The notes: generated by a model not told the origin, from the sequence alone. Numbered from the stretch's first letter, positions 1-64,000 are shown. The stretch: 64,000 bases of DNA from an uncultured delta proteobacterium (GCA_963832165.1 CAWHTE010000001.1:672001-736000); one strand, 5' to 3'. Program-made: numbers and translations.

Positions 1-956
1 CGCGCGATCTGCTGCCGCTTGGCCGTGTCGTAGACCCGGATCTCGGGCCCGGGGGCCTTGTGCGAGCCGCGCTCGCCCTGGTGCACGATCGAGTAGAGCC
101 GCTCGGACGCCGCGTGCCACGCGAGGTGCTGGAATCCGCCGACGCGCCAGCGATCACTGCGGTCCGCGTCCGAGAAGAGCGACCAGCTCGGCGCGACCGC
201 GGGAGGATCGGAGGCGAAATCGATCACGTGCGCGTTGCCCTCGAACGAGGCGAACAGCCAGCGGGTGCCCGAGCGCACGCCGGCCATCGTGACCGGATCC
301 TCGACCGGATCGAAGAAGCGCGCGGAATGCGCGACGACGCGGCCGTGTCCCGCGTTGTCGAGCTCGACGACGGTCGTCGTGCCGTCGTCGCAGAGCGTTG
401 CGAACCGGCGCTCGCCGGTCGGGAAGACGCCCGCGCAGCCCGTGATCACCACGTCGCCCACGAAACGCCGCGCTTCGAGATCGCTGATCGAGACCGACGC
501 GTACGGGAACTGGTTGAAGGTGGCCAGGAAGCGCTCGCCGTCGAGCAGCGCCGCGTAGGCGATCGAGGTGTTGGCGTCCCCGGTATGCGGGGGCAACACG
601 ATCTCGCCCGTCACCGAGAGTGTGCGGTCGTCGTAGATCGTGATGAAGTCGATGCGCTCGCCGCGACGCCCGCGCGAATAGGCGATGTCGGCGGTGTAGA
701 CCTCGCCGCGCCGCCGCGCGTGCATCGGGAGCTTGGGCGTCACCGTCACGCTCGATGAGTCGACCATCCCGAGCATCTTGCCCGAGTCGCCGTCGAAGAG
801 CGCGCTGCGCTGCCAGATCCGGTCGGTCACCCACACGCGGTGCTCGCCGCCGGGCGGGATCTGCATCGGCTCCGACGCCTGCGGTTCTGCGGCTCCGGAT
901 GCGACGCACAGCAAGACCGCGGTGCAGACGCCGGCGATCCCGCGCAGCCCGCCCAT
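1..956 (-). CDS. mauB: Amine (methylamine/aromatic amine) dehydrogenase large subunit, MauB/AauB-like; runs off the window start
   Basis: Not in the ORF track. Manual translation from ATG at 956 (TGATG overlap with the MMPL stop): signal peptide MGGLRGIAGVCTAVLLCVASGAA, then RVWVTD...DGDSGKMLGMV...YSRGRRGERIDFITIYD...FNQFPYASVSISD...GCAGVFP...FATLCDDG...WRVGGFQ...GSHKAPGPEIRVYD, typical of TTQ amine dehydrogenase heavy chains. Confidence 0.8.
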   Translation of the reverse strand, partial: MGGLRGIAGVCTAVLLCVASGAAEPQASEPMQIPPGGEHRVWVTDRIWQRSALFDGDSGKMLGMVDSSSVTVTPKLPMHARRRGEVYTADIAYSRGRRGERIDFITIYDDRTLSVTGEIVLPPHTGDANTSIAYAALLDGERFLATFNQFPYASVSISDLEARRFVGDVVITGCAGVFPTGERRFATLCDDGTTTVVELDNAGHGRVVAHSARFFDPVEDPVTMAGVRSGTRWLFASFEGNAHVIDFASDPPAVAPSWSLFSDADRSDRWRVGGFQHLAWHAASERLYSIVHQGERGSHKAPGPEIRVYDTAKRQQIA

Positions 957-3403
957 CACGCGGCCTCCCGCAGCTCGGCGTGGCGCGCGCCTTCGGGTCC
1001 GAACGGCTCGAACGTGAGCACGAGCGCGGGCGTGAGCAGGAGATCGGCGACCAGTGCGGTCGCGATCGTCGTGGCGAGCAGCACGCCGGACTGCGCGCTC
1101 GAGTCGAGCACCGAGAAGATGTTCACGAGGAAGCCCAACACGAGCACGAGCGAGGTCACGAACACGGCATGGCCGACGTCGGTCATCGCGGCCCTGAGCG
1201 CCTCGCTGTAGCTGCCGGTCACGGTGAACTCATGGTGGTAGCGCGAGATGAAGTGAATCGTGTCGTCGACGGCGATTCCCATGGCGACGGTGGCGATCAT
1301 GATCTTGTTGTAGTCGAGCGGAATCCCGAGCCATCCCATGCCGCCCAGCGTGAGCAGGATGGGCCACACGTTCGGCACCATCGAGAGCAGACCGGTCTTG
1401 ATCGAGCCGAAGATGAAGCACATCATCGCGCCGATCAGCGCGAATGCGTAGAGGAAGCTCTCGATCTGGCTCGAGACGATGTAGTCGAGCAGCTCGAGCC
1501 AGAGCGCGCCGATGCCCGTGAGCTGCACGTCGACTCCCGCGATCGGGTGGGCGGCGAGGTAGGCGCCGAGCTGCTTGACGAGATCGTCGGTGAGGCTGAT
1601 CGGTGCGATCCGCAGCCGCAGCTCGAGATTCGCACGTGAGAAGTCCGTGGTGGCCCACTCCTGCACCTCGTCGCCGCCCGACGTCTCGTAGAGAAGCAGC
1701 AGCTGCGAGACGAGCGCGCGGTCGTCCGGGATCGCATAGTAGGCCGGGTCGCCGTCGTGGAATGACTGGTTCAGGTCCTTCACGATGTCGACGATCGAGT
1801 AGGCCTTCTTCACCAGGAAGCCGTGCTTCTCGGCCTCCAGCTGCACGCGCTCGATCGCGCGCAGCACCTCGGGATCGCGGATGCCGTCCTCGCGCTTCGT
1901 GTCGAACACGTAGACGAGGTTGCTCATGCCGCCCATCACCTCGTCGATGCGGGTGGTGGCGCCCTTGAGCTGAACGCGGTCGGAGAAGTCGTTGAGCCAG
2001 TTCGAGTCGACGCGCAGGCGCGCAACGCCGACGAGCGAGAAGATCGAGATCGCCGCGAACACGACGAGCACGGCGCGCCGGTTTCGCACGTTCCAGGTGG
2101 CCACCGAGGCGAGCCCGCGCACGAGCCACTGGCCGCCGCGCTCGGAGCCGGCGGGGCGCGGCTTCGGCTCGCGCCGGCCGAACGAGAGCAGCGCGGGGAG
2201 CAGCGTCATGGTGAGCGCGAACGCGAGCACGACGCCCACGGCGCTGTACACCGACATGTGCGAGATTGCCACGATCGGCGATACCTGGAGCGCGAGGAAG
2301 CCCACGGCCGTGGTCATGCTCGTGAGCAGGCACGGCGCGCCCACGAGGTAGAGCGTCTGCACGATCGCCTCGCGGCGGTCGCCCAGCCGCTGGAACAGCG
2401 TCCGGAACTCGACGAGGATGTGCACGGCCTCGGCCACACCCACCGTGACGAGGATGTTCGGCACCGATCCGAACATCATGTCGAGCTTCCAGCCGACCAG
2501 CGTCACGAACGCGATCGTCCCGAACACGGCGATCTGGACGATCGTGAGCGGGCCCAGCACACCCACGATCGAGCGGAAGAACAGCGCGAGCACGACCCCG
2601 ATCACGGCCGACGAGATCATCTGGAGGAAGCCGTTCTCGTGCTCGATGATCCGGTTGTAGGCGGTGTTGAGCGGAACGTCGCCCGAGTGATAGAAGCGCA
2701 AGCCCGCGTACTCGGGCCGCGCCACGATCTCCTCGATCTTCTCGCTCGTGACCTGCGGATAGAGGTTGTCGAGCGCGTCGGGGCGCTCGGCGTTCGGGTC
2801 GAGGCGGATGCGCTCGGGCGGATCCGTGCTCGTGCGATCCATGTCGATCGAGATCGCGCCGAAGCGCCCGTCGGCCGTGACGAGACCGCCCACGTACTGG
2901 GGCTTGGCCAGGAACAGCCCGCGCGCCTCCTGCATCGCCTCGCGCGTGTGCGGGAAGTCGCGCCAGACCTCGCGGATCGCGATGCCGTCGGCCGTCGGGG
3001 TGACGATCTCGGCGTTGGCGAGGCTCGTCACCTCGTAGAGGAACGGAACCTCGTCTTCGATCGCTTCGGTGAGCTGCGCGATCCGCTGCATCGTCTCGAG
3101 GTCGAAGACGCCGTCGGCGGCGTCGGGGGCCTCGTACATGAGGTAGGAGACTTCGTCGGAGCCGAAGTCGTCGCGATAGGTCAGGTAGTCGCGGTAGCTC
3201 GGATCGCCCGGCGCGAAGAACGCCTCGTAGGAGTTGTCGATGCGCGCGCGCCCCACGAGCACGATCGAGCCCGTGATGAACGCGGCCGTCGCCGCGAGCA
3301 CGATCCAGCGGTGGTCGAAGCACCAGCCCGCGAGGTGCCCGAATGCGCGGTTGATCGCGCCGATCGCCCCCGAGCCCCCCTCTCGACCGTTCGCGGCCGC
3401 CAT
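956..3403 (-). CDS. MMPL/RND-family transporter
   Basis: 815 aa, two repeats of one TM + large loop + five TMs; GIAVDDTIHF motif. Confidence 0.9.
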   Translation of the reverse strand: MAAANGREGGSGAIGAINRAFGHLAGWCFDHRWIVLAATAAFITGSIVLVGRARIDNSYEAFFAPGDPSYRDYLTYRDDFGSDEVSYLMYEAPDAADGVFDLETMQRIAQLTEAIEDEVPFLYEVTSLANAEIVTPTADGIAIREVWRDFPHTREAMQEARGLFLAKPQYVGGLVTADGRFGAISIDMDRTSTDPPERIRLDPNAERPDALDNLYPQVTSEKIEEIVARPEYAGLRFYHSGDVPLNTAYNRIIEHENGFLQMISSAVIGVVLALFFRSIVGVLGPLTIVQIAVFGTIAFVTLVGWKLDMMFGSVPNILVTVGVAEAVHILVEFRTLFQRLGDRREAIVQTLYLVGAPCLLTSMTTAVGFLALQVSPIVAISHMSVYSAVGVVLAFALTMTLLPALLSFGRREPKPRPAGSERGGQWLVRGLASVATWNVRNRRAVLVVFAAISIFSLVGVARLRVDSNWLNDFSDRVQLKGATTRIDEVMGGMSNLVYVFDTKREDGIRDPEVLRAIERVQLEAEKHGFLVKKAYSIVDIVKDLNQSFHDGDPAYYAIPDDRALVSQLLLLYETSGGDEVQEWATTDFSRANLELRLRIAPISLTDDLVKQLGAYLAAHPIAGVDVQLTGIGALWLELLDYIVSSQIESFLYAFALIGAMMCFIFGSIKTGLLSMVPNVWPILLTLGGMGWLGIPLDYNKIMIATVAMGIAVDDTIHFISRYHHEFTVTGSYSEALRAAMTDVGHAVFVTSLVLVLGFLVNIFSVLDSSAQSGVLLATTIATALVADLLLTPALVLTFEPFGPEGARHAELREAA

Positions 3404-3408
3404 TCAGC

Positions 3409-4185
3409 TCACGCCGGCGCCGCCGCCAGCCCGCCGTCGATCTTGATCACGGCACCGGTCGTGAAGCTCGACGCGTCGCTCGCGAGGTAGAGCGCGGCGC
3501 CGACGACCTCGTCGGCCTGGCCGCCGCGGCGCAGCGGGATGCTGCGCTCGAGCTGCGCGGTCGCCTCGGGTCCCCACGCCTTGCTGATGTCGGTGAGGAA
3601 CGGGCCCGGCATGATGCAGTTCACGCGGACCTCGGGCGCGAGCACGCGTGCGAGCGCGACCGTGAGGTTGTTGAGCCCGGCCTTTGCCGCGGCGTAGGGC
3701 ACTTCGATCGGCGAGGGCTGTACCGCGGCGATGCTGCTGACGTTGATGATCGAGCCGCGGCCGTCCTGCTTCATCCGCGTGCCGATCCGCGCCGCGAGCC
3801 GGAACGGCCCCTTGAGGTTCACGCTGAGCACCTTGTCGAAGAGCTCTTCGCTGACCTGGTCGATCGAGGGATAGAGCGGCGACATGCCCGCGTTGTTCAC
3901 GAGCACGTCGACGCGACCGAACTCCGCGTAGACGGTGTCGGCGAGCGCGTCGCAATCTTCCCAGCGTCCGACGTGACACGCCACGCCGAGCGCGCGTCGC
4001 CCCGTGTGCTCGGAGATCTCGGCGGCGAGCGCCGTACACGGTTCCTTCTTGCGGCTCGCGATCACCACGTCGGCGCCGTGCGCGGCGAACGCGCGCACCA
4101 TCGCCTCGCCCAGGCCGCGGCTTCCGCCCGTGACGACGGCGACGCGCCCGTGCAGATCGAGCTCGAGGCGGTGACTCTGGCCCAT
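3409..4185 (-). CDS. SDR family oxidoreductase
   Basis: TGGSRGLG, NNAG and YAAAK motifs. Confidence 0.93.
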   Translation of the reverse strand: MGQSHRLELDLHGRVAVVTGGSRGLGEAMVRAFAAHGADVVIASRKKEPCTALAAEISEHTGRRALGVACHVGRWEDCDALADTVYAEFGRVDVLVNNAGMSPLYPSIDQVSEELFDKVLSVNLKGPFRLAARIGTRMKQDGRGSIINVSSIAAVQPSPIEVPYAAAKAGLNNLTVALARVLAPEVRVNCIMPGPFLTDISKAWGPEATAQLERSIPLRRGGQADEVVGAALYLASDASSFTTGAVIKIDGGLAAAPA

Positions 4186-4194
4186 CTCGAAGCG

Positions 4195-5493
4195 CTACAG
4201 GTTCCCGATCTCGTGCTCGAGCAGGTGCGCGAAGCGCTCGCGCGCCGCGGCGCGCTTCGTGGGCAGGTGCCCGCTCGGCCACAGACCGTCGACGCCCTTG
4301 TGATCGCGCAGCACCTGCTTGGCCACCGTCACCTTGTGCACCTCGGTCGGGCCGTCGGCGATGCCCATCACCTCAGCCGCCATCAGCATGCGCGCGAACG
4401 GCATCTCGTTCGAGACGCCGAGCGCGCCGTGCAGGTGCATCGCGCGCTGCACCACGTCGTGCAGGACCTTCGGCATCGCCACCTTCACCGCGGCGATGTC
4501 CTTGCGCACCTTCCTGTAGTCCTTGTAGCGGTCGATCAGCCAGGCCGTGCGCATCACGAGCAGCCGGAACTGCTCGATCTCGATCCAGCTGTCGGCGATC
4601 TTCTCCTGGACCATCTGGAGCGATGCGAGCTTGCCGCCGCGCACCTCGCGCGAGAGCGCGCGCTCGCACATCATGTCGAACGTGCGCCGCAGCTGCGCGA
4701 CCGTGCGCATCGCGTGGTGGATGCGCCCGCCGCCGAGCCGCGTCTGCGCGATCACGAACGCGGAGCCGGGCTTCCCGAGCACGTGATCCGCGGGCACGCG
4801 CACATTCTCGTAGCGGATGTAGGCGTGGCTCGCGTGCGCCTCGGATTCGGTGCCGACCCCCACGTTGCGCACGATGTTCACGCCGGGTGTGTCGGTGGGC
4901 ACGATGATCATGCTCATGCCCTCGTAGGGCGAGACATCGGGATCCGTCACCGCCATCACGATCAGGAAGCTCGAGTAGCGCGCGTTCGACGAGAACCACT
5001 TCTCGCCGTTGATCACCCACTCGTCTCCGTCGCGCTTGGCGCGCGTGATGAAGAGGGTCGGGTCGGCGCCCGCGTGCGGCTCGGTCATCGAATAACACGA
5101 CGAGATCTCGCCATCGAGCAATGGCTGCAGGAAGCGCTTCTTCTGCGACTCGCTGCCGTAGTGCGCGAGGATCTCGGCGTTGCCCGAATCCGGTGCCTGG
5201 CAGCCGAAGATCGACGGTGCCCAGCTCGAGCGGCCGAGGATCTCGTTCATGAGCGCGAGCTTGAGCTGTCCGAAACCCGGTCCGCCGAGCTCTTCGCCGA
5301 GATGGCACGCCCACAGACCGCGCTCCTTCACCTTCGCCTGCAACGGCCTGGCGATCGCGAGCGCTCGCTTGTCGCTCTTGTCGTACGGGTCGCCCAGCAC
5401 GAAGTCGAGCGGCTCGACCTCGTCGCGCACGAACGCGTCCACCCAATCGAGCTCGCGCTGGAACTCGGGGTCGGTCTCGAAATCCCAGGCCAT
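4195..5493 (-). CDS. Acyl-CoA dehydrogenase
   Basis: Start MAWDFETDPEF with GGAGG SD; APDSGNAE, SMTEP, NGEKWF, GRIHH, ADGPTEVH. Confidence 0.93.
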   Translation of the reverse strand: MAWDFETDPEFQRELDWVDAFVRDEVEPLDFVLGDPYDKSDKRALAIARPLQAKVKERGLWACHLGEELGGPGFGQLKLALMNEILGRSSWAPSIFGCQAPDSGNAEILAHYGSESQKKRFLQPLLDGEISSCYSMTEPHAGADPTLFITRAKRDGDEWVINGEKWFSSNARYSSFLIVMAVTDPDVSPYEGMSMIIVPTDTPGVNIVRNVGVGTESEAHASHAYIRYENVRVPADHVLGKPGSAFVIAQTRLGGGRIHHAMRTVAQLRRTFDMMCERALSREVRGGKLASLQMVQEKIADSWIEIEQFRLLVMRTAWLIDRYKDYRKVRKDIAAVKVAMPKVLHDVVQRAMHLHGALGVSNEMPFARMLMAAEVMGIADGPTEVHKVTVAKQVLRDHKGVDGLWPSGHLPTKRAAARERFAHLLEHEIGNL

Positions 5494-5515
5494 CGGGGGG
5501 TCCTCCACTTTTCGA

Positions 5516-5560
5516 CTTCGCTCGCCTGCGGCTCGCTGCGCGCCGGCTTCGCCGGCTTGC
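5516..5560 (-). repeat. Palindromic repeat with GNA-triloop hairpins, intergenic copy
   Basis: Reverse strand GCAAGCCGGC-GAA-GCCGGCGCGCAGCGAGCC-GCA-GGCGAGCGAAG; core shared with copies at 26294, 26375 and 50052. Confidence 0.75.
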
Positions 5561-5609
5561 GTCGGGTCGGAGACCCACTGTGAACCATGGGCTCCGATCG
5601 GGCAAGCGC

Positions 5610-6542
5610 TCAGCCGGTAAAGGGCGGGACGGCCTCGCCGCGCACGCGAGCGCGATGGCGGTCCTTGAGGATCAGCGCCGCGTCGACGAGCGTCTTGCGT
5701 TTGGGACCGCGCTCGAGGATCGCGTCGAGCTCGCGCAACTCCTCCTCGGTGAAGCCGGCCTCGATCCGCTCCTCGCGCGCGATCGCGCGCACTCCGAACG
5801 AGAAGCGCGTGTCGGTCTCGCGCTGGAACTCCGCGGCGCGCCGCGCGTGCTCGGGGTCGTCGCGCGTGAACTCCTTCACCCAGTCGCTGCCGAAGCGCAC
5901 GTGGGTGAGCTCGTCCGCGAGCACGAAGTCGACCGCCTGCTCGATGATCTCGTCGCTCTGGGCCCGCCCGTAGTCGATCAGCGAGCGGAACGCATCGCAG
6001 GCGAGGCCCTCGAGGCAGCGGTTCACGCCCGCGACGCGCAGCACGGGATCCTCGACGCACGACGTCTCGAACAGGAAGGTGTTCTCGGGGAACTCGCCGA
6101 GCTCGCCGCCGACGTGGTCGAGGAGCTTCTCGTAGATCTGCACGTGGCGCGCCTCGTCCCAGGACTGACGCGCCATGTTCATCTTGAACTCCCAGGGCGC
6201 GTCGGGAAAATCCCAGAGCGTGCGGCTCGCGGCCTCGAGTGCTTGCAGCTCGCCGACGAAGATGCCGTGGAGCTGTGCGCGGAGCTGGAGCGGCGTGCGC
6301 TCGGTGCTCTGCGCGGTGCCGGCAGCCGTGGTCAGGAACATGAAGCCCGGGCCGAGGTCGTCGAAGACCGCCTCGAGCGTGGTGCCCTCGACGCGCTCGC
6401 GCAGCTTGGGCGCCACCTGCTCGAGCACGCGGACCACGCCCGCGACGTCGTCGGGCAGGGTGCGGAACAGCTCGTTCTTCGAGTTGGCGCGCTTGAAGCG
6501 CGAGTCTCGCGCGAGGTCGCGGGGCGGGAGGAAGCGCTTCAT
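5610..6542 (-). CDS. Ferritin-like di-iron protein (DUF455-like)
   Basis: GELQALE...WDEARH and LEGLACD...ADELTH paired E/ExxH motifs; start MKRFLPP chosen. Confidence 0.75.
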   Translation of the reverse strand: MKRFLPPRDLARDSRFKRANSKNELFRTLPDDVAGVVRVLEQVAPKLRERVEGTTLEAVFDDLGPGFMFLTTAAGTAQSTERTPLQLRAQLHGIFVGELQALEAASRTLWDFPDAPWEFKMNMARQSWDEARHVQIYEKLLDHVGGELGEFPENTFLFETSCVEDPVLRVAGVNRCLEGLACDAFRSLIDYGRAQSDEIIEQAVDFVLADELTHVRFGSDWVKEFTRDDPEHARRAAEFQRETDTRFSFGVRAIAREERIEAGFTEEELRELDAILERGPKRKTLVDAALILKDRHRARVRGEAVPPFTG

Positions 6543-6685
6543 GACGGCTCCGGGCGCGCAGTAGAGCCACCCAAGGATGGCTCCGCGGCCGCGAAAGCTC
6601 AATACGGAGGGCGCCGCAGCCTCCAGGTAAACCGCCGGGCGGGCCGCCGGGTCAGATAGGGGCATCCAACCAGGGGGACTCCGTC

Positions 6686-7141
6686 ATGAGCCTGAACGTC
6701 TGGAGATCGAAGTGGATCGCGGCGCTCGCCGTGGGACTGGTCGCGGTGGTCGCCGCGAGCTCCGCGGGGGCATTCGGGAAGCGGCGCGGCGGTCCCGGCC
6801 TCGCGCAGCTCGAGCACCGGCTCGAGAAGCTCGATCTCTCCGCCGACGTACGTGCGAAGGCGTACGCGATCGTCGACGCGCAGCGCGCCCAGGAGCGCGC
6901 GCTGCGCGAGCAGATCCGCACCGCGCACCAGGAGCTGGGCGCCCTGGTGAAGGCCGGCACGCCCGACATCGAGGCCGTCGACGCGCAGATCGACGAGCTC
7001 GGCGTGCTGAAGACGCAGCAGCACAAGCAGTTCCTGCACGCGTTGCTGAAGATCGGCGCGCTGCTCCCCGAGCAGCAGCGGGCGCAGTGGTTCGAGCCGC
7101 CGCACCGCCGCGATCATCACCGCGGCGAGCGGCAGCGCTGA
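6686..7141 (+). CDS. Spy/CpxP-family periplasmic protein
   Basis: Signal peptide, LDLSAD, helical body, LLPEQQR; His/Arg-rich tail. Confidence 0.75.
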   Translation: MSLNVWRSKWIAALAVGLVAVVAASSAGAFGKRRGGPGLAQLEHRLEKLDLSADVRAKAYAIVDAQRAQERALREQIRTAHQELGALVKAGTPDIEAVDAQIDELGVLKTQQHKQFLHALLKIGALLPEQQRAQWFEPPHRRDHHRGERQR

Positions 7142-7208
7142 ATCCGCGGGCAGCCGGGGCCGGCGCCTGCGCCGTCCCCGGTGCCCGCCTTGCCATGCGA
7201 GACGCGTC

Positions 7209-7802
7209 GTGCAGCCTCTGATCCGATCGTTTCCAACCATCGCAGCGCCGTCAGGAGCGGAGGTGGAGTCGGAAGCCGACCTCGAGCTGTGCTTCGACGC
7301 GTTCGTGAACGACCATCGCGAGCGCGCGCTTCGCCTCGCGTGGCGCCTGCTCGGCGGCGACGCCGCTGCGGCGGAGGACGTGGCGCAGGAGGCCTTTGCT
7401 CGCGCCTATCGCGGGCTCTCCCGCTTCCGCGGCGAAGCGGCCCTCACCACGTGGTTCCACCGCATCCTCGTCAACGAAGTGCGCCGCCATCAGCGCTGGC
7501 GGGCGCTCCGCGCGGCGTGGTGGGTCGACGATCGCGAGCCCGACACGGTGCCGGACCCGAGCAGCTGCGGCGACGCGCTGCGGCCCGACCCGGCGCTGCG
7601 GCGCCGCATCGGCGATGCGATCGCCGCGCTGCCGCGCGGACAACGCGAGGCGTTCGTGCTCGTGCACCTCGAGGGGCTCACGTTGTCGGAGGCCGCATCG
7701 GCAACCGGGCGCGCGGTAGGTACGATGAAGTCGCATCTGCACCGCGCGCTGGCGAGCCTGCGCGATCGGCTCGCGGACCTCGCGCCGGAGGAGAAGCAAT
7801 GA
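7209..7802 (+). CDS. ECF RNA polymerase sigma factor
   Basis: AEDVAQEAF...FRGEAALTTWFHRI (region 2); LPRGQREAFVL...GTMKSHLHRA (region 4). Confidence 0.92.
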   Translation: MQPLIRSFPTIAAPSGAEVESEADLELCFDAFVNDHRERALRLAWRLLGGDAAAAEDVAQEAFARAYRGLSRFRGEAALTTWFHRILVNEVRRHQRWRALRAAWWVDDREPDTVPDPSSCGDALRPDPALRRRIGDAIAALPRGQREAFVLVHLEGLTLSEAASATGRAVGTMKSHLHRALASLRDRLADLAPEEKQ

Positions 7803-8170
7803 GCGACCGCCCTGAAATCGATCGCGACGCGGAGCTCGTGCGCCGGATCGCGCAGAGCTACCGGCCGCCCGAACCGGAGCCTTCGGCGCGAGTCGCCTTC
7901 CGCGCAGGGGTCGATGCGCGCATCCGGCGTCGGGCGGGGCGCAAGCTGTGGCTGGCGGGCGCAGCGACCGCCGCCGTCGCCGTGTCGTTCGCGCTGCTGC
8001 GCGGCTCACTGCCGGCCGACGCGCCGACGGCGCCGCCCGCGACGGTTGCCGGGATCGAGACCGGGGAGGCGCTGCTCGCGCTGACGCTGCCGACCGAGTC
8101 CGATGCGGAAGCGCTGCCGGCCGACTATCAGGCGATCGAGGAGCTGTTCCTCGAAGGCGAGGGGGTGTAA
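7799..8170 (+). CDS. Putative membrane anti-sigma factor
   Basis: ATGA overlap with the sigma gene; one TM (LWLAGAATAAVAVSFALL) after a basic stretch. Confidence 0.6.
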   Translation: MSDRPEIDRDAELVRRIAQSYRPPEPEPSARVAFRAGVDARIRRRAGRKLWLAGAATAAVAVSFALLRGSLPADAPTAPPATVAGIETGEALLALTLPTESDAEALPADYQAIEELFLEGEGV

Positions 8171-8173
8171 CGC

Positions 8174-8662
8174 GTGACCCTGCGACCGCTCCGATCTCGT
8201 GCTCTGCTCGCGCGCTGGGCGGCGCTCTCTCTGGTCGCGTTCGCGCTGTGCGGCGGTGGGTTCGACCGCCACGACCGGCCCGGGATCGAGCGGATCCTCG
8301 AGCACAACGCGGAGCGCCTCCAGCTCGACGCCGCGACGCGCGAGCAGATCCGCGCGCTCGCGGTGGCGGGGCGGGAGCGCTCTCGGCCGCTGCGCGAGGA
8401 GCTTCACCGTCAGCGCGACGAGCTGCGAGCGCTGCTCTCGTCCGACGCGCCCGACGCCGGCGCCGTGATGCAGAAGGCCGAGCAGATCGGCGATACGGAG
8501 ACCGCTGTCTCCAAGGAGCGACTGCGCACGATGCTCGAGATCCGCGCGCTGCTCACGACCGAACAGCGGCGAGAGCTCGTGCGCATCCACGAGGAGTTCC
8601 GCGAACGTCGCAAGGCGGAGCGCGGCGGCGACCGCTGGCGCGATCGAGGCGAGCCCGAGTAA
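8174..8662 (+). CDS. Spy/CpxP-family periplasmic protein
   Basis: Signal peptide, LQLDAATREQI, PDAGAV, LLTTEQR (LTxxQ). Confidence 0.78.
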   Translation: MTLRPLRSRALLARWAALSLVAFALCGGGFDRHDRPGIERILEHNAERLQLDAATREQIRALAVAGRERSRPLREELHRQRDELRALLSSDAPDAGAVMQKAEQIGDTETAVSKERLRTMLEIRALLTTEQRRELVRIHEEFRERRKAERGGDRWRDRGEPE

Positions 8663-8671
8663 CGTCGCCGG

Positions 8672-9610
8672 ATGTTCGACAACCGCGTGACCCGGATGCT
8701 CGGCGTCGAGATCCCGATCGTACAGGCGCCGATGGGCTGGATCGCGCGCTCCCAGCTCGCATCCGCGGTCTCGAACGCAGGCGCACTCGGCATCATCGAG
8801 ACCTCTTCGGGCGAGCTCGACGCGGTGCGCGAGGAGATCCGCAAGATGCGCGATCTCACCGACCGCCCGTTCGGCGTCAACATCGCCCAGCTCTTCGTGC
8901 GCGATCCGAGCATCGTCGAGTTCGTGGTCGAGCAGGGCGTGAAGTTCGTGACGACGTCGGCGGGCGATCCGACCAAGTACACGCGCGCGCTGAAGAGCGC
9001 GGGGCTGACCGTCTTCCACGTGGTGCCGACGCTGCGCGCCGCGCAGAAAGCGGTCGACGCGGGCGTGGACGGGCTCGTGGTCGAAGGCGGGGAGGGCGGC
9101 GGCTTCAAGAACCCGCGCGAGGTCTCGACGATGGTGCTGCTCCCGCTCGTGCGCGAGAAGGTGGACGTGCCGATCATCGCTGCGGGCGGGATCTGCGACG
9201 GCAAGACGATGGCGGCTGCGTTCGCACTGGGCGCCGAGGGCGTGCAGATGGGCACGCGCATGGTGTCGTCGGTCGAATCGCCGATCCACGTGAACTGGAA
9301 GAACGCGATCGTCGCGGCCGCCGAGACCGGCACGGTGATGCTCAAGCCCGAGAAGGGGCCGGCGCTGCGCGCGCTGCGCACCGAGCGCACGTCGCGCCTC
9401 GAGAAGGACCCGAACCACTCGATGGCGGAGCTCGGCGGCGGCGTGCGCGAGGTCTACTTCGAGGGCAACCTCGAGGCGGGCGTCGCGCTCTCGGGCCAGG
9501 TCGCGGGCCGGATCGAAGCGATCGAGCCCGTGGCCGAGGTGATTGCGCGCACGGTGCGCGAGTTCCACGAGACGGTCGAGGCGCTCGCGAAGAATCACCT
9601 GCGGCGTTAG
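8672..9610 (+). CDS. Nitronate monooxygenase / FabK-like flavoprotein
   Basis: PIVQAPMGW, EGGEGGG, IAAGGICDG, GVQMGTR. Confidence 0.88.
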   Translation: MFDNRVTRMLGVEIPIVQAPMGWIARSQLASAVSNAGALGIIETSSGELDAVREEIRKMRDLTDRPFGVNIAQLFVRDPSIVEFVVEQGVKFVTTSAGDPTKYTRALKSAGLTVFHVVPTLRAAQKAVDAGVDGLVVEGGEGGGFKNPREVSTMVLLPLVREKVDVPIIAAGGICDGKTMAAAFALGAEGVQMGTRMVSSVESPIHVNWKNAIVAAAETGTVMLKPEKGPALRALRTERTSRLEKDPNHSMAELGGGVREVYFEGNLEAGVALSGQVAGRIEAIEPVAEVIARTVREFHETVEALAKNHLRR

Positions 9611-9662
9611 GCAAGCCGCCCCGGCGGGTCTGGCGCGAACGAGTCGTTGCCGACCGCGTCGA

Positions 9663-10466
9663 TCAGGCGGCGGGCACCCTGGGCGCCACGCGCGCCGCGC
9701 GCCTGCGTCCCAGGCGCGGAACGTACTTGGGCGTGGTCCCCTGGTATTGGCGGTAGACGTCGCCGAAGTGCGCGACCAGGTCGCGCTCCTCGAGGAATAC
9801 GGCCACGACCATGTACGCGGTGGCGACCACCGCGAACAGCAGATGCCCCGCGCTCATCGTGGGCGTCGACCAGAAGATGATCGCCCACGCGACGTACAGC
9901 GGATGGCGCACGTACGAGTACATGCCCGGGGTCGCGAACGGGTGCGACGTGTACGGCCGCCCGCGAAACGCGAGCCACGCCTGGCGCAGGCCGAACAGGT
10001 CGAAGTGGTCGATCAGCGCGGTCGCGTACAGGAGCAGGATCCAGCCCGAGAAGTACAGCGCGCGCAAGACGAGTACGCCGACCGGGTTCGTCACCGCCCA
10101 GACCGTCCCGCCGATCGGCTGCCAGAACACGAACAGCGCGACGAGCGCGAGTGACGACAGCAGCACGTAGGTCGGACGCTCCGCGGGTTCGGGGACGATC
10201 TTCGTCCATGCGCGCTTGAAGGCGGGCCGCGCCATGACCGAGTGCTGCACCGCGAACAGCGACAAGAGGCCCAGGTTCACCGCGAGCGCGAGACCGAGCG
10301 GCCCGGGCTCGCCCGAATCGATCGTCTTGGGCGCGATGGCGAAGCCCCCGATGAACGCGATCGCATACAGGAAGACCGCGAAGAAGAGCGCGTAGCAGGC
10401 GACGCCCCAGGCGAGGAAGCCGATGCGCTTCACGAGCGGGGCGGAGGTCGTGGTCCGATCGGTCAT
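9663..10466 (-). CDS. mddA: Methanethiol S-methyltransferase MddA-like (ICMT family)
   Basis: FAVQHSVMARPAFK, ERPTYVLLSS, IDHFDLFGLRQ, YVRHPLY, EERDL. Confidence 0.78.
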   Translation of the reverse strand: MTDRTTTSAPLVKRIGFLAWGVACYALFFAVFLYAIAFIGGFAIAPKTIDSGEPGPLGLALAVNLGLLSLFAVQHSVMARPAFKRAWTKIVPEPAERPTYVLLSSLALVALFVFWQPIGGTVWAVTNPVGVLVLRALYFSGWILLLYATALIDHFDLFGLRQAWLAFRGRPYTSHPFATPGMYSYVRHPLYVAWAIIFWSTPTMSAGHLLFAVVATAYMVVAVFLEERDLVAHFGDVYRQYQGTTPKYVPRLGRRRAARVAPRVPAA

Positions 10467-10574
10467 GGCGGGATCTCCTTCGCAGGGGGGATCCTACGCC
10501 TGGGCGTCGGGATCGGCTGCGCAATCCCGGTCAAGATAGCTTGACGATCGGGCCGAGGCCGGCCGGTGCGTTAC

Positions 10575-11033
10575 CTACGCCTCGAGCTGGATCCGCACGA
10601 TCGCGATCTCCTCGCCGAGGAAATCGAACTGATCGGTTCGCAGCCCGGCGCCAGGATCGTAGTCGGCGACGTGGAACACGCGGCGCATGTAGGGCACGCG
10701 GCGCAGGGTCTGCTCGGCGAGCTCGCGGAACTCGTCGGAGCCCGGAGCCACGAGCTCGGCGCGGCCGTCGCAATCGCGACCGCGCAGCCGCACCGCGACG
10801 GGACCGGGCTCGTAGTAGTTGCGCCACCACTGCTTGCGGCGCGCTTCGGAGACCATCACCACGAGGTCGTCGCCGTGGCGCTGATAGCCGACCGGGATGC
10901 TGTAGCGCCGGCCGCTATTGCGTCCGGTGACCGTGAGCAGAACCAGGCCGGGTGAGAGCAGTGGGTGCAACGGCGACCGCAAGAGCGCCGCGATCAGCGG
11001 ATTCAGGCGTGAGAGGACGCCGTCGACCGACAT
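10575..11033 (-). CDS. Deazaflavin (F420)-dependent nitroreductase-family protein (Ddn-like)
   Basis: LLTVTGRNSGRRYSIPV and WWRN motifs. Confidence 0.72.
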   Translation of the reverse strand: MSVDGVLSRLNPLIAALLRSPLHPLLSPGLVLLTVTGRNSGRRYSIPVGYQRHGDDLVVMVSEARRKQWWRNYYEPGPVAVRLRGRDCDGRAELVAPGSDEFRELAEQTLRRVPYMRRVFHVADYDPGAGLRTDQFDFLGEEIAIVRIQLEA

Positions 11034-11875
11034 GCAGCTAGTCGCGTGCGGCCGCGCGCTTCCGCGAGCAGCTGCTCCGTGGTCACGCAGCGGTCGCCGT
11101 TCTTGAGCTCACCCGTGAAGTGCACGGGCCGGAGCACGCGGTCGAGGTAGCCCGGGCCCTCGGCGGTCGGTACGAACCAGCCGGTCGGGCACATGGTGAG
11201 GATCTCGACGAACGAGAAGCCGCGCCGCGCGAGCTGGGTCTCGAACGCGCGCCGCACCATCGCCTTGGTCTTCACCACCGAGGTCGCGTCGTGAACGCTG
11301 CCGCGCGCGGCGTAGGCGGTGCCGCCGAGAGGCGCGATCAGGTCGGCGATCCGGATCGGGTGGCCGTGATAGGCGGCGTCGCGTCCCTCGAGCGTGTTCT
11401 TGGTGCGCTGGCCGATCGCCGTGGTGGCGGTCATGTGCCCGCCGGTCTCGCCGAACACGCCGTTGTTGATCAGCACGCACGTGACCGACTCGCCGCGCGC
11501 CGCGGTGTGGATCACCTCCTGGAGTCCCTCGTTCACCATGTCGCCGTCGCCCTGAAGCGTGAAGATCAGCGTCTCGGGGCGCATGCGCTTCGCCCCGGTC
11601 GCAACCGACGGTGCGCGGCCGTGCAGCGCCTGGACCAGGTCGACGTCCATCGTGCTCGTGAACGCCGTGTAGCAGCCGATCCCGATCACGCCGATCGCCT
11701 TCTCCGCGCAGCCGAGCTCTTCGATCACCTCGAGCAGCAGGCGGATCGCGACCGGCTCGCCGCAGCCCGGGCACAGGTCGTGGTCCTCGGAGAGGAGCAG
11801 GCGCGGCTTGAAGTGGCCGAGGCGGCGCGCCGGCTCGCTCGGCGGCCGGTCGATCGGAACCACCCGTCCACTCAT
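11003..11875 (-). CDS. 2-oxoacid:ferredoxin oxidoreductase beta (TPP) subunit
   Basis: CPGCGE, GIGC, HGRAP, QGDGD, NNGVFGETGG, CPTGW; the true stop may be TAG at 11038 if one G is an error. Confidence 0.9.
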   Translation of the reverse strand: MSGRVVPIDRPPSEPARRLGHFKPRLLLSEDHDLCPGCGEPVAIRLLLEVIEELGCAEKAIGVIGIGCYTAFTSTMDVDLVQALHGRAPSVATGAKRMRPETLIFTLQGDGDMVNEGLQEVIHTAARGESVTCVLINNGVFGETGGHMTATTAIGQRTKNTLEGRDAAYHGHPIRIADLIAPLGGTAYAARGSVHDATSVVKTKAMVRRAFETQLARRGFSFVEILTMCPTGWFVPTAEGPGYLDRVLRPVHFTGELKNGDRCVTTEQLLAEARGRTRLAACRSTASSHA

Positions 11876-12933
11876 CGCATCGCCCCCTCGACGCGCCGTC
11901 GCACGTCGCCGGGCGAGTAGATGTCGCCCACGCCGAAGCCGGCCTCGTCGCTCGAGATCCCGCCAATCGCGTCGACCGGCACCGCTCCGAGCACGGCGAG
12001 CCGGACGTCGTCGATCATCTGACCCGCGTTCTGCTCGAGCACCGCGATCCGGCGCGCGCCCGCGGCCGTGCGCGCGAGCGCCTCGGCCGGGAACGGCCAC
12101 AGCGTGATCGGGCGGAACAGTCCCACGCGCACGCCCTCGGCGCGCAGCTCGCGCACCGCGTTGCGCGCGAAGCGCGCGAGCGAGCCGAACGCGACGATCA
12201 CGAGATCGGCGTCGGCGCAGTCGGTGGCCTCGAAGCGCTGCTCCGCGCGCGCGATCGCGTCGGTCTTGTCGGCGAGGCGCTGCCAGAACTTCTCGGGCTC
12301 GATGCCCTTCACGCCCTTGCGCATGCCGATCGGGTTCACGTTGCGCGAGCGGCCGGTGCCGCCGAGCGAGCCGTCGACGGCCCAGTCCTTCGCGGGCAGC
12401 GGGCCGAAGTCGATCGCGGAGACGTCCACCGACTCCGAGGTGTGCGCGAGCAGGAAGTCGCCGTAGATCGACACCGGATTGCGCCAGCGATCGGCGAGAT
12501 GGAACGCGAGCTGGGTGAGCTCCACCGCCTCTCGCACGTCGATCGGCGCGAGCACGACGTAGCGATAGTCGCCGTGACCCCCGCCGCGCGTGGCCTGGAA
12601 GTAGTCGTACTGCCCGCGCGCCATGTGGAACAACACGAGCGGCAGCTCGGCGCGCGTGATCTCGGACAGCGACTCCTGCATCAGGGCGATGCCCTGACCC
12701 GTGGATCCGGTGGCCGCGCGCGCGCCCGTCGCGAGCGCGCCCCACGCCATGCCGATCGCCTCGAGCTCGCTCTCGGCGTTGATGCATACACCGCCTTGCT
12801 CGGGCAAGAGCGCCGCGAAGCCTTCCAGGAGCTCCGTGAACGGCGTCATCGGATAGCCCGCGAAGAAGCGGCAGCCGGCCGCGAGCGCGGAGCGCGCGAT
12901 CGCCTCGGAGCCTTCGAGCAATGCGCGTGTCAC
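11872..12933 (-). CDS. 2-oxoacid:ferredoxin oxidoreductase alpha subunit (VorB-like)
   Basis: GSEAIA...FFAGYPMTP, ESELEA, EQNAGQ; GTG overlapping the upstream TGA. Confidence 0.9.
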   Translation of the reverse strand: MTRALLEGSEAIARSALAAGCRFFAGYPMTPFTELLEGFAALLPEQGGVCINAESELEAIGMAWGALATGARAATGSTGQGIALMQESLSEITRAELPLVLFHMARGQYDYFQATRGGGHGDYRYVVLAPIDVREAVELTQLAFHLADRWRNPVSIYGDFLLAHTSESVDVSAIDFGPLPAKDWAVDGSLGGTGRSRNVNPIGMRKGVKGIEPEKFWQRLADKTDAIARAEQRFEATDCADADLVIVAFGSLARFARNAVRELRAEGVRVGLFRPITLWPFPAEALARTAAGARRIAVLEQNAGQMIDDVRLAVLGAVPVDAIGGISSDEAGFGVGDIYSPGDVRRRVEGAMR

Positions 12934-13184
12934 GACGTCACCTCGATCTCGTGAGTGATCGGCGTCTCGTACTGGTAGATCTCGAAGCAGAAGTCCGGGC
13001 ACACGAGCAGGCAGGCGCCGCAGCCCGTGCAGCCGGGCAGCAGCTCCGGGATCGCATAGCCGTTGGCGTTGCGCGTCTCCGACATGCGCAGCACGCGAGG
13101 CGGACACGCGGGAATGCACAGCTCGCAGCCCTTGCAGCGCTCGGCCTCGAGCGTGACCGTGCCGCGGCTCACCACGACGCTCAT
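12930..13184 (-). CDS. 2x[4Fe-4S] ferredoxin (delta subunit)
   Basis: CKGCELCIPACP and CTGCGACLLVCP. Confidence 0.92.
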   Translation of the reverse strand: MSVVVSRGTVTLEAERCKGCELCIPACPPRVLRMSETRNANGYAIPELLPGCTGCGACLLVCPDFCFEIYQYETPITHEIEVTS

Positions 13185-13762
13185 GCGGCCCTCTCTGTTC
13201 GCGGCCACGCGGGCTCCAGTCCGTCCGGCAGCGCCGCGAAGCCCGCGCGCAACGCGCGTTCGTTCAGCTCGCGGTGCTGGCGGCGCCGCTCCGGCAGCGA
13301 CGCGTCGAGGCCCGCGATCAGCGCGTCGAACGCCACGAGCCCGGTGAGTCGCACGAATGCGCCAACCAGCACGAGCGCACCCGCGAGCGCGCTGCCGCTC
13401 TCGCTGGCGAGCTGCGTCGCGGACACGCCGTACACGTGCCAGTGATCGCCTTCGATCGGCTCCGCGAACAGCGAGGCGTTCGCGACCACGACCGATCCCG
13501 CGGTCAGCTTTGCGGCCACGTGTGGAAAGTACGCGGGGTGCATCGCGATCGTGGACCACGCGCGCGACACGATCGGCGGCGCGCCGACCGGTTCATCGGC
13601 GACGACGAGCGTCGCGTCGGTGGGACCGTTGCGCATCGTTCCACCGTACGATCCGAACAGCATCACCTCGCGCCCTTCGGCAAGCGCCGCGCGCGCGAGT
13701 ACCTGTGCTGCGAGCTGGATGCCCTGACCGCCGATGCCCGTGAACAGGATCTCGCGCTCCAT
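13181..13762 (-). CDS. 2-oxoacid:ferredoxin oxidoreductase gamma subunit
   Basis: MEREILFTGIGGQG, SYGGTMRNG. Confidence 0.9.
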   Translation of the reverse strand: MEREILFTGIGGQGIQLAAQVLARAALAEGREVMLFGSYGGTMRNGPTDATLVVADEPVGAPPIVSRAWSTIAMHPAYFPHVAAKLTAGSVVVANASLFAEPIEGDHWHVYGVSATQLASESGSALAGALVLVGAFVRLTGLVAFDALIAGLDASLPERRRQHRELNERALRAGFAALPDGLEPAWPRTERAA

Positions 13763-13764
13763 TT

Positions 13765-14391
13765 TCAGGATGGCCTCCGCAGCGCCGCGAGCGAGAACTC
13801 GACCAGGTGCTCGGCCTCGGCGCGCGATGCGGGCTCGCGCCGCGACAGCACGCGCTGCACCCATCCCATCGCGAGCGTGTGGATCGCATCCGCGTCGCGC
13901 TCGGGATCGGCGCCCGGCAGCTCACCGCTTCGAACCGCCTCTGCAATCGCGGTGCGGAGCGGCCCCATGAGCTCGCGCTCCGACGCCTCGACCTCGTCCG
14001 GGAACAGATCCGAGAGCCGCGCGCGCGACACCGCGAAGGGTCGGGTGGCCGTGGCTGCGTCGCCCTGCAGTGCCTGCTCGAGCACGCCGCCGATCCACGC
14101 GCGGATCTTCGCCTCGGCGCCCTGTGCGCTCTCGACGCGATGGGCCAGATAGCTCGCGAGCAGCCGGAAGCCCTCGTCGAGCACGCCGAGCAGCAGCTCG
14201 TCCTTCGAGTGGAAGTGGCGGTAGAAGGCCTGATTCGAGAGGCCCGCGCGCTCGACGATCGACGCCACGCTGGGCTCGAGCGAGCCGGTCTCGCGGATCA
14301 GCTCGAAGCTCGCCGCCACGAGCCGCCGCACCGCGTCGTCGTGGCTCGCCTCGCGGCTCGCGAGGGCGCGCCGCGCGGAGCGCGCGGCCAC
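13765..14391 (-). CDS. TetR family regulator (start uncertain; alternative GTG at 14460)
   Basis: SVASIVERAGLSNQAFYRHFHSKDELL HTH. Confidence 0.88.
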   Translation of the reverse strand: MAARSARRALASREASHDDAVRRLVAASFELIRETGSLEPSVASIVERAGLSNQAFYRHFHSKDELLLGVLDEGFRLLASYLAHRVESAQGAEAKIRAWIGGVLEQALQGDAATATRPFAVSRARLSDLFPDEVEASERELMGPLRTAIAEAVRSGELPGADPERDADAIHTLAMGWVQRVLSRREPASRAEAEHLVEFSLAALRRPS

Positions 14392-14444
14392 GGGGCCCAG
14401 ATGAGCGCGGGGACGCTCGGAGGGCGGTGTGTTCTTTGTTTTAG

Positions 14445-14477
14445 GAACTGTATTCTTCACTTCAAGAATGGTATTCT
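14445..14477. promoter_or_regulatory. Tandem operator-like palindromes upstream of tetR
   Basis: GAACTGTATTC (14445-14455) and AGAATGGTATTCT (14465-14477), 21 bp apart, in an AT-rich island. Confidence 0.55.
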
Positions 14478-14513
14478 GGATCGGTGCTGGACGCAAGGAC
14501 TCGTTCTCCCGCC

Positions 14514-15995
14514 CTACGAAGAGAGTCGCTCGACGAGCAACGCGCGCTGCACCTGGCCGGTCGCGGCTGTGCGAGGCAGGGCCGCCACACATTCGAGCCG
14601 CCGCGGCTTCTTGAAGCTCGCGAGCCGTCCCTCGCAGTGGCGCTGCAGCGCCTCGAGCGTGGGCACGGCGCCCGGCCGCGCCACGACCACGGCGCACACC
14701 ACTTCGCCCCAGGTGCGGTCGGGGAGGCCGATCACCGCGATCTCCGCGACGTCGGGATGCGTCGCGAGCCACGCCTCGACTTCGGCCGGCGCAATGCTCT
14801 CGCCGCCGGAGCGGATCAGCTCCTTCTTGCGGCCGACCACGTGCAGATAGCCCTCGGTGTCGAGCTCGCCGAGGTCGCCTGTCTGGTACCAGCCCTCGCG
14901 CAGCGCCGCGTTCGTCGCGGCGGCATCGCCGAAATAACCATCGAACAGATATGCGCTGCGCAGCAGGACCTCGCCGTCGGCGGAGAGCCGCAGATCGACA
15001 CCGGGCGACGCCGGACCGACGCTGCCCGGCTTGCGCAGCACATCGGCGTCGGGCAGCGTGGTGCCCGAGCCGGACTCGGTCGATCCGTAGTAGATCCGCG
15101 TGGCGCTGTGCGGGAATCGCTCCTTGAGCGCGCGCACGAGCTCGATCGGAACTGCCGAGGTCCCCGTGTCTGCCTCGCGCAGACTCGACGTGTCGTACTT
15201 CCCGGGCTTGGCCTCGAGGATGCGCGCCCACACGGCCGGGATCGCGTAGAGGCGATTCGCGCGCCGTCGCTCGACCGCGGCCAGCAGCTCGTCGGCGTTG
15301 GCCGATTCGACCAGCGCGATCTCGCCGCGCGTCTGCCACGCCGCGATCGCGAGCGTGAACCCGGCCATGTGAAACAGCGGGAACATGCACACCGAGCGCT
15401 CGGGCACGTCGCGGAACACGCCCTGGAAGCCGCGCAGATAGTTGGCGCGATGCGAGAGCACGACGCCCTTGGGCCGGCCCGTGCTGCCGCTCGTGAAGAA
15501 GAGCACGTGGGGATCGGTCTCGCGCAGCGCGGCGGACGGAGCGGGCGCGGCCTTCGCGCTGCCGAGCGCGTCGAGCGAGAGATCGATGCCGGGCCCCGCC
15601 CCGCCACCGATCCGCGCGAGATCGGGGATGCCCGCGCCGGCGAGGATTGCGTGCGCGGCCTCGGCGCGTGCGGCGTCGGCGACCAGCAGACGCGCGCGCG
15701 CGAGTGCGGCGACGGGCTGCGCCTCGTCGGGGCCGTGGCGCGCGTTCAGCGGCGCAAAGACGGCGCCGAGCTTCGCGCACGCGACGAACAGCGGCAGCAC
15801 TTCGAGCGCGGTGTCGGCCCAGACGAGCACGCGATCGCCGTGTGCGATCCCGAGTCCCGCGAGCGCAGTCGCGAGCCGATTCGCCGCACCGTCGAGCTGG
15901 GCGTAACTGAGCGTGCGCGCGCCGAGCGAGGCCGCCGCGGCGTTCGGCACCACTTCCGCGTTGCGCCGCACGATGTCGCCGATCAACATGTCCAC
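14514..15995 (-). CDS. Acyl-CoA synthetase (AMP-binding)
   Basis: FTSGSTGRPKG, YGSTE, TGDLG, GRKKELIRSGGE. Confidence 0.93.
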   Translation of the reverse strand: MDMLIGDIVRRNAEVVPNAAAASLGARTLSYAQLDGAANRLATALAGLGIAHGDRVLVWADTALEVLPLFVACAKLGAVFAPLNARHGPDEAQPVAALARARLLVADAARAEAAHAILAGAGIPDLARIGGGAGPGIDLSLDALGSAKAAPAPSAALRETDPHVLFFTSGSTGRPKGVVLSHRANYLRGFQGVFRDVPERSVCMFPLFHMAGFTLAIAAWQTRGEIALVESANADELLAAVERRRANRLYAIPAVWARILEAKPGKYDTSSLREADTGTSAVPIELVRALKERFPHSATRIYYGSTESGSGTTLPDADVLRKPGSVGPASPGVDLRLSADGEVLLRSAYLFDGYFGDAAATNAALREGWYQTGDLGELDTEGYLHVVGRKKELIRSGGESIAPAEVEAWLATHPDVAEIAVIGLPDRTWGEVVCAVVVARPGAVPTLEALQRHCEGRLASFKKPRRLECVAALPRTAATGQVQRALLVERLSS

Positions 15996-16036
15996 GGGCG
16001 GAAGCTTGCCCGCGCCCGCGCCGGAGGGAAAGCGCT

Positions 16037-16978
16037 GTGACCGACGAGCGCGAAGTCCGCATCCTCTCCCACGTCCCGGTTCCGATGCTCGCGCGGGTCG
16101 GCGAGCGCTTCCCGAAGGCGAGCGTGATCGCGATCCCCGATCGCGGCGACGTCCCGCCCGAGGTCCGCGGCGACGTGCTGCTCACGATGGCCTGGGGCAG
16201 CCCCAATCTCGCGCAGGTGCTCGAGCGCGGTGTGCGCTGGGTTCACGCCTACGGCACCGGCGTCAACGCGTTTCCGTTTCAGGAGCTGCGCGGAATCCCG
16301 CTCACGTGCTCGCGCGGCGCCAGCGCGATCCCGATCTCGGAATGGGTGATGGCCATGCTGCTCGCGGCGGAGAAACGGCTGCCGGAGTCGTGGATCCACG
16401 ACGTGCCCGAGCGCTGGAACATCTTCGATCTCGGCGGGCTGTACGGCCGCACGCTCGGTCTGCTCGGCCTCGGCGGGATCGCGCAGGCGACCGCACAGCG
16501 CGCGCTCGCATTCGGAATGACCGTGATCGCTCACCGGCGGACGCCCCAGCCGAGCCCGATCGCCGGAGTCGAGATGGTCGACTTCGACGCGCTGCTCGCG
16601 CGCTCCGATCATCTCGTGATCGCGGCTCCCGCCACGCGCGAGACGCATCACGTGATCGGGCGCTCTGCGCTCGCGCAGATCAAGCCCGGCGTGCACCTCG
16701 TCAACATCGCGCGCGGCGGGCTCGTCGATCAGGACGCGCTGCGCGAGGCGCTCGACGACGGTCGCGTGAAGCTCGCCTCGCTCGACACCGTCGACCCCGA
16801 GCCGCTGCCCGCGGGCCACTGGCTGTTCACCCATCCGCGCGTGCGTCTCTCGCCGCACTGCTCGTGGGCTGGACCGGGCGCGCTCGATCGCCTGCTCGAC
16901 TCCTTCCTCGAAAACCTCGCGCACTGGCTCGCGGGCGAGCCCCTGGAAGGGGTCGTCGACGTCGAGCTCGGCTACTGA
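16037..16978 (+). CDS. D-2-hydroxyacid dehydrogenase family protein
   Basis: GLGGIA, NIARG, LDTVDPEPLP, SPH. Confidence 0.9.
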   Translation: MTDEREVRILSHVPVPMLARVGERFPKASVIAIPDRGDVPPEVRGDVLLTMAWGSPNLAQVLERGVRWVHAYGTGVNAFPFQELRGIPLTCSRGASAIPISEWVMAMLLAAEKRLPESWIHDVPERWNIFDLGGLYGRTLGLLGLGGIAQATAQRALAFGMTVIAHRRTPQPSPIAGVEMVDFDALLARSDHLVIAAPATRETHHVIGRSALAQIKPGVHLVNIARGGLVDQDALREALDDGRVKLASLDTVDPEPLPAGHWLFTHPRVRLSPHCSWAGPGALDRLLDSFLENLAHWLAGEPLEGVVDVELGY

Positions 16979-16991
16979 TCGGAGGAACCCC

Positions 16992-17315
16992 ATGGCGGAA
17001 ATCACCGAGCCGCTCGGCGACGTCGCGTCGAAGCTCCTGTTCGAGAACGAGCGCGTGAAGATCTGGGAGATGCGGCTCGCGCCGGGCGAGGAGGGACCGC
17101 TGCACCGCCACGAACGCGATCACATCCTCGTGCAGATCGACGGCGATCGCATGGCGGTCGTGCCGCACGCGACGACGAAGAGCCCCTACGACGAATATCT
17201 CGAGGCCGATGTCGTTCCTGGGCAATACTTCTACATTCCGCGCGGCGGCGTCGAGGTGGCGCGCAACGTGGGAAGCAAGGCCTACTACGAGATCTTGATC
17301 GAGCTGAAGGACTAG
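16992..17315 (+). CDS. Cupin domain protein
   Basis: LLFENERVKIWEMRLAPGEEGPLHRH; GGAGG SD. Confidence 0.8.
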   Translation: MAEITEPLGDVASKLLFENERVKIWEMRLAPGEEGPLHRHERDHILVQIDGDRMAVVPHATTKSPYDEYLEADVVPGQYFYIPRGGVEVARNVGSKAYYEILIELKD

Positions 17316-17324
17316 GAGGACAGC

Positions 17325-18317
17325 ATGAGCGGGCAATATCGGATCTTCGGGGCCGAGGTGTCGCCGTACTCGGTGAAGGTGCGCTCCTACTTCCGCTACA
17401 AGCAGATCCCTCACGAGTGGATCGTGCGCGGGCCCGCGTCGGCGGCCGAATACCAGAAGTACGCGAAGCTGCCGATCATCCCGCTCGTGGTCTCACCCGA
17501 TCTCGAGGCGATGCAGGACTCGACGCCGATCCTCGAGCAGCTCGAGCAGCGCTTCCCCGAGCCGTCGATCCATCCCGACGATCCGATCGCGGCGTTCGTC
17601 TCGACGCTGCTCGAGGAGTTCGGCGACGAGTGGGGCAACAAGTGGATGTTCCACTACCGCTGGGCGCGCGAGGCCGATCAGATCTCCGCATCGGAGCGGA
17701 TCGGCGCCGCGATGTCGGACGCGTCCGGCGATGCGCTCGCGGGCGTAGCGGCCGGGATCCGCGAGCGCATGGTCGGCCGCGTCTGGTTCGTCGGCAGCAA
17801 TGCGCAGACTGCGCCGCAGATCGAGGAGGGGTTCCAGGCTGCGATCGCGCAGATCGAGAAGCACCTCGCGGGACGGCCGTATCTGTTCGGAGCGCGTCCC
17901 GCGTTCGGCGATTTCGGCATGTGGGGCCAGATCTACAACGCGCTCACCGATCCGACGCCGGGCGCGCTCCTTCGCGCGCGTGCGCCGAAGGTCGTCGCGT
18001 GGTGCGAGCGCATGCTCGATCCCAAGGCCGAAGGGCCGTTCGAATCGTGGGCGAGTCTCGCGCCGACGCTCGAGCCGCTGCTCGCGGAGCAGGTCGGGCG
18101 CCGCTTCCTGCCGTGGTCGCACGCGAATGCGGCCGCGATCGCGCAGGGCGCCGAGGAGTTCAGCGTCGAGCTCGCGGGCCGCGCCTGGACCCAGAAGCCG
18201 CAGAAGTACCACGCGAAGTCGCTGAAGGCGCTGCGCGAGAAGTACGCGGCAGCCGCGAGCGCACCGCTCGATCGCGCGCTCGAAAAGGTCGGCTGCCTCG
18301 AGGGCCTGCGCGCCTGA
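17325..18317 (+). CDS. Glutathione S-transferase family protein
   Basis: SPYSVKVRSY, IIP, QDSTPI, YLFGARPAFGDF. Confidence 0.87.
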   Translation: MSGQYRIFGAEVSPYSVKVRSYFRYKQIPHEWIVRGPASAAEYQKYAKLPIIPLVVSPDLEAMQDSTPILEQLEQRFPEPSIHPDDPIAAFVSTLLEEFGDEWGNKWMFHYRWAREADQISASERIGAAMSDASGDALAGVAAGIRERMVGRVWFVGSNAQTAPQIEEGFQAAIAQIEKHLAGRPYLFGARPAFGDFGMWGQIYNALTDPTPGALLRARAPKVVAWCERMLDPKAEGPFESWASLAPTLEPLLAEQVGRRFLPWSHANAAAIAQGAEEFSVELAGRAWTQKPQKYHAKSLKALREKYAAAASAPLDRALEKVGCLEGLRA

Positions 18318-18359
18318 GCCGCGGAAGGCGGGATCCGCCTTCGGCTCCTCCCGCCCTAC
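18316..18359 (-). repeat. GTAG-type REP element
   Basis: Reverse strand GTAGGGCGGGAGGAGCCGAAGGCGGATCCCGCCTTCCGCGGCTC; one mismatch to 21293-21336; its TAG is the stop of the acyl-CoA dehydrogenase. Confidence 0.8.
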
Positions 18360-19591
18360 CGCTTCAGCGAGATCCCAGCGCTCTGCGCCTGCTTCTTGAG
18401 CTCGAGCTGTGTGATCGTGCGCCGGTGGACTTCGTCGGGTCCGTCGGCGAGCCGCAGCGTGCGAACGCTCGCCCACGCCTTGGCAAGCCCGAAGTCTTCC
18501 GTCACGCCCGCACCGCCGTGCGCCTGGATCGCGTCGTCGATGATCTTGAGCGCCGCGTTCGGCGCCTTCACCTTGATCATCGCGATCTCGGCGCGCGCCA
18601 CCTTGTTGCCGACCGTGTCCATCATGTGTGCGGCCTTGAGCGTGAGCAGGCGCGAGCACTCGATGTCGATGCGCGCGTCGGCGATCCGCTCCTCCCACAG
18701 GGAGTGTTCGAAGATCCGCTTGCCGAACGCGGTGCGCGTCATGAGCCGCCGGCACATCGCCTCGAGCGCGCGCTCGGCCACTCCGACCACGCGCATGCAG
18801 TGGTGGATGCGTCCGGGCCCGAGCCGGCCCTGCGCGATCTCGAACCCGCGCCCCTCGCCGAGCAGGATGTTGCTCGCGGGGACGCGCACGTTCTCGAACC
18901 GCACCTCGCCGTGGCCATGCGGCGCGTCGTCGAAGCCGAACACCGGGAGGTGACGCTTCACGGTGACGCCGGGCGCGCTCCTCTCGCACAGGATCATGCT
19001 CTGCTGCTGGTGCGCCGGTCCGCCGGGGTCGGTCTTGCCCATCACGATCATGATCTCGCAGCGCGGATCGAGGATCCCCGACGTCCACCACTTGAGGCCG
19101 TTGATCACGTACTCGTCGCCGTCGCGGCGGATCTCGGTGCGGATGTTGGTGGCGTCCGACGAGGCCACCTCGGGCTCGGTCATCGCGAACGCGGAGCGGA
19201 TCCTTCCGTCGAGCAGGGGCTTGAGCCAGCGCTCCTGCTGCGCGGCGTCTCCGTAGCGCGCGAGCACCTCCATGTTGCCGGTGTCGGGCGCCGCGCAGTT
19301 GAACACCTCGGGCGCGAAGCCGACGCCGCCCATCACCTCGCACAGCGGCGCGTACTCGAGATTGGTGAAGCCGGCGCCGTGAGCGCTCTCGGGCAGGAAG
19401 AGGTTCCAGAGCCCGGCCGCGCGCGCCTTCCCCTTGAGCTCCTCGATGATCGGCGGGATCTGCCAGCGATCCGTGCCGAACGACTGCATCTGCTCGTAGT
19501 AGGTCTTCTCGTTGGGGTAGACGTGCTCGCTCATGAAGCTCGAGAGCTTCTCGAGCGCGAACTTCGTCTTGTCGTTGTACTCGAAATCCAC
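18356..19591 (-). CDS. Acyl-CoA dehydrogenase
   Basis: [31 protein letters not shown]. Confidence 0.94.
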
Positions 19592-19830
19592 GGCTGGCCT
19601 CCCGGCGCGCTCCGCGCTGTTCGTACGCTAGCCCCGTTCGCCCGGTGCGCGAGGCGTGCGACCGGCGCACATCTCCGAACCAGAACGGCGTTTGATCAGA
19701 AATCTCGAAAAAAACACATTGCGGCGTCGGGTTCGTTCCGGCGCGAGCCGCTTCCCTAAAACCCCGAAATCGCTCGGTGTTCCCGAAGTCGCACCGACGG
19801 GCACGGACTAGCGCGTCCACGACCGGACCG

Positions 19831-19852
19831 AAGTGTGATCCCGGGCACAGAT
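19831..19852. promoter_or_regulatory. CRP-family binding site
   Basis: AAGTGTGATCCCGGGCACAGAT; TGTGA-N6-GCACA is one mismatch from TGTGA-N6-TCACA, in a ~350-400 bp divergent intergenic region. Confidence 0.6.
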
Positions 19853-19992
19853 TGAACCCCGGGGGTGGCCGTACATGCCGTGGCGCCAAATGTTGGGAAC
19901 GCGGCTTTTCGCAGCGGCCCAGGCGCGGGGTCGAGGGGGGATCTGCGATGCCGAGGCCGAGCGCGGAGGCTATCCGCCTGCCTGGCGCCAGG

Positions 19993-21296
19993 GTGCGCCT
20001 CGCGCTCATCGGTCTCGTTCTCTTGCTCGCGGCCTGCAGCGGAGGAGGGGCGGCGGAGGATCGGGTGCGGCCGCGGTGTCCAACGGGCCCGCGGCACCGT
20101 CGTCGAGCCTCACTCTCGCGTGGAACGACGCGAATGGTCCCGTCGCGGGTTATTCGGTCTACGTTCAGCGCAACGACGGAGCCTTCAAGCTCGAGAAAGA
20201 CGTTCCGCGCTCGACGGTGACGCTGAACGGCGAGCCGGGCTCGAAGGCCCGCGTGGTCGTGGTCGCCTACTCGTCGAGGCGTGAGTACGGACCGAGCTCG
20301 CCGAGCTCTCCGCAGTTCACGTTCCCCCAATTGAGTGCCGCCGCGAGCACACCGGCCGCTACGGGCTCGGCATCCGCACTCCCCACCTACGCTTCCGCCG
20401 CGAGCAGCGTCGAGCCGCTCGCTTCGATTGCTGGTGCGAACGCGGCCGAGGACTCGGTCGCCGAGCTCACGGGGGGTGGGCTCGTCTGGCAGGCCGGCGG
20501 TGCGCTGCGCCTGACCGACGCCAGGCTCGAGACCACGCGCATGTTCAGCCGCCCGGAAGGCGCGCAGCTCGCGGGGGTCGCGGACTTCGATGCGGACGGG
20601 CTGGCCGACCTGCTCTGGGTGGACTCGGCCGTGCTCCGATACATGCCCGGCAGCGCGCTGCGCGACCCGAATGCGGTGATCCCGCTGGTCGAGCTCGCAA
20701 CGCTGGCCGCGGGCGAGCACGTGCTCGGCGCCGGCGACTTCGACGGCGACGGAATCGGCGACGTGCTGATCTCGAACGCAGACGACCTGATCTCGGCGCT
20801 CCTCACGACGCCGGGTTCCGCGCCCGCGATCGCTTCACTCGGGATCGCCGCGTCGGCGGCCCTGGTCGGGATCGCCGACATCGACGCCAACGGAAGCGAC
20901 GACATCGCGTGGCGCGCGAACGGGAGCGGGGTCGGGCTGTGGCTCATGGACGGCGGAACTCTCGCTGCGAGCACCGATCTCCCGCTCCCGAGCGACCTCG
21001 GCGTGATCGGACTCGCTGATTTCGATGGGAACGGCGCCTCCGAGCTCGCCGTGCGCAATGCGCAGGGCGAGGTCTTCCTCGTCCACCCGCTCGAACAAGA
21101 GATCGTGCTCGACGCGACCGATCTCGCGAACACGCTCGCGTGGCAGAGCCAGGGTGCGGTCGATCTCGATTCCGACGGGTCCGAGGAGCTCGTGCTCGCG
21201 AGCGCCGATGCGATCCGCATCGCGGGCCTGCCCGGCGAGCTGGTCGTCGCGCTCGATCCCGAGTCGCCCTGGCAGCTCACCGCGCTCCTGCCGTAG
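19993..21296 (+). CDS. FG-GAP repeat lipoprotein with N-terminal FN3-like domain (apparent frameshift ~20047-20050)
   Basis: VRLALIGLVLLLAAC lipobox in one frame; one extra G in the GGGG run joins it to LTLAW...GYSVYV and repeats DFDADGLADL, DFDGDGIGDV, DIDANGSDDI, DFDGNGASEL, DLDSDGSEEL; alternative start ATG 19948. Confidence 0.75.
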
Positions 21297-21391
21297 GGCG
21301 GGAGGAGCCGAAGGCGGATCCCGCCTTCGGCGGCTCGTCGCATTTTCTCTGATGGCGGGATGCGCTCGCTTCGCTCGCTTTCCCGCCCTAC
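21293..21391. repeat. Inverted REP doublet (REPIN/BIME-like)
   Basis: GTAGGGCGGGA...TCCCGCC on + from 21293 and GTAGGGCGGGAAAGCGAGCGAAGCGAGCGCATCCCGCC on - (21354-21391). Confidence 0.8.
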
Positions 21392-21422
21392 ACGATACGA
21401 TGTGCCCGGGAGGAAAGGCGCG

Positions 21423-21848
21423 ATGTCCGAAGAACATCCCGCGCGCCGCGCGGGTCTCTTGTCACAGCGCTACGTCGCGAACCGCGAGCGCGAGAAGTGG
21501 CTCGACCTGTTCGCCGACGACGGCGTGATCCAGGACCCGGTCGGCCCGTCGCCGCTCGACCCGACCGGCAAGGGTCACCGCGGCCGGGCAGCGATCGCGG
21601 CGTTCTGGGACAACGTGATCTCGAAGGGCCGCGTCAGCTTCGACTATCCGAAGTCGTACGCGGCCGGCGACGAGTGCGCGTTCGCGGGCACCGTGATCAA
21701 CACCTTCCCGGGCGGCAAGGAGTTCCGCGCTCACGGCGTCTTCGTCTACCGCGTGAACGAGGCGGGAAAACTCGTGTCGCTGCGCGCGTTCTGGGAGTTC
21801 GCGAACCCCGAGGGTGCCGTACACGAGCCCGTGGTCTCACCGACGTGA
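21423..21848 (+). CDS. NTF2/SnoaL-like (ketosteroid isomerase-like) protein
   Basis: WLDLFADDGVIQDPVG...HRGRAAIAAFW...SLRAFW. Confidence 0.83.
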   Translation: MSEEHPARRAGLLSQRYVANREREKWLDLFADDGVIQDPVGPSPLDPTGKGHRGRAAIAAFWDNVISKGRVSFDYPKSYAAGDECAFAGTVINTFPGGKEFRAHGVFVYRVNEAGKLVSLRAFWEFANPEGAVHEPVVSPT

Positions 21849-23092
21849 TCAGGCGCGCTTGAGCTTGTAGCGGATCGGCAGGTGCTTCACGCCGCCGACC
21901 AGGCCGGAGTGGAGCCGCGAAACGGGACCCGCGAGCTCGATCTCGTCGATGCGCGGGAGCAGGTGCTTGTAGGCCACCTGCATCTCGAGCCTTGCTACGT
22001 GCGAGCCGAGGCAGAAGTGCTCGCCTACGCCGAAGCCGAGGTGCGGGTTCGGATGCCGGTCGATCCGGAAGGCGAACGGGTCCGAAGATACTCCTCGTCG
22101 CGGTTCGCCGAGGGATAGAACAGCGCGAGCGCGTCGCCCTTCTTGATCTCCTTGCCGCGGATCTCGACGTCCTTCGTCGCGGTGCGCCCGAAGTGGATGA
22201 TCGGGCTCGTCCAGCGCACCACTTCTTCGACCGCCGGAACGAGCAGCGACGGATCCGCCTGGAGCTTGCGCAGCTGGTCCTGGTGCTGGATGAACGCGAG
22301 CATCCCGCCGGTCGTGCCGTTGCGCGTGGTCTCGTTGCCCGCGACCACGATGATGAAGCACCACGCGAGCACGTCCATGAACGGCAGCGGCTCGCCGTCG
22401 ATCTGCGCGTTCGCGAAGATCGTCACGAGATCGTCGGCGGGGTTCTTCTTCTTCTCCTCGACGAGCTTCGTGAAGTACTGGAACGTCTCGACCATCGCCT
22501 GCTGCGCGGTTTCCTGAGGATTCGCGCCCTCGACCTGATACTCGGGATCGCCCGCGCCGATCGTGCGGTTGGTCCAGTCGAACAGGAGCTTCCAGTCGCT
22601 GCGCGGTACGCCGAGCATCCACGCGATCACGGCGATCGGCAGCGGCGCCGAGACGCGCTCGACGAAGTCGCACTCGCCCTCGTCGCTCTCGGCGACGAGC
22701 GCGTCGACGATCTCCTTGCCGATCCGCTCGATGTCGTCGTTCATCTTCTTCAGGTAGCGCGGCGTGAAGCGCTTGCTCACGAGCTGGCGGTAGATGCCGT
22801 GCTTGGGCGGATCGAGCTGGATCAGCGTCGGAGGAAACTGATCGTTCCGGTTGTCCGGATCGGGCGTGATCACGAGGCGCGGCCCGTTCAGGAACGTCTC
22901 GGGCTGCTTGCCGATCGCGACGATGTCGGCGTGCTTCGTGATCGCCCAGAACGGGACGCCGACCGGCTGCTCCCACCACGACACCGGCTCCTCGGCGCGC
23001 AGGCGCGTCCAGATGTCGTGCGGATAGCCGAAGTTGGCGTAGTCCGCGGGATCGATCAGGCTGCGCGTGTCGACAGAAACCGCCTGGGCCAC
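21849..23092 (-). CDS. Cytochrome P450 (apparent frameshift ~22085-22092)
   Basis: AGNETT, EEVVR and SANRDE in one frame; DPFAFRIDR and heme motif FGVGEHFCLG in the adjacent frame. Confidence 0.9.
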
Positions 23093-23129
23093 CGGAGATC
23101 CTCCTCGAAGCCAGTCAGTGTATCGACGC

Positions 23130-23588
23130 TCAGGCGTACGACCAGCGGCGCGCGGGCTCGGCGCCCGCTCTCCACTCCATGCATTGCACGTCGAACCAGA
23201 TCGGCAAGAGATAACGCACGTAAAAGGCGTGCACCGTGACGTCGCCCTGCACGAGGTCCTCGTACTCCTTGATCTGCACGCGCTCGTCGCGCGCTTGCCA
23301 ATCCCGGATCGCCGCGAGCGCGCGATCGACCTCGGCGCGCGTTTCGAGCAGCAGGCCCAGATGGTCGTAGCCCGGCACGCTGAGCGGCTTCTTGCTCTCC
23401 GCGACGAGCACGAACTGGCTCGTCTCCGCGTCGGTCTGCAGCAAGAGCGCCTGTTGGCCCAGGATCGGCACGTCGAGCGCGTTCCAGCCGAAGACTTCAC
23501 CGTAGAAGCGCTTGATCTCGGATCGCGTGTCGGAGTCGAGCGCGCCCGGAGCAAGCGTCAGCTCCATGTGATTGAAGCGCAGCGCCAT
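23130..23588 (-). CDS. VOC/glyoxalase-fold protein
   Basis: FNHMEL, FYGEVFGW, DHLGL; paralog at 48884. Confidence 0.6.
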   Translation of the reverse strand: MALRFNHMELTLAPGALDSDTRSEIKRFYGEVFGWNALDVPILGQQALLLQTDAETSQFVLVAESKKPLSVPGYDHLGLLLETRAEVDRALAAIRDWQARDERVQIKEYEDLVQGDVTVHAFYVRYLLPIWFDVQCMEWRAGAEPARRWSYA

Positions 23589-23631
23589 CACGGGTTCCTC
23601 CCGGAGCGATCGTAGGGCATGATCCCAGGAG

Positions 23632-24684
23632 ATGGTCGGCGAGCCCGAGATCACCCCGGTCCGCGCAGCGCACCGCTTCGACGAGGGCGCGCTCGCGTCG
23701 TTTCTCGACGCGCGGCTCGGCGGAAGCGTGCCGCTGCGGGTCGCGCAGTTCGAGGGCGGTCAGTCGAACCCCACCTTCCTGATCGAGCGCGGCGCGGAGC
23801 GGCTCGTGCTGCGCAAGAAGCCGCCCGGGAAGCTGTTGCCGTCTGCGCACCAGGTCGATCGCGAGTACCGCGTGATGAGTGCGCTGCGCAAGTCCGGAGT
23901 GCCGGTTCCCGAGACGATCGCGCTGTGCGAGGACGACGCGGTGCTCGGCACCGCGTTCTTCGTGATGCGCCACGTGCCGGGCCGCGTGATCGCCGATCCG
24001 CGCCTGCTGAGCTTCGCACCCGCCGAGCGCGCTGCGCTCTACGACGACATGGCGCTCGTGCTCGCGGCGCTGCACGAGGTCGATCCGGAGTCGGTCGGAC
24101 TCACGGACTTCGGCCGCCCGGGCAACTACTACACGCGCCAGATCTCGCGTTGGACTCGCCAGTACGTCGACTCGAAGACGGAAGAGATCGCCTCGATGGA
24201 GGCGCTGATGGAATGGCTGCCCGCGAACGTCCCCGACTCGGACGAGACGCGCATCGTGCACGGCGACTACCGGATCGGGAACTGCATCCTGCACCCGACC
24301 GAGCCGAAGATCGCCGCCGTGCTCGACTGGGAGCTGTCCACGCTGGGTCACCCGCTCGCCGATCTCGCCTACTTCTGCCAGAACTACCGCGGTGAGGCGA
24401 CGCCGGGCAGCTCGCTCGTGGGCTTGGATCTTGCATCGATGGGAATCCCAGACGAAGAGGCCTTCGTGGCGCGCTACTGCGAGCTCGCGGGACGCGGCCG
24501 CATCGACGATTGGGCGTTTTACATGGTGTTCGTGATGTTCCGCTCCGCGGCGATCGTGCAGGGCGTCTACAAACGCGGCCTCGATGGCAATGCGAGCTCG
24601 GAGCACGCGCACATGTTCGGCGCGCTCGTGCGCAAGCGCGCCGACGATGCGTGGAACCTCGCGCGCGCGAGTGCGCGTACCTGA
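23632..24684 (+). CDS. Phosphotransferase (APH/ACAD10-like) family protein
   Basis: GGQSNPT, LRKKPPG, HGDYRIGN, VLDWE. Confidence 0.9.
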   Translation: MVGEPEITPVRAAHRFDEGALASFLDARLGGSVPLRVAQFEGGQSNPTFLIERGAERLVLRKKPPGKLLPSAHQVDREYRVMSALRKSGVPVPETIALCEDDAVLGTAFFVMRHVPGRVIADPRLLSFAPAERAALYDDMALVLAALHEVDPESVGLTDFGRPGNYYTRQISRWTRQYVDSKTEEIASMEALMEWLPANVPDSDETRIVHGDYRIGNCILHPTEPKIAAVLDWELSTLGHPLADLAYFCQNYRGEATPGSSLVGLDLASMGIPDEEAFVARYCELAGRGRIDDWAFYMVFVMFRSAAIVQGVYKRGLDGNASSEHAHMFGALVRKRADDAWNLARASART

Positions 24685-24709
24685 ATTGGGCCGGCAGAAA
24701 GGATCTCTC

Positions 24710-25516
24710 ATGCACGGGATACGAATCACTTGGCTCGTTTGGCTCACCGCGATCGCGGGGTGCGCGACGTCGCCGCTCGGCCGCTCGCAGCTGATGCTGG
24801 TCGGCGAAGCGGAGATGGACAAGATGGGCGTCGAGGCGTTCGAGACGCTCAAGAAAGAGGGAAAGGTGTCGAGCGACCCGCAGGCGAACGCCTACGTCAG
24901 CTGCGTCGCGAACGCGATCACGGGAGCGATGCCGCAGGAGTCTGGAGGCGGACCCTGGGAGGTGCGCGTGTTCCAGGACGACAGCGCCAACGCGTTCGCG
25001 CTGCCGGGCCGCAAGATCGGCGTGCACACCGGGTTGCTCCAGGTCGCCAAGAACCAGGATCAGCTCGCTACGGTGATCGGGCACGAGGTGGGCCACGTGA
25101 TCGCGCGCCACAGTGCCGAGCGCGTGTCCGACCAGATCGCGATGGAGGGCGGCGCGCAGGTCGCGGGCGCGCTGCTCGGCGCGGCGGGCGACCCGGCGAG
25201 CCCGCTGAACGGCGTCGCGATGGCGGCGCTCGGCATCGGGGCTCAGGGGGTCGTGCTCAAGTTCAGCCGCACACACGAGAGCGAGGCCGATCTGATCGGC
25301 CTCGACCGGATGGCGGCCGCGGGGTTCGACCCGCGCGCGAGCGTGCCGCTGTGGCAGAACATGGAGGCCGCGTCGAAGGGCGCCCGGCCGCCCGAGTTCC
25401 TCTCCACGCACCCGTCGCCGGCCACGCGCATCAGGGATCTCGAGAAGCGGATCCCCCAGGCGCTGCCGATCTTCGAGCAGGCGCAAAAGCAGGGCCGCAG
25501 TCCGCGCTGCAAATAG
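24710..25516 (+). CDS. M48 family metallopeptidase lipoprotein
   Basis: Lipobox IAGC, NAFALPG, HEVGH, ESEAD, LSTHP. Confidence 0.92.
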   Translation: MHGIRITWLVWLTAIAGCATSPLGRSQLMLVGEAEMDKMGVEAFETLKKEGKVSSDPQANAYVSCVANAITGAMPQESGGGPWEVRVFQDDSANAFALPGRKIGVHTGLLQVAKNQDQLATVIGHEVGHVIARHSAERVSDQIAMEGGAQVAGALLGAAGDPASPLNGVAMAALGIGAQGVVLKFSRTHESEADLIGLDRMAAAGFDPRASVPLWQNMEAASKGARPPEFLSTHPSPATRIRDLEKRIPQALPIFEQAQKQGRSPRCK

Positions 25517-25529
25517 GGGAGGTCGGCGC

Positions 25530-26291
25530 GTGAGCCGTATCTACGATCTGCTCGCGCGCGTCTACGACACGCAGGATCACGTCGAGATCGCGGCGGGCTT
25601 CCACGCGGCGCTCTCGCCCTACGCGCGCGCGCGCCCGCGCGGCACCTGGGTGCTCGACCTCGCTTGCGGCACGGGCGTGCTCGCGGAGCGGCTCGGCCGC
25701 GCGCGGATCCCCGTGATCGGCGTCGACAGCTCGCGCGAGATGCTCGCGATCGCGCGCAAGCGCTGCCGCGGCCTTGCAGACCGCGTGCGCTTCCGGCGCG
25801 CCGATCTCGCGACGTTCCGCGTGCGCGAGCCGTGCGCGGTGGCGTCGGCGTGCGGCGACGTATTCAATCACATGCTCACGCGCGCACCGCTCGTGCGGAT
25901 CCTGCGCCGCGTGCGCGAGAACCTGCTGCCGGGCGGCGTGCTCGTGTTCGAGGCGCACAACCGCTTCGCGTACGAGCACTACTGGAACGGCAAGGACTAC
26001 TGGATGGAGGGCCCCGGCGGCGATCTCGCGATGTGCTGCGAGTGGGACGCGCGGCGGCGCCTCGCGACGGTGCGCATGATCGGGTATGCGCGCAACGGGA
26101 AGGCCTGGGAGCGCGTCGAGACGACGCTCGTCGAGCGTTACCACAGCGACAGCGAGCTGCGTTCGGCCCTGCGCGAGGCGGGCTTCGAGCGGATCCGCCG
26201 CGAGCCGTGGAGCCCGTGGCCGGACCAGCACCTCGAGCCCGCGATCGAGCGCAATCTCTGGACCGCGCGCGTGCCGGAGAACTCGACGTGA
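25530..26291 (+). CDS. Class I SAM-dependent methyltransferase
   Basis: VLDLACGTG, GVDSSREML, LPGGVLVF. Confidence 0.9.
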   Translation: MSRIYDLLARVYDTQDHVEIAAGFHAALSPYARARPRGTWVLDLACGTGVLAERLGRARIPVIGVDSSREMLAIARKRCRGLADRVRFRRADLATFRVREPCAVASACGDVFNHMLTRAPLVRILRRVRENLLPGGVLVFEAHNRFAYEHYWNGKDYWMEGPGGDLAMCCEWDARRRLATVRMIGYARNGKAWERVETTLVERYHSDSELRSALREAGFERIRREPWSPWPDQHLEPAIERNLWTARVPENST

Positions 26292-27460
26292 AAGCAAGGA
26301 GGCCGACGAAGTCGGCCGACGCGCAGCGAGGCGAAGCCGAGCGAAGGCCGGATCCCGAGCGCGAGCGCAAGTTTCGCGCAGCGAGCCGAAGGCGAGCGAA
26401 GCCCATCAGGTGGGCGAGCGCGAAGGCCCGGCAAGGTGGGCGGAAGCTGCGCGTACTGCTGCTCACGCACTCCGAGCTCTACGCGCGCGACTCGGTCGTG
26501 GGCAAGACCGAAAGCGAGCAGCTGCCCTGGCGCACCGAATATCACGTGATGCGCGGGCTGCGCGCGCTCGACCACGAGGTCGAGCAGCTCGGCCTCGACA
26601 CGAGCCTCGCGCCGCTGCACCGAGCGCTCGACCGCTTCGACCCGCACATCGTGTTCAATCTCTTGATCGAGCTGCGCGACTCGGGCGGCTTCGAGCCGCA
26701 CGTGGTCGCGGCGCTCGAGGCGCGCGCCGTGCGTTACACGGGCTGCAACTCCGAAGGGCTCGTGCTCACGCGCGACAAGGCGATCACGAAGAAGCTGCTC
26801 GCGTGGCACGGAATCCCGACGCCCGAGTTCGCGACGTTCCGGCGCGGCCGACGGCGCCGCGCGAACGGCCTCGCGTTTCCGCTGATCGTGAAGCCGATCG
26901 ACGAGGGCGGCTCGTACGGAATCCGGCGCGCTTCGCTCGTGCACAACGCCGCGTCGCTCGAGCGGCGCGTGCGCTGGGTGCACCGGCACTGCGGGCACGA
27001 CGCGATCGCCGAGCGCTACATCGACGGGCGCGAGGTCACCGTGGGGCTGCTCGGCAATCGACGCCCGCGCTGCCTGCCGCTCTGGGAGACCCACTTCGAC
27101 GGGCTCGCGGCGGGTGCGCCGCGGATCGCCACCGAGCGGATCAAGTGGAGCCTCCGGCAGAAGCGCGCGAGCGCGGTGCACTCGGGACCGGCGCGCCGTC
27201 TGCCGCGCGGCGCGGCAGCCGCGATCGAACGGCTGGCGGTGCGCGCGTGGCGGGTGCTGCGTCTCTCGGGCTTCGCGCGCATCGACTTCCGGATCGATGC
27301 AGAAGGCCAGCCGTGGCTGATCGACGTCAACGCGAACCCCGACGTGGACTTCCGCGAAGACTTCGCGCGTTCCGCCGCGCACGACGGCGTCCCGCCCACC
27401 GAGCTGCTCCAGCGCATCGTCGATCTCGGCCTGCGCTACCGGCCGCACTGGGTGGGCTAG
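26288..27460 (+). CDS. D-Ala-D-Ala ligase-like ATP-grasp protein with a repeat-derived N-terminal insertion
   Basis: GTGA coupling; VFNL, YTG, DKAITK, FPLIVKP..EGGSYGI, ERYIDGRE, ARIDFR, DVNANP. Confidence 0.85.
   Translation: MKARRPTKSADAQRGEAERRPDPERERKFRAASRRRAKPIRWASAKARQGGRKLRVLLLTHSELYARDSVVGKTESEQLPWRTEYHVMRGLRALDHEVEQLGLDTSLAPLHRALDRFDPHIVFNLLIELRDSGGFEPHVVAALEARAVRYTGCNSEGLVLTRDKAITKKLLAWHGIPTPEFATFRRGRRRRANGLAFPLIVKPIDEGGSYGIRRASLVHNAASLERRVRWVHRHCGHDAIAERYIDGREVTVGLLGNRRPRCLPLWETHFDGLAAGAPRIATERIKWSLRQKRASAVHSGPARRLPRGAAAAIERLAVRAWRVLRLSGFARIDFRIDAEGQPWLIDVNANPDVDFREDFARSAAHDGVPPTELLQRIVDLGLRYRPHWVG
26294..26401 (+). repeat. Tandem palindromic repeat units inside a CDS
   Basis: GCAAGGAGGCCGAC-GAA-GTCGGCCGACGCGCAGCGAGGC-GAA-GCCGAGCGAAG, then CGCGCAGCGAGCC-GAA-GGCGAGCGAAG (26375-26401). 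Confidence 0.8.
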
Positions 27461-27498
27461 CGTTCCCCTCCATTCACCGATTCGCAGGAGAGGAAGCC

Positions 27499-28326
27499 AT
27501 GAGCTCCGACGTGGTCCTGATCGACGACCCCGCGCCGCAGGTGCGGCGCATCACGCTGAACCGCCCCGAGAAGCGCAACGCGCTCAACCACGCGCTGCGC
27601 GGCGGGATCATCCGCGCGCTCCAGGCCGCCGACGCCGATCCGTCGGTGCGCGTGATGATCGTGCGCGGCGCGGGCAAGTGCTTCTCGTCCGGATACGAGC
27701 TCGGCGGCGGCAACGAGGGGCAGGAGATGCCCTGGTATACGCCGGGCGGTGACGGTCAATGGCCGCGCCACGTCACCGCGGGCTGGATGAGCATCTGGGA
27801 TCTCGGCAAGCCCGTCATCGCGCAGGTGCACGGCTACTGCCTCGCGGGTGGCAGCGAGCTCGCCACCTGTTGCGACCTCGTCTACATGGCCGACGACGCG
27901 CAGATGGGATACCCGGCCGTGCGCTTCGGCGTGCCCGACAACCACTTCCACGCCTGGTTCGTCGGCATGCGCAAGGCGATGGAGATGATGCTCACGGGCG
28001 ATTCGCTCTCGGGCGTCGAGTGCGCGCAGCTCGGCTGGGCCAACGCGTCGTTTCCGGCAGACCAGCTCGAGGCGAAGGTGCTCGAGATGGCGCAGCGCAT
28101 CGCATCCGTTCCGGCTGATCTCGTGCAGCTCAACAAGCGCGTCGTGCACCGCCAGATGGAGATCATGGGTCTCCACACGGGCATCCGCGCCGGCTCGGAG
28201 CTGTGCGCGCTCGGCACGCACCAGAAGAGCATGCACGAGTTCTTGAAGGCGACGCGCGAGAAGGGGCTCACGGGCGCGCTGCAGCAGCGCGACAAGCCGT
28301 TCGGCGACTACCGCACACGGGAGTGA
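27499..28326 (+). CDS. Enoyl-CoA hydratase/isomerase family protein
   Basis: LNRPEKRNAL, FSSGYEL, KPVIAQVHGYCLAGG. Confidence 0.92.
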   Translation: MSSDVVLIDDPAPQVRRITLNRPEKRNALNHALRGGIIRALQAADADPSVRVMIVRGAGKCFSSGYELGGGNEGQEMPWYTPGGDGQWPRHVTAGWMSIWDLGKPVIAQVHGYCLAGGSELATCCDLVYMADDAQMGYPAVRFGVPDNHFHAWFVGMRKAMEMMLTGDSLSGVECAQLGWANASFPADQLEAKVLEMAQRIASVPADLVQLNKRVVHRQMEIMGLHTGIRAGSELCALGTHQKSMHEFLKATREKGLTGALQQRDKPFGDYRTRE

Positions 28327-28336
28327 TCGCGGGTGG

Positions 28337-29947
28337 CTATGCCCACCCCAGCATGTCTCTCGCGCGCGCGAACAGCATTCCGAGCCCGAGCAGCAGCGCG
28401 ACGAATCCGACCGGCGGGCCCAGGAACGGGACCATCGCGGCGACGGAGAGGATCGCGAGGCCCAGCGCGAGCGACTTGCCGAATTCGAACAGCGAATCGT
28501 CTGCGGGCGGCGCGATCATCCTGCCCAGCCACGCTCCGACCACGAGATCCGCGGTATAGAGCGCCACGATGTAGACGAACAGGCTCGCGATCGCGGTGGG
28601 AATCCCCACGATCGTGAGCGCCAGCGCGATTATCGCGACCGGCACCACGATCAGCGCGACGAACCCCACCGCGAGCGTGCGCACGAGATCCCCGCTCGTC
28701 GCGATCGTGCCGCGGTAGATCACGGGGCCGGTCCGGTAGGCGATCAACCCGAACACGAAGGCCGCGGCAAACCACGCCAGGTGGCCCGCATAGAAACGCC
28801 AGCTCCGGTAGTGATCGAGATAGTGCTCGCGCGGACTCCCGCGCGGCGAGGTGCGCACCTCGCCGTCGATACGCGCACCCGGCGAACGCTCGATGCTGCG
28901 GCCTTCTTCGAGCCGCACGTCCACGTCGCGCCCGATGTGCGCGCTGTCGCGCAGATAGATCTCCTCGATCCAGGGCGCCTGTACATCGCGTCCGACTTCT
29001 CCGCGCAGATCGAGTCGCTCGGCGGCGGCCATGACGTCGCGTCGCACGACGCCCTCGAGCACGCCCGAGTCGACGAACAGATGGACGTCGCTCTGCAGGC
29101 GGCCGTTGGCGGTCAGCGCGAAGTCCTCGCTCGCGACGTAGACGGGCTGGCGGATCGTCCCCTCGATGCGCGAGCTCTCGGCGATCGCGTGCACCGCGCC
29201 GCCGACCGACCCCGTGATGTCGAGATCGCGGCAGAACACGTAGATGGATCCCGTGACCTCTCCGCGCACCGACACGTGCTCGGCCGCGGCGATCAGGTCG
29301 CCGTCGAGCGTGCCGTCGATCTCCACGCGCTCGCCCGTCGCGACGACGTTCTCGTCGACGCGTTCGCCGCGCGCGATGCTGAACACGGGCTCGCGGTGGA
29401 CCTCGAATGCGCGCGCGGGCTCGGGTGCGGCGAGGAGCGCGAGGAGCAGCAGCGGCGTGGCATCGAAGATCCGCCGCGAGAACGCGCCGACGGCGAAGGT
29501 CAGGAGCGCGGCGATGCTCGCCACGATGCCGATCGCGAACGCGGCCTCGAGGAGACCGGGCGCGTTCGCGCGCAGCATGAAGATCAGGTCGAAGGTCATT
29601 TCGACTGCTCCTTTGAGACGTCGGGGATGCAAGAGATCGAGCGCGCCGGGCAGGCGCATGTCGATGAGCGCGCTCGCAGCCGCGAGCGCCATCGAGGTTG
29701 CGGCGATCGCGATCGGCACGCCGAGTGCGATGCCGCGCGCTTCCGAGGGCACAGCAGGGGCGGGTGCCGTGTGATGCAGCTCCTCGCGCAGCACCTCGCC
29801 GAGCAGCGTGCCTTCTTCGCGAAACGCCATCACGCGCGCGCGGCAGTCGCGGCACGTGACCAGATGGGCCTCGATCTCGCGAATCGCATTTCCCGAGAGC
29901 TCTCCCTCGGCGTACTGGAAGCACGTGGTCGCGTCGGGACAGCTCAT
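28337..29947 (-). CDS. Zinc-finger anti-sigma factor fused to bactofilin-like beta-helix repeats and a multi-TM domain
   Basis: N-terminal HLVTCRDC (HxxxCxxC); TMs; repeats IDGTLDGDL/VRGEVTGSI/ITGSVGGAV/LEGVVRRDV/LRGEVGRDV; about five C-terminal TMs. Confidence 0.75.
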   Translation of the reverse strand: MSCPDATTCFQYAEGELSGNAIREIEAHLVTCRDCRARVMAFREEGTLLGEVLREELHHTAPAPAVPSEARGIALGVPIAIAATSMALAAASALIDMRLPGALDLLHPRRLKGAVEMTFDLIFMLRANAPGLLEAAFAIGIVASIAALLTFAVGAFSRRIFDATPLLLLALLAAPEPARAFEVHREPVFSIARGERVDENVVATGERVEIDGTLDGDLIAAAEHVSVRGEVTGSIYVFCRDLDITGSVGGAVHAIAESSRIEGTIRQPVYVASEDFALTANGRLQSDVHLFVDSGVLEGVVRRDVMAAAERLDLRGEVGRDVQAPWIEEIYLRDSAHIGRDVDVRLEEGRSIERSPGARIDGEVRTSPRGSPREHYLDHYRSWRFYAGHLAWFAAAFVFGLIAYRTGPVIYRGTIATSGDLVRTLAVGFVALIVVPVAIIALALTIVGIPTAIASLFVYIVALYTADLVVGAWLGRMIAPPADDSLFEFGKSLALGLAILSVAAMVPFLGPPVGFVALLLGLGMLFARARDMLGWA

Positions 29948-30531
29948 CGCGCGCTCTCCGAGAGTGCTTCGCGCAGCCGGACGCGCGCGCGGAACAGGAG
30001 CGTCGCCACCTGGTTGCGCGAGACGCACAGGATCTCCGCGATCGCGTCGTACTCGAGCTCCGCGAAGTAGCGCAGCACGAGCGGCGCGCGGTAGTGATCC
30101 GGCTGGGCCTCGATCGCCGCGAGCAGTTGCTGGCGCAGCTCGGCGGAGAGCCCGTGCTGGAGCGGGGAGGGCCCCGGATCGGGAAGCGCGTCGGCTTCGA
30201 ATGCGGTGCCCTCGAACAGGCGGCTCTCGCGACGGCGCCGCCGCAGCGCATCGATCGCGCAGTGCGCGGCGATCGCGAGCAGCCAGCGCCGGAACGGCCG
30301 CGCGGGGTCGTAGCCGTCGAGCGCGGCATGCGCGCGCGCGAAGCTCTCCTGGGCGGCGTCCTCCGACTCCGCAGCCGACCCGAGCATCCGCCGGCACAGC
30401 CGCTGGACGTCGGGGTCGTAGTGGCTCACGAGGCTGCCGAACGCCTCGCGGTCGCCCGTGCGCGCGCGCGCGAGCCACTGGGCAGCCAGCGCGTCGTCGC
30501 GGCTCCCCGAGCGTGCAGCTTGGCTCGCGAT
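29944..30531 (-). CDS. ECF sigma factor (probable non-canonical ATC start at 30531)
   Basis: DDALAAQWLARARTGDREAFGSLV lies in frame upstream of the first GTG (30429); EDAAQESF, FRRWLLAIA, YRAPLVLRYF...VATLLFRAR. Confidence 0.85.
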   Translation of the reverse strand: MASQAARSGSRDDALAAQWLARARTGDREAFGSLVSHYDPDVQRLCRRMLGSAAESEDAAQESFARAHAALDGYDPARPFRRWLLAIAAHCAIDALRRRRRESRLFEGTAFEADALPDPGPSPLQHGLSAELRQQLLAAIEAQPDHYRAPLVLRYFAELEYDAIAEILCVSRNQVATLLFRARVRLREALSESAR

Positions 30532-30565
30532 GGGACCGCCCCCCGTGAATCGCCGCCGCGCGGCC

Positions 30566-30592
30566 GATCGGCGCGCGCGACGGCGGGGTTCC
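30566..30592 (-). promoter_or_regulatory. Candidate ECF-type promoter
   Basis: GGAACC-N16-CGATC upstream of the ECF gene. Confidence 0.35.
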
Positions 30593-30709
30593 GCCGGCTT
30601 CGAATCCTAACACCCGGGCGGGCTCCATCTGGGCGCTCCACACGGTTCTACGCTCGGGTCGGGCGCCCGATTGCACGAAATCCGCTCTTGGCGCGAGAAT
30701 CCCGCCGCG

Positions 30710-31195
30710 ATGGCCCTGCGCCGCCTGCTCGCGATCGCCCCCCTCGCGCTCGCGTGCGCGAGCGCTCCTGCGCCTCGCTGCGAGCTCCCGCCGGGACCGG
30801 ACGGGCGGGTCGCGCGGGTGGAGGTCGTGCTCGCGCCGGCCGGGGTGCGCGCGCTGGGGCGGGAGCGCGCCGAGCGGGTCGCGGCGCTGGTGCGCCAGAG
30901 TGCGCGCGACTGGCTCGAGCAGGCGGATCGTCTCGCGCCCGACGGCGAGCTCGCGCTCGAAGTGACGATCGACTCGGCGCGGCTGCGCTCGGCGGGATCG
31001 ACCTGGCTGTTCGCGTGGATCGCGTCGCCCGACCATCTCGCGGCGCAGATCGCGGTACGGCGCGGCGCCGAGCGCGCTGGCCAGTGCCCCGTGCACGTCG
31101 AGAGCGCGCTCTCGGGCTACGCCTGGCGCGACCCGGATGCGCGGCTCGAGCGCCTCGCGCGCCGCCTCGGCCGGCGCGCCGCAGCGGGGCTGTAG
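30710..31195 (+). CDS. Hypothetical lipoprotein
   Basis: MALRRLLAIAPLALAC lipobox; TTGCAC-N18-GAGAAT just upstream. Confidence 0.6.
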   Translation: MALRRLLAIAPLALACASAPAPRCELPPGPDGRVARVEVVLAPAGVRALGRERAERVAALVRQSARDWLEQADRLAPDGELALEVTIDSARLRSAGSTWLFAWIASPDHLAAQIAVRRGAERAGQCPVHVESALSGYAWRDPDARLERLARRLGRRAAAGL

Positions 31196-31225
31196 CCCCG
31201 TCCGCGACCGGCCGATACCCACGGC

Positions 31226-32071
31226 ATGGCAGCGACAGCCGCGCCGCGCACGCAGGCAATCCTGAAGGTCAAGGTCGGGACGCGCACGCGCTTGATCGTG
31301 TTCGACACGCAGGACCTCACGTTCGGCCGCGCGACCGAGAACGACGTCTCGGTCGACGATCCCGAGATCTCGCGTCGCCACGCCGTGTTCAAGCGCTCGC
31401 GCGAGGGCTGCACGGTCGAGGACATGGGCACCTCGAACGGCACGACCGTGAACGGTCAGGCCGCGGGGCGCGCCGTGCTCAAGCACGGCGACGTCGTTGT
31501 GATGGGCGGGGTCGAGATCACCTATGCCGAGACCACGCGCGCCCCCACCACGCTCGGGGCCTCGGTGGAATACGCCTCCCAGATCAAGGCGTACGGGACG
31601 CCGATGGCGCAGATGAAGGGCGACGGCGAGGCCACGATCCTCGGCATGCTCGACGCGCCGACCAGCGAGGACGACGAGGCCTTCGAGGTGCGCCCGGCCG
31701 GCGAGTTCGACTTCGATCTGTACGAGAAGAACGCGAGCAAGAGCAAGAGTGCACCGCGCAATCTCGACGCCGAGGTCGCCAACCTCGATCTCGACGTGGA
31801 CTTCGAGATCGGCGACGCAGCGACCAAGGCGCCCGCGCCCGCGCGCAAGGCGCCTGCTCCCGCTCCTGCAGCCGCTCCCGCGCGCAGCGCGAAGAGCGAT
31901 GTCTGGGAGCTCGACGAGGCTCCCGCGAAGCCCGCATCGGGACCGATCGCGCTCACGCTCGAGATCGACGGCCTGTCGGGCGATCTGCGCCGCACCGTCG
32001 AGAGCCTGATCGGGAAGGTGCTCGAGCTGCCGAACCTGCGCGTGCGGATCAAGGGCCGCGATCTGGGCTAG
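31226..32071 (+). CDS. FHA domain protein
   Basis: FGR, ISRRHA, DMGTSNGTTVNG; acidic and Ala/Pro-rich linker. Confidence 0.9.
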   Translation: MAATAAPRTQAILKVKVGTRTRLIVFDTQDLTFGRATENDVSVDDPEISRRHAVFKRSREGCTVEDMGTSNGTTVNGQAAGRAVLKHGDVVVMGGVEITYAETTRAPTTLGASVEYASQIKAYGTPMAQMKGDGEATILGMLDAPTSEDDEAFEVRPAGEFDFDLYEKNASKSKSAPRNLDAEVANLDLDVDFEIGDAATKAPAPARKAPAPAPAAAPARSAKSDVWELDEAPAKPASGPIALTLEIDGLSGDLRRTVESLIGKVLELPNLRVRIKGRDLG

Positions 32072-32114
32072 CGGAGCGCAGCGCGAAGGCGGGATCGCCT
32101 TCGGTTCTCGCTAC
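32069..32114 (-). repeat. Degenerate GTAG REP copy between convergent genes
   Basis: Reverse strand GTAGCGAGAACCGAAGGCGATCCCGCCTTCGCG; its TAG is the stop of the VOC gene. Confidence 0.6.
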
Positions 32115-32506
32115 GAATTTCCGACGGTGAGTCCGACCTGCTGGCCGAACGACACCTCGAGCGTGTGGCCGTCGGGATCGCGCAGAAACGCCCAATATCC
32201 CACGGGCGGACCCGCGTCGGCAGGCCCTGCGATCAGGCAGCGCTCCACGCGCGCGCGCGCAGCCAGTCGATCGACCTCGTCGCGGCTCTCGCAGCCGACG
32301 CCGAGGTGCGCGATGGGGCGCAGCGGCTCGAGCACCACTGCCGACTCGATCAGCACGAGCACGAACGGGCGCGTCTTGTCCGAGAGCCAGAGCACGCCCT
32401 CGCGCCGGTGCACGATCTGCATCCGCGCATAGCGCTCGTAGAAATCCGCGCTCTCATCGAGATCGGTGACGGGTAATGCGATGTGGGTCAGACCGACGTC
32501 GCTCAT
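32111..32506 (-). CDS. VOC/glyoxalase family protein
   Basis: LTHIALPV, AHLGV, FLRDPDGHTLE. Confidence 0.88.
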   Translation of the reverse strand: MSDVGLTHIALPVTDLDESADFYERYARMQIVHRREGVLWLSDKTRPFVLVLIESAVVLEPLRPIAHLGVGCESRDEVDRLAARARVERCLIAGPADAGPPVGYWAFLRDPDGHTLEVSFGQQVGLTVGNS

Positions 32507-32597
32507 GGTCAGCCTCGAAAGGGGAACACCCCCCATCATCGGCAGCTCGCGCGCCCGACTTGCGCAGAATCTGCCGGTTCCTGAGACGAGCGGAGGG

Positions 32598-34865
32598 CTA
32601 TCCCCGAGCGTCGCGCTTTGCGAGCAGACCCGCCACGCGGTCGCGGACCGCCTCGGCCGTGATCGGCCGGCGCACGAAGGCGGTGAGGGCCTCGCGGCTC
32701 GTGGAGAGCGGCACGTCGTCCGGCGCGCACAGCGCGAGCAGTGGCAGCTCGGGCCGGTCCACGTGCAGCGCCTGGATCAGCGGCTGTCCGTCCGGCGCGG
32801 CGAATCCTGCGTCGATCACCGCGGCGTCGAGCGCTCCGGCGTGGGTGGCCCAGAGCTCGAGCAGCTGTGCCGGGCCAGCCGCCTCGATCACCTCGAACCC
32901 AGCCCCACGCAGGGTCTGCGCGATGGATCCGCGCTGCTCCGCATCCGGCTCTGCGACGAGCACGACCGCGGCGCGCGCGCGATGCACCGGGGGCTGCACG
33001 GGTGTCGCATCGACGGGCAGGAAGATCCGCATGCGCGTGCCGCGGCCCGGCTCGCTCTCGACGTCGATCGCGCCGCGGTGCCCCTGCACGAGGCCGAGCA
33101 CCGCGGAGAGCCCGAGGCCGTGTCCGTCCTGTTTCGTCGTGAAGAACGGCTCGAAGATGTGGGCGCGGGTTTCGGCATCCATCCCGGTGCCCGTGTCCAC
33201 GACCTCGAGTCGCGCATACCACCCGCCCGCGAGGTTCTCGCCGCCGAGCCAGCGTGCGAGGCGCTCGGCCTCGACGTGCTCGAGCGAGGTGCGCACCGTG
33301 ACGATCCCGGGACCGGCGCCGACCGCATCGGCGGCGTTCAAGACGAGGTTCATGAGCACCTGCTCGACCTGCACGACGTCGGCGTGGACCTGGAGCGGCT
33401 CGCGCGCGAGATCGAGCTGGAGCGCCACGCCGCCCGGCAGCGCCGTGGAGAGCAGATCCGCGAGCGCATGGGCCAGCTCCGAGAGCTCCACCGTGCGCAC
33501 CTCGGGCGACCGCCGACCCGCGTACGCGAGCAGCTGCTTCACGAGTCGCGCCGCGCTCTCGGTGGCTTCCTCGGCGTCGCTGAGCGCTTCGCCGCGATCG
33601 TCCGGCGTCGCGTCGCGCGATCTCGCATAACGGACGCTGGAGAGGATCACCGCGAGCAGGTTGTTGAAGTCGTGCGCGATCCCGCCCGCGAGCACACCGA
33701 GGCTCTCGAGCTTGCGGGCCTCCTGGAGCTGAAGCGAGAGGTGCTCCTGGTCGCGCCGCGACTCCTCGAGCTCCGTGACGTCGTGCACGATGCACTGGAA
33801 TGCGGGCGCGCCGCCGTAGCTGATCGCGGTTCCGACGCCCGCGAGGTGACGCTCGCGGCCGTCGGCGCCCTGCAGGCGCAGCGCGAACGTCCCGCCGCGC
33901 AGATTGCCGCGGCTCGAGCGAGCGACGGAATCGACCACGGCGCGCACGTCCGATTCGTTCAGCCACTCGAACAGGTCGGTGCCCCAGAGCGCGGCCGGGC
34001 TCGCGGAGCCGTGCAGCGCCGCGGCCGCCGCATTGGCGAACACGACCCGATTGTTCTGGACGACGAAGATGCCCATCGGCGCGTTCTCGACGAGCTCGCG
34101 GTAGCGGCGCTCGCTCTCGCGTACGCGTTGCTCGGCCTCGACGCGTGCGGTGACGTCGCGCGCGATGATCAGGAAGTTGCATCGGCCATCGCACTGCGCG
34201 AAGGCGCGCAGGCTTCCGTCGATCCAGCAATAGCTGCCGTCGGCGCGGCGGATCCGATACGTGGAGTGGCTCGACTCCTCGCGCTCTGACAGCACGCCCG
34301 AGAACATCAGGCGCACGCGCTCGAGATCGTCGGGATGCACGAACGAGGAGTCGAACCGCGGAGAGTCCTCGCCGAAGCCGAGCACCGCCTTCACCTGGTC
34401 GTTGGCATACAGGAGGTTCCAGTCGCTGTCGTACTCCAAGATCATGTCGTAGGCGTTCTCGGCGATCAGCTGGAAGCGCTCGCGGCTGTCGCGCAGGCGG
34501 TTCTCGAGCTCGCGCGCCTGGGACACGTCCCGGCTCACCACGAGCACGTGCCGATCGCCGTCTTCGGCGGGAAAGGGCGTGATCGTCGATTCGATCCAGC
34601 GCGTGCGGCCCTTGGTGTCGAGCACGCGGAACGACATGCGCTGCGCTTCCCCGGCGCCGAACGCGGCGGCGAAGTGCTGCACGACGGCGGCGCGATCGTC
34701 GGGGTGCACGTGGTCGATCGACGCGAGCACGTCGTCGCCGAGGCTCGCGTGGTTCGGGCTCACCCAGACGGTGCGGCCGCGCGAATCGAGCTCGGCGATC
34801 CGTTCGACGCTGCTGCTCGCGAGCGCGCGGAAGCGCCGCTCGTCGGGTGTGGGGTGCTCGGCCAT
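32598..34865 (-). CDS. Hybrid sensor histidine kinase (3 PAS + HisKA/HATPase + atypical receiver)
   Basis: VHPDD PAS motifs; AGGIAHDFNN, NLVLNAADA, DTGTGM, FEPFFTTK, GLGL. Confidence 0.92.
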   Translation of the reverse strand: MAEHPTPDERRFRALASSSVERIAELDSRGRTVWVSPNHASLGDDVLASIDHVHPDDRAAVVQHFAAAFGAGEAQRMSFRVLDTKGRTRWIESTITPFPAEDGDRHVLVVSRDVSQARELENRLRDSRERFQLIAENAYDMILEYDSDWNLLYANDQVKAVLGFGEDSPRFDSSFVHPDDLERVRLMFSGVLSEREESSHSTYRIRRADGSYCWIDGSLRAFAQCDGRCNFLIIARDVTARVEAEQRVRESERRYRELVENAPMGIFVVQNNRVVFANAAAAALHGSASPAALWGTDLFEWLNESDVRAVVDSVARSSRGNLRGGTFALRLQGADGRERHLAGVGTAISYGGAPAFQCIVHDVTELEESRRDQEHLSLQLQEARKLESLGVLAGGIAHDFNNLLAVILSSVRYARSRDATPDDRGEALSDAEEATESAARLVKQLLAYAGRRSPEVRTVELSELAHALADLLSTALPGGVALQLDLAREPLQVHADVVQVEQVLMNLVLNAADAVGAGPGIVTVRTSLEHVEAERLARWLGGENLAGGWYARLEVVDTGTGMDAETRAHIFEPFFTTKQDGHGLGLSAVLGLVQGHRGAIDVESEPGRGTRMRIFLPVDATPVQPPVHRARAAVVLVAEPDAEQRGSIAQTLRGAGFEVIEAAGPAQLLELWATHAGALDAAVIDAGFAAPDGQPLIQALHVDRPELPLLALCAPDDVPLSTSREALTAFVRRPITAEAVRDRVAGLLAKRDARG

Positions 34866-34961
34866 CGCTGTGCGGGTCCTCGAGATGGTTTCGACGCATT
34901 CGGCCGGCAACTTGACCGCGGAGGTCGCGAACGGCCGGCCTTTTCCGCTCATTCGCGTGCT

Positions 34962-34989
34962 TTGACTATCGCTGCGCCCCGCGGATACT
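34962..34989 (+). promoter_or_regulatory. Candidate sigma70 promoter for the bufferin cluster
   Basis: TTGACT-N16-GATACT, 65 nt before the precursor start. Confidence 0.4.
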
Positions 34990-35054
34990 CCGGAGCGGTC
35001 CGCGAAACGCCGGATCCCGCGTCGGGACCGGCAACCCCGAATGGAGGTCGTTCC

Positions 35055-35318
35055 GTGAGAAATCGAAGTGCACTCGTGGCGTCGGCGGCCGCGGCGTTGT
35101 TCCTGGCCGGCGTTGCCGGCGCAGCCCACGCGGAAGAGGGCGCGGCTCCGGCGAAGGTCAAGTGCGAAGGCGTGAACTCGTGCAAGGGCCACAGCGACTG
35201 CAAGACGGCAGGGAGCTCCTGCAAGGGTCAGAACAGCTGTGCGGGCAAGGGCTACCAGATGATGTCCGCAGCCGAGTGCGAGGCCGCCAAGGCCGCCAAG
35301 GCGGCTCAGAAGAAGTAG
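35055..35318 (+). CDS. bufA: Bufferin-type (BufA2-like) RiPP metallophore precursor
   Basis: GGAGG SD + GTG; signal peptide ending AHA; six Cys: CEGVNSCKGHSDCKTAGSSCKGQNSCAGKG...EC. Confidence 0.85.
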   Translation: MRNRSALVASAAAALFLAGVAGAAHAEEGAAPAKVKCEGVNSCKGHSDCKTAGSSCKGQNSCAGKGYQMMSAAECEAAKAAKAAQKK

Positions 35319-35324
35319 GTCTGT

Positions 35325-35366
35325 CGAGGGAAGAGGGGGTGGGTCGCTCCACCGCCTCTTCCCTCG
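35325..35366 (+). terminator. Strong stem-loop between precursor and MNIO genes (no U-tract)
   Basis: CGAGGGAAGAGG...CCTCTTCCCTCG 12-bp arms plus inner GGTGG/CCACC. Confidence 0.65.
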
Positions 35367-35409
35367 TGTCGCGAGGCCCGATCCGCGTGATCTCGACCGA
35401 AGCGCCGAC

Positions 35410-36321
35410 GTGAGCGCGAGCCGCGTTCCCTTCCTGGGTGTGGGCGTCGGTCTGCGCCCGAAGCACTACCCGGCGATCCTCGCAGCGCCGGATCCGGTCC
35501 GGCTCGGCGTCGACTTCTTCGAAGCGCTCTCCGAGAACTACATGGTGCCCGGGGGCCGTCCGCCGCGCGTGCTCGCGGAAGTGCGCGCGCACTTCCCCGT
35601 CGTGCTGCACGGCGTCTCGCTGAACGTGGGCTCGGCCGATCCGCTCGACGCGAACTATCTCGACGAGCTCGCAGAGCTCGCGCGCCGCTACGAGCCCGCA
35701 TGGCTCTCCGACCATCTGTGCTGGACCGGCGTGCGCGGGCACAACCTCCACGATCTCCTGCCGCTCCCGTACACGGAAGCCGCGCTGGCCTACGTGGCAG
35801 AGCGCGCGATGCGCGTCCAGGACCGGCTCGGGCGCCAGATCGCGCTCGAGAACGTGTCGTCGTATCTCGCCTATCAGGCCGATGCGATGCCGGAATGGGA
35901 GTTCGTCGCACGCGTCGCCGAGCGCGCCGACTGCGGGATCCTGCTCGACGTGAACAACGTGTTCGTGAGCGCCCACAATCACGGCTTCGACGCCGAGCGC
36001 TATCTCGCCGCAATCCCGCCCGAGCGAGTGTTCCAGATCCACCTGGCCGGGCACTCCGAGCAGGGCGCGATGAAGATCGACACCCACGATCACGCGGTGT
36101 GCGACGAGGTCTGGGCGCTGTTCGAGATGGCGGTGCGCCGGCTGGGACCCGTGTCGACGCTGATCGAGTGGGACGACCGGATCCCCGAGTTCGAGGTCCT
36201 GGTCGCCGAGGCGGCGCGCGCGAGAGCGATCCTCTCGACCGCGACGCGAGAGGGGAGAGGGGATGACGCGGGCGCTCGACTCGCTTCAACACCAGCTCTG
36301 GCAGCTGATCACCGCGCCTAG
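35410..36321 (+). CDS. bufB: DUF692 multinuclear non-heme iron oxidase (MNIO, BufB-like)
   Basis: GVGLRPKH, ENYM, HGVSLNVG, SDHLCW, LENVSSY, LLDVNN, HLAGH, IDTH, IEWD. Confidence 0.93.
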   Translation: MSASRVPFLGVGVGLRPKHYPAILAAPDPVRLGVDFFEALSENYMVPGGRPPRVLAEVRAHFPVVLHGVSLNVGSADPLDANYLDELAELARRYEPAWLSDHLCWTGVRGHNLHDLLPLPYTEAALAYVAERAMRVQDRLGRQIALENVSSYLAYQADAMPEWEFVARVAERADCGILLDVNNVFVSAHNHGFDAERYLAAIPPERVFQIHLAGHSEQGAMKIDTHDHAVCDEVWALFEMAVRRLGPVSTLIEWDDRIPEFEVLVAEAARARAILSTATREGRGDDAGARLASTPALAADHRA

Positions 36322-37108
36322 CGGGGCCGTGGCCGCGCTCGCAGAGCACGGCGATGCGGGCGGCCACGAGCTCGCCGCGCTCGTGCGCGGCGACCGCGGT
36401 CTCGCGCCGGCGGCGCGGCTCGAGATCTACGCGAACGCCTACTTCGCGCGCATCCACGATGCTCTGCGCGACGACTTCTCGGCGCTCGCGCGCGCGCTGG
36501 GTGCGGACGCATTCCACGATCTCGTGAAGACGTACCTCATGATGCACGCGCCGGAGCACGCGTCGCTGCGCCTCGCCGGGGCGCACCTTTCCGAGCATCT
36601 CAGGGCGCCGCCGTTCGCGGAGATCTTCGCGCGTCGCTGCCCCTACGCCGCCGATCTCGCGCGGCTCGAGTGGGCGATCAGCGAGGCGTTCTTCGCCGCG
36701 GACGCGCCCATCGTCGCGCGTGCCGAGCTCGCGGCGCTCGCGCCCGAGGCATGGGCCGATGTCCGCTTCGAGACGGCTCCGTCGCTGCGGCTCCTCGAGT
36801 GCGCGTGGCCGGTGCAGATCGCGCGCGAGCGCTGCGATGCGGAAGGCGGCGAAGCCACCTGGGACGAGGCCCCGGCGTTGCCCGCCGAGCCGACCTGTCT
36901 GCGCGTGTGGCGGCGCGACGAGCGGGTCCACTACCGGTCGATCCCGCGGCTCGAGCTCGAGGCGCTAGGCGGCGCGCGCGCGGGCGAGACATTCGCCGCG
37001 CTCTGCGATCGCGTGGCGTCGGCCGTGGGAGAAGTCGAGGCGGCATCCCGGGCTGCGGCGCTGCTCTCGTCGTGGAGCTCCGATGGACTGCTCGCGCGCC
37101 TGCGCTGA
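36263..37108 (+). CDS. bufC: DUF2063 (HvfC/BufC-like) MNIO partner protein
   Basis: RLEIYANAYFARI..AL..DF, DLARLEWA; position after DUF692. Confidence 0.85.
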   Translation: MTRALDSLQHQLWQLITAPSGAVAALAEHGDAGGHELAALVRGDRGLAPAARLEIYANAYFARIHDALRDDFSALARALGADAFHDLVKTYLMMHAPEHASLRLAGAHLSEHLRAPPFAEIFARRCPYAADLARLEWAISEAFFAADAPIVARAELAALAPEAWADVRFETAPSLRLLECAWPVQIARERCDAEGGEATWDEAPALPAEPTCLRVWRRDERVHYRSIPRLELEALGGARAGETFAALCDRVASAVGEVEAASRAAALLSSWSSDGLLARLR

Positions 37109-37124
37109 GCTCACTCGTTCGCGA

Positions 37125-38975
37125 TCACAGCTGCGCGATGGCCTCGAACGAGAGCCGGCCAAATGTCTGGGTCGACGATCGCAGCAGGTTCTCGAGCACT
37201 CGGATCTTGACCTCGGGCGCGGAGTGCTCGAGCGAATCGAACGCGGAGCGCTCGAGCACCCAGCACACCGCGGGAGCATCCGCGCGCACGGAGGCGCTGC
37301 GCAGAGATCCCTCCACCATCGACGGCTCACCGAAACCCATGCCGGCCGAGAGCGTCGAGAGGCGCCGCTGACGGCCGTCCGGCATGTCGGCGAGGACGCT
37401 GAGCTCGCCGAGCACCAGCAGGAACAGCTCGTTGGCGACTTCTCCGCGCCGGACCACCATGTCGCGCGCGCGGTACGAGCGCCGCTCCATGAGCCCGCGC
37501 AGCAGCTCGATCTGCTCGAGGCTGAGGTTCTGCAGCATTTCGTGCTTGCCGAGCGGGATCTCGTCGCGCTTCTCGAGCGCGACGCCCGCGGTGCGCAGCG
37601 TGCCGTTCTCGCACCATTCGAGCGCGAGGTCGTACTCGTCGAAAACCGATATCTGCAGCTCCGGCTCGTGCGCGCGCGCTTCCTGGAGCAGACGCAAGAG
37701 GCGTGGGTGGCGCGCGAGCCCGACGAGCGCCATGCCGCGATTGCGCGCGGAGAGCGAGGTGAGCAGCTCCAGGAGCATTCGCGCAGCCGGCACATCGACG
37801 GCGGCCACGCGCGAGAAATCCAGCACCAGATGGCTGACGGCCGCGGCGCTCTCCGACGATCCTGCGGATCACGAACTCCATGCCCGCAAAGGTCAGATCG
37901 CCCTGCAGCTGATAGGTGACGATCTGGTCGCCGCGCTGCGGCGAGCATCTCGCGCTCTCCGTCGAGCCGCTTGCGCTTGGACGAGAAGGTCCGCGCCGTG
38001 AAGCGCGAGCGCACCGCCGAGATCGCGAGGTGGGGTGCGCGCAGGAAGTGCAGCTCGAGGTCCTCGGACATCGCTTCGCACACGGCCACTCCGCGCACGC
38101 TGTTCCCGCGCACGTCGAGCGGCGGCGAGAACACGCCGATCGCGAGCTGGCCCGGCATCACGGCGAGAATGCCTCCCGCGACGCCGCTCTTGGCCGGCAG
38201 GCCGACCCGGTAGACCCACTCGCCGGCATAGTCGTACATGCCGCACGTCGTCATGACGGAGAGGACCTCGTCCACGTTCTCGGTGCGGATCACGCGATCG
38301 CGGGTCACGGGGTTCACACCGCCCCTCGCCAGCGTCGCGCCGATGATCGCGAGATCGCGGCAGTTCACCTCGATCGAGCACTGTCGGAAGTAGAGATCGA
38401 GGTCGGGCTCGGGATCGCGCTCGATGATCGAGAAGTTCCGCAGCATGTGGCTGATCGCGCGATTGCGATGGCCCGTCTCGCGCTCGGACCGGTAGACCGC
38501 CTCGGACAGGCTGAGCTGCCGCCCCGCGTACAGCGAGAACAGCGCGAGGATGCGCGCCCAGCGGTCCTCGACCGAATCGCCCACCACGAGCGACGATGCC
38601 GCGATCGCCCCCGCGTTGATCATGGGATTCCGCGGGCGCCCAGAGCTGGACTCGAGGCTGATCTCGTTGAACGCGTCGCCGGTGGGCTCGACGCCGATGC
38701 GCCGGAGCACGGCGGGTTTGCCCTGGTCCTCGAGGGCGAGCCCGTAGACGAAGGGCTTGGAGATCGACTGGATCGTGAACGCCTGGCGCGTATCGCCGAC
38801 CTCGTAGACGTAGCCGTCCACGGTCGCCAGGCTGATCCCGAACCAGCGCGGGTCGGCACCGGCGAGCTCGGGGATGTAGGTGGCGACCGTCCCCGTCTTC
38901 GAGCGTCCGGAAGCGCTCGTACAGGGAGCGCAGGTAACGCGCGATCGGGGAGTGGTCCGGCGCCGTGATGGCCAT
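37125..38975 (-). CDS. glsA: Glutaminase A fused to STAS and cNMP-binding domains (three apparent +1 frameshifts)
   Basis: VATYIPEL, QSISKPF, NPMINAGA, GMYD, PAKSGVAGG; STAS YQLQGDLTF...VLDFSRV; cNMP FGEPSMVEGSLRSASV; frame breaks near 38892, 37940 and 37853. Confidence 0.88.
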
Positions 38976-39117
38976 GGTCCTACCTCACATGGACGGGTTC
39001 GAGCTCAACGGAGCAAACGGCGTGCCCGTCTTTCGAACGCGCAAGGCGATCTGCAGACCGTTCTTGCACCATCGCGCGGCAGTCGGCGCCCACGAAGCGT
39101 GCGGCTAGCATGCGACC

Positions 39118-41286
39118 ATGTCGCTGCTGTCGCGGCTGCGCGCCCCGGGTGCCGCCAGTGTCACGCTCGCGAGCGTCGCGCTGGTCTTCGGACTGCATTG
39201 GGTCAACGTTCCGCTGCTCGACCAGATCGAGCGCAACACCTACGACATGCGCTTCCAGTCGCGCGGGGTCGTCGCCCCGGCTCCGGAGGTGGTCCTCGCG
39301 GTCGTCGACGAGAAGAGCCTCGACGCGTTCGGGCGGTGGCCCTGGTCGCGCGCGCGCATGGCCGAGGTCGTGGACGCGCTCTCCGCAGCCGGCGCACGCG
39401 TGATCGCGTTCGACATCGGCTTCCTCGAGCCCGAGGGCGCGGGACCCGACGGCGCCCTCGCGCGCTCGATCGCGCGCTCGCCCGCGGACGTCGTGCTCGG
39501 GTACTTCTTCAACGATCCGACCGAGAAGGGGGCTCACGCGGCCGACCCGGCTGCGCTGGAGCGCGCGCTCGAGCCGATCTCGTTCACCGCGCTCACCGTC
39601 CGCTACCGCGGCAGCTCGCCCGACGCGATGCCGTTTCACCGCGGCGACGCGCCCGAAGCCAACCTGCCCGAGATCACAGCCGCTGCCGAGGGAGCCGGAT
39701 ATTTCAATATCCGGCCCGACAAGGACGGCGTGGTGCGGCGCACACCGCTGGTCATGGGCGTTGGAGTGGACGCCTACCCCTCGCTCGCGCTCGAAGCCGC
39801 GTGGTATGCGCTGGGGCGTCCGCCACTCGTTGTGGAGGTGGCGCAGAGCGGGAGCGAGAACCTGGTCACCGGGATCTCGCTCGGCGACCAGGTGATGCCG
39901 ACCGATGCGCGTGGCGAGGCCCTGCTCTCGTTCGCGGGGCCGGCCGGGACCATCCCGCACGTCTCGGTCGCCGACATCCTCGCGGGGACGGTCGCCGAAG
40001 ACAGGCTGCGTGATCGCGTCGTGATCGTCGGCGTGACGGCCACCGGAGTCTTCGATCTGCGCGCTACGCCGTTCTCCGAGGTCTACCCGGGTGCCGAGGT
40101 GCAGGCGACGGCGCTCGACAACATCCTGCGCAACCGATTCATCACGCGGCCGGGTTGGGCGAGCCTCGCCGATCAGGTCGCGATCGTGTTGCTGGGCGCG
40201 GCGACCGCACTCGCGGTCTCGCGTCTCGGCCCGGTGTCGGAGCTCCTCGCAGCGCTGGCGATCGCGGCAGCTTACGTCGGACTGGCGATCCGGCTGTTTT
40301 CCGCGAACGGACTCTGGCTCGGCCTGGTTCATCCCCTGCTCGCCGTCGGCGTCACCTACACCTCGCTCACCGTACGCGGCTATCTCGTCGAGCAGCGCGA
40401 GCGCCGCAAGGTCGCCAACGCCTTTGGTCAATACGTTTCCCCCGTCGTGATCGAGCAGATGCTGGCGAACCCGAGTCAGCTCCGGCTCGGAGGCGAGGAG
40501 CGCGTGCTCACTGTGCTCTTCTGCGACATGGCGGGCTTCACGACCATCGCCGAGCGGCTCACCCCGACGCAGACGATCGAGCTGCTCTCCGAATTCCACG
40601 CGCGCATGACGGAGCGGATCTACGCCTGCGAGGGGATGCTGAAGGAGTACGTGGGCGACGAGGTGATGGCGATCTTCGGCGCGCCGGTCGTGCAGCCCGA
40701 CCACGCGGTGCGCGCCTGTCGAGCCGCGCTCGCGATGCGCGACGCGCGCGCGCAGCTCTCGGCCGAATGGGCGCAGCGCGGTTATCCGCCGATCCGCTCG
40801 CGCACCGGCGTGAACTCGGGCGCGATGCTGGTCGGGAACATCGGCTCCCGCTATCGCTTCTCGTACGGCGTGGTCGGCGACGCCGTGAACCTGGGCTCGC
40901 GCATCGAGGGACTGAACAAGCTCTACCGCACCGAGATCCTGATCGGAGAGCAGACCGAGGTGATGCTCGGCGACGCATTCCGGCTGCGCGAGGTCGACGC
41001 GGTGCGGGTGCTCGGCAAGAAACTTCCCGTGCGAATTTTCGAGCTCCTCGGCGAGGCGGGCGAGACGCTCGATCCCCGGCGCGAGAAGCTCCTCGATCAC
41101 TACGCCACGGGCCTCGCCGCCTACCGCGAGCGGCGCTTCGACATCGGCCTCGCCGAATTCGAGGCGGCGCTCGCGCTCGTGCCCGACGACGGACCCAGTC
41201 AGACGCTGGCGGAACGCTGCCGAGTATTTCGGACAGCGCCGCCGGCGCAGGACTGGGACGGCGCCTACCAGGCGACCGAGAAATAG
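39118..41286 (+). CDS. CHASE2-TM class III nucleotide cyclase, predicted guanylyl cyclase
   Basis: CHASE2 (VDEKSL..GRWPWSR, DKDGVVRR, PGAEVQA); catalytic FCDMAGFT, KEYVGDE, YGVVGDAVNLGSRIE; C-terminal TPR-like helices. Confidence 0.92.
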   Translation: MSLLSRLRAPGAASVTLASVALVFGLHWVNVPLLDQIERNTYDMRFQSRGVVAPAPEVVLAVVDEKSLDAFGRWPWSRARMAEVVDALSAAGARVIAFDIGFLEPEGAGPDGALARSIARSPADVVLGYFFNDPTEKGAHAADPAALERALEPISFTALTVRYRGSSPDAMPFHRGDAPEANLPEITAAAEGAGYFNIRPDKDGVVRRTPLVMGVGVDAYPSLALEAAWYALGRPPLVVEVAQSGSENLVTGISLGDQVMPTDARGEALLSFAGPAGTIPHVSVADILAGTVAEDRLRDRVVIVGVTATGVFDLRATPFSEVYPGAEVQATALDNILRNRFITRPGWASLADQVAIVLLGAATALAVSRLGPVSELLAALAIAAAYVGLAIRLFSANGLWLGLVHPLLAVGVTYTSLTVRGYLVEQRERRKVANAFGQYVSPVVIEQMLANPSQLRLGGEERVLTVLFCDMAGFTTIAERLTPTQTIELLSEFHARMTERIYACEGMLKEYVGDEVMAIFGAPVVQPDHAVRACRAALAMRDARAQLSAEWAQRGYPPIRSRTGVNSGAMLVGNIGSRYRFSYGVVGDAVNLGSRIEGLNKLYRTEILIGEQTEVMLGDAFRLREVDAVRVLGKKLPVRIFELLGEAGETLDPRREKLLDHYATGLAAYRERRFDIGLAEFEAALALVPDDGPSQTLAERCRVFRTAPPAQDWDGAYQATEK

Positions 41287-41293
41287 CGCTCCG

Positions 41294-42094
41294 TTACAGG
41301 CAGGGCGGTCTGGGATCGGAGAGGCTCTTGCAGTCGCACATGGTGTAGAGCCGGCCGCCCACGATCCGGTTGGTGCACGACTCGTCCCCGTTGGAGAAGG
41401 CGCTGCCTTCCTTGAACCACGTGCCGTTTCCGATCGACTGGCCGTTGATCTCCACGTTCATGGACTCCGGCGGCAGACCGTTCGCGACCAGCTTGCAGCC
41501 AGGGCCCGTGACCGTCGCCGGGAGGCCCTTGCCCGTGAACGGGTCGGTCGGGATCGTCAGCGAGCAGTCTTTGAATTCGAGCGTCTCGGTCGTGGTGATC
41601 TGCGCGTGCGGATCGAAGACCTCGGTGCCCAGCGTGGCGATGCGACACTGCTCGACCACCTTGCCCTTCTTCACCACGATCGACCCATGGATCGGGGCAA
41701 GCGCGCCCACGACGACGAGATCGAACGGGCCGGTCTTCTGCTGATTCTGGTTGATCCGCGACGTCTGGTTGGCGCAGTCCCGCAAGGCAAGACCCGACAC
41801 GTTGTCGCCAGCGCACGGAGGGCTGTCGAAGTTGCTCGGCGGGATCACGATCACCGGTTCCCAGTCGACGGTGATCGCGACGTGATCGGGCGTCTCGCCG
41901 CGGTGCGGCGTGATGTTGTACGTCATGCCCGTGCATCGTTCGGCCGGGCAGGGAACCGCGTCGAACGGGGCGGTCGCGGTCACGGTCCATCCGCCGCCGC
42001 TCGTTCTGCACTGGAGGACGGGCTCCGATGCAGCGGCCGAGGCTGCCGCGAACAGTATCGCCGCGGAGATCACGCAGGTGAGTCGAGTGTTCAT
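41294..42094 (-). CDS. Secreted cysteine-rich hypothetical protein
   Basis: Signal peptide ending AAA; 12 Cys after it; GAGAGGGA SD; codirectional with the FecR-TPR gene. Confidence 0.7.
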   Translation of the reverse strand: MNTRLTCVISAAILFAAASAAASEPVLQCRTSGGGWTVTATAPFDAVPCPAERCTGMTYNITPHRGETPDHVAITVDWEPVIVIPPSNFDSPPCAGDNVSGLALRDCANQTSRINQNQQKTGPFDLVVVGALAPIHGSIVVKKGKVVEQCRIATLGTEVFDPHAQITTTETLEFKDCSLTIPTDPFTGKGLPATVTGPGCKLVANGLPPESMNVEINGQSIGNGTWFKEGSAFSNGDESCTNRIVGGRLYTMCDCKSLSDPRPPCL

Positions 42095-42136
42095 GTCTGT
42101 CCCTCTCTATACAACTTGGAGTGAAGCAGCCCCGCG

Positions 42137-45100
42137 CTACGGCAACGCCAGGGTGACCTTGCCATAGAAGAGCCTGCCCGGTCGCAGGTCCGGATTGTGG
42201 ATGTCGGTGGCCTGGTACGGCCCATCTTCGTCGAGGAAGTTGTTCACTCCGAACGCGACGAAACCGTAGCGCCGCGGCAGGCGGTACCGGATACCCGCGT
42301 CGTACATCCAGAAGTCGCGGTGGCCGTCTTCGAAGGCGAGCGTCGTATTGCGCAGGAACTCTCCATCCTGGTCCAGATACGTGGCGCCGAACGAGAGGCT
42401 CACGCCCGACGGATGGAACAGCTGGACGCCGAGCGGAACCCGGTGGGTGTCGACGTCGCTGAACCCATACGCGCCGGCCAGCAGGTCATCGAGCCGGAAC
42501 TGCTCGAACTGATACTCCGCGCGCAGCGCAATCCAGTCGTGAGGCGTGATGAAGAGGTAGGTGCGCGCGATCTTCTCGCGCGCGGGCTCGCGCGTCACCA
42601 CGATACCGCCCGCACCGACGATCTGGTTCGGGACCTGGAGATCGCGCCAGGAGCCCTCGACGCCCGCGAAGACGTGGCTTCCGAACTTCTGGTCGATCGC
42701 CGCGCCGTAGCGCCACGACGACGTGCCCGACGGATCGTCGTAGAACTGGTTGAAGCCGGCCACCTGCGTCGGCTCGAGCGTCTGCTGGTTCACCAGCGTG
42801 CGCTTGAGCGCGCGGAAGCCGGCCGCGCGGAACGTCGTTCCCGGCGAGAACGACGGGGTCCAGGTGAGGCCGCCCTTCGGGTTGGCCTGGTCGCGATGGC
42901 CGATGCCCTCTTCTTCGTGAAAGAAATCGCCGCTCACCCCGAGCGTCATCGACACGTTCGCGGGCAGCGCCGTGTACGTGTAGAGATAGGCGTTGTTGTG
43001 GTCGACGTTGGGCGCGCGCAGCGCCTGCGGGATGACCTGCGGATCATCCGGCACGCCGCCGGTGAACGTCAGCAGGGTGATCGTCTCGTCGACGTCGAGG
43101 CCGACCGTGCCCGCGCCGGCGACGGTCTGGACGCGGTCGACCCATCCGCCCGTGACCGAGGACAGGTCGTGGCGGTGGATCAGCTGCCCCTCACCGTTGT
43201 ATCCCGCCTCTTCCGTGTTGATGTCGCTCGAGAAGCCGAAGTCCGTGAAGACGGGATCAGTCGAGAAATCCTCGGAGTCGCCGCTGCGCTCCTCGTAGGC
43301 GAGCGAGAGCAGCGCGATCGTGTCGGCCGAGAACGCATGGCGCAGCCCGGTCCGGAAGCTCCCCGTCTCGGTGCGCTCGTCGAGGTCGCGGCTGAAATCG
43401 TCCTCGAGGAATTTCAGCGCGAGGTCGCCGTTCTCGAGGTGGCGGTAGCGGAACTCGCCCTGGACGCTCGTCTCCGGTGTCACCTGGAACTGGGCGAACG
43501 CGTTGGCGACGTTGTCCTTCTGTTCGTTGTTGGACCGGAAGCCATCGGTCCAGTACCCGCTGTAGCCGGCGGAGAACGAGAGCCGGTCGTGGATCGCCGA
43601 GACGATCCCCTCGCCGGCGTAGGTTTCGTCCTCGCCGAACAGGCCGTTGCCCTGCACCGCGACGCGGTTGCGCTCGAAGAGCGGATTGAACTCGGTGAAC
43701 GAGAGGTTCGAGGGACCCTGCGACGAGAGCAGGAACAGGCTGCCCTCGCCCTGGCGCGGCTGGATCGGCACCAGATTGTTCGGCTGGAGCATCTGCGCCT
43801 GGAACAGCTCGGAGACGCGCGCGATCTCGTGGCGCGGCTGGGAGGCGTAGGAGTCCGCGAGCAGGCGGTGGGCCGAGTGATTGCTGACGTCGGTCCCGAC
43901 GGATTTCCAACCCTCGACGAGCGCAAGGCTCTGGAAGCCGAGGTCTCCGTAGATCCGGCCGAGGCTCGCGCTGCGCGCGGCCTCGTCGGAGTCGAGCAGC
44001 AGGCGCGAGCGGTTCACGGCGCGGTTGTCGTTGCGCGCGATCGCCTCTTCCACGCTGTGCAGCGCCTGGACGGGCCGATTCGTGGTCTGCTCGGCGATCG
44101 CCTGGTAGAACCAGGGCGTCGGGTCGTTCGGATCGAGCTGCTTCGCGGTCTCGAATTCGCGCATGTCGAGACCGTCGCGCTTCTCCTCGTAGTAGGCCTT
44201 TCCGAGATAGCTGCGGATCGTCGCGTCGTTCGCGTCGAGGCTCGCGGCCACCTCGATCTCGCGCGCGCCTGCGGCGAGATCGCCGCTGCGGATCTTCGCG
44301 AGCCCGAGCCCGAGTCGCGGCATCGGGTCGGCCTGGTCGAGGTCGATCGCGCGTTCGAAAGCCATCCGCGCGGCGTCCGTCTCGACCCGGGTCAGATGCG
44401 CGAAGCCGAGCACCGTCTGGGTGCGCGAGAGCTTCGAGTCGAGCGACGCGGCGCGCTCCGCGGCGGCGAGCGCCCCGCGCAGATCGCCGAACGAGGCGCG
44501 CAGCTCGGCGACGCGCGCCCATGCGAGCGCGTTGTCCTTCTCGAGCTTCACCGCCCGCTCGGCGCTCGCGCGCGCGCCCTCGAGATCGAAGCGCGCCTGC
44601 TGTACGTAGGACGAGGCGATCTGCGCCGCTGCCGACTTCGGATCGGCGGCGACCGCGCGGTCGGCTGCGGTCTGCGCGTCCTCGCTGCGATTCTGCGCGA
44701 CGGCGATCACCGCCTGGAGCGACAGCGCATCGGGATCGTTCGGCGCGAGCTCGAGCGCTCGCGTGAGATCGGCGTTGGCCTCGTCGATGCTGCCCACCGC
44801 GAGGCGCTGCGAGGCGCGCTGCGCGAGCGCACGCGCGCTCCCATCCTCTGCTGCGGCCGCGCCCGGCGCGAGCACCGGCGGGTAGTAGAGCGCCCACTGC
44901 ACCGCGTCGCGCGGGCGCGCGACCAGCCGCGGCGCGGGCGCTTTGCCTGCCTCGGCGATCGCCGACGCGCCGGCTGCGAGCATGAGCTCGCCCGCCGCGT
45001 TCGCCGTCTGCACGCTGCCCTCGAAGACGGTGACTTCGCTGCGTCCCTCTTCGACTGCGACGAAGAACTCGGTGCCGCGCACGCCGGCCACCGCGTAGGG

Positions 45101-45502
45101 CGTGTTGACTTCGAGATTGCGTTCGCCGCGTCGGCTCAGGAAGTGGGCGGCGCCGCGCGAGAGATCGACCAGGTACTTGTCGTCCTCGGCGCCGGAGAGC
45201 GTCATCTCGGTGCGCGCGCGCAGGCGCAGCACCGACTGATCGAAGAGAGACAGGTCTGCCCGGCTGCGATCGCCCGCGCGCACCGTGTCGCCCGCGCAGA
45301 ATGCGCGATCGCGCTCGACGGGCTGCCAGTCGCTCGCGCCGGCGGGCCGCACCTCGATGACGCCCTGCACCGAGACGGCGCGCGCGACCGGCGGATCGCA
45401 GGTCGCGGACGACGCGCGCTCCCCGGCGCACACGACGCAGGCGATCGTGAGCGCGGAGGTCAGGGTAGGGATGTAGTAGTTGAGCCTGAAGGCCAACGGC
45501 AT
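42137..45502 (-). CDS. FecR + TPR + outer-membrane beta-barrel protein (NsrA-like)
   Basis: FecR (GDTVRAG, VNTPYAVAGVRGTEF, VFEGSV), AVQWALYYPP, many TPRs (LDPNDPTPW), C-terminal amphipathic beta-strand region. Confidence 0.8.
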   Translation of the reverse strand: MPLAFRLNYYIPTLTSALTIACVVCAGERASSATCDPPVARAVSVQGVIEVRPAGASDWQPVERDRAFCAGDTVRAGDRSRADLSLFDQSVLRLRARTEMTLSGAEDDKYLVDLSRGAAHFLSRRGERNLEVNTPYAVAGVRGTEFFVAVEEGRSEVTVFEGSVQTANAAGELMLAAGASAIAEAGKAPAPRLVARPRDAVQWALYYPPVLAPGAAAAEDGSARALAQRASQRLAVGSIDEANADLTRALELAPNDPDALSLQAVIAVAQNRSEDAQTAADRAVAADPKSAAAQIASSYVQQARFDLEGARASAERAVKLEKDNALAWARVAELRASFGDLRGALAAAERAASLDSKLSRTQTVLGFAHLTRVETDAARMAFERAIDLDQADPMPRLGLGLAKIRSGDLAAGAREIEVAASLDANDATIRSYLGKAYYEEKRDGLDMREFETAKQLDPNDPTPWFYQAIAEQTTNRPVQALHSVEEAIARNDNRAVNRSRLLLDSDEAARSASLGRIYGDLGFQSLALVEGWKSVGTDVSNHSAHRLLADSYASQPRHEIARVSELFQAQMLQPNNLVPIQPRQGEGSLFLLSSQGPSNLSFTEFNPLFERNRVAVQGNGLFGEDETYAGEGIVSAIHDRLSFSAGYSGYWTDGFRSNNEQKDNVANAFAQFQVTPETSVQGEFRYRHLENGDLALKFLEDDFSRDLDERTETGSFRTGLRHAFSADTIALLSLAYEERSGDSEDFSTDPVFTDFGFSSDINTEEAGYNGEGQLIHRHDLSSVTGGWVDRVQTVAGAGTVGLDVDETITLLTFTGGVPDDPQVIPQALRAPNVDHNNAYLYTYTALPANVSMTLGVSGDFFHEEEGIGHRDQANPKGGLTWTPSFSPGTTFRAAGFRALKRTLVNQQTLEPTQVAGFNQFYDDPSGTSSWRYGAAIDQKFGSHVFAGVEGSWRDLQVPNQIVGAGGIVVTREPAREKIARTYLFITPHDWIALRAEYQFEQFRLDDLLAGAYGFSDVDTHRVPLGVQLFHPSGVSLSFGATYLDQDGEFLRNTTLAFEDGHRDFWMYDAGIRYRLPRRYGFVAFGVNNFLDEDGPYQATDIHNPDLRPGRLFYGKVTLALP

Positions 45503-45781
45503 GTCTCCGTGGGAGCGCAGCACGGACGTGCCGATCGCGACGGGCGCCCATCCTAACAGTAAAGGTCCAGCGTTGACCAGTCACAAAGCACGATATTCAG
45601 GACAAGATTCGTGGAAAAAACGCTTTCGCCGTGCCGCTTTCCAACGGCCGTTCGCCTAACAAATAAAGAGCGATTTGGGCTCGAATCGGCGCAGTCGTGC
45701 GTGCGGCGCAAGCTAACGCGCGATCGGCGTGCTTCACGTGACGGTTCCGTGAACGCCTGGAGCTCCGAAGCGAGCGAATCG

Positions 45782-46621
45782 TCAGAGCTTGTTCTTGACC
45801 GGGAGCAGATCGGGATAGTCGGGCTTGCGCGCTTCCGACTTCGCCGCGAAGGCCTCCATCATGTCCGCAGGCTGGAACATGCCGGTCTGCCAAATGGCGA
45901 TGTAGTCGAGGCCGTCCGCGATCGAGTGGTCGCGCGCGTAGTTGAGCATCTCCTTGCTGCCCCAGACCGCGAGCGGCGAGCGTTCGGCGATCTCGTGTGC
46001 CACCGCGAGCACGCCCGCGACGAGGGCCTCGTGGGTCGGGAAGACCTGATTCACGAGCCCGACCTCGAGCGCCTCGCGCGCGCCGAGTCGGCGCCCCGTG
46101 TAGGCGAGCTCGCGGACGATGCCCTGCGGAATCAGGTGGGGCAGGCGCGGGAACGTTCCGACGTCGGCGGTCATGCCGATGTTGATCTCCTGGATGCAGA
46201 AGAAGGCGTCCTCGGTGCAGTAGCGCATGTCGCAGGCGCTGATCATGTCGACGCCGCCGCCGATGCAGCCGCCCTGCACCGCGGCGAGCACGGGCATGCG
46301 CGCGCGGTCGAGGCACGAGAACGTCTCCTGGAGGCGCAGTACGTCGCGGCGCAGGTTGGCGCGGCGCCGGCCCACCTCCGCGTCGGCGCCGTTCGCGCCA
46401 TCGCCCGACGTGAACACGGCGAGATCCATCCCGGCCGTGAAGTGCTTTCCGGTCGACGAGATCACGATCGCGCGCGCCTCGCCCGCGTCGTCGAGCGTGC
46501 GCACGATCTCCGGGAGCTCGCGCCAGAACTCGGGGATCATCGTGTTGTAGGCCTCGGGTCGCGAGAGCCGGACGTGGGCGATCTTGTCCGAGAGCGAGAC
46601 GTCGAAGCAGGTGTAGGACAC
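45782..46621 (-). CDS. Enoyl-CoA hydratase/isomerase family protein
   Basis: FTAGMDL, PVLAAVQGGCIGGGVD, EINIGMTADVG. Confidence 0.92.
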   Translation of the reverse strand: MSYTCFDVSLSDKIAHVRLSRPEAYNTMIPEFWRELPEIVRTLDDAGEARAIVISSTGKHFTAGMDLAVFTSGDGANGADAEVGRRRANLRRDVLRLQETFSCLDRARMPVLAAVQGGCIGGGVDMISACDMRYCTEDAFFCIQEINIGMTADVGTFPRLPHLIPQGIVRELAYTGRRLGAREALEVGLVNQVFPTHEALVAGVLAVAHEIAERSPLAVWGSKEMLNYARDHSIADGLDYIAIWQTGMFQPADMMEAFAAKSEARKPDYPDLLPVKNKL

Positions 46622-46638
46622 GCGGGATTCCTTTCTGT

Positions 46639-47214
46639 TCACGAGACGTGCATGGCGATGAACCAGACCAGCAGCCACAGCGGCGCACCGCTCGCGAATG
46701 CGAGCGCGAGCGCCGCGGTGCTCCACGACGCAAAATGGATCCGATCGGAGAGCGATACACGCGGTGCGTCGCTCTCCAGCGCGAGCCGACTGCGCACCTC
46801 GCCCACCTTCTGGTCGAGCAGCGCTTCGCTCCAGGGCTCTCCGTAGAGGTTGCGGCTGTGGCGACCACGCGTGAACGCGCGCCAGACCGCGCGCGGCGCG
46901 ATCCAGAGTCCGATCTGCATCGCGTAGAGGTTGAGCACCCAGGCCGCGATCATGTCGCGGCAGCCCGAGGCGATCTCCCACGCGCCGATCTCGGCCTCCC
47001 CCGTCCAGTCGGTGGCGTAGCCCGTCACGACGTGGTGCAGGTCGTGGAAGCGCACGGCGCGCACGCGGCCTTCCGTGTTGGGGAACGCGAAGTAGAGCGG
47101 TCCGACCGCGATCTTCACCCACTTCTCTTCGTAGCCGCCCTCGCCGAGACCGCTCAGCGCGAAATAGCGGGCGCGGGCCTCGCGCAGGCTCTGCGCTGTG
47201 TCGTAGTGCGGCAT
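46639..47214 (-). CDS. Coq4-like protein with HDxxH-x11-E motif
   Basis: HDLHHVVTGYATDWTGE; hydrophobic C-terminus. Confidence 0.55.
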   Translation of the reverse strand: MPHYDTAQSLREARARYFALSGLGEGGYEEKWVKIAVGPLYFAFPNTEGRVRAVRFHDLHHVVTGYATDWTGEAEIGAWEIASGCRDMIAAWVLNLYAMQIGLWIAPRAVWRAFTRGRHSRNLYGEPWSEALLDQKVGEVRSRLALESDAPRVSLSDRIHFASWSTAALALAFASGAPLWLLVWFIAMHVS

Positions 47215-47438
47215 GGGGGCCGCTCCACCCTACCACGGCGCGTCGCTCGGGCAACGCGGTAGCAATCGGGCGGCAACTCACCGGCAGGCGATGCGCGAGA
47301 CGTGCGCGCCGTACCTCAAGCCGATCTGCAACGGCTCCGATAGCACTATCTGGAGCAACCCGTGCGAATGTCGCCCCCCTTCCGTTCGCATCTCCGACCG
47401 TGCGTGCTGCGCGCGTTTGCGAAGCCCAGGTGCGATCG

Positions 47439-48806
47439 ATGACGGCGCGCATTCTCGTCGTCGATGATTCGACCGCGAACCTGAAGCTGCTTCGCGCGAT
47501 GCTCGCGTCGGAATACATGGAAGTGATCATCGCGCGCGACGGACCCGAGGCGCTCGTGAAGCTCGCCGAGTGCAACCCCGACGTCGCTCTGCTCGACGTG
47601 ATGATGCCGGGCATGGACGGCTTCGAGGTGTGCCGCCGGATCAAGTCGGCGCCGAGCACGTCCCCGGTGCCGGTCGTGATGCTCACGACGCTCGACCAGC
47701 CCGAGGATCGCTTCGCAGCGCTCGAGGCCGGTGCGGACGACTTCATGACCAAGCCGCTGAATCGGCCCGCGCTCATCGCGCTCGTGCGCAACCTGGTCCG
47801 CCACAAGGCGATGATCGACGTGCTGCGCATGCGCGAGCGGAGCGGGGGCGGCGGCGCACGCGCCGGCGAGCCGACCATGATGGGTGTATCGATCGACCCG
47901 GGTCGCGTGCTCCTGATCGGAGACCAGCGCGGCACCTCCGACGCGATCCGGCTCGCGCTGCTTCCGCGGCACCGCGTGCACGTCGAGAAGGACTCCGAGG
48001 ACGCGCTGCTGCTGGTCCGGCGCGCCGAGTTCGATCTGCTCGCGGTCGATCTGTCGCTGGCCGGTGCTGACGCTCTGCGCGTGTGCGCGCGTTTGCGCGC
48101 GCTCGCGGAGTCGCGGTACACGCCCGTGCTCGCGATCGCGAACCACGACGCCGAAGCGTCGCTGCGCGCGCTCGAGCTCGGCGTGAACGGGTGCGTCGCG
48201 CAGCCGCTCCACCCGGGCGAGCTGCTCGCGCGCGTGGACTCGCAGCTGCGGCGCAAGAGATACTGGGACGCGCTGCGCGACGGCGCTCGCAAGCCGCTCG
48301 AGTGGGCCGGCGTGGATCCGCTCACGCGGATGCACGATCGCCGCTACCTGGAGCGCTATCTCGGCGCGCTCGTCTCGCAGAACGTCGAGCGCGGCCGGCC
48401 CGTGTCGCTCCTGTTCATGGACGTCGACCACCTCGATGCGGTCAACGACACCTACGATCACGAGGTCGGCGACGAGGTCCTGCGCGAGGTCGCGCGCCGC
48501 ATCTCGTCGAGCCTGCGCGGGCTGGATCTGTCGTGCCGATTCGGCGGCGAGGAGTTCGTGGCGGCGTTCTCGGGGGTCGACGTCGCGACCGCGCGGCGGA
48601 TCGGCGAGCGGCTCCGAGAAAGCGTCGCCGGTCGACCGTTTCCGATCGCCACCGAGGACGGCCCGCTCCACGTCACGATCTCGGTCGGGTCGGCGACGAC
48701 GTCGAGCCGCGAGGACACCGCCGACGCACTGCTCGATCGCGCAGATCTGGCGCTGTACCGGGCCAAGAAGGACGGCTGCAACCGCGTCGTCGCCTGCGAC
48801 GCCTGA
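47439..48806 (+). CDS. pleD: PleD-like REC-REC-GGDEF diguanylate cyclase
   Basis: MTARILVVDD, LLDVMMPGMDG, RGLDLSCRFGGEEF. Confidence 0.85.
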   Translation: MTARILVVDDSTANLKLLRAMLASEYMEVIIARDGPEALVKLAECNPDVALLDVMMPGMDGFEVCRRIKSAPSTSPVPVVMLTTLDQPEDRFAALEAGADDFMTKPLNRPALIALVRNLVRHKAMIDVLRMRERSGGGGARAGEPTMMGVSIDPGRVLLIGDQRGTSDAIRLALLPRHRVHVEKDSEDALLLVRRAEFDLLAVDLSLAGADALRVCARLRALAESRYTPVLAIANHDAEASLRALELGVNGCVAQPLHPGELLARVDSQLRRKRYWDALRDGARKPLEWAGVDPLTRMHDRRYLERYLGALVSQNVERGRPVSLLFMDVDHLDAVNDTYDHEVGDEVLREVARRISSSLRGLDLSCRFGGEEFVAAFSGVDVATARRIGERLRESVAGRPFPIATEDGPLHVTISVGSATTSSREDTADALLDRADLALYRAKKDGCNRVVACDA

Positions 48807-48883
48807 GACGCTTCGGATGGGACGGCCACGGCCGGGTGGGGTTAAGATCGGGAGAACGTCCCGAGCCCACCGGAGGACCCGCC

Positions 48884-49348
48884 ATGGCGGCGAACGCGCC
48901 CGCGCAGAGCTTCAACCACATCGCGATGAGCGTTTCCGCGGAGCTGCTCGGCGCAGAGGGGCGCGCGTCGCTGCTCGACTTCTTCGGCGAGGTGTTCGGC
49001 TGGACCGAGATGCCCACGCTCTCCGAGGACGGCCGCCGGCTCGTGCTGCGCGCGCACAGCAACGAGCAGTTCGTGTTCCTGGTCGCGGGCGACGAACCGA
49101 TGCGCTGTCCGAGCGGCGATCACTTCGGCCTCTCCGTGCGCACCCCCGCCGAGCTCGATGCGATCCTCGAGCGCGCGCGCAAGTACCGCGAGCGCGACCC
49201 GCGCGTCGAGATCGACGACAAGACGATCGAGGACTACCACGTGCTCCAGCTCCACAGCTTCTATGTGGGCTACCGACTGCCGCTCAAGGTCGAGGTGCAG
49301 TGCTACGCATGGGCGGACGGGGTCGGGCCGCAGAGCATGCCTCGCTAG
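48884..49348 (+). CDS. VOC/glyoxalase-fold protein
   Basis: FNHIAM, FFGEVFGW, DHFGL; paralog of 23130-23588. Confidence 0.6.
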   Translation: MAANAPAQSFNHIAMSVSAELLGAEGRASLLDFFGEVFGWTEMPTLSEDGRRLVLRAHSNEQFVFLVAGDEPMRCPSGDHFGLSVRTPAELDAILERARKYRERDPRVEIDDKTIEDYHVLQLHSFYVGYRLPLKVEVQCYAWADGVGPQSMPR

Positions 49349-50430
49349 TGCGCACGAGTGCCGCCGCGGCATGCGCGGTGGTCTGGTGCGCGCTGGCCGC
49401 GCAGCCCGCGTCGGCCCACCGGCTCGCGCCGTCGCTCCTCTCGATCGAGGAGCGGGCAGACGGCGCGATCGCGGTTCTGTTCAAGATGGCGCGCCAGCAG
49501 CCGATCGGCGCCGAGATCGCGCCCGAGCTCCCCGATCGGTGCGCGCCCAGCGAGCGCCCGCGCGCCGAGACCGACGAGCAGAGCATCACCGTGCGCTGGA
49601 CCGCGCACTGCGGCGCCGCGGGCATCGTCGGCGCGCGTTTCGGCGTGAGCGGGCTCGCCGAGTCGGGCACCAACGCCCTGCTGCGCATCGCGCTGCGCGA
49701 TGGCCGCCGCGTGCAGGCGGTGCTTCATGCCGATGCGCCGTCGCTCGTGGTGCCCGAGCGCGCGTCGGCGACCGGTGTGTTTCGCGACTACCTGCGGCTC
49801 GGCACACTCCACATCGCGGGCGGCGCCGATCACCTGTTGTTCGTGTTCGGCCTCGTGCTGCTCGCGAGCAGCACGAGGCGGTTGCTCTGGACGGTGACCG
49901 CGTTCACCGCCGGGCACAGCGTCACGCTTTCTCTGGCAGCGCTCGGCGTGGTGCGTTTCCCGACCGCGCCGATCGAGGTGGCGATCGCGGCGACGATTCT
50001 CGCGCTCGCGCTCGAGCTCGCGCGCGGCGAGCCCGCAAAGCCGCCGATCACGCAAGGAGGCCGACTCGAAGAGTCGGCCGACGCGCAGCGAGCCGAAGGC
50101 GAGCGAAGGCGGGCCCCTGCAAAGGAGGGCGTGCTGCGCCGCCGCCCCTGGGCCGTCGCGTTCGCATTCGGACTTTTGCACGGCTTCGGCTTCGCGGGCG
50201 CGCTCGCCGAGATCGGGCTGCCGCAGGAGGAGATCCCCGTCGCGCTGTTCTCGTTCAACCTCGGGATCGAGCTCGGTCAGGTCGCCTTCGTGGCGATCGT
50301 GCTCGCGCTGCGTCGACTGCTCGCGCCGGCGCGCGCGCGCGCTCCGGCGTGGCTGTCGCGCGCGCCGGTGACCGCGATGGGCGCGCTCGCCGTCTACTGG
50401 TGTCTCGATCGCAGCACGGGGATGTTCTGA
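49348..50430 (+). CDS. HupE/UreJ family protein with an in-frame repeat insertion
   Basis: AH signal end, HIAGGADHLLF, TAFTAGHSVTL, FGLLHGFGFA, FNLGIELGQ. Confidence 0.88.
   Translation: MRTSAAAACAVVWCALAAQPASAHRLAPSLLSIEERADGAIAVLFKMARQQPIGAEIAPELPDRCAPSERPRAETDEQSITVRWTAHCGAAGIVGARFGVSGLAESGTNALLRIALRDGRRVQAVLHADAPSLVVPERASATGVFRDYLRLGTLHIAGGADHLLFVFGLVLLASSTRRLLWTVTAFTAGHSVTLSLAALGVVRFPTAPIEVAIAATILALALELARGEPAKPPITQGGRLEESADAQRAEGERRRAPAKEGVLRRRPWAVAFAFGLLHGFGFAGALAEIGLPQEEIPVALFSFNLGIELGQVAFVAIVLALRRLLAPARARAPAWLSRAPVTAMGALAVYWCLDRSTGMF
50052..50110 (+). repeat. Palindromic repeat inside a CDS
   Basis: GCAAGGAGGCCGACTC-GAA-GAGTCGGCCGACGCGCAGCGAGCC-GAA-GGCGAGCGAAGGC; closely matches 26294-26348. 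Confidence 0.82.
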
Positions 50431-50468
50431 TCGATCTCTGGTAGGCTTCGCGGCGCTGGAGGAAGGCG

Positions 50469-50897
50469 ATGCCTTGGTGGGGATGGCTCGCACTCGGTGC
50501 GGCGCTGCTAGGCGCCGAGATCGTGGTATCGACGGACTTCTGGCTCGCCACGGTCGGCGCAGCGGCGCTGCTGATGGGGCTCGTGCTGCCGCTGATCGAA
50601 GACGATCCGCGCGCGTGGGTGCAGTGGGTCTGCTTCGCCGCTCTCGCTGTGCTGATCACCGGGTTGTTCCGGCGTCGGCTGCACGAGCGGCTGGTCGGCA
50701 GCGCGCCCGGCCTCACGCCCGAGCTGGTCGGAGAGTCGGGCGTTGCGCTCGAGGCGATCGCGCCTGGCGCGCAGGGATCGGTGGAGCTGCGCGGCACGAC
50801 CTGGAAGGCGCGCAACGTCGGTAGCGAGACGCTCGCGGCGCGCGCGACCGTGCGCGTCACGGCCGTGCGCGGGATCCTGCTCGAAGTTCGAGGATGA
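50469..50897 (+). CDS. NfeD family protein
   Basis: N-terminal TMs plus GSVELRGTTWKA; upstream of the SPFH gene. Confidence 0.85.
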   Translation: MPWWGWLALGAALLGAEIVVSTDFWLATVGAAALLMGLVLPLIEDDPRAWVQWVCFAALAVLITGLFRRRLHERLVGSAPGLTPELVGESGVALEAIAPGAQGSVELRGTTWKARNVGSETLAARATVRVTAVRGILLEVRG

Positions 50898-50916
50898 CCG
50901 CAATGGAGGAGTTCGC

Positions 50917-51849
50917 ATGGAGACCCTGATCGGTGTCGGTGTCGTCGTCGCGCTCGTGGTGTTCGTGATCGCGAAGACTGCGATCGTGGTGCCGCAGCAG
51001 AGCGCCTTCGTGGTGGAGAACCTCGGGAAATACAGCCGCACGATCCACGCGGGCTTCCACATCCTGGTGCCGTTCATCGAGCGCGTCGCCTATAAGCACT
51101 CGCTCAAGGAGCGCGCGGCCGACATCCCCGAGCAGGTCTGCATCACCAGGGACAACGTCCAGGTGGGCGTGGACGGCGTGCTCTATCTCCAGATCCTCGA
51201 CCCGCAGCGCGCGTCGTACGGAATCGGAAACTACGAGTTCGCGATCTCGCAGCTCGCGCAGACCACGCTGCGCAGCGAGATGGGCAAGATCGAGCTCGAC
51301 CGCACGTTCGAGGAGCGCGCCGCGATCAACGCCTCGATCGTCTCGGAGCTCGACAAGGCGTCGGCGCCCTGGGGCGTCAAGGTGCTGCGGTACGAGATCA
51401 AGAACATCAACCCGCCCGAAGATGTGATCTCGGCGATGGAGAAGCAGATGCGCGCCGAGCGCGAGAAGCGCGCGGTGATCCTCGAGTCCGAGGGCCGGCG
51501 CGACGCCGCGATCAACACGGCGGAGGGTGAGAAGCAGAAGGTGATCAAGGCCTCGGAGGCGACGCGGCAGCAGAATATCAACGAGGCCGAAGGCCAGGCG
51601 CAGGCAATCCTGGCGGTGGCCACGGCCACGGCCGAGGGGCTCCAGCGCGTCGCGGCTTCACTCGGGAGCCCGGGCGGCGATGCCGCGATGCAGCTGCGGA
51701 TCGCCGAGCAGTACATCCGCGAGTTCGGAAACCTCGCGAAGGCGGGCAACACCTTCGTGGTGCCCTCGAACCTGTCCGACATCGCCTCGATCATCGCGCT
51801 CGCGACGGGCGTGACGAAGGGTGGCAACGGAAGCGTGCAGCCGCGCTAG
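50917..51849 (+). CDS. SPFH/stomatin-like protein (QmcA-like)
   Basis: ITRDNV, AQTTLRS, WGVKVLRYEI, QMRAEREKRA. Confidence 0.92.
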   Translation: METLIGVGVVVALVVFVIAKTAIVVPQQSAFVVENLGKYSRTIHAGFHILVPFIERVAYKHSLKERAADIPEQVCITRDNVQVGVDGVLYLQILDPQRASYGIGNYEFAISQLAQTTLRSEMGKIELDRTFEERAAINASIVSELDKASAPWGVKVLRYEIKNINPPEDVISAMEKQMRAEREKRAVILESEGRRDAAINTAEGEKQKVIKASEATRQQNINEAEGQAQAILAVATATAEGLQRVAASLGSPGGDAAMQLRIAEQYIREFGNLAKAGNTFVVPSNLSDIASIIALATGVTKGGNGSVQPR

Positions 51850-51929
51850 GCGTTTGCCGCGCGGCCCTCGGGGAAGGTTCTACTCCCTAACTCTCTGTAT
51901 CACCTCGCCTTTGCATTTCCCCCAGGAAA

Positions 51930-51946
51930 TCTGATATACCGTCAGA
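51930..51946. promoter_or_regulatory. Palindromic operator abutting the tetR start
   Basis: TCTGA-N7-TCAGA, 1 nt before ATG; TTGCAT at 51911. Confidence 0.55.
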
Positions 51947-51947
51947 A

Positions 51948-52607
51948 ATGGCCGATCCCGCTCGGACGCCGCCGCTCGATCGCCCGCTCGACCAGTCCGG
52001 GCGCGAGCTGGGTCCGCGCGCGCTCCAGACCCGGCAGAAGCTGCTCGACGCCACCGCTCAGCTGCTCGCGCGCCAGAGCGTGCGAGACGTCTCGGTCGTC
52101 GACATCGCGCGCACCGCGGGCACCTCACCGGCGACCTTCTATCAGTATTTCAAGGAGGTCTCCGAAGCGACGCTGCGGCTCGCCGAGCAGGCCGCCGACG
52201 AGATGCCCGAGATCCTCCACATCATCTCGGGCTCGTGGGAGGGGGACGCCGGGCTCGACCGCGCGCGCCGCCTCGTCGACGCCTTCGTGTGCCACTGGGA
52301 CGAACACCGCGCGGTGCTGCTCGTGCGCAATCTCGCCGCCGACGAGGGCGACCGCCGCTTCCTGCGCGTGCGACAGAAGGCGATGACGCCCGTGCTCGCG
52401 CGTCTCGCGGAGCAGGTGATCGCGGGTCAGAAGGCCGGCCGCGTCGACGCGGCGATCGTGCCGCAGGCGGCCGCCGCAGCGCTGGGCGCGATCCTCGAGC
52501 GGCTCGCGGCCTATCACCGCGAGCTCGAGATGGTCGGGGTCCGGCGCGAGGATCTGGTCGAGACCTGCGCGCGCATCGTGCTCCTGACCGTGCGCGGCGC
52601 GGCGTAG
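51948..52607 (+). CDS. TetR family regulator
   Basis: SVVDIARTAGTSPATFYQYF. Confidence 0.9.
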   Translation: MADPARTPPLDRPLDQSGRELGPRALQTRQKLLDATAQLLARQSVRDVSVVDIARTAGTSPATFYQYFKEVSEATLRLAEQAADEMPEILHIISGSWEGDAGLDRARRLVDAFVCHWDEHRAVLLVRNLAADEGDRRFLRVRQKAMTPVLARLAEQVIAGQKAGRVDAAIVPQAAAAALGAILERLAAYHRELEMVGVRREDLVETCARIVLLTVRGAA

Positions 52608-52612
52608 GGGGC

Positions 52613-52990
52613 ATGTCCGGCTTCTCGCTGCGCGAGCGCGCGCAGAGCTTCGTCGATGCGGGCCGCGGCATCGCGCGGCTGCTCGCGGACGAGCCGAACG
52701 CGCGGATCCATGCGCTGGCTTCGGTCGCGGCGGTCGCGCTCGGCGTCTGGCTCGACCTCACTGCCGGCGAGTGGTGCTGGATCGCGCTCGCGATCGCGCT
52801 GGTCTGGGTGGCCGAGGCGCTGAACAGCGCGCTCGAGTCGCTCGCCGACGCAGTGCATCCCGAGCGCGATGCACGCGTGGGCCGAGCCAAGGACGTCGCC
52901 GCGGGCGCCGTGCTCGTGGCCGCGATCGCGGCCGCGGTGATCGGCGCGCTGATCTTCGGCCCGCGACTCGTCGCGCGGCTCTCCGCCTAG
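52613..52990 (+). CDS. dgkA: Diacylglycerol/undecaprenol kinase family protein
   Basis: EPNARIH, EALNSALE, AKDVAAGAV. Confidence 0.85.
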   Translation: MSGFSLRERAQSFVDAGRGIARLLADEPNARIHALASVAAVALGVWLDLTAGEWCWIALAIALVWVAEALNSALESLADAVHPERDARVGRAKDVAAGAVLVAAIAAAVIGALIFGPRLVARLSA

Positions 52991-53005
52991 CGAATCGAGG
53001 GGGTC

Positions 53006-53422
53006 GTGGCCGATCAACCGTTCCGGGTGCTGCCGCGCGTGACGCCGAACAACGAGCACTTCTGGCGCGGCGGCGCCGAGGGCCGGCTGCAATTCCTGCG
53101 CTGCAAATCGTGCGCAACCTGGATCCATCCGCCGTCGCCCGTCTGCCCGAGCTGCTACCGCAAGGAGACCCTGGTGGCCGCCGTCTCCGGGCTCGCGACC
53201 GTCGCGACGTTCACGCTGAATCACCAGCCCTGGGTCCCGTCGCCCGATCATCCCTACGTGGTCGCGATCGTGGAGCTCGACGAGCAGCGCGGACTGCGCC
53301 TGATGACCAACGTGATCAACTGCCCGCCCGAGTCGGTGAAGATCGGCATGCGCGTGCGTGTCGTGTTCGAGCAGCGCGATGACGTCTGGATTCCGCTGTT
53401 CGAGCCCGCGGAAGAGGCGTGA
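53006..53422 (+). CDS. Zn-ribbon/OB-fold (DUF35) protein
   Basis: CKSC...CPSC, PYVVAIVEL, IGMRV. Confidence 0.9.
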   Translation: MADQPFRVLPRVTPNNEHFWRGGAEGRLQFLRCKSCATWIHPPSPVCPSCYRKETLVAAVSGLATVATFTLNHQPWVPSPDHPYVVAIVELDEQRGLRLMTNVINCPPESVKIGMRVRVVFEQRDDVWIPLFEPAEEA

Positions 53423-54618
53423 TGGAGGTGCTCGAACGCCGCGCCGCGATCACGGGCATCGGGCAGTCCGAGGTCGGGCGCCGGCTCGGGCGCAACCCGC
53501 TCGAGCTCACGCTCGACGCCTGTCTCGCCGCGATCGCCGACGCGGGCCTCACCCCGCGCGACATCGACGGGCTCGCGACCTATCCCGGCGCGGGCGGCGG
53601 CGGGCCCGGCTTCTCGGGCGCCGGTGTCACCGATGTGCACGACGCGCTGCGCCTCGAGCTGAACTGGTTCACGGGCGGCATCGAGCGGCCTGGCCAGCTC
53701 GGTGCGGTGATCGATGCGTGCGCCGCAGTCGCCACGGGCTTCGCCACGCACGTGCTCTGCTTCCGCTCGGTCTGGGAGGGCACCGCGCAGGGGAAGGGAC
53801 GCCGCGGCGGCATCGGCGTGGGCGACGCGGGCCCCGGCTTCCGGGCCTCGGGCACCATGCTGGAGTACACGCTGCCATTCCGCGCCTACTCCGCGGCGAA
53901 CTGGATCGCGATGTACGCGCAGCGGCACTTCCACGACTACGGGACCACGCGCGAGCAGCTGGCGTGGATCGCACTCAACGCGCGCCGCAACGCCGCCGGA
54001 AACCCGAATGCGATCTACCGCGAGCCGCTCTCGCTCGACGACTATCTCTCGGCGCGCATCGTGTCGACGCCGTTCGGTCTCTACGACTGCGACGTGCCCT
54101 GCGACGGCGCTACTGCGATGATCGTCTCGCGCGTCGAGCGCGCGCGCGATCTGCGCCGGCCGCCGCTGCGCGTCGAGGCGACCGGGTCCGCCTTGCGCGG
54201 ACGACCCTCGTGGGACCAGTTCGACGACCTGACCACGATGGCGCTGCGCGATGCCGCGAAGATGCTCTGGGAACGCACCGATCTGCGCCCGAGCGACGTC
54301 GACGTCGCCGAGCTCTACGACGGCTTCAGCTTCATCGCGCTGGCCTGGCTCGAAGCGCTCGGCTTCTGCGGCAAGGGAGAGGGCGGGCCGTTCATCGACG
54401 GCGGCTCGCGCATCGCGCTCGACGGCGAGATTCCGCTCAACACGAACGGGGGTCAGCTCTCGGGCGGCCGGCTGCATGGCTTCGGCTTCCTGCACGAAGC
54501 GTGCGTGCAGCTCTGGGGCGATGGCGGTGCGCGTCAGGTGCCCGGCGATCCGCAGGTTGCCGTGGCCGCCGCGGGCGGAGGTCCGCTCGGCGGATGTCTC
54601 TTGCTCACGCGCTCCTGA
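53419..54618 (+). CDS. Thiolase family (SCP-x type) protein
   Basis: ITGIGQS, DCDVPCDGA, ELYDGF, NTNGGQLS. Confidence 0.9.
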   Translation: MMEVLERRAAITGIGQSEVGRRLGRNPLELTLDACLAAIADAGLTPRDIDGLATYPGAGGGGPGFSGAGVTDVHDALRLELNWFTGGIERPGQLGAVIDACAAVATGFATHVLCFRSVWEGTAQGKGRRGGIGVGDAGPGFRASGTMLEYTLPFRAYSAANWIAMYAQRHFHDYGTTREQLAWIALNARRNAAGNPNAIYREPLSLDDYLSARIVSTPFGLYDCDVPCDGATAMIVSRVERARDLRRPPLRVEATGSALRGRPSWDQFDDLTTMALRDAAKMLWERTDLRPSDVDVAELYDGFSFIALAWLEALGFCGKGEGGPFIDGGSRIALDGEIPLNTNGGQLSGGRLHGFGFLHEACVQLWGDGGARQVPGDPQVAVAAAGGGPLGGCLLLTRS

Positions 54619-54625
54619 TCTCGAC

Positions 54626-55351
54626 CTAACCCACCACGAGCGCTGCGAGCGAGCCCGGCTCGAGCTCCTCGCGCGCGCGCAGAGCCACGAGCTTCCCGCG
54701 CCGCATCACCGCGACGCGCTGCGCCACCGCGAGCGCGGTTTCGAGGTCGTGACTCACGAACAGGATGGCGAGCTGCTCGGAGGAGAGCCGATTCACGAGC
54801 TCCACCACGCGTGCGCGCTCGCCGGGGCCCAGGGCGGCGGTGGGCTCGTCCATCAACAGCACGCTCGCCTCGAGCCGCAGCGCGCGCGCGATGGCGACGA
54901 GCTGACGCTGCCCACCCGACAGCCGCGACACCGGCTCGCGCAGCGCATCGAAGTCCGGCGCGACGCGGTCGAGCAGCGCGCGCGCCGCGCTCTCCATCGC
55001 GGGCTCGTCGAGCAGCCCGCTCCGGGTCCGCGGCTCGTGGCCCAGGAATACGTTGGCGGTCGCATCGAGGTTGTCGGCCAGCGCGAGGTGCTGATGCAGC
55101 GTGGCGATCCCCGCGAGCTGAGCGTCGCGCGGCGAGCGCAGCGCGACCGCCCGGCCGCCCACGCGTACCTCACCGGCGTCGCGGCGCAGTGCTCCCGACA
55201 GGAGCTCCACGAGCGTCGACTTGCCCGCGCCGTTGTGGCCGACCAACGCGACCACCTCACCCGCGCGCACGGAGAGATCCACCGCGTCGACCGCGGTGAC
55301 GCCGCCGAAGTGCTTCGTGAGACCCGCGATCGCGAGCGCGGGCTCGCTCAT
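54626..55351 (-). CDS. Sugar ABC transporter ATP-binding protein
   Basis: GHNGAGKST, LSGGQ, LLMDEPT. Confidence 0.92.
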   Translation of the reverse strand: MSEPALAIAGLTKHFGGVTAVDAVDLSVRAGEVVALVGHNGAGKSTLVELLSGALRRDAGEVRVGGRAVALRSPRDAQLAGIATLHQHLALADNLDATANVFLGHEPRTRSGLLDEPAMESAARALLDRVAPDFDALREPVSRLSGGQRQLVAIARALRLEASVLLMDEPTAALGPGERARVVELVNRLSSEQLAILFVSHDLETALAVAQRVAVMRRGKLVALRAREELEPGSLAALVVG

Positions 55352-56496
55352 CGCTCGGCCCCCCGCGCGCGCGTGTCCGCGGCCACCGCCGCGAGCAGCA
55401 CCAGTCCGATCACCACCTGGCGCAATGCGCTCGTCACGTCGAGCAGCACCATGCCGTTCTCGAGACTCTGCATCCAGAGCGCGCCGAGCAGCGCGCCGCC
55501 GACGCTCCCGCTGCCGCCCGCGAGCGACGTCCCGCCCAGCACCGCCGCCGCGATCACCGAGAGCTCGGCCCCGGTTCCCATCGAGTTGGTGCCCGCGCCG
55601 AGCCGGGCCGTGGTGAGCACCGCGGCCACGCCCGCGAGCGCACCCATCAGCGCGAACGCGCGCAGCGTGACGCGGCGCACGTCGATGCCTGCGAGCTCGG
55701 CTGCGAGCGGATTGCCGCCGATCGCGAATACGTGGCGGCCGAAGCGGGTGCGCGTCGCCAGCACGTGCATGCCGAGCGCGACCGCGCCGAGCACGAGCAC
55801 GGGAAACGGGAAGCCTGTGGCCGATCCGTCCGGACCCGGAACGGCGTTGGCGATCGCGGCGAATGCGAACAGCGCGACGAGCGCGAGCAGCGCGCCGAGC
55901 AGCGGGCGCGCGCTCTGCGGCGAAGCGCGCCAGCGTACCGCGACGACCGCGGCGCCGACCGCGCCCGCGACGCACCAGGTGGCGGTCGCGCCGATCGCGC
56001 CGTGCAGTCCGCCGCCGATCCGCGCGTAGCCGTCGTCGAGCGGCGCGAGTGTGCGGCCGTCGCTCACGAGCCAGGCCGCGCCGCGGAAGATCAACAGACC
56101 CGCGAGCGTTGCGACGAACGAAGGCAGCCGCGCGTAGGCCACCCAGGCCCCGTGCCACGCGCCGATCGCGAGTGCGAGGGCGCCGCCCGCGAGCAGCGCG
56201 ACAGGCCACGGCAGCGGCGAATCGAGCAGCCCCGCCTCCACCTGCAGGCCCGCGATCACCATGCCCGTGAAGCCGAGCACGGACCCCACCGAGAGGTCGA
56301 TCTGGCGCGCCGCGATCACGAGCACCATCCCGGTCGCCATCACGCCGACCGCGCTCGCCTGCACGGCGAGATTCACGAGATTGCGGGGCGACAGGAACAG
56401 GCCACCGCTCACGGCGGCGAACGCGATCCACAGCGCGGCGAGCGCGAGCAGCATCGCCCGCACGCGCGAACGCGCCGCGCCGGCGGCGGCGTTCAC
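55348..56496 (-). CDS. xylH: Sugar ABC transporter permease (XylH-like)
   Basis: [31 protein letters not shown]. Confidence 0.85.
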
Positions 56497-57572
56497 CTCG
56501 GGTCGCGGCACGCGGGTGGAGCCTGCGGACCCGGCGCGACGCCGCGGCATACCGATTCGCGGCTCGTCCAGCCCGCCTCGATCACGCGCTCGAGATTCTC
56601 GCGCGTGATCGCCACGGGCTCGAGCAGCAGCGCCGGAACGCGAAGGCCCCGCGGCGTCGTGAACGGAGCAGCGCCGGCGATCTGCTCGGCCCGCGTGCCT
56701 CGCGCGAGCGCGACGCTGACCTCGGCTGCGGCGCGGCCGAGAGCGCGGCTGTCCTTCCACACGCTCACCGTCTGGCGGCCCAGCGCAATCCGGTTCAGCG
56801 CTGCGCGATCGCCGTCCTGACCCGACACCGGAACGCCGGACAGGCCCGCCGCCGCGAGCGCGGCCGCCACCCCACCGGCCATGCCGTCGTTGCTACACAC
56901 GACGGCGTCGACCCGACCGCCGCTCCGGGTGAGGATCTGCTCCATCACGCGCTGCGCCACCTCGGGCAGCCAGCCGTCGACGTACTGATCCCCTACGACC
57001 TGCACGCGCCCCGCGGCGATCGCGGGGCGGAGCACATCGAGCTGGCCCGCGTGCACGAACTCCGTGTTGGGATCCTGCGGCGAGCCCTTGATGAACGCGT
57101 AGCGCCCGCGCGGCGCCGCCGCGAGCACCTGCTCGGCCTGGATCCGGCCGACGCGTCGATTGTCGAACGAGAGGTAGAACACACCCGGAGATTCGATCAG
57201 CCGGTCGTAGGCGACCACGGGAATACCCGCGGCGCGTGCGCTCGCGAGTGCGGGGCCCAGCGCGTCGGGGTCATGGGCAACCACCACGAGCACGTCGGCG
57301 CCGCGCGTCACGAGATTCTCGATGTCGCTCTGCTGCTTCTCGGGCGAGCTCTGTGCGTCGGCGGAGAGGTAGCGCGCGCCGCGTTCGCCGAGAGCCGCTA
57401 CGAGGGCCGCCTCGTCGATCTTCCAGCGCTCCTCCTGGAAGTGCGACCACGAGACACCGACCGCGACCGGTTCGCCGTGTGCCGGTGCCGCCGAGCTCGA
57501 TTGGGAGGAGAGCAGCGCCGCGATCAGCGCGAGAGCCGCGACGCACACGCGGGACGAGGAGCTCCGGCACAC
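56493..57572 (-). CDS. xylF: D-xylose-type ABC substrate-binding protein (start uncertain)
   Basis: [43 protein letters not shown]. Confidence 0.82.
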
Positions 57573-57630
57573 GGGACCCCGCAGGCTAACACAGCTACCT
57601 TGCCGCCCTCGACCGCGCGGGAGGCACGGC

Positions 57631-58452
57631 TTGGAGTTCGCCGCGTCCGATCTCGCAGTGCTGTGCGCCACGCTGCTGTTGGCGGGACTCGTCGCGGGCG
57701 TGCTCGCGGGCCTGCTCGGCGTCGGCGGCGGAATCGTCGTGGTGCCCGTGCTCTACCACGGCTTCAGCCAGCTCGGTGTGGCTCCCGAGGTGCGCACGCA
57801 CGTCGCGGTGGCGACCTCACTCGCGACCGTCGCCGTCACGGCGCTGCGCTCCGCACGCAGTCATCACGAACGCGGAGCCGTCGACATGCAGATCCTGTCG
57901 GCGTGGATTCCCGCGGTCGCGGTGGGCAGCATGTTCGGAACCGCACTGGTCGCCGCGCTCGGCGGGCGCGCACTGACCGGCGTGTTCGGCACGATCGCGC
58001 TGCTCGTCGCGTTGCACATGGCGTTTAGCCGCGAGAGCTGGCGGATCGCGGACGCGCCGCCGTCCGGCTGGGCGCGCCTGCCGCTGGCCGGTTTCGTGGG
58101 GTTCGTGTCGGCGATGATGGGGCTCGGTGGTGGAACAGTGGGGGTTCCCACACTGACGCTCTTTGGTGTCGCCATGCATCGCGCCGTGGGCACGGCGGCG
58201 GGACTCGGATCGGCGATCGCCGTGCCCGGCGCGATCGGGCTCGCGATCGCGGGGATCGGAGCCGCGGGAAGGCCGCCTGGCTGCATCGGCTATCTGAACG
58301 TCTTCGGCTTCGCGCTGATCGCGCCCACCACGTGGCTCGCCGCGCCGCTCGGGGCGCGCTTTGCGCACGCGATCTCACAGACGACGCTGCGGCGCGGATT
58401 CGCGTTCTTCCTCGGACTCGTCGCGCTGCGCATGCTGCTCGGTCTTCGTTGA
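57631..58452 (+). CDS. TSUP (TauE/SafE) family transporter
   Basis: GLLGVGGG and MMGLGGG motifs, multi-TM. Confidence 0.88.
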
Positions 58453-58532
58453 GGCAATTTGCCCCTTCACTCCGGTGTGCATTGCACTTCCAGCTGCGCA
58501 TGCGGGCGTTATGCTAGCCACGAGTCCCCACA

Positions 58533-59120
58533 GTGGAGTCACTCGTGGCCGAGCCCAACCTCCGGCGCATCGAGACAGCGATTGCGAAGCTCGCCGCAGC
58601 GCAGTCGATTCTCGCGGAGCGCCTAGCACGCCTCGAAGGCCGCGAAATTGCGCACCCTTTGCCCGCGTCGCCGCGCGATCGCGTGATCTTGTTCCTCGAT
58701 CAGTTTCGCGCGGGCGAGGCTTTGAGTGAGCTGTCACTCGGTGCGTGGATTTCGGTGTGCAAGGACTCGGAGCTGCGCGGCGTGCTGCGTGCGGTGCAGA
58801 CGCGCGAGGGCAGTCACGCGCGGCTGCTCGCCGAGCGCATCAAGGAGCTCGGCGGTGCGTCGCATTACGAGATTTCCGAGGAGACCTACAGCCAGGTGAT
58901 GAACGGGTCAGCGAGCCTCGAGATCAGCGACGCCGAGAAGGTGCGCGCATTCGTGCAGCGCAACTCGGACCCGGTGCTCGCGCTCGCGTCGATCCACGCG
59001 GTCGCTGATGGCCTGGACGACGACCCGGAGACCCAGTCGATGCTGCGCGCGATCGGGCAGGACGAGCTCGCCACGCTCGAGCTGTTCTACGCCGCTTACG
59101 AGCGCATGGAACGCGGCTGA
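58533..59120 (+). CDS. Ferritin-like domain protein
   Basis: AGEA...REGSH; second motif QDELAT. Confidence 0.5.
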   Translation: MESLVAEPNLRRIETAIAKLAAAQSILAERLARLEGREIAHPLPASPRDRVILFLDQFRAGEALSELSLGAWISVCKDSELRGVLRAVQTREGSHARLLAERIKELGGASHYEISEETYSQVMNGSASLEISDAEKVRAFVQRNSDPVLALASIHAVADGLDDDPETQSMLRAIGQDELATLELFYAAYERMERG

Positions 59121-59121
59121 T

Positions 59122-59925
59122 TCAGTCCTCGAACACGGGCTTGCGGCGCTGCTTGCGCGCGCGCGTGGCCTCTTCGAAGTTCTTCGTCGTCATGCGCACG
59201 AAGAGCTGGGTGTGGCTCTCGAGCTCGATCGCGGCGGCGAGGCTGCCGGTCTCGAGCCCGGACCAGATCATGCGCTTGGTGAGCTGAACGCCCTGCGTGC
59301 TCCAGCCGTTGATCGTGTCGGCGAGGTCGAGCGCGGCTCCGAGCAGATCGGCGTCGGGCACGGTGCGCGAGACGAGCCCGATCTGCGCCGCCTCCGCCGC
59401 GGAGACGTCGCGGCCCGAGAGCATGATCTCGAACGCGCGCGACGAGCCGATCGCGCGCGGCAAGAGGAACGAGAGTCCGAGCTCGGTGGCGGTCAGACCG
59501 TTGTTGATCCCGGCTGCGCGGAAGTAGGCCGACTCACCCGCGATCCGGATATCGGCGCCCAGCGCGAGACACATGCCGCCGCCGATCGCCGCACCGTTGA
59601 TCGCGGCAATCACGGGCTGAGGCATGCGCCGCATCGCGGGCACCAGCTCGGCCAGGATCGACATCGCGCGTGTGGCGATCCGCGTGAGCGTCAGGCCCGC
59701 GATGTTGGGCGGCGGCTCGGACTCCTGCGTGTCCGCGCCGGAGCAGAATCCCCGCCCGACACCGGTGAGGATCACACACCAGGTATCGTTGTCGCGCGCG
59801 ACCTCGGCGAACGCCTCGTGCAGCGGCACCATCTGCTCGAACGACATCGAGTTCATGCGCTCGGGGCGATCCATCACGATCACGCTCGTGTGGGGTCGCG
59901 GCTTCTCGATCCGGATGTAGCTCAC
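59122..59925 (-). CDS. Enoyl-CoA hydratase/isomerase family protein
   Basis: FCSGAD, PVIAAINGAAIGGG. Confidence 0.92.
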   Translation of the reverse strand: MSYIRIEKPRPHTSVIVMDRPERMNSMSFEQMVPLHEAFAEVARDNDTWCVILTGVGRGFCSGADTQESEPPPNIAGLTLTRIATRAMSILAELVPAMRRMPQPVIAAINGAAIGGGMCLALGADIRIAGESAYFRAAGINNGLTATELGLSFLLPRAIGSSRAFEIMLSGRDVSAAEAAQIGLVSRTVPDADLLGAALDLADTINGWSTQGVQLTKRMIWSGLETGSLAAAIELESHTQLFVRMTTKNFEEATRARKQRRKPVFED

Positions 59926-59929
59926 GCGT

Positions 59930-61999
59930 TCACTCCTCGAGGCCCGCGAGCAGCGGCGAAGGCGTCCCGACGCTCGTGAGCCAGAGCTGGTGCACCGCGC
60001 GCGTGGCGCCGACGTGCAGGCGGCGGCGCGCCTCCGGCACCTCCGGGTAGTGCTCGGCGCTCACGTCGGCGAGGACGACGTAGTCGAACTCGAGGCCCTT
60101 GGCCTGCTCGATCTCGGTGACTTCGACGCCGGGTGCGAAGGTGAAATCCTGGTGCGCCACGCGCCGCAAGCCCGGCAGGTCGCTCTTCTCGAGGCCCTCG
60201 TGATAGACGGCGCTCATGTCCGCCGACGGCGTGAGCACCGCCACCGAGGCGAGCGGCTCGGCGCGGGAGAGCTCGCGCAGCGCGTCGGCGAGGAACGCGA
60301 CGCACGCACCCCGATCGGTGAAGCGGAACAGCTCCACGGGCGGACCGGAGCGCGTCGCGTGCGGGGGCTCGTCGTCCTCGCGCAGAGGGCCGAGCAGGTC
60401 GTGCGCGAATGTGGCGATCTCCTGCGACGAGCGGTAGCTCACGCGCAGCGTTTCGAGCGCGTCGCCTTTCACGCCGAGCTCCTCGAGGAAGCGACTCCAC
60501 GACATGAAGTCGGAGTGGACCTGCACGTGCTGCTGCGTGTCGCCCGCGAGTGTCAGGCTGCGCTGCTCGTCGAGGCAGTCGATCAGCACCCGGACTTCGA
60601 GCGGGGAGAAGTCCTGCACCTCGTCGATCGCGACGTGGCGATACGAGAGCGGCTGCTTGCGGCCCTGCAGCGGCCCCACGCGCAGCTGCCACGCGCGCAG
60701 CAGCAGCGCGTCGTCCTCGGGATCGAGCTGCGCAAGGGTCTCCGGGTCGCCCTCGAGATAGGCGAACAGCTCCTCGTTGCGGCGGCGACAGTAGTCGGCG
60801 AACTGTTCGAACGCCGCCGGCCGATAGGCACCCGGCGTGTGCCGCTCCGCGCAGTCGCGCAAGAGCGCGGGGCGCGTCAGCACGCTCTGCCAGTCGTCGA
60901 ACGCCTGCCGTTGCGTGCGCGGACCCGGGTGCTCTGCGATGTGGCGCGCGAGCGCGTCGAGCAGCGCCGGATCGAGCTTCAACCGCTGCACGAAGGCGGG
61001 CGTGTCGGGTCGCGATGCGGAGGGCAGGTCGGGAAAATGGCGCCGCCGCTGCTCGTGGGCCCAGTCGCGGTAGGTGACGATCTGCACCGCCTCCACGCCG
61101 AGCGACGGAAGCACGGTGCCGACGTAGTCGCGCAGCGCGGGCGAGAACACCACGAACAGCGTGCGGTCGGAATCGATCTCGGGGTCGTCGTAGGCGAGAT
61201 AGGCGATGCGGTGCAGCGCGACGGTGGTCTTGCCGGAGCCCGCGTTGCCGCGAATCGCGAGATATCCGCCCGCGCGCGTGATCAGCTCGAACTGCGCGGG
61301 ATCGATCAGGCCCGTGATCTCGGGCAGGCGCTTGTCCGCGCGGCGGCGATTGCCCGAGAGATCGGTGCCGAGGCGCCGCGGTCCGGCCTCGTCCTCGTCG
61401 TAGGCGCGCAGCGCGCTGCGCGCGCCGCCCGCGAGACGCGGCCGCTCGCGCTGCACCTGGCGCCATCCCTCGACCTCGGCGAGGAACACGCCCTCGGGCG
61501 CTTCGATCCGATCGAGCACGCCGTCGCGGATCCGCACGCTGCGGCGCGCCGCCACCACGCCCGAGCGCGCCTGGCCGGCGAACTCCTCCTCGTACTCGTC
61601 GCCCTGCTGGTAGCGGTAGAAGACCTTCGACACCGGAGCGTGTCGCCAATCCACGATCCGCACTCCGTTCTCGATGCAGGTGGCGCGCCCGAGACACAGG
61701 TCGCGCTCCCGGCCGCCCTCGCGCAGCCGCAGGTGGGCGAAATAGGGCGAGAGCGGATCCACCTCGGGGCCCGAGCGCGAGCGCCGCAGCTGCTCGAGCA
61801 GCGCACTCTGCCGGTGCCATTGCTCGGTGAGCGCAAACGCGTCCTTGCGCTCGCGGCCGGAGACGATCTGTTCGCGCAGGACTTCGAGTTCGCGCTCGAG
61901 AGAGCGCTCGTCCGTGCGCGGCTTCTCGCTGCGCTGCTCGAGGTGTTGGCGCACGCGTGCGTGCAGCGCGACTTCCTCGTCGACGATGCGATCGGCCAA
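59930..61999 (-). CDS. HelD/UvrD-like superfamily 1 helicase-like ATPase
   Basis: SPYFAH, IVDWRHAPVS, GNAGSGKTTVALHRIAYL, IDEVQD, AGDTQQ, SYRS, KGLEFD, VGATRA. Confidence 0.88.
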   Translation of the reverse strand: MADRIVDEEVALHARVRQHLEQRSEKPRTDERSLERELEVLREQIVSGRERKDAFALTEQWHRQSALLEQLRRSRSGPEVDPLSPYFAHLRLREGGRERDLCLGRATCIENGVRIVDWRHAPVSKVFYRYQQGDEYEEEFAGQARSGVVAARRSVRIRDGVLDRIEAPEGVFLAEVEGWRQVQRERPRLAGGARSALRAYDEDEAGPRRLGTDLSGNRRRADKRLPEITGLIDPAQFELITRAGGYLAIRGNAGSGKTTVALHRIAYLAYDDPEIDSDRTLFVVFSPALRDYVGTVLPSLGVEAVQIVTYRDWAHEQRRRHFPDLPSASRPDTPAFVQRLKLDPALLDALARHIAEHPGPRTQRQAFDDWQSVLTRPALLRDCAERHTPGAYRPAAFEQFADYCRRRNEELFAYLEGDPETLAQLDPEDDALLLRAWQLRVGPLQGRKQPLSYRHVAIDEVQDFSPLEVRVLIDCLDEQRSLTLAGDTQQHVQVHSDFMSWSRFLEELGVKGDALETLRVSYRSSQEIATFAHDLLGPLREDDEPPHATRSGPPVELFRFTDRGACVAFLADALRELSRAEPLASVAVLTPSADMSAVYHEGLEKSDLPGLRRVAHQDFTFAPGVEVTEIEQAKGLEFDYVVLADVSAEHYPEVPEARRRLHVGATRAVHQLWLTSVGTPSPLLAGLEE

Positions 62000-62069
62000 G
62001 CAGTCCCCGGCGGATGGTGAAAGGCCCGAAAGGGTAGGCGCTCGCCGAGAACGGCGCTGCCGCCGGTCG

Positions 62070-62726
62070 CTAGCGCGCGCGGCTCGTGGCGCCGACGTCG
62101 CGCTCGAGATCGTGCGGGAAGCGCGTGCCCTGCGGGAGCCGGGCGTCGGGCTCGGGTGTCTGCGCCGAGACGCGCAGCGGGATCACGCCGGCCCAGTGGG
62201 GGAGGCCATAGTCTTCGTCGGCGTCGATCGGCGGGCCCGTGCGCAGCTTCGCGGACGCCTCGTCGAGCGGCAGCCGCAGCACGTTCGTGGCGCGCAGCTC
62301 GGCGTCGTTGGGCGGTCGACACGCAGCGCTGCGTCCGCGCACGACCTTTTCGACGATGGCCGTGAGCGCCGCACCCTTTTCGGCGGGTTCGTCGACTGCG
62401 ACCGCGCGCCCCAACACGACCGCAGAGCGGTAGTTCACGGAGTGGTGGAACGCGGATCGCGCGAGCACGAGCCCATCGAGCAGCGTGACCGTCACACAGC
62501 AGCTCGCGCCGCGGCGCAGCACGTCGAGCATGCGGTTGGCCACCGCTCCGTGGACGTACAGCCGGTCGTCGATCCGCGCGTGGATCGTCGGGATGACGTA
62601 GGGCTGTCCGTCCACCGCGAAACCGAGGTGGCACACGAGCGCCTCGTCGAGGATCGCGTAGAGCGTGTGCGGGTCGTGGGTGCCGCGGCCGGGTTGGCGG
62701 CGGAGCGTGGTCCGTGCGGTCTGCAT
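62070..62726 (-). CDS. Pyridoxamine 5'-phosphate oxidase-like flavin-binding protein
   Basis: PYVIPT, YVHG, DGLVLARSAFHHSVNYRS. Confidence 0.88.
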   Translation of the reverse strand: MQTARTTLRRQPGRGTHDPHTLYAILDEALVCHLGFAVDGQPYVIPTIHARIDDRLYVHGAVANRMLDVLRRGASCCVTVTLLDGLVLARSAFHHSVNYRSAVVLGRAVAVDEPAEKGAALTAIVEKVVRGRSAACRPPNDAELRATNVLRLPLDEASAKLRTGPPIDADEDYGLPHWAGVIPLRVSAQTPEPDARLPQGTRFPHDLERDVGATSRAR

Positions 62727-62981
62727 GCGCGGAGCGTGGCGGCGAATCGGACTCCCAGAAAGGTCCAATTCACCCCAGGCGAGCTGGACCAGGACGGCAC
62801 GAGCTAGCGGATTCCCTTTTGAGATCCACAGGTTCGTTCGAAGATCAAACCTTCGTTTTTTACGGCAAATAGTTGACTCGGGCTGAACGCCTGCTGTTCG
62901 CGCGAACCGCTTCGAGGCCCGAAACGAGAAGGAGACGATCGTTAGAGGCTCGACGGATCTATCCGCGGCCTCGCCACACTC

Positions 62982-62997
62982 GGGCACGAGAATTGCT
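62982..62997 (+). promoter_or_regulatory. Sigma54 promoter
   Basis: GGGCACGAGAATTGCT: GG-N10-GC with GGCACG and TTGC, upstream of a PEP-CTERM gene. Confidence 0.75.
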
Positions 62998-63083
62998 CTA
63001 ACGACGTTCAAGGGAAGGGGCGGCCGCCGTGCGGCTGGCGCCAGACTTCCCTTTCCGCGCCCCAACCCGTCAGGAAGGAAGTC

Positions 63084-63786
63084 ATGCGAATCCCCGCACC
63101 CGTTGCGCTGGTAATGCTCTTCGCGGCGTTCGTTCAGCCCGCGGCCGCCCTCATGATCGACAACTTCGAAGAGGGCAACATCACCCTCACCGATCTCCAG
63201 CTCGGGGAGCTTCTCGGATCAGGAGGCCTCCGGTCTCAGCAGCGCCAACGTGATCGGCGGCACGCGTTTGAGCCGTGCGACGGTGAGCACCACGGGTCTG
63301 GTCGCCTCGGCCTCAGCATTCCTCTCCCCGACGGCCGCCGATGACAGCGTCGCGTTCACGGTGCTGGGCGTACCCGACGGCCAGGGTCTGTTTCAGTTCT
63401 ACTACGACGGCATCCCGAATCTCACGCCCGATAACACGGGCGGCGCGCTCAATCTCGATCTGTCCGCGCTCACCCACCTCGAAGTCACCGCACTCGCCGT
63501 GAATGTCACCGCCAGCGCGCAGTTCACCCTCTGGACGTCAGCTGGGGCGGGGAACACGCTGCTGCTCCCGCTCGCGAACGGGGTAACCCTGTTCCCGCTC
63601 AATACGGCCGGACTGGCCGGACTGAATCTGGCCGACATCCAGCAGATCCGCTTCACGCTCTCGGCCGTCGATCTGCTCGAGGCACCCGCGATCAGCAACA
63701 TCGCCGCGGTGCCGGAGCCCGCGTCCGGCCTGCTCGTCGCCGCGGGGCTGGTGGGTCTCGCGCTGCGCCGCAGGACCTCGCGCTAG
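63084..63786 (+). CDS. PEP-CTERM sorting domain protein (apparent frameshift ~63190-63245)
   Basis: AAGGA SD and signal peptide MRIPAPVALVMLFAAFVQPAAA in one frame; VPEPASGLLVAAGLVGLALRRR tail in the next. Confidence 0.85.
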
Positions 63787-63789
63787 CGG

Positions 63790-64000
63790 TCAGAAGCTCC
63801 ACTTCAGCTTGAAGATCACGCGATCGTTGTCGGCCCACGTGTCGAGCGGCGGCAGGTCGCCCTGCTGGTACAGCAGCAGGCCGATCCCCACCGTGAGCGC
63901 GTCGAGCACGTCGTAGTCGAGGTCGAAGCGCGCGACCGAGCCGTCGCGCCCATCCCAGCCGAGCACGATCCCGACCAGCGTCGCGTGCAGCGTGTCGTTC
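63790..64000 (-). CDS. C-terminal fragment of a probable outer-membrane beta-barrel protein
   Basis: Manual translation ...ARFDLDYDVLDALTVGIGLLLYQQG...NDRVIFKLKWSF*; terminal Phe strand. Confidence 0.6.
   Translation of the reverse strand, partial: NDTLHATLVGIVLGWDGRDGSVARFDLDYDVLDALTVGIGLLLYQQGDLPPLDTWADNDRVIFKLKWSF

Follow-up and report, generated by a model that had tools for sequence, protein, structure and literature searches.

A glutaminase carrying its own cyclic-nucleotide-binding (cNMP) domain was found beside a CHASE2 class III cyclase in the window, the whole stretch of 64,000 nucleotides of DNA that was analysed. The comparisons reported here point, with a probability of roughly 0.55, to the fused glutaminase reading, directly and allosterically, the messenger of the adjacent cyclase. 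The predicted product of this cyclase is cGMP, and an envelope cue would switch it via an NsrA-like protein. The best supported element is the general form of this reading, in which a cyclic nucleotide (cAMP or cGMP, according to the lineage) would bind and control the glutaminase.

The full cGMP-specific chain from an envelope ligand to the glutaminase is put forward tentatively. The barrel protein would be engaged by a ligand from outside the cell, which may be the secreted Cys-rich Ig-like protein or cargo captured by it, and its periplasmic FecR/TPR part would signal to CHASE2. The cyclase would then make cGMP, which would bind the C-terminal domain of the glutaminase and, via the STAS spacer, most likely relieve inhibition; glutamine would thereby be converted to glutamate and ammonia without new transcription. 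The ligand-to-barrel and FecR/TPR-to-CHASE2 steps are drawn by analogy with Sinorhizobium. The second of these is worded with caution because the FecR-domain protein SMc02177, a Clr target of S. meliloti, was not needed for signal perception (PMC5498481).

Organization of the Four-Gene Block

The four adjacent genes and the divergent gap reported in the preliminary description were confirmed by coordinates and Pfam domains (Table 1). The cyclase gene and the gene of the Cys-rich protein are convergent, with 7 bp separating their stops, and glsA is divergent; therefore, the block comprises three transcription units, a point that counts against the proposed reading. The divergent gap was without a sigma-70-like consensus, and promoter and terminator scans stayed at chance level.

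Table 1. Features of the four-gene block, in coordinates of the window.
Feature	Position	Strand	Basis or remark
glsA, glutaminase-STAS-cNMP fusion, ~615 aa	37125..38975	-	ATG 38975, TGA 37125; Pfam
Divergent intergenic region, 142 bp	38976..39117		Between the starts of glsA and the cyclase gene
CHASE2-transmembrane-class III cyclase, 722 aa	39118..41286	+	Pfam and specificity residues
Predicted secreted Cys-rich protein, 266 aa, 13 Cys	41294..42094	-	No family; directly behind the barrel gene
FecR-TPR-predicted beta-barrel protein, 1121 aa, predicted signal peptide	42137..45502	-	Pfam; NsrA-like

Other genes lie close to the block. A bufferin-type RiPP cluster (35158-37108), composed of a small Cys-containing precursor, an MNIO BufB above the NCBIfam cut-off and a DUF2063 partner, converges on glsA with 16 bp separating the stops; it is not kept beside glsA in the metagenome contig L118. 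A PAS hybrid histidine kinase (32598-35192) and a PleD-like REC-REC-GGDEF protein (47400-48806) are both encoded less than 5 kb from the four genes.

The Glutaminase Fusion

The product of glsA, the sole glutaminase match in this genome (G000), gave clear Pfam matches to Glutaminase (E 4e-109; 364.7 bits for PF04960, against a cut-off of 27) and cNMP_binding (E 9e-17), and its intact ortholog in L118 scored 365.4 for TIGR03814, against a cut-off of 255.4. The STAS domain between them matched weakly in the window protein (E 5e-5, below the cut-off) and above the cut-off in the ortholog (E 1e-6). All seven catalytic motifs tested were present in the glutaminase core, among them QSISK, NAGA, SE..T..N, Y...CS, GMYD and KSGV, so that the Ser-x-x-Lys of the active site is accounted for, as are the conserved motifs with Asn, Glu and Tyr. 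The cNMP domain carries a phosphate-binding cassette, FGE...RSA, and the cassette FGE..R[ST]A was kept in 103 of 108 glutaminase fusions. Bradyrhizobium glutaminases annotated with STAS and cNMP domains exist among database entries; no full-length glutaminase-STAS-cNMP fusion was found in plasmid records.

The CHASE2 Cyclase and Its Predicted Product

The cyclase was matched by CHASE2 (E 1e-62) and Guanylate_cyc (E 2e-20), and its metal and transition-state residues are in place (D470, D514, N591, R595). At the specificity positions it has E510 and G584, the guanylate-type pair (E/G), which was also found throughout most of its closest proteins (113/120, the window cyclase counted in). When its catalytic domain was compared with the PDB, Synechocystis Cya2 and the E488K chimera of Cya2 ranked highest, and E510 aligns with Glu488 of Cya2, whose change to Lys switches the substrate; PMC5995499 describes Cya2 as a CHASE2 guanylate cyclase that E488K turns to ATP. 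The guanylate-type residues noted in the preliminary description were thus upheld by alignment of both positions with Cya2, and the window cyclase is predicted to make cGMP.

In the cyclase tree, the E/G enzymes formed a clade of 13 rows (support 100/100) among K/T CHASE2 cyclases, and of the 10 cyclase domains in G000 only that of the window cyclase was E/G. A search of the phylum around the genome G203 gave 34 matches; 20 regions were examined, of which 19 had K/T cyclases without glsA and one had an E/G cyclase. Giant frames (3,400-4,500 aa) that carry a cyclase domain at the N-terminus were also observed in G000 (C2:84693-126507 and C10:2-12304); the one that was scanned contained a zinc ribbon, the cyclase, an AAA ATPase and many SnoaL-like repeats.

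Conservation of the glsA-Cyclase Neighborhood

A search by the cyclase recovered the same block order in the metagenome contigs L117, L118 and L120, at 65-91% identity. The order cyclase, Cys-rich protein and barrel was found in three more (L119, L121, L125), which begin inside the cyclase. The gene behind glsA in L118 differs from that in the window.

Additionally, the surroundings of glsA were counted in the best 80 of at least 576 confirmed glsA stretches in genome contigs. A class III cyclase lay within about 10 kb of glsA in 14/80 loci against 1.83 expected, and a CHASE2 domain in 11/80 against 0.55, figures that are overstated by the statistics, which treat kin as independent. HATPase, the histidine-kinase control, was not enriched (6 observed against at least 8.6 expected). 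Matches were counted per genome; our own profiles recovered 10/2/58/9 ORFs in G000, and Pfam 9/2/60/9.

Furthermore, a cyclase neighbour was observed for fused glutaminases (17/103 loci) and never for short ones (0/60), counts that are likewise inflated by kinship. The same held within the order of the genome G269, with 2/19 fused against 0/39 short loci. This count adds loci from the latter order (20 long-match and 40 shorter-match, 60 of 93 matches) and short glutaminases from the order of the window; four duplicates, three loci found via the cyclase, six truncated or frameshifted loci and those with a glutaminase domain below 220 aa were excluded. Hence, the adjacency of glsA and cyclases, which the preliminary description had allowed might be chance, is not chance and recurs, an outcome in favour of the proposed circuit, for which a lack of conserved synteny had been named there as refuting.

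The pairings do not go back to one event. The neighbour cyclases are polyphyletic: the 24 rows of the cyclase tree required 14 changes of neighbour label, 10 of them forced by starred branches, and a single origin appeared in 0% of 200 bootstrap trees. A quick glutaminase tree of 24 labelled rows gave 20 changes, 12 of them forced. Several unrelated gene orders were observed: glsA, barrel, Cys-rich protein and E/G cyclase in L054, and glsA, barrel and K/T cyclase in L094, both operon-like; glsA, CHAT-TPR and CHASE2 cyclase in L096 and L099, and divergently in L102; and glsA abutting GAF-, HAMP- or double-domain cyclases in L064, L090, L037 and L055. In four genomes (G209, G210, G256, G258), the sole CHASE2 match adjoins glsA. 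Metallo-beta-lactamase-fold genes were seen divergent beside related modules (L054:8531-9295, L032:12725-14056); they weakly resemble cyclic-nucleotide phosphodiesterases, below the cut-off, and none occurs in the block of the window.

The Nature of the Messenger

The specificity residues of the 14 neighbour cyclases were mixed: seven K/T, one E/G, two Q/A, two K/H, one R/R and one R/G. A co-occurrence of the fusion with E/G-type cyclases in particular, as suggested in the preliminary description, was therefore seen for the link to cyclases and not for their type (1/14). In the same way, the cGMP signal proposed there agrees with the residues of the window cyclase and does not extend to neighbours elsewhere, 7/14 of which are of the adenylate-type K/T; moreover, the cNMP pockets of E/G-linked and K/T-linked glutaminases, compared by eye, showed no difference and no co-variation. 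The term cGMP applies to this clade only.

Within the E/G clade, eight rows include flanking DNA, and glsA was found beside the cyclase in six of them, representing three gene orders and three glutaminase lineages; of the other two, L283 has a PilZ-cNMP-kinase and L210 neither. A cNMP reader thus tends to accompany the E/G cyclases, and in most cases it is this glutaminase. In L283 (6501-10858; G719:C3) the E/G CHASE2 cyclase is encoded directly behind the gene of the PilZ-cNMP-Ser/Thr kinase, a candidate bacterial cGMP-dependent kinase.

Judged by gene content and context, a role of the glutaminase as a cyclic-nucleotide effector is well supported. It need not be the sole cyclic-nucleotide target in G000, because this genome, with its 9-10 cyclases, has eight other cNMP-domain matches: two with a CRP helix-turn-helix, on other contigs, and six more elsewhere. 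Within the block, the linked cNMP reader is an enzyme, as noted in the preliminary description.

These proteins also bear on the alternative that survives best, which we nevertheless regard as improbable: the glutaminase would read a cell-wide pool, the main output would be transcriptional via the unlinked CRP-type proteins, as for Clr, and the linkage would reflect shared regulation. Such a pool would agree with the mixed specificity of the neighbours and with most fused glsA genes being without a cyclase neighbour (86/103 in the available DNA, where many contigs are short). It is harder to reconcile with the strong local enrichment, the operon-like orders, the genomes whose only CHASE2 gene adjoins glsA, and the window cyclase being the one E/G enzyme of G000.

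A stronger version of direct reading, in which the cGMP circuit would be self-contained and insulated from cAMP, with an outer-membrane receptor that would sense the secreted Cys-rich protein and activate a dedicated guanylate cyclase whose cGMP would switch the glutaminase on, and the fusions would be unrecognised messenger-gated nitrogen enzymes repeatedly paired with unrelated cyclases, is offered as a possibility whose odds are well short of even.

The STAS Domain and the Direction of Signalling

In anti-sigma-antagonist STAS domains, the phospho-acceptor Ser lies in a D-S-S-G-like motif. At the corresponding place the window STAS reads D-V-P-A, with Pro at the putative phospho-site and no phospho-acceptor Ser, and Ser is kept in about half of the fusions (53/108).

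A clade of short glutaminases near the fusions (L030:4325-9996, L031:4634-10586, L231, L232, L235, L236) was found beside an RsbW-like kinase and a PP2C (SpoIIE); L030 and L031 additionally encode FecR, OmpA, a CHASE2-PP2C and a STAS protein that stands free. The same enzyme may thus have a second route of control, by partner switching.

Signalling could also run in reverse or by contact, the fusion serving as a glutamine sensor or STAS partner that tunes the cyclase and the cNMP domain providing feedback. This is given a low probability, below that of the cell-wide pool: the partner-switching neighbours of the short clade and the fusions that keep Ser are in its favour, whereas the glutaminase catalytic motifs are fully kept, the window STAS has Pro at the site, and the partner cyclases are mutually unrelated, which a diffusible messenger fits better than contact.

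Distribution Among Relatives

Several absences among relatives count against the proposed reading. None of the three partners was found in the 20-kb regions around glsA of G018 and G014, two genomes of the same family whose glsA is 80% identical. Fifteen further genomes of the order offered 16 close matches to glsA; in the available DNA around them, where many contigs are short, no CHASE2 or FecR was found nearby, and two of the places had a cyclase-AAA protein. The barrel protein is patchily distributed, with matches in 2/192 other genomes of the order (best three candidates scored per genome), and a search of six genomes of the same genus did not recover the four-gene block.

The last two observations would suit an adjacency that arose by chance or through hitchhiking on signalling islands that are mobile. 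This explanation is thought quite unlikely, since the HATPase control was not enriched beside glsA, short glutaminases had no cyclase neighbour and the pairings arose many times independently.

Reading Frame of glsA

As assembled, glsA falls into four frame pieces, judged by translation and third-position GC, with three single extra bases near 38895, 37938 and 37847. Minus these bases, its span gives 615 codons, and the intact ortholog in L118 has 614 aa. The base at 37847 is absent from contig X1, which has no other difference over 188 bases, and from X5; that at 37938 is absent from X6, and that at 38895 from X1. These short contigs from three public runs were matched at 94% likeness (one contig per run, depth 2-3) and come from other samples, so that they attest an intact allele in near-identical DNA and not the error itself. 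Because near-identical contigs each lack exactly the base in question, the three breaks are probably assembly errors, a favourable outcome for the proposed circuit, against which real frameshifts in glsA had been named beforehand as counting.

A true pseudogene in this genome, with the module signalling elsewhere, is accordingly very improbable even though the three frameshifts all fall in glsA and none in its three neighbours, given the intact alleles and motifs, an assembly (5.5 Mb in 11 contigs) that suggests long reads, and frame switches at about four other places of the genome, a count that is ambiguous, possibly located in the queries, and serves as a hint alone.

The Envelope Genes

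The FecR-TPR protein matched FecR (E 1e-17) and TPRs in Pfam. The window protein itself had no Pfam barrel match; its close homologs match PF00593, the TonB-type barrel family, and a crude scan of its C-terminal half gave 12 amphipathic strand-like segments. A single-sequence structure model reached a mean pLDDT of 36. On an Ensifer megaplasmid, the profile of this family matched a frame of 1,232 aa (E 2.5e-48, and 9e-6 for the barrel part) that immediately precedes the gene of a CHASE2 cyclase with Lys at the specificity site. This frame, unannotated in its record, is inferred to be the NsrA ortholog. The NsrA-like architecture noticed in the preliminary description was thereby substantiated, the window protein having a rhizobial homolog whose gene is arranged as in nsrA-cyaK.

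The Cys-rich protein has no Pfam family; it has a hydrophobic N-terminus and 29 homologs at E 0.001. A generic Ig-like beta-sandwich was predicted for residues 25-159 (best Z 7.2 in a wide structure search), with no usable match in the ESM Atlas and none in Foldseek at E 0.001. In L118, L119, L121, L125, L033, L054 and L124, the gene after that of the barrel protein also encodes a secreted protein rich in Cys, whether or not it is related to that of the window. Two tandem copies with 27-29% identity were observed behind the barrel gene in L033 (934-3031; G053:C353), a hint that these proteins may be variable cargo or ligands.

Discussion

If direct reading is true, a core nitrogen enzyme would be gated by a cyclic nucleotide and wired to an envelope sensor, which would tie surface cues to the supply of glutamate and ammonia without transcription and add a rare bacterial cGMP effector. 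The known bacterial receptors of cAMP and cGMP are mostly CRP-family transcription factors (PMC10127613). In a literature search confined largely to open-access papers, no paper joining a glutaminase and a cyclic-nucleotide-binding domain was found. The module of CHASE2 cyclase, FecR and TPR is already known (PMC9239204, PMC13001267), and a CHASE2 guanylate cyclase is likewise already known. The reading by the glutaminase is cheap to probe, since the enzyme is soluble, its assay is standard and just two nucleotides are needed, and the K/T-linked and E/G-linked orthologs provide a natural pair for differences between cAMP and cGMP readers.

Comparison With Known Systems

The closest solved glutaminases are the salt-tolerant enzyme of Micrococcus luteus (PDB 3AGD) and YbaS of E. 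coli (1U60), with which the catalytic motifs align through the ortholog in L118; no solved or described glutaminase bearing a cNMP domain was found. For the cNMP part, the top PDB matches are regulatory domains of PKA/PKG. An enzyme fused to a cNMP domain has a parallel in the mycobacterial acetyltransferase Pat, which is under allosteric control by cAMP. The cNMP part matches the corresponding model NF058543 weakly, with a score far below the family cut-off, and Pat differs in its catalytic domain and domain order.

Synechocystis Cya2 (PDB 2W01) shares with the window cyclase the CHASE2-transmembrane-cyclase layout and Glu and Gly at both specificity positions. The similarity is at domain level only (E 6e-30), and the canonical Asp-Ala and Ser, kept in the window cyclase, are replaced in Cya2 by Ala-Gln and Tyr; the E/G clade of the window sits among K/T CHASE2 cyclases in a tree without Cya2. 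The CHASE2 cyclase clusters of Campylobacterota include a phosphodiesterase, whereas the block of the window has none, and the paper on those clusters makes no mention of glutaminase (PMC9239204).

The nearest likeness is to the NsrA-CyaK/CyaD1/CyaD2-Clr system of S. meliloti, in which a CHASE2 cyclase adjoins an outer-membrane barrel protein of about 1,100-1,200 aa (PMC7529298, PMC13001267) whose barrel comprises residues 600-1200 (S7 legend, PMC7529298). In the window, too, a large FecR-TPR protein with a predicted barrel is encoded beside a CHASE2 cyclase. Nevertheless, in the rhizobial systems cAMP carries the signal from the cyclases to a transcription factor, and the Ensifer cyclase has Lys, whereas the window has an E/G cyclase, an added Cys-rich secreted protein and an enzyme as the linked cNMP reader, with no CRP gene in its block and the CRP-HTH genes on other contigs. 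Hence, the module of the window would work like the NsrA-CyaK cascade and is not a member of it, because it has another type of cyclase and another linked output.
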